Assembly: GCA_043779265.1 (NCBI GenBank)
Contig: JAYWEM010000014.1
Coordinates: 1-14,592, forward strand
DNA from: a bacterium
Lineage (GTDB): Bacteria > Eisenbacteria > RBG-16-71-46
Reading direction: 5' to 3'
DNA: 14,592 nt
In this document: positions 1-14,592 of the stretch, piece after piece
Layout: every line of letters begins with the position of its first letter
Position numbering within the stretch: the first letter of the stretch is position 1
Notes under the pieces: generated by a model
What the model was told of the DNA's origin: nothing
Seen by the model: the letters and a program-made list of their open reading frames with translations, nothing else
Databases searched by the model: none
Program-made: the position numbers and the translations under genes

Positions 1-93
1 GGCGGTATTGGCGGGCACGAGCGTCGTGAGCGCCGTGCCTTCGAGCACGCCGTTGATGTAGAGCCGCATCGCCGTGCCATCGTAGGTCGCGGC
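1..93 (-). other. Fragment of a LamG/concanavalin A-like jelly-roll coding sequence, out of frame with mltD
   Basis: 93->1 on the minus strand reads AATYDGTAMRLYINGVLEGTALTTLVPANTA with GC-rich third positions. This matches the typical (HV)AxTYDGxxxRLYxNG motif of LamG-like domains. Confidence 0.7.
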
Positions 94-1982
94 TGGCCCG
101 CCTGGATCGCTCTCGACTCGAGCTTGTTGGCGCGGCGCAGCGACTCGACGCTCACGCCGTGCCGTCTCGCGATCGCGCTCAGGGTCTCGCCGCGGCGCAC
201 GGTGTGGCGGGTGGCGCGAACCTGCTCAGCCTTCGGCTTGGAGCGCTTGTCCGGCTCGACCGCGGGGGCATCGGCGATCGCGGGCGAGTCGCCCGGCGCG
301 AGCGCGTGGCCGCCTTGGATGATCAATCGCTGACCGCGCTGAACGCCACCCTTGCGTGAGGTGATCGAGTTCCACTCGCGCAACTCGGCGACACTGGTGC
401 CCGTGGCCGCGGCGATCGACGATAGCGACTCGCCGGCGCGGACGATGTGCGTGCGCGTGACTGGTGCGAGTGGCGCCGGTTCCGTTGGCGTCACGACCGT
501 GGCCGAGGGGGAGGAGGAAGCGGTCGTCGCCGCGACCGTGCCCGCAGGGCCCGCGACGCCGCGAACGCGCAGGCGCTGGCCCGGGCTCAGACGGTCGGTC
601 TTGAGCGCGTTCCACTGTCGCAGGTCCGCACTGCTCACGCCGTAGAGCTTCGCCACCGTCGCCAGCGTCTGTCCGCGGCGCACCGTGTGCGAGACACGCT
701 CGAGCGTCCTGCTGTCGCCGTTCACTTTCGCGGGCAGGCCGATCACGCGCGGAGGCACGTAGGCGGTCGAGGCGCGCGGGTCGACGTCGGGATCGAGCAC
801 CTCGGGCGTCGGCGAGCGCACGCTCGCCGGGATCGTGACCATGGTGCCGCGCTTGAGCGGACGCTGCTTACTGATGCCGTTGACGCGCGCGAGCTCACGG
901 GCGCTGACGCTGTACTTGCCCGCGATGCCGGCGAGCGTCTCGCCCTTGAGCACCTTGTGGCGCATGGTCAGGTCGGCGGCGGGCAACTTCTCGCCCGACC
1001 GGATCCGCTGCATCAGTTTCTCGCCACGACCCGCCGGAACGCGCAGCGTCGTGACGCCCGTGCCGCCGCGCGCCGTCGCGCCGGTGTAGGCCGGGTTCAG
1101 CAGCTTCAACTCCTCGATCGAGCAACCGGCCAGGCGGGCGATGCTGCGCATGTCGACAGCGCCCTTGAAGCCGATCTCATCGAATGCCATCGGCTGCTCG
1201 AACTCGACCTCGGTGAACCCGTAGCGTGCCGGATCACGTGAGATGGCGAGCGCCGCCATGAACTTGGGAACGTAGTCCTCGGTCTGCTGCGGCAGTCGCA
1301 GGCTCCAGTAGTTCGTGGTGCCCTGCGCCTTCATCGCGCGCAGCACGCGGCCCTCACCGGCGTTGTAAGCCGCGAGGGCCAGCGGCCAGTCACCGAAGAT
1401 GCCGAACAGGTGACGCAGATAGCGCGCCGCGGCGACCGTCGACTTCTCGGGGTCCTTGCGCTCGTCCACCCACTGGTTGACGTTCAGGCCGAACATGCGA
1501 GACGTGCTCGCGAGGAACTGCCACGGGCCCACGGCGGCGGCGTACGAGCGCGCGTGCACATTGAACCCGCTCTCGACGAAGACGACATGCACCAGATCGG
1601 GGGGCAGGCCCTCTTTCTGGAGCACATTGCGGAAGAGCTCCATGTAGCGGCCCGAGCGCGTCATCCAACGCTCGAACGTGCTGCGGCCGTTGCCCGTGAA
1701 GAAACCGATCCACTTCACGACGTCGGCGTTCATCTGGAGCTCGATGTCCTCGATCGCCACCTGCTCGAGCACGGCTCGCTCGGCGGCGCTGCCAACGCTC
1801 TCCTTCTCGGGGATGGCGAGCGGGGCGGTGCCGGGGCCGTACCGGGGCTGCGGCGGCGGTGTCGTGACCGCGGAGTCCGGCGGCACGGCGGGTGCAACTG
1901 CGGCGCTCGTGACTCCCGGGAGGAGTCCGGCACAGATCGCGGCGGCCAGAGCGGCCCGCCGGAGGGTCTGGCGGAACTTCAT
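93..1982 (-). CDS. mltD: MltD-like lytic murein transglycosylase (signal peptide + SLT domain + 4 clear LysM repeats); native 3' end not seen
   Basis: Manual translation from ATG at 1982 (GAGGAG RBS 9 nt upstream) gives MKFRQTLRRAALAAAICAGLLPG (signal peptide). SLT motifs: VFVESGFN (catalytic Glu at 1572-1574), AVGPWQF, VDERKDPEKST, ALAAYNAGEGRV, QTEDYVPKF. LysM repeats begin HKVLKGETL, HTVRRGQTL, HIVRAGESL and HTVRRGETL. The frame has no stop down to base 1, but LysM-like sequence ends at ...AIQAGQ (about 93). Confidence 0.9.
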
Positions 1983-2031
1983 GTGGGGTTTCTCCTCGGA
2001 AGGGACCATCCGTGGCTCAACCAGCTCGGGG

Positions 2032-2077
2032 AATCTATCGGCCATGGCATGCACGCTGCAATGAAATGGATTGTCAA
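2032..2077 (-). promoter_or_regulatory. Candidate sigma70-type promoter for mltD
   Basis: Minus strand TTGCAG (2061-2056), 18 nt spacer, TAGATT (2037-2032). A separate perfect TTGACA lies at 2077-2072 but has no well-spaced -10. The patch is locally AT-rich. Confidence 0.4.
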
Positions 2078-2175
2078 CTTGCACGCAGGTCGTCCTCGAC
2101 CCGCCCCACCGACCCTTGTCGACCAACGGAGCCACCAGGAGTCACGCAAGTCCGATGCCACAAACCGCTATCTCG

Positions 2176-2204
2176 TTGACACTTGCAGCGAGCAGGGATA
2201 GCTT
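2176..2204 (+). promoter_or_regulatory. Sigma70-type promoter for the PEGA-protein gene
   Basis: TTGACA (2176-2181), 17 nt spacer, TAGCTT (2199-2204, fits TAnnnT), about 63 nt upstream of ATG 2268. Confidence 0.7.
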
Positions 2205-2267
2205 GCCGCTCGTTCCCGTACACGGATGTCCGCGGGCCCTCGTAGGCCACCGGGAGGGAGCCCCTCG

Positions 2268-5165
2268 ATGAAAATCGCCAGTTCGTCCGCCCCCAGCTGG
2301 GCGGTATCCACCCATACCGATGGCGAGGTCCTGACCGCCGGCGTCACCGGCGATCACGCCGACCTCGTCCTTCTTGGCATTCCGGTGGGCTTCACGGCCG
2401 CCGAGATCGAGGGCTGGCTCCGCGACCTGGCCGGAGTCGCGTTCGAGACCTCCACCACTGATGCGCGTCAACGCGCCATCCCGTCGCTTCTCCACCATAC
2501 GCTGACGGGGCTTCTGTTCTCGCACGCCGAGCTGTGGACCCGCGGCGACGACCCGGTGCCCTGTTCCGCCGTGTTCATCGACACGCCGGATGGCGCGTCG
2601 TTCGGCTGGGTGGGCGAAGCCAACGCACGGGTCCGCATCGAAGGCCGCGACTATTCGCCGCAGTGGGTGATCGTCCGAGACGAGGAGGGCCGCGAGGCGC
2701 GCGCCGCGATGCTGCCGCCCGGCGTGCGCGCCGAGGTCTCGGTCGAGCATTGGCCCGGTGGCCGCGACTCCGGACACGCGCCGATCACGGTCGAAGCGGA
2801 GTGGGGAGCGAGTGCGCTCACCGATTCCGCTCCCTCGACCGATCCCGCGCCGCTCACCGCCGCCAGTCCCGAGGCTCCCGCCGAGGCCGCAGCAGCGATG
2901 CCGATGGTGCTCGAGCTCGAGCACCTCGCCGCCGCGCCGATCGCCGAACTGCCGCCGCTGCCCGAGTCGCTTCCGGTCGGTCAGCCGAGTCTGATGGCTT
3001 CGGGGGCCGACGCTGTCTCGTCGCAGACGCACGTGGAAACGTCCCCCCAGCCGCCGATCGCTTCGACCATCGAGCCGTTGGAGTCGATCGCACCCGCAGA
3101 ATCGGGGTTCGCGCGCGAGCCTGCGGTAGCGCCTCCCAGGTCGCATCCGGTCGCACGCTGGCTCGGCCGCCTCATGCAGTGGGGACGAAAGGACGAGACG
3201 ATCGAAGAGGCCGCCACGGAGGCCGTGAGCGCGCCGACCGAGGTCGCGCCCGCACCCGCACCCGCGCTCGTACCCGAAGCGGCACCCACGGCATCGCCCG
3301 AGTCCCCGGGTGATGCGCCGGTGTCCCAGTACGATCTGCTGCTGACGACGCCCGAGGAGGACCTGGCTCCCGAGATGCAGGTCGTCGAGCCGGGCGACGC
3401 CGCGGCGTCGATCCCCGAGTGGAGCGAGGCATCCGCCAGTCTGCCGCCGCCTCCGGCACCGGAGATCGAGCCGCAGAGCGTGACGCCCGAGTCGCCCACG
3501 GCGTTCGCGCCACATCACGAGGAAACGCCGCCGGCGATCGAGCCATCGGCACCCGCCGCCGCGGCCGATCGGCCGACGCTCGCGCCTGCGGGCTTCGAGG
3601 ACATCCTCGGCCGCGGCCGCTCGTCCGAGCCGCCGAACCCGCTTTCACCGCAGCCCGTCGCGCCGCGCGCCCACACCGAGATGCCGTCGGATGCGACCGT
3701 GCTGCCCAAGCTGTCGGTGCCGCTGCCGCCTGAGTCGACGGACCTGCCGATCCACGTCGAGCATGAACCCATCGGCGCGCACTCCGAGCAGTTCGACATC
3801 GCGCCACTGCCGGCCGATCGCAGACTCGGGCTGTCGCGCCCGACGCTCGAGGACCCGCTGGCGAACGAAGATCCGCATGCGGCGCTGCTCGACCTGCCCT
3901 GGCTCGAGCCGAGTCACGATCGCGATCGCAGTGTGCGAGTGCCCGGAGAGCCGGTCGTCTCGCGGCGTGCGTGGCCAGCGCCCGATGAGGAGTCGAGGCT
4001 GCGGCCGCGTGTCTCTCCCGCCATGATCGGACTCGGCGCGGCCTTGGTCATTCTGTTCGGCGCGGGTTGGTTGGTCGGCAGTTGGCAGGGACAGCGGGCG
4101 GGTGAGCCCTCGATGGCCGATCGCCTGCTGCGGTCGGTCGGGCTCGGAGCGCCTCGATTCACCGCCGAGATGGAGACGCAGCCTCCTGGCGCATGGATCT
4201 CGGTCGATGGCCGCGAGCTGCAGCGCCGGACGCCCGCGTCGATCGAGCTGTCGCCGGGAGATCATCAGGTCACGTTCTCGATGCCCGATCTGGGTGAGCA
4301 TGTCGTGACGGTCTCGGGCCGCAAGGGCGAGAGCGTCAGGGTCAACGAGTCCCTGCACGGCACGCTCGAGGTGATCCCCTCCGACACGAGTGTGCCGATC
4401 CAGGTGAGCGTCGATCGTCAGCCGCTCGGCTATGCGCCGATCTCGGTCGAATCGATCGAACCGGGGCTGCACGAGGTGATGTTCTCGGGCCCCGGCATGC
4501 CGGCGTGGGCGCAGACCGTGCAGGTCGGCATCCGTCGCACCGCGCAGGTCGTCGCGCATCCGATGACGTCGCCGGCGACCGGCGTGCTGCAGGTGCAGGC
4601 GAGTCTCGACGACAGTCAGGGTTCCTCGCCGCTCTCGGGTGCTCAGGTCTTCGTCGATGGCGAGATGAAGGGCGTCACGCCGCTCTCGGTCGAGATGGCG
4701 CGTGGCCCGCACAGCATCCGCGTGCATTGGCGAGGCGAGACCGCTCCGGTCCAGGTCATCGACCTGCCGGGTGGCAACCAGCGATTCGCGATGTTCGCCT
4801 TCGGACTCGACATGGATCAGCCCATCCTCAAGCCGCTCTCGCTGCCGCGCAGCATCGATGCGACCGAACCGACGACGGTGTCCGCGGCACTCGATGGCAT
4901 GAGCGCCAACGTCGTTCGCGAGGCGTGGCTGCACGTGCGCACGAGCGAGGGCCTGTGGCGTCGCTCCTCGATGAGCGTGATGCGCGCACCCAAGGGTGTG
5001 GTGCTCTCGGCCGTCTTCCCATTCAACACCCTCGAGGGCCAGACGCAGACGAGGTGGTACATGAGCGCCCTGACGCTGCAAGGCGACGAGTACTTCACCG
5101 AGATGCAGCGCGTGCAGGTGTCGAATAGCACGCCTCGACGAACGGCGGCCTCGGACCCGCCCTGA
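2268..5165 (+). CDS. Single-pass membrane protein with three PEGA-like repeats, a long Pro/Ala/Glu linker and a possible degenerate PP2C-like N-terminal domain
   Basis: GGGAGGGAG RBS (2252-2260) favours ATG 2268 over 2226. TM segment MIGLGAALVILFGAGWLVG (about 4023-4079). PEGA-like signatures: ETQPPGAWISVDGR..RTPASIELSPGDHQV, QVSVDRQPLGYAPISVESIEPGLHEV, GAQVFVDGEMKGVTPLSVEMARGPHSIRV. Confidence 0.8.
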   Translation: MKIASSSAPSWAVSTHTDGEVLTAGVTGDHADLVLLGIPVGFTAAEIEGWLRDLAGVAFETSTTDARQRAIPSLLHHTLTGLLFSHAELWTRGDDPVPCSAVFIDTPDGASFGWVGEANARVRIEGRDYSPQWVIVRDEEGREARAAMLPPGVRAEVSVEHWPGGRDSGHAPITVEAEWGASALTDSAPSTDPAPLTAASPEAPAEAAAAMPMVLELEHLAAAPIAELPPLPESLPVGQPSLMASGADAVSSQTHVETSPQPPIASTIEPLESIAPAESGFAREPAVAPPRSHPVARWLGRLMQWGRKDETIEEAATEAVSAPTEVAPAPAPALVPEAAPTASPESPGDAPVSQYDLLLTTPEEDLAPEMQVVEPGDAAASIPEWSEASASLPPPPAPEIEPQSVTPESPTAFAPHHEETPPAIEPSAPAAAADRPTLAPAGFEDILGRGRSSEPPNPLSPQPVAPRAHTEMPSDATVLPKLSVPLPPESTDLPIHVEHEPIGAHSEQFDIAPLPADRRLGLSRPTLEDPLANEDPHAALLDLPWLEPSHDRDRSVRVPGEPVVSRRAWPAPDEESRLRPRVSPAMIGLGAALVILFGAGWLVGSWQGQRAGEPSMADRLLRSVGLGAPRFTAEMETQPPGAWISVDGRELQRRTPASIELSPGDHQVTFSMPDLGEHVVTVSGRKGESVRVNESLHGTLEVIPSDTSVPIQVSVDRQPLGYAPISVESIEPGLHEVMFSGPGMPAWAQTVQVGIRRTAQVVAHPMTSPATGVLQVQASLDDSQGSSPLSGAQVFVDGEMKGVTPLSVEMARGPHSIRVHWRGETAPVQVIDLPGGNQRFAMFAFGLDMDQPILKPLSLPRSIDATEPTTVSAALDGMSANVVREAWLHVRTSEGLWRRSSMSVMRAPKGVVLSAVFPFNTLEGQTQTRWYMSALTLQGDEYFTEMQRVQVSNSTPRRTAASDPP

Positions 5166-5189
5166 GTCCCTCGCCTCCGGAGTTCCCTG

Positions 5190-5218
5190 CGGCCCTGACC
5201 ACGATGTGGTCGGGGCCG
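5190..5218 (+). terminator. Strong GC hairpin downstream of the PEGA gene (terminator-like or stability element; no U-tract)
   Basis: CGGCCCTGACCAC-GAT-GTGGTCGGGGCCG forms a 13-bp stem with one G.U pair, starting 25 nt after the stop. Confidence 0.45.
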
Positions 5219-5311
5219 TGTGCATCGGTGGCGGAAGTGTCCGCCCGCGGCGAGGCGAAGGCGCGAGTGCGCGATGACCGAAGCGGCACGCCCTTCGCCT
5301 GAGGTCCGGGC

Positions 5312-7708
5312 ATGGGTGGACGGATCGCGGTTCCGATCGCTGTTCTCATCTGGGCGGCGCTGCTCATGGTGCCGTCTCTTCGAGTCGGCGCGGTGGCGGC
5401 CTGGTCGGCGGCCGCCGTCGCCGCCTCGCTCCTGGCGTTGCGTGCGCCGCCTCTCACCTCGCGCGCGCTGGTGTTCGTGGCGATCATGAGTGCTTCCTTC
5501 GCGCGTGGCGGCGCGCATCAGGCGAGGCTCGCCGCCGAGTCGGCATGGCTTCGCGAGTCGAGCGTCGTGGCCCGCCTCGTCGTGGTGATCGAGGAGCCAC
5601 CGAGGCGCGAGGGAGGTGAGCCCGTGGCCTCCGTTCGAGTGGTCCGCTCTCGACCGACATTCGCCGCCGGCACGCGGCTGCGATTGCGATGGCCGAAGGA
5701 GGGGGGCGGCGAGTGGGCGGACACGCTCGAGGTGCTGGCGCGGTTGGATCGGCCGAGCCCGAAGCGGTCCCCGGGCGGCTTCGATGCCGCGGCCGCCGTT
5801 CGTGCCCAGGGACTCGCGGCGCACGCGCATGCGTTCACCGTGACGCTCCGACCGGCGCGCGGCTGGGCCCGCATCCCGGTCGCCTTGGCGACACGGCTCC
5901 GCCGTGCCTGCGAGCGGGCGCTGACGCGCGCCCTTCCTCCCGAGGCGCACGAACTGGTGGCGCCGCTTCTGTTCGGCGATCGCAGTGCGATGTCCACCGA
6001 GGTCGATGCGGCCCTGCGCGCTTCGGGGCTTGTGCATCTGCTCGCGCTCTCGGGTCTGCATGTCGCTTGGATGGCAGCGGTGATGCGAGGGCTCGCCGCG
6101 ACGGCGGGCGCCTCGGCGCGCAGTCGTGCGCTGGCGGGAGCGGCGTGTGCGATCGGTTACGCACTGCTGGCCGGGCCGATCCCGTCGCTGTGGCGGGCGT
6201 CGGCCACGGAGTTGGTCACGGCGATGGCGCAGCGTGCGCAGCGATCGGTCGATCCCATCCAGGCGCTCGCCGTCAGCGCAGTCGCGCTGCTGATGTTCTC
6301 GCCCGGATGGGCGGACGACCTCGGTTTCCAGTTATCGTGCGCCGCCACGCTCGGGCTGATCACGCTCGCCCGCCCGATCGCCGCGCCTTTCACGCACCGC
6401 TTACCGGCTGTGCTCCTGACCCCGCTCGCCGCGACGATCGCGGCGCAGACCGCAGCCCTGCCGCTGCTCATCTGGCGCTTCCATGCGGTGCCGTGGACCG
6501 GGTTGCTCGCCAACCTGCTCGCCGTTCCGATCGCCGAACTGCTCCTGGCGGGAGCGTGGATCGGTGCGCTCGCCGAAGTCGTGCTGCCGGGCGCGGGTGC
6601 CATCTGGCTCTCGGCCTGCGTCCCACTCGCCGCGGCGCTGCGGGCCGTGAGCGAATCGGCGGCGCGCGTGCCGCTCGCGCTGCTGCCGTGCGGCGATGGC
6701 GCGTGGGCCGCGACGGCCGCCGCGATCGGCGCCACGCTCCTGATGATGGCGCTGAGTCCCGAGCGTGCGGTAGCGCTGGCGCGCGCCGCACGCTGGCGCG
6801 AGAGCGCGGCTGCGGCCGGCGTGCTGGCGCTGGCGCTGTCGATCGTGTCGATCGCCAGTGAGCGGCCGCTGTCGCCGCCTCGCGATCGATGGTGGTGCGT
6901 TGCGCTCGATGTCGGACAGGGCGACGCCATCGCCATCGGGACGCGCGAGGGCTGGTGGCTGATCGACACCGGTGCGCGCTCGCCCAAGTGGGATGCGGGA
7001 GAAGGCGTGGTGCTGCCGTTCCTCAGGTGGGCGGGGGTGCGCGAACTCGCCGGGCTCGTCCTGACGCATGACGACAGCGACCACACGGGAGGGGCCGAGG
7101 CGACGAGGCGCGGCATCGCGATCGCGCGCACGCACGCCTCGATCGCGTTGCCCGGCGTGAACGGACTCGCGGCGCGTTTCGGTGCGTTCGAACAGGCGAG
7201 GGGCGACACGCTTCGGCATGCGACGCCTCGATTCGTCGTCCTGTGGCCGCCTCGCCCGGGAGAATCAGGGGAGTCGATCGCTCGTCGCGGCGACAATGCC
7301 GCATCGCTCGTGCTGCGAATCGGCGAGGGCCGCGCCTCGGCGCTCCTGCTCGCCGACGTGGATTCGCTCGTCGAGGCGGAACTCGCGCTCACACCCACGT
7401 CGCTGCTCAAGGCCGGTCACCACGGCAGCGGCTCCTCGAGCGGCGCCTCGTTGCTCTCTCGCGTCCGTCCATCGGTCGCGATCCTCTCCTGCGGTCGGCG
7501 CAATCGATACGGACATCCGGAGCGGGGCGTGCTCGTACGGCTCGCCACGTTCGGCGTCGCGACTCAGCGAACCGATCTCGCGGGGAGCTTCGTGCACGAG
7601 TTCGGCCCGGGCGGACGCACCGTGCTCGACTGGCGAGGCGGCGCGATGCGGCCTGTCGGACCGAAGCTCGCGGCCGCCGGTCCGTGCTCGGGCGCGCGCT
7701 CGCAATGA
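5312..7708 (+). CDS. comEC: DNA uptake competence protein ComEC/Rec2 with C-terminal metallo-beta-lactamase-fold domain
   Basis: Competence-domain motifs LLFGDRS, SGLVHLLALSGLHV, DLGFQLS, GLLANLLAVP. MBL motifs DVGQGDA, LIDTG, LTHDDSDHTGG, DNAASLV, LKAGHHGS, NRYGHP, RTD. Many hydrophobic helices. GAGG at 5301-5304 precedes the ATG. Confidence 0.95.
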   Translation: MGGRIAVPIAVLIWAALLMVPSLRVGAVAAWSAAAVAASLLALRAPPLTSRALVFVAIMSASFARGGAHQARLAAESAWLRESSVVARLVVVIEEPPRREGGEPVASVRVVRSRPTFAAGTRLRLRWPKEGGGEWADTLEVLARLDRPSPKRSPGGFDAAAAVRAQGLAAHAHAFTVTLRPARGWARIPVALATRLRRACERALTRALPPEAHELVAPLLFGDRSAMSTEVDAALRASGLVHLLALSGLHVAWMAAVMRGLAATAGASARSRALAGAACAIGYALLAGPIPSLWRASATELVTAMAQRAQRSVDPIQALAVSAVALLMFSPGWADDLGFQLSCAATLGLITLARPIAAPFTHRLPAVLLTPLAATIAAQTAALPLLIWRFHAVPWTGLLANLLAVPIAELLLAGAWIGALAEVVLPGAGAIWLSACVPLAAALRAVSESAARVPLALLPCGDGAWAATAAAIGATLLMMALSPERAVALARAARWRESAAAAGVLALALSIVSIASERPLSPPRDRWWCVALDVGQGDAIAIGTREGWWLIDTGARSPKWDAGEGVVLPFLRWAGVRELAGLVLTHDDSDHTGGAEATRRGIAIARTHASIALPGVNGLAARFGAFEQARGDTLRHATPRFVVLWPPRPGESGESIARRGDNAASLVLRIGEGRASALLLADVDSLVEAELALTPTSLLKAGHHGSGSSSGASLLSRVRPSVAILSCGRRNRYGHPERGVLVRLATFGVATQRTDLAGSFVHEFGPGGRTVLDWRGGAMRPVGPKLAAAGPCSGARSQ

Positions 7709-7724
7709 ACGGCTGGTGTTGCAC

Positions 7725-7753
7725 TTGAGCGAGTACGAACTCACGGCTATGGT
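7725..7753 (+). promoter_or_regulatory. Candidate internal sigma70-type promoter for the pur cluster
   Basis: TTGAGC (7725-7730), 17 nt spacer, TATGGT (7748-7753), in a lower-GC 50-nt gap; ends 5 nt before the purN GTG. Confidence 0.55.
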
Positions 7754-7758
7754 GAGGC

Positions 7759-8424
7759 GTGCTCGCGTCCAGGCCCGTCCGATTCGCCGTGCTGGCTTCC
7801 GGCAACGGCTCGAACCTCGAGGCGCTCGCGGATGCCGCTGAACGCGGCACGCTGGGGGGCCCGATCGTCGCCGTCCTCAGTGATGTCCCCGATGCGTTCG
7901 CACTCGAGCGCGCGAGACGACGCGGCCTCCCCGCACTGGCGCTTCCGACCGGACGCTTCCGCACGCGGATCGAGGACGAGTCCCCTTGGCTCCAGGCCCT
8001 GCTCGATCATGGGACCGAGGTCGTGCTGTGCGCCGGATTCATGCGCCGTCTGCACACCACGCTGCTCGCACCCTTCGCCGGTCGCATGCTCAATATCCAT
8101 CCCTCGCTGCTGCCGAGCTTCGCGGGGCGTGACGGCATCGGCGATGCGCTCGCCCACGGCGTGCGCGTCACCGGTTGCACCGTGCATCGGGTGGAGGAGG
8201 GCATCGACTCGGGTCCGATCGTGGCGCAAGCGGCGGTCGAGGTTCTCTCGGACGACACGCGTGATTCACTCGCCGAGCGCATCCACGCCGCCGAACATGC
8301 GCTCTACCCGGGAGCGGTGAGGCAGTACGTGCAGCTGCCGTGGCGACTCGATGGCCGACGCATCGTGTTCGGCGCAGGCGACGGACTCCAGCTCCCACCC
8401 ACCCAGGAGGCGGCGCGTGGTTGA
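7759..8424 (+). CDS. purN: Phosphoribosylglycinamide formyltransferase
   Basis: VLASGNGSNL, LCAGFMRRL, NIHPSLLPSF, GCTVHRV, IDSGPIVAQ, IHAAEH; catalytic N, H and D present. Confidence 0.96.
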   Translation: MLASRPVRFAVLASGNGSNLEALADAAERGTLGGPIVAVLSDVPDAFALERARRRGLPALALPTGRFRTRIEDESPWLQALLDHGTEVVLCAGFMRRLHTTLLAPFAGRMLNIHPSLLPSFAGRDGIGDALAHGVRVTGCTVHRVEEGIDSGPIVAQAAVEVLSDDTRDSLAERIHAAEHALYPGAVRQYVQLPWRLDGRRIVFGAGDGLQLPPTQEAARG

Positions 8425-9196
8425 TGTCAGGCCGACGCTCGAAGCCGTGTTGTTCGATGCCGGCGGCACGCTGGTGCGAATCGATTACGAGTGGGTGAGT
8501 GAGATGCTGGCCGAACTGGGCGTCGAGGCGAGCGTCGAACAGGTGCGCCGCTCCGAGGTGAGAGGCCGGCGGCTCTACGACGCTGCGGCCACTCGGCCGC
8601 GGCGCCTCGCCGAGGGCGAGGCGCATCCGACGCTCGGCAGCGTGGCGCCGGTCGAAGCGTACTGGTCGGGCATGCTCGAAGCGGCCGGATGCCGCCATCC
8701 GCTGCTCGAGGAGGCGATCGACCGCATGAGCGAGAAGCAGCGTCCGCCTTCGCTGTTGTGGGGACGCCCGCTCGAGGGTTCGCGCGAGGCGATCGCGGGC
8801 GTGCTGGGGCTGGGATTGCGCGCGGCGTGCGTCAGCAACAGCGATGGTCGCGCCGAGCATCACCTCGTCACGTGCGACGTCCGCGACGGGCTCGAGTTCG
8901 TGGTCGATTCGCAGATCGTCGGCATCGAGAAGCCCGATCCCCGGATCTTCGGAATCGCGCTGGAACGCATGGGGATCTCGGCCGAGCGCGCGCTCTACGT
9001 GGGCGACATCCGCAGCGTGGATGAAGCGGGGGCGCTGGCGGCCGGCATGTCAGTGGTCATCCTCGACCCGTTCGGGGACTATGTGCCCGAGGATCGGCGC
9101 AGCATCCGTGACATCTCGCTGCTCCCGGAGTACCTGGAGAGACACTTCGCGACGCCGGGCGGGGCCAACGGGCCCGCGTCGGTTCGATCGTCCTGA
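8417..9196 (+). CDS. HAD-superfamily (class IA) hydrolase/phosphatase
   Basis: AGGAGG (8405-8410) precedes GTG 8417, which overlaps the purN end. HAD motifs: AVLFDAGGTL (I), VSNSD (II), EKPDPRIF (III), YVGDIRSVD (IV). Confidence 0.88.
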   Translation: MVDVRPTLEAVLFDAGGTLVRIDYEWVSEMLAELGVEASVEQVRRSEVRGRRLYDAAATRPRRLAEGEAHPTLGSVAPVEAYWSGMLEAAGCRHPLLEEAIDRMSEKQRPPSLLWGRPLEGSREAIAGVLGLGLRAACVSNSDGRAEHHLVTCDVRDGLEFVVDSQIVGIEKPDPRIFGIALERMGISAERALYVGDIRSVDEAGALAAGMSVVILDPFGDYVPEDRRSIRDISLLPEYLERHFATPGGANGPASVRSS

Positions 9197-9239
9197 CGTA
9201 CCCATACGCGCGGTCCCGAGAGGCCGCGGAGGAGGGGAC

Positions 9240-10172
9240 ATGAACGCGGCTGCTCCCATCGTCATCCCGTCCGAGTGGCTCGAAGCCGCTCATGCCGTGA
9301 TGGAACCCGACGTGCCCGGTGCCACGACGCTCCGGCGCGGCAAGGTCCGCACGGTTTTCGAGGCCGGCCCCGATCACCTGGTCATCGTCGCGAGCGATCG
9401 TCTGAGCGCCTACGACTGCATCCTGCCCACGCCCATCCCGGGCAAGGGCGCCGTGCTCTCGGCGATCTCGGCCTTCTGGATGAAGCGCCTGCGCGCCGCG
9501 CAGCCGAATCATCTGGTCAGCGATGATCCCGCCGAGTTCCCCGAACCATTCCGCTCGCACATCGCCCACCTGAGTGGTCGGGCGCAGTTGGTGCGCCGCG
9601 CCGAGCGAGTCGACATCGAGTGCGTTGTGCGCGGCTATCTGACCGGCAGCGGCTGGCGTGAGTACCAGCACCGTCGCACCGTGTGCGGCATCGCGCTGCC
9701 CGAAGGGCTTCACGATGGCAGTGCGCTCGAATCGCCGCTCTTCACGCCCGCCACCAAGAACGATCACGGTCACGACGAGAACATCCCATTCGAGCGCATG
9801 GTCGAGCAGGTGGGTGAGCCGACCGCGCGTGCACTGCGGGCCCGCAGCCTTGCGATCTACGAGGAGGCGAGGCGGTGGGCCTGGGAGCGCGGCCTCGTGC
9901 TCGCGGACACCAAGTTCGAGTTCGGACGGATCGGCGAGGAGTGGGTGCTGATCGATGAGGCGCTGACACCCGACTCCTCGAGGTACTGGGACCGAAACGC
10001 CTACGAGCAGGGCCGGCTCGAGTCGTTCGACAAGCAGTATGTGCGCGACTGGCTGGACCGGAGCGGTTGGGACCACGAACCGCCCGCGCCGTCCCTGCCC
10101 GCCGACGTCGTGCGGCAGACCCAGGAGCGCTACCTCGAGGCGATCACCCGATTGTCGCAGGCGCCGAGGTGA
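9240..10172 (+). CDS. purC: SAICAR synthetase (long type, 310 aa)
   Basis: GGAGGAGG RBS before ATG 9240. Motifs GKVR, ASDRLSAYD, IPGKG, IECVVRGYLTGSGW, FTPATK, HDENI, ADTKFEFG, IDEALTPDSSRYW, FDKQYVRDWL. Confidence 0.96.
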   Translation: MNAAAPIVIPSEWLEAAHAVMEPDVPGATTLRRGKVRTVFEAGPDHLVIVASDRLSAYDCILPTPIPGKGAVLSAISAFWMKRLRAAQPNHLVSDDPAEFPEPFRSHIAHLSGRAQLVRRAERVDIECVVRGYLTGSGWREYQHRRTVCGIALPEGLHDGSALESPLFTPATKNDHGHDENIPFERMVEQVGEPTARALRARSLAIYEEARRWAWERGLVLADTKFEFGRIGEEWVLIDEALTPDSSRYWDRNAYEQGRLESFDKQYVRDWLDRSGWDHEPPAPSLPADVVRQTQERYLEAITRLSQAPR

Positions 10173-11749
10173 GCGCGCGCATCGAGGACGCCCGCGTGCA
10201 ACCGCGGCCGGTGCCGCAGGGCTGGCCGAGGGCGGCCCTGCTGTCGCTCTCGGACAAACAGGGGGCCGTCTCGTTCGCACGATCGCTCGCCGAGCATGGT
10301 ACGAGGATCCTCGCGAGCGGCGGGACCGCGAAGCATCTGGAGCAGGCCGGGCTCACGGTGGAGCCGCTCGAGCGCTGGACGGGTTTCAGCGAACTGCTGG
10401 GCGGCCGCGTGAAGACGCTGCATCCGCATGTGCACGCACCCATCCTCGCGCGGCGCGATGCCGCTGCCGACATGGCGGAGCTGAGCGAGCGCGACCTCGA
10501 ACCCATCGATCTCGTGGCCGTCTCGCTCTATCCGTTCGAGTCGCGCGGCGTGACCCTCGAGGATGCCGACATGATCGAGGAGATCGACATCGGCGGCGTG
10601 GCGTTGCTGCGTGGTGCGGCCAAGAACCACGAGGGAGTGCTCGTGCTGCACGATCCCTCGCAGTACGAGCTCGTGATCGAGGCGTTGCGCGATGGCGTGA
10701 GCCCCTCGTTCCGACGAGAACTGGCGCTCGCCGCATTCGCGCGCACCGCGCGCTACGACGCGGCCATCGCGAGCGAGCTGGCCCGTCGCATGGGCAGCGC
10801 GGGGGAGCCGCCGCGCTTCCATGCGACGATCCTCGAGCGCTCACGCACGCTGCGCTACGGAGAGAATCCGCATCAGAGCGCCGCGCTCTACACACGAGCC
10901 GGGGAGGCGGCGACGCTCTCGGCGTGGCGCGAGGGCAAAGAGCTGTCGTTCAACAACCTCCTCGACCTGGAGGCGGCCGTCTCGCTGGTCGGACGCTTCG
11001 AGTCTGCCGCGTGCGTGATCGTGAAGCACAACCAGCCCTGTGGCGCCGCCGTCGCCGGATCGATCGCCCAAGCGTATGAAGCCGCACACGCCTCGGACCC
11101 GCTCTCGGCGTTCGGCGGCGTGGTCGCGCTGAATCGGCCGCTGGATGCGGAGACCGCGCGCCTCATCGGCACCCGCTTCGTCGAGTGCGTCGCGTTCCCG
11201 TCGATCACCCCCGAAGCCGACGAGGCGCTGCGTGGCCTTAAGAACCTGCGACTGGTGCCGCTGAGTGCCGCGGATCTGGAGTCGGTGGACGCATGGCGGG
11301 CGCGCCCGGTCGGTCGCTGGGCTCTGTTGCAGCGATCGGGCAAGGGTGAGGCACCCCCGTGGCGCACGGTCAGCAAGCGCGCGCCGAGCGGCGCCGAGAT
11401 GGCGGCGCTGATGTTCGCGTGGGAGGTGTGCGATGCCGCGCGCAGCAATGCCATCACGCTCGCGAGGGGCGAGTCCCTGATCGGGCTCGGCAGCGGTCAG
11501 ACGTCGCGTGTCGATGCGGTGGACGTGGCACTCATGAAGGCACGTCGCTCCGGGCATGAGACGAAGGGTTCCGTCCTGGCGAGTGATGGGTTCTTCCCGT
11601 TCGCCGATGGCGTCACGCATGCGGCCGAGGCGGGCATCACCGCTCTGGTGCAACCGGGGGGCTCGGTGAAGGATGCCGCGGTGATCGCCGAGGCTGACCG
11701 GCTGGGGCTCGCCATGATCCTCACCGACCGCCGGGTGTTCCGGCATTGA
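10169..11749 (+). CDS. purH: Bifunctional AICAR transformylase / IMP cyclohydrolase
   Basis: GTGA overlap with the purC stop. Motifs SDKQG, GGRVKTLHP, IDIGG..AAKNH, LRYGENPHQ, GKELSFNN, KHNQPCG, SAFGG, SNAI, GQTSRVD, ASDGFFPF, QPGGS, terminal FRH. Confidence 0.96.
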   Translation: MSARIEDARVQPRPVPQGWPRAALLSLSDKQGAVSFARSLAEHGTRILASGGTAKHLEQAGLTVEPLERWTGFSELLGGRVKTLHPHVHAPILARRDAAADMAELSERDLEPIDLVAVSLYPFESRGVTLEDADMIEEIDIGGVALLRGAAKNHEGVLVLHDPSQYELVIEALRDGVSPSFRRELALAAFARTARYDAAIASELARRMGSAGEPPRFHATILERSRTLRYGENPHQSAALYTRAGEAATLSAWREGKELSFNNLLDLEAAVSLVGRFESAACVIVKHNQPCGAAVAGSIAQAYEAAHASDPLSAFGGVVALNRPLDAETARLIGTRFVECVAFPSITPEADEALRGLKNLRLVPLSAADLESVDAWRARPVGRWALLQRSGKGEAPPWRTVSKRAPSGAEMAALMFAWEVCDAARSNAITLARGESLIGLGSGQTSRVDAVDVALMKARRSGHETKGSVLASDGFFPFADGVTHAAEAGITALVQPGGSVKDAAVIAEADRLGLAMILTDRRVFRH

Positions 11750-12282
11750 GCGGCCTGCCGACGGGCGGCACGTCGGAGGCGAGAGCCCGCTTCGATGAAC
11801 TCGACCTTCCCAAGCGCCCGGGTCTCTACCGGATCTGGCTCGGCCCCGAAGCCGAGGACACGGTGTTGGGGCTCGAGCCCGGCTCACTCCTCTATGTCGG
11901 CCGCGGCCGGCGCGTCCGCACGCGCGTGCTGGCGCATGCCCGCTCGGACAAGACGAGTGGGTCGACGTTCCGCCGCACGCTCGGTGCGCTGCTTCGCGAG
12001 CCGCTCGCCCTCACCGCGTACCTCGGCGGGGCCGGCGATCCGCATCTCTTCCGCTTCGACCCCGCGGGAGAGGATCGGCTCACCGAGTGGATCGCCACGC
12101 ATCTGAGAGTCTCGGTCGAGGTCTCGGTCGAGGCATTCGAGAGCGAACTTGCAGTGCTCGCACGCGAACGGCCACCGCTCAATCTCAAAGACGTCACCCA
12201 TGCCCACACGGATCGGGTCACCGCCTACAAGAATCGCTGCGTCGACGACGCTCGTGCGAATGGAGTCCTCCTTGCCTCGTGA
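11746..12282 (+). CDS. Stand-alone GIY-YIG family nuclease (178 aa)
   Basis: LPKRPGLYRIW (GIY), LLYVGRG (YIG), VRTRVLAH (conserved Arg/His), FESELAVL (metal-binding Glu region), PPLN (conserved Asn). It exactly fills the purH-guaA gap. The TTG start overlaps the purH TGA; the start position is uncertain. Confidence 0.82.
   Translation: MSGLPTGGTSEARARFDELDLPKRPGLYRIWLGPEAEDTVLGLEPGSLLYVGRGRRVRTRVLAHARSDKTSGSTFRRTLGALLREPLALTAYLGGAGDPHLFRFDPAGEDRLTEWIATHLRVSVEVSVEAFESELAVLARERPPLNLKDVTHAHTDRVTAYKNRCVDDARANGVLLAS
12109..12132 (+). repeat. Perfect 12-bp tandem duplication (GTCTCGGTCGAG x2, VSVE-VSVE) inside the GIY-YIG gene
   Basis: Directly visible at 12109-12120 and 12121-12132. Confidence 0.9.
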
Positions 12283-13810
12283 ACTCGTCCTCATCCTCGA
12301 TTTCGGTTCCCAGTACACGCAGTTGATCGCCCGCAAGGTGCGCGAGCTCGGCGTCTTCTCCGAGATCATCCCCGGCAATGCCACGATCGAGGCGATCCGC
12401 GCCCGCCGACCGAGCGCGCTGATCCTGTCGGGTTCGCCCTCGAGTGGCTATCGCGCCGGCGCACCGCAGCCCGACCCGGCGATCTACGCGATGAAGAAGC
12501 CGCTGCTCGGCATCTGCTACGGCTTCCAGGTCACGCAGCAGCTGATGGGCGGACTCGTCGCCAAGGCGGAGCACGCCGAATACGGTCTGGCGACGTTCCT
12601 GGTCGACAAGCCATCGCCTCTGTTCACTGGTGTGCCCAAGCGATTCCGCGCGTGGATGAGCCACGGCGACGAAGTGCAGGCGCTGGGTCCCGGTTGGATC
12701 AAGGTCGCGCACACGGCGAACTGCGCCTTCGCGGCGGCCAAGCACGAGAGCAAACCGTTTCATTTGATCCAGTTCCACCCCGAGGTCCATCACTCGCCCT
12801 ACGGCAAGCAGGTGCTCTCCAACTTCCTCTTCAAGGTGGCGGGGCTGAAGGGCGGCTGGACCATGAAGCACTTCGTGCGCGACGCCATCCGCGCCATCCG
12901 CGTGCAGGTCGGCGAGGGCCACGTCCTGTGCGGGCTCTCGGGCGGAGTCGATTCCACGGTGGCTGCGACGCTGCTGCACCGTGCCATCGGCAAGCGATTG
13001 TCCTGCGTGCTCGTCGACCACGGGCTGCTCCGCAAGGACGAGGCGCTCGAGATCGATCGCGAGTTGGGGCAGCGCCGTCATCTGAACCTGACGATCGTCG
13101 ATGCGCGCGATCGGTTCCTGGATCGCCTCGCCGGCGTCACCGATCCCGAGGAGAAGCGCAAGCACATCGGCCATGAATTCATCGCCGTCTTCGAGGAGGA
13201 GGCCAAGCGTCTCGGTCCGATCGAGTTCCTCGCCCAGGGCACGCTCTATCCCGACGTGATCGAGAGCGCTTCGGCGGGCTTCGGAGCGCAGGTCATCAAG
13301 TCGCACCACAACGTCGGCGGGCTGCCGGAGAACATGGCGCTGCGATTGGTGGAGCCGCTGCGCTGGCTGTTCAAGGACGAGGTGCGCGAAGTGGGACGTG
13401 AACTGGGCCTGCCCGATCACTTGGTGGATCGACATCCCTTCCCGGGCCCCGGCCTCGCCGTGCGAGTGCTGGGGGCGATCGAGCCGCATGACCTCGAAGT
13501 GCTGCGAGAGGCGGATGCCATCTTCATGGAGGAGCTGCGTCGTGCGAAGTGGTACAGCCGCACCTGGCAGGCGTTCGCGGTGCTGCTGCCGGTGCGCACG
13601 GTCGGCGTCAAGGGCGACGAGCGCAGCTACGAGAAGGTGCTCGCCCTGAGGGCGGTGGACTCGGTCGATGGCATGACCGCCGACTGGAGCAAGCTGCCTT
13701 ACGCGCTGCTCGGACGCGTCGCCAATCGCATCGCCAACGAAGTGCGCGGCGTCAATCGCGTCGTGTTCGACATCACGAGCAAACCGCCCGCGACGATCGA
13801 GTGGGAGTGA
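12272..13810 (+). CDS. guaA: GMP synthase (glutamine-hydrolysing)
   Basis: LILDFGSQYTQLIAR, GICYG, WMSHGD, QFHPEV, SGGVDS, QGTLYPDVIES, IKSHHNVGGLP, FPGPGLAVR, KPPATIEWE. Start is either TTG 12272 (GGAG 6 nt upstream, preferred) or ATG 12260. Confidence 0.97.
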   Translation: MPRELVLILDFGSQYTQLIARKVRELGVFSEIIPGNATIEAIRARRPSALILSGSPSSGYRAGAPQPDPAIYAMKKPLLGICYGFQVTQQLMGGLVAKAEHAEYGLATFLVDKPSPLFTGVPKRFRAWMSHGDEVQALGPGWIKVAHTANCAFAAAKHESKPFHLIQFHPEVHHSPYGKQVLSNFLFKVAGLKGGWTMKHFVRDAIRAIRVQVGEGHVLCGLSGGVDSTVAATLLHRAIGKRLSCVLVDHGLLRKDEALEIDRELGQRRHLNLTIVDARDRFLDRLAGVTDPEEKRKHIGHEFIAVFEEEAKRLGPIEFLAQGTLYPDVIESASAGFGAQVIKSHHNVGGLPENMALRLVEPLRWLFKDEVREVGRELGLPDHLVDRHPFPGPGLAVRVLGAIEPHDLEVLREADAIFMEELRRAKWYSRTWQAFAVLLPVRTVGVKGDERSYEKVLALRAVDSVDGMTADWSKLPYALLGRVANRIANEVRGVNRVVFDITSKPPATIEWE

Positions 13811-14592
13811 TGCGTCCGCTTGCGCGCTTCGTGATCGGCGCGCTCGTCCTTTGCGTCTCGGTCGATGCGCGAGCAGCTTCGCCCACCTCGGCAGCCGGGC
13901 GCGTTCGATGGAGCGCGGCGCTGTCCGAGCCGGCGGCTGCTGCGGCGCACGCGCCTCTCCTCGAGGCGGCGAACGCACGGCGTGAGGCTCGCGAGCGGCT
14001 CTCGCGGGCCGACACGCTCGGAGCGGACTCGGTGCTGGCGAGCCCCGTGCTCGGCCGCTCGGTGTGGGCGTGGGAGAGTGCGTGGCAACGAGCGGACTTC
14101 GCGCTCGAGCGAGGCGACACGACGGGTGCCGATCGTTGGCTCGCATCGCTCGAGGATTCGTTGTGGACGCTGGCGGATCGAGCCGCGTGGTCCGCGCTTC
14201 GCGCCCGCACCCGCGCCTGGCGTGGCGATACCGCGAGCGCGCTTGAACTGGCGCGCCTGACGATCCGGCTCTACCCGGGACTCGCGCCTTCGAACCCCAT
14301 GGTCCGACTGATCGAGTCGATCCAGCGCGCTCGCGGCGACAGCTTGAGCGCCGCCGACGAGCGCTCCGCCATCGACGTCGACGTGTTGCGCGGGGATCGC
14401 CAGTCGGCGGTGCGCCGCATGAAGCGCGAGCGCGGCATCGCGCCGGTTTCCGAGCGCAGCCGGTGGGCGCTTCGCATCGCCGAGCAGAGTCGGCACGTCC
14501 GGCGATTCGAGGAGGCGGCCGCGTGGGCCGATTCGGCGCATCGATCGGCGCTCGATGCCCCATCTCGCGAGCGAGCGCAACTGGAATCGGCG
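13810..14592 (+). CDS. Exported alpha-helical (TPR-like) repeat protein, truncated by the window end; possibly the N-terminus of an Slt70-like transglycosylase
   Basis: ATG overlaps the guaA stop (TGATG). The frame is open for 261 codons to the window end. N-terminus MRPLARFVIGALVLCVSVDARA resembles a signal peptide with an AxA site. Recurring helix-turn motifs RGDTTGA, RGDTASA, RGDSLSA, RGDRQSA. The Slt70 identity is only a guess. Confidence 0.7.
   Translation, partial: MRPLARFVIGALVLCVSVDARAASPTSAAGRVRWSAALSEPAAAAAHAPLLEAANARREARERLSRADTLGADSVLASPVLGRSVWAWESAWQRADFALERGDTTGADRWLASLEDSLWTLADRAAWSALRARTRAWRGDTASALELARLTIRLYPGLAPSNPMVRLIESIQRARGDSLSAADERSAIDVDVLRGDRQSAVRRMKRERGIAPVSERSRWALRIAEQSRHVRRFEEAAAWADSAHRSALDAPSRERAQLESA

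Follow-up and report, generated by a model that had tools for sequence, protein, structure and literature searches.

T4 Seg proteins are free-standing GIY-YIG homing endonucleases. In the available part of one account, GIY-YIG restriction endonucleases are single-domain enzymes that carry insertions and terminal extensions in place of extra domains and associate with a methyltransferase (PMC1564403). CMoRE, or PD-T4-3, is a type IV, 5hmC-dependent defense encoded by a single gene, according to the accessible portion of its description (PMC12923530). SsnA, of the Ssn family, appears in the excerpted source as a 94-aa protein assigned to cd10448 and flanked by hairpin repeats (NTS/SRM) (PMC11893778), and the GIY-YIG of the Tsy transposon is described, in the section available, with a YRec-HTH-TnsF operon inserted in comM (PMC10293859).

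The window analyzed here, a 14,592-nucleotide stretch of DNA from a bacterium of the Eisenbacteria, contains a stand-alone GIY-YIG gene between purH and guaA (Table 1). As the first-pass annotation had described, the nuclease TTG start codon (11746-11748) overlaps the purH stop codon (11747-11749), and the last codons of the gene contain the GGAG of guaA (12262-12265) and its start; the coordinates agree. The guaA start is most likely the TTG at 12272, 11 nt inside the nuclease ORF, rather than the in-frame ATG at 12260, because that ATG is not conserved in the congeners G001 and G002. All three genomes of genus g1 start guaA with TTG, and the nearest in-frame start is ATG in 54 of 71 genomes of the host family. 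Both neighbors look intact, as first reported, since their profile scores exceed the NCBIfam cut-offs (purH, 577.9 bits against 402; guaA, 754.3 bits against 400). The order purN-HAD-purC-purH-GIY-guaA recurs at 75-85% identity to the window in a GTDB locus of Ca. Eisenbacteria (L111).

Table 1 Features of the purH-guaA region (positions in the window).
Feature	Position	Strand	Remarks
purN, HAD hydrolase, purC	7759..10172	+	apparently in one operon with the genes below, upstream of them; order shared with L111
purH, intact	10169..11749	+	start approximate; terminal CAT-TGA yields the overlapping TTG
GIY_YIG_2 (PF20815) nuclease gene	11746..12282	+	178 aa, TTG start
Catalytic residue span	11827..12183	+	Y28 (11827), Y50 (11893), G52, R60 (11923), H64 (11935), E134 (12145), N146 (12181)
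Family-specific insert	11938..12102	+	about residues 65-119
guaA GGAG ribosome-binding site and TTG start	12262..12274	+	within the last codons of the nuclease gene
guaA (GMP synthase), intact	12272..13810	+	

The C-terminal tail encoded by the 3′ overlap is shared by all 15 genus-clade proteins examined, which together with the TTG start of guaA makes translational coupling at this end plausible; coupling leaves constraint over the whole protein unexplained. In agreement with the earlier reading, the short repeats around the nuclease gene include no conspicuous flanking repeat or target duplication, an Rfam scan of the window gave zero matches, and promoters and terminators near the gene offered nothing notable. 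In four DNA runs from one study, no joint skipping the gene appears among the 15 of 62 joints listed, a result that is not counted as evidence because two of the runs are possibly the source of the window itself.

The protein matches the Pfam family PF20815 (GIY_YIG_2) over residues 46-156 with 52.2 bits (gathering cut-off 22.4; E 8.5e-14), and its AlphaFold model, from a 109-row alignment, has a pLDDT of 93.8. Together with the purifying selection described below, these values mark the ORF as a real gene and not a chance frame. Structural comparison with VIA ranked UvrC-N highest (Z 7.3, rmsd 2.6, 82 residues), followed by I-TevI (6.0), T4 EndoII (6.0), a plant Grx GIY-YIG domain (5.6), R.Eco29kI (5.0, 110 residues) and PD-T4-3 (4.5). 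GIY-YIG domains thus occupy the six best VIA rows, with middling Z values (4.5-7.3), and they also make up the top ten Foldseek rows, where no E value is better than 0.02. A weak alignment to UvrC 1yd3 pairs the YIG, E and N regions of the two proteins. The profile and structure searches that had been proposed for the candidate therefore found both PF20815 and a GIY-YIG fold. The GIY-YIG motifs read from the ORF at first pass are all present, each of the seven residues listed in Table 1 falling in a column conserved in 91-99% of 166 family rows. The full catalytic set is kept in 14 of the 15 genus-clade proteins examined (16 in the clade), the exception having F-A-G for Y-V-G. Judged from sequence and model, the protein is an intact stand-alone member of the GIY-YIG superfamily with a three-stranded core and a predicted nuclease.

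The insert had been reported as unrecognized. It is indeed absent from the UvrC core match, but it is a known element, since the PF20815 match covers it and so makes it the signature of that family. It consists of an S-T-x-R-R helix, a short strand and an E-x-R-L-T-x-W helix (AlphaFold secondary structure), with S73, R76, R77 and W115 conserved in 96%, 99%, 93% and 99% of aligned family rows, respectively. Because insertions of the R.Eco29kI type are proposed to grip DNA, the 55-residue insert may by analogy be a scaffold that binds the DNA backbone. A phmmer search of 1.84 billion representatives returned 654 matches at E<=0.001 (clusters at 50% identity), a single one of them above 45-46% identity to the nuclease, and its ESM Atlas neighbors are all PF20815 clusters. 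Compared with the rest of PF20815, the genus clade sits on a long branch (1.2-1.8 changes per site), has a more basic GRGRRVRTR segment and lacks the P-R and W-x-N-P motifs of the family. The nuclease is thus a member of a catalogued family for which no function is reported in the literature searched. No paper naming PF20815 or GIY_YIG_2 was found there, nor any on Eisenbacteria and GIY-YIG, on a GIY-YIG passenger of IS1595 or on a purH-guaA slot; supplements of recent defense-discovery papers lay outside that search and might list PF20815 members. The first-pass suggestion of an undescribed system accordingly stands as regards function and falls as regards the family.

Measured against the described systems, the nuclease shares with R.Eco29kI, Hpy188I and T4 endonuclease II a one-domain build with insertions or extensions, but its identity to them is 13-17% and the Hpy188I match reaches just Z 2.8. 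An Eco29kI-like type II restriction enzyme was rejected because no methyltransferase is adjacent, the neighbors being purH and guaA in all three genomes. This arrangement and the one-domain model bear out the earlier statement that neither a methylase nor an extra DNA-binding domain is present. CMoRE/PD-T4-3 has in common with the nuclease that it is a single-gene, methylase-free GIY-YIG system; it was rejected as an identity because the nuclease has GLYRI instead of GIYxY, lacks a modification-sensing domain at the C terminus of its 178 aa and gave zero PADLOC matches. UvrC-N and Cho provide the best fold match, yet one confined to the 82-residue core common to the whole superfamily. A UvrC/Cho assignment was rejected at a Cho profile score of 11.8 bits against a cut-off of 367 (E 0.096); the protein lacks the UvrB-binding, RNase H-like and HhH domains of UvrC and has the insert in addition, and the genome encodes UvrC separately, GIY-YIG domain included. 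Ssn genes are likewise stand-alone and single-domain, and were rejected because the window gene is larger and overlaps both neighbors, with no intergenic DNA or flanking hairpins. Homing endonucleases of the I-TevI fold have the same catalytic core and are likewise wedged between conserved genes; the window nuclease differs in having no appended DNA-binding modules, in its absence from phage searches and in the lack of a discriminating target site. A link to Tsy was rejected, none of the Tsy genes occurring in the window and no comM-like match at 157 PF20815 loci.

The gene is present in all three genomes of genus g1, always as purH-GIY-guaA. A profile search of 89 host-family genomes found it in five, namely the three of g1, G111 (genus g18) and G102, where the copy is partial, fused and located elsewhere in the genome; G111 is thus the one genome outside g1 with a full-length copy. 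The presence/absence comparison suggested at first pass therefore gave a mixed answer, conservation within the genus and patchiness in the host family (full-length in 4/89), with PF20815 in 8 of 206 genomes of the phylum. Pairwise Nei-Gojobori dN/dS was 0.15-0.32 for the nuclease and 0.12-0.28 for its core, against 0.22-0.27 for purH and 0.14-0.22 for guaA, which matches purH and is far from the neutral scenario that the first-pass annotation had named. The dS values are similar to those of purH and guaA, and GC3 (0.80-0.94) is near that of the neighbors. The nuclease is under purifying selection, with constraint spanning the whole protein including the catalytic residues. Presence in three of three genomes and a dN/dS like that of purH indicate that the gene has long been in the genus, under constraint equal to that on purH.

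We located the end of purH in 81 of the 89 host-family genomes and followed 80 downstream, leaving G018 out of the slot count because its purH is split. Within the DNA examined, guaA follows purH in 71 of the 80, so the adjacency that had seemed an oddity is the norm in this family. Of these 71 genomes, 29 have a gap of <100 bp between the two genes, 3 have one of 100-249 bp and 39 one of >=250 bp; empty and filled alleles occur together within five genera. At least eight unrelated types of cargo fill the slot, among them YdeI/OmdA, a cupin, a DUF4258-DUF2283 pair, an AAA ATPase of 547 aa, unnamed membrane proteins of three kinds, orphans and GIY_YIG_2. The purH-guaA junction is a high-turnover slot, and since many unrelated genes or none may fill it, the position of the nuclease alone says little. 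The gene had also been described as locked in, protected from deletion by its embedding. Near sisters (G064, G065, G068) have empty spacers of 17-33 bp, purH ends in CATTGA in 32 of the 80 genomes, and several other cargo ORFs begin at the same ATTGA-derived TTG; a purH ending in CATTGA creates the overlapping TTG automatically, and the 5′ overlap is therefore not a lock.

A second PF20815 gene lies 22 bp after purH in G111 and is 39% identical to the window copy. A proxy tree built from purH+guaA puts genus g18 at a great distance from g1, and free trees place the two purH-adjacent copies apart, but a tree grouping them is not rejected (p-AU 0.34). In the G111 copy Ala occupies the column of the catalytic Glu, and further catalytic residues are missing from the relatives of this copy, P0112 and P0172. 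Two purH-adjacent copies in distant genera are the main coincidence left without explanation; other cargo types show an equally patchy cross-genus pattern, so the pair may reflect a property of the slot.

A degenerate-motif scan yielded 64 GTDB and 93 metagenome loci of PF20815, all HMM-confirmed. We scanned 229 neighbors for 63 GTDB loci (L111 left out), with gene calls by our own script, and 85 neighbors for 58 non-duplicate metagenome loci. The 63 loci form 51 context groups, and PF20815 members occur in many phyla. The first-pass annotation had considered that homologs might belong to a characterized family in random contexts; the family does have a catalogue entry and sits in varied contexts, and its function is the part for which the literature searched offers nothing. 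By our own tally, a raw count without a background rate, 21 of the 63 loci lie beside defense, mobile or toxin-antitoxin genes. Restriction or defense genes stand within two genes at 10 loci (also a raw tally): type I RM (L143, L160), GmrSD (L138, L154), UvrD plus a methylase (L120), DRT2-like (L144), AbiU2 (L161), YhcG (L130), AlbA_2 (L124) and helicase-DUF559 (L121). Four more have HNH, TIR-NB-ARC or AAA_15 genes (possible defense), four have an integrase, resolvase or IS1595, and three have toxin-antitoxin genes only. About two thirds of the 63 have no defense or mobile neighbor, most lying among housekeeping or unknown genes. Broken copies account for 5 of the 64 GTDB loci, tRNAs occur at just 3 of 64, and no insertion motif shared across the 64 was seen by eye. 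Longer members carry RHH, MerR, tandem GIY-YIG or IS1595 domains. An exact-motif scan of IMG/VR, of limited sensitivity, and a tblastn search of 50,697 phage records gave zero matches, and PADLOC on 109 members gave one weak match (PDC-M57B, E 2e-4).

The reading that we put at a probability of about one half is that the window gene encodes a horizontally acquired, host-retained, methylase-free PF20815 GIY-YIG endonuclease, putatively acting on foreign or abnormal DNA; solo defense against phages or plasmids would be its single most likely role. The gene would have entered the ancestor of the genus horizontally, settled in the purH-guaA cargo slot and thereafter been inherited vertically as a host gene, with expression from the pur operon presumably by translational coupling through the stop/start overlaps at both ends. 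The purH-guaA address would then be mostly a convenient expressed slot. The product may be a one-domain, Mg-dependent DNA nickase or endonuclease in which the insert and the C-terminal helix grip DNA. Its target is probably DNA that the host does not normally make, either modified or incoming phage or plasmid DNA or damaged DNA, and the lack of a methylase or partner gene makes a modification- or damage-dependent target likely. CMoRE would be a precedent for single-gene GIY-YIG defense (PMC12923530, as far as its available text goes). The tally of defense and mobile neighbors, the broken copies, the RHH, MerR and IS1595 fusions and the intact catalytic set favor defense. Against it stand the lack of a PADLOC match for the window protein and the sole weak one among 109 members, the loci with neither a defense nor a mobile neighbor (about two thirds), the position of both full-length acquisitions in the host family (2/2) behind purH, and a PF20815 gene in one Bacillota lineage that is near-core, lacks the catalytic Glu and is left unexplained. 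Conservation equal to that of purH is unusual for arms-race genes and also counts against defense.

The same observations can be read in terms of purines, as the first-pass annotation did in proposing a domesticated enzyme tied to purine metabolism. What the protein would recognize is either an IMP/ITP-type nucleotide or a non-canonical purine, whether hypoxanthine or xanthine within DNA/RNA or a purine modified by phage; it would have been recruited repeatedly beside purH, guaA, hpt and rdgB. Beyond the purH-adjacent copy in g18, hpt lies directly upstream at two GTDB and two further metagenome loci. One Bacillota lineage has a single-copy PF20815 gene in 44 of 81 relatives searched (44 of the first 51 genomes listed and 0 of the final 30). 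At 43 of the 44 loci hpt is the gene directly upstream, the remaining locus ends 70 bp upstream, and rdgB falls within the DNA examined in 11 of 44. A Planctomycetota pair (2/41) has rph-x-GIY-rdgB, so that rdgB adjoins PF20815 genes in two lineages; Hyphomonadaceae relatives, the control lineage, show a patchy 7/61. With distant relatives beside hypoxanthine and inosine genes, a role on abnormal purines is worth testing. In roughly 100 contexts, however, the motif scans yielded 2 independent ones tied to purines (hpt, rdgB), where chance would give 0.5-1.2 (P about 0.1-0.3, a rough estimate from assumed gene counts), and the purine-adjacent copies fall in four separate places in the free tree, although a single clade is not rejected (p-AU 0.158). 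Endonuclease V was detected in 0 of 89 host-family and 0 of 81 Bacillota genomes, which counts in favor of this reading, but carriers and non-carriers lack it alike and the rdgB-linked genome has it; replacement of EndoV by PF20815 was rejected for want of a complementary presence/absence pattern. Replacement of UvrC or RdgB was likewise rejected, both being present in the genus, and the slot accepts many non-purine genes. The purine link of PF20815 is a weakly supported hint that is not statistically established, and for the window gene we regard a purine-linked function as unlikely, if worth keeping in view. A broader form is speculative and improbable. In it, PF20815 would be a family of sensor-nucleases whose targets are non-canonical purines, either phage-modified ones or the hypoxanthine or xanthine of DNA. 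Several lineages, of which two have no detectable endonuclease V, would have domesticated it next to the IMP/ITP genes purH-guaA, hpt and rdgB, and loss of Glu in one Bacillota lineage would have turned it into a purine-nucleotide- or DNA-binding partner of HPRT.

A generic accessory repair or structure-specific nuclease of Cho or Slx1 type, serving genome maintenance with no purine or defense link, would fit the UvrC N-terminal domain as nearest solved structure, the slow evolution in fixed slots and the many copies among housekeeping genes. The resident UvrC with its own GIY-YIG domain, the missing UvrB-binding domain, the restriction of the UvrC match to the shared core and the patchy distribution in the phylum make it rather improbable. 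A nuclease-dead or neutral passenger, kept just for the guaA ribosome-binding site and weak TTG start in its 3′ end, could explain the shared overlap-encoded tail and the use of TTG by guaA in the genus, and other PF20815 clades have lost catalytic residues; we consider it very unlikely, given that constraint extends over the whole protein, core and catalytic residues included, and that the ribosome-binding site would survive an internal deletion. Selfish homing, also raised at first pass, would have the gene spread by cutting empty purH-guaA alleles. These are common (29/71), the 3′ end of purH is well conserved at the DNA level and in two distant genera the junction holds divergent copies of the gene. 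The 5′ junction sequence is alike in filled and some empty alleles (G061), however, and empty spacers are highly variable, so the junction offers no target that distinguishes self from non-self. The absence of a separate DNA-binding module, of viral or phage copies in our searches and of a shared insertion motif on inspection, fixation across the genus under host-level constraint and the unrejected common origin of the two purH-adjacent copies further reduce homing to a slight probability.

Taken alone, the locus is a finding of modest weight, a further occupant of a variable slot, and the family matters more. PF20815 is widespread, structurally clear, and found both in defense islands and as a stable host gene, and its intact 178-aa member lends itself readily to tests for a new restriction or repair activity encoded by one gene. 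If the purine link is true, it would suggest a way in which some bacteria that lack endonuclease V deal with deaminated purines; the sensor-nuclease reading, if true, would amount to a new EndoV-independent route for their repair or restriction. The hpt-linked Bacillota clade, near-core in its lineage, has retained S/T-x-x-R-R, H, W and N, but the catalytic Glu is present in just 3 of 44 members; the clade is probably nuclease-dead, judging from these residues, and would illustrate clearly how a conflict nuclease has apparently taken on a different role. Elsewhere in the family, the sole plasmid match lies between two methylases and a tyrosine integrase, and two loci have in-frame fusions, aguB-GIY (L103) and GIY-hemD (L148).

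In a small-genome lineage of Bacillota, a GIY_YIG_2 (PF20815) clade (loci L272-L315, L163, L166, L219 and L235) is near-core, being carried by 44 of the 51 genomes that come first in the list (G206, G207 and G211-G259). The hpt gene lies immediately upstream of the GIY_YIG_2 gene in 43 of these 44, rdgB lies near it in 11/44, and the catalytic Glu is absent from 41 of the 44 proteins. This clade likely represents a domesticated, nuclease-dead protein. A second GIY_YIG_2 lineage, purH-adjacent in the genus g18 genome G111 (L039/L073) and also including the proteins P0112, P0172 and P0173, displays progressive loss of catalytic residues.

Two Acidobacteriaceae loci encode in-frame fusions of GIY_YIG_2, which look as if the domain had inserted at operon gene boundaries. 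In five GTDB copies (L122, L128, L132, L134 and L144), a stop codon or a frameshift interrupts the gene within a similar region, profile positions 100-124; these breaks may reflect decay or assembly error.

Throughout family f1, comprising 89 genomes related to that of the window, the purH-guaA junction is a hypervariable cargo slot (L005-L034, L042-L101) that accommodates YdeI/OmdA, cupin, a DUF4258-DUF2283 pair, an AAA ATPase (L077) and unnamed membrane proteins, with no integrase among the scanned slot genes. In genome G071 (L027/L094), purH and the slot cargo are followed by only a short guaA-like start and then by unrelated sequence; guaA appears to have been lost or misassembled there. 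Endonuclease V (PF04493) was found in 0 of the 89 family genomes.

Coordinates of Acidobacteriaceae GIY_YIG_2 fusions and of features in the window
Feature	Position	Strand	Remarks
aguB (N-carbamoylputrescine amidase)/GIY_YIG_2 in-frame fusion	L103:4724-6235	-	Acidobacteriaceae
GIY_YIG_2/hemD (uroporphyrinogen-III synthase) in-frame fusion	L148:3887-5257	-	Acidobacteriaceae
SLT transglycosylase	window 3-2135	-	four LysM domains
979-aa protein	window 2226-5165	+	three PEGA domains; long low-complexity N-terminal half
ComEC	window 5312-7708		
HAD hydrolase	window 8420-9196	+	between purN and purC; also in L111, a similar Ca. Eisenbacteria locus

Elsewhere in the window, the HAD hydrolase is possibly a purine-pathway phosphatase. 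The window nuclease gene itself contains a perfect 12-nt tandem repeat (12109-12132), imperfect in relatives, that probably arose by chance.
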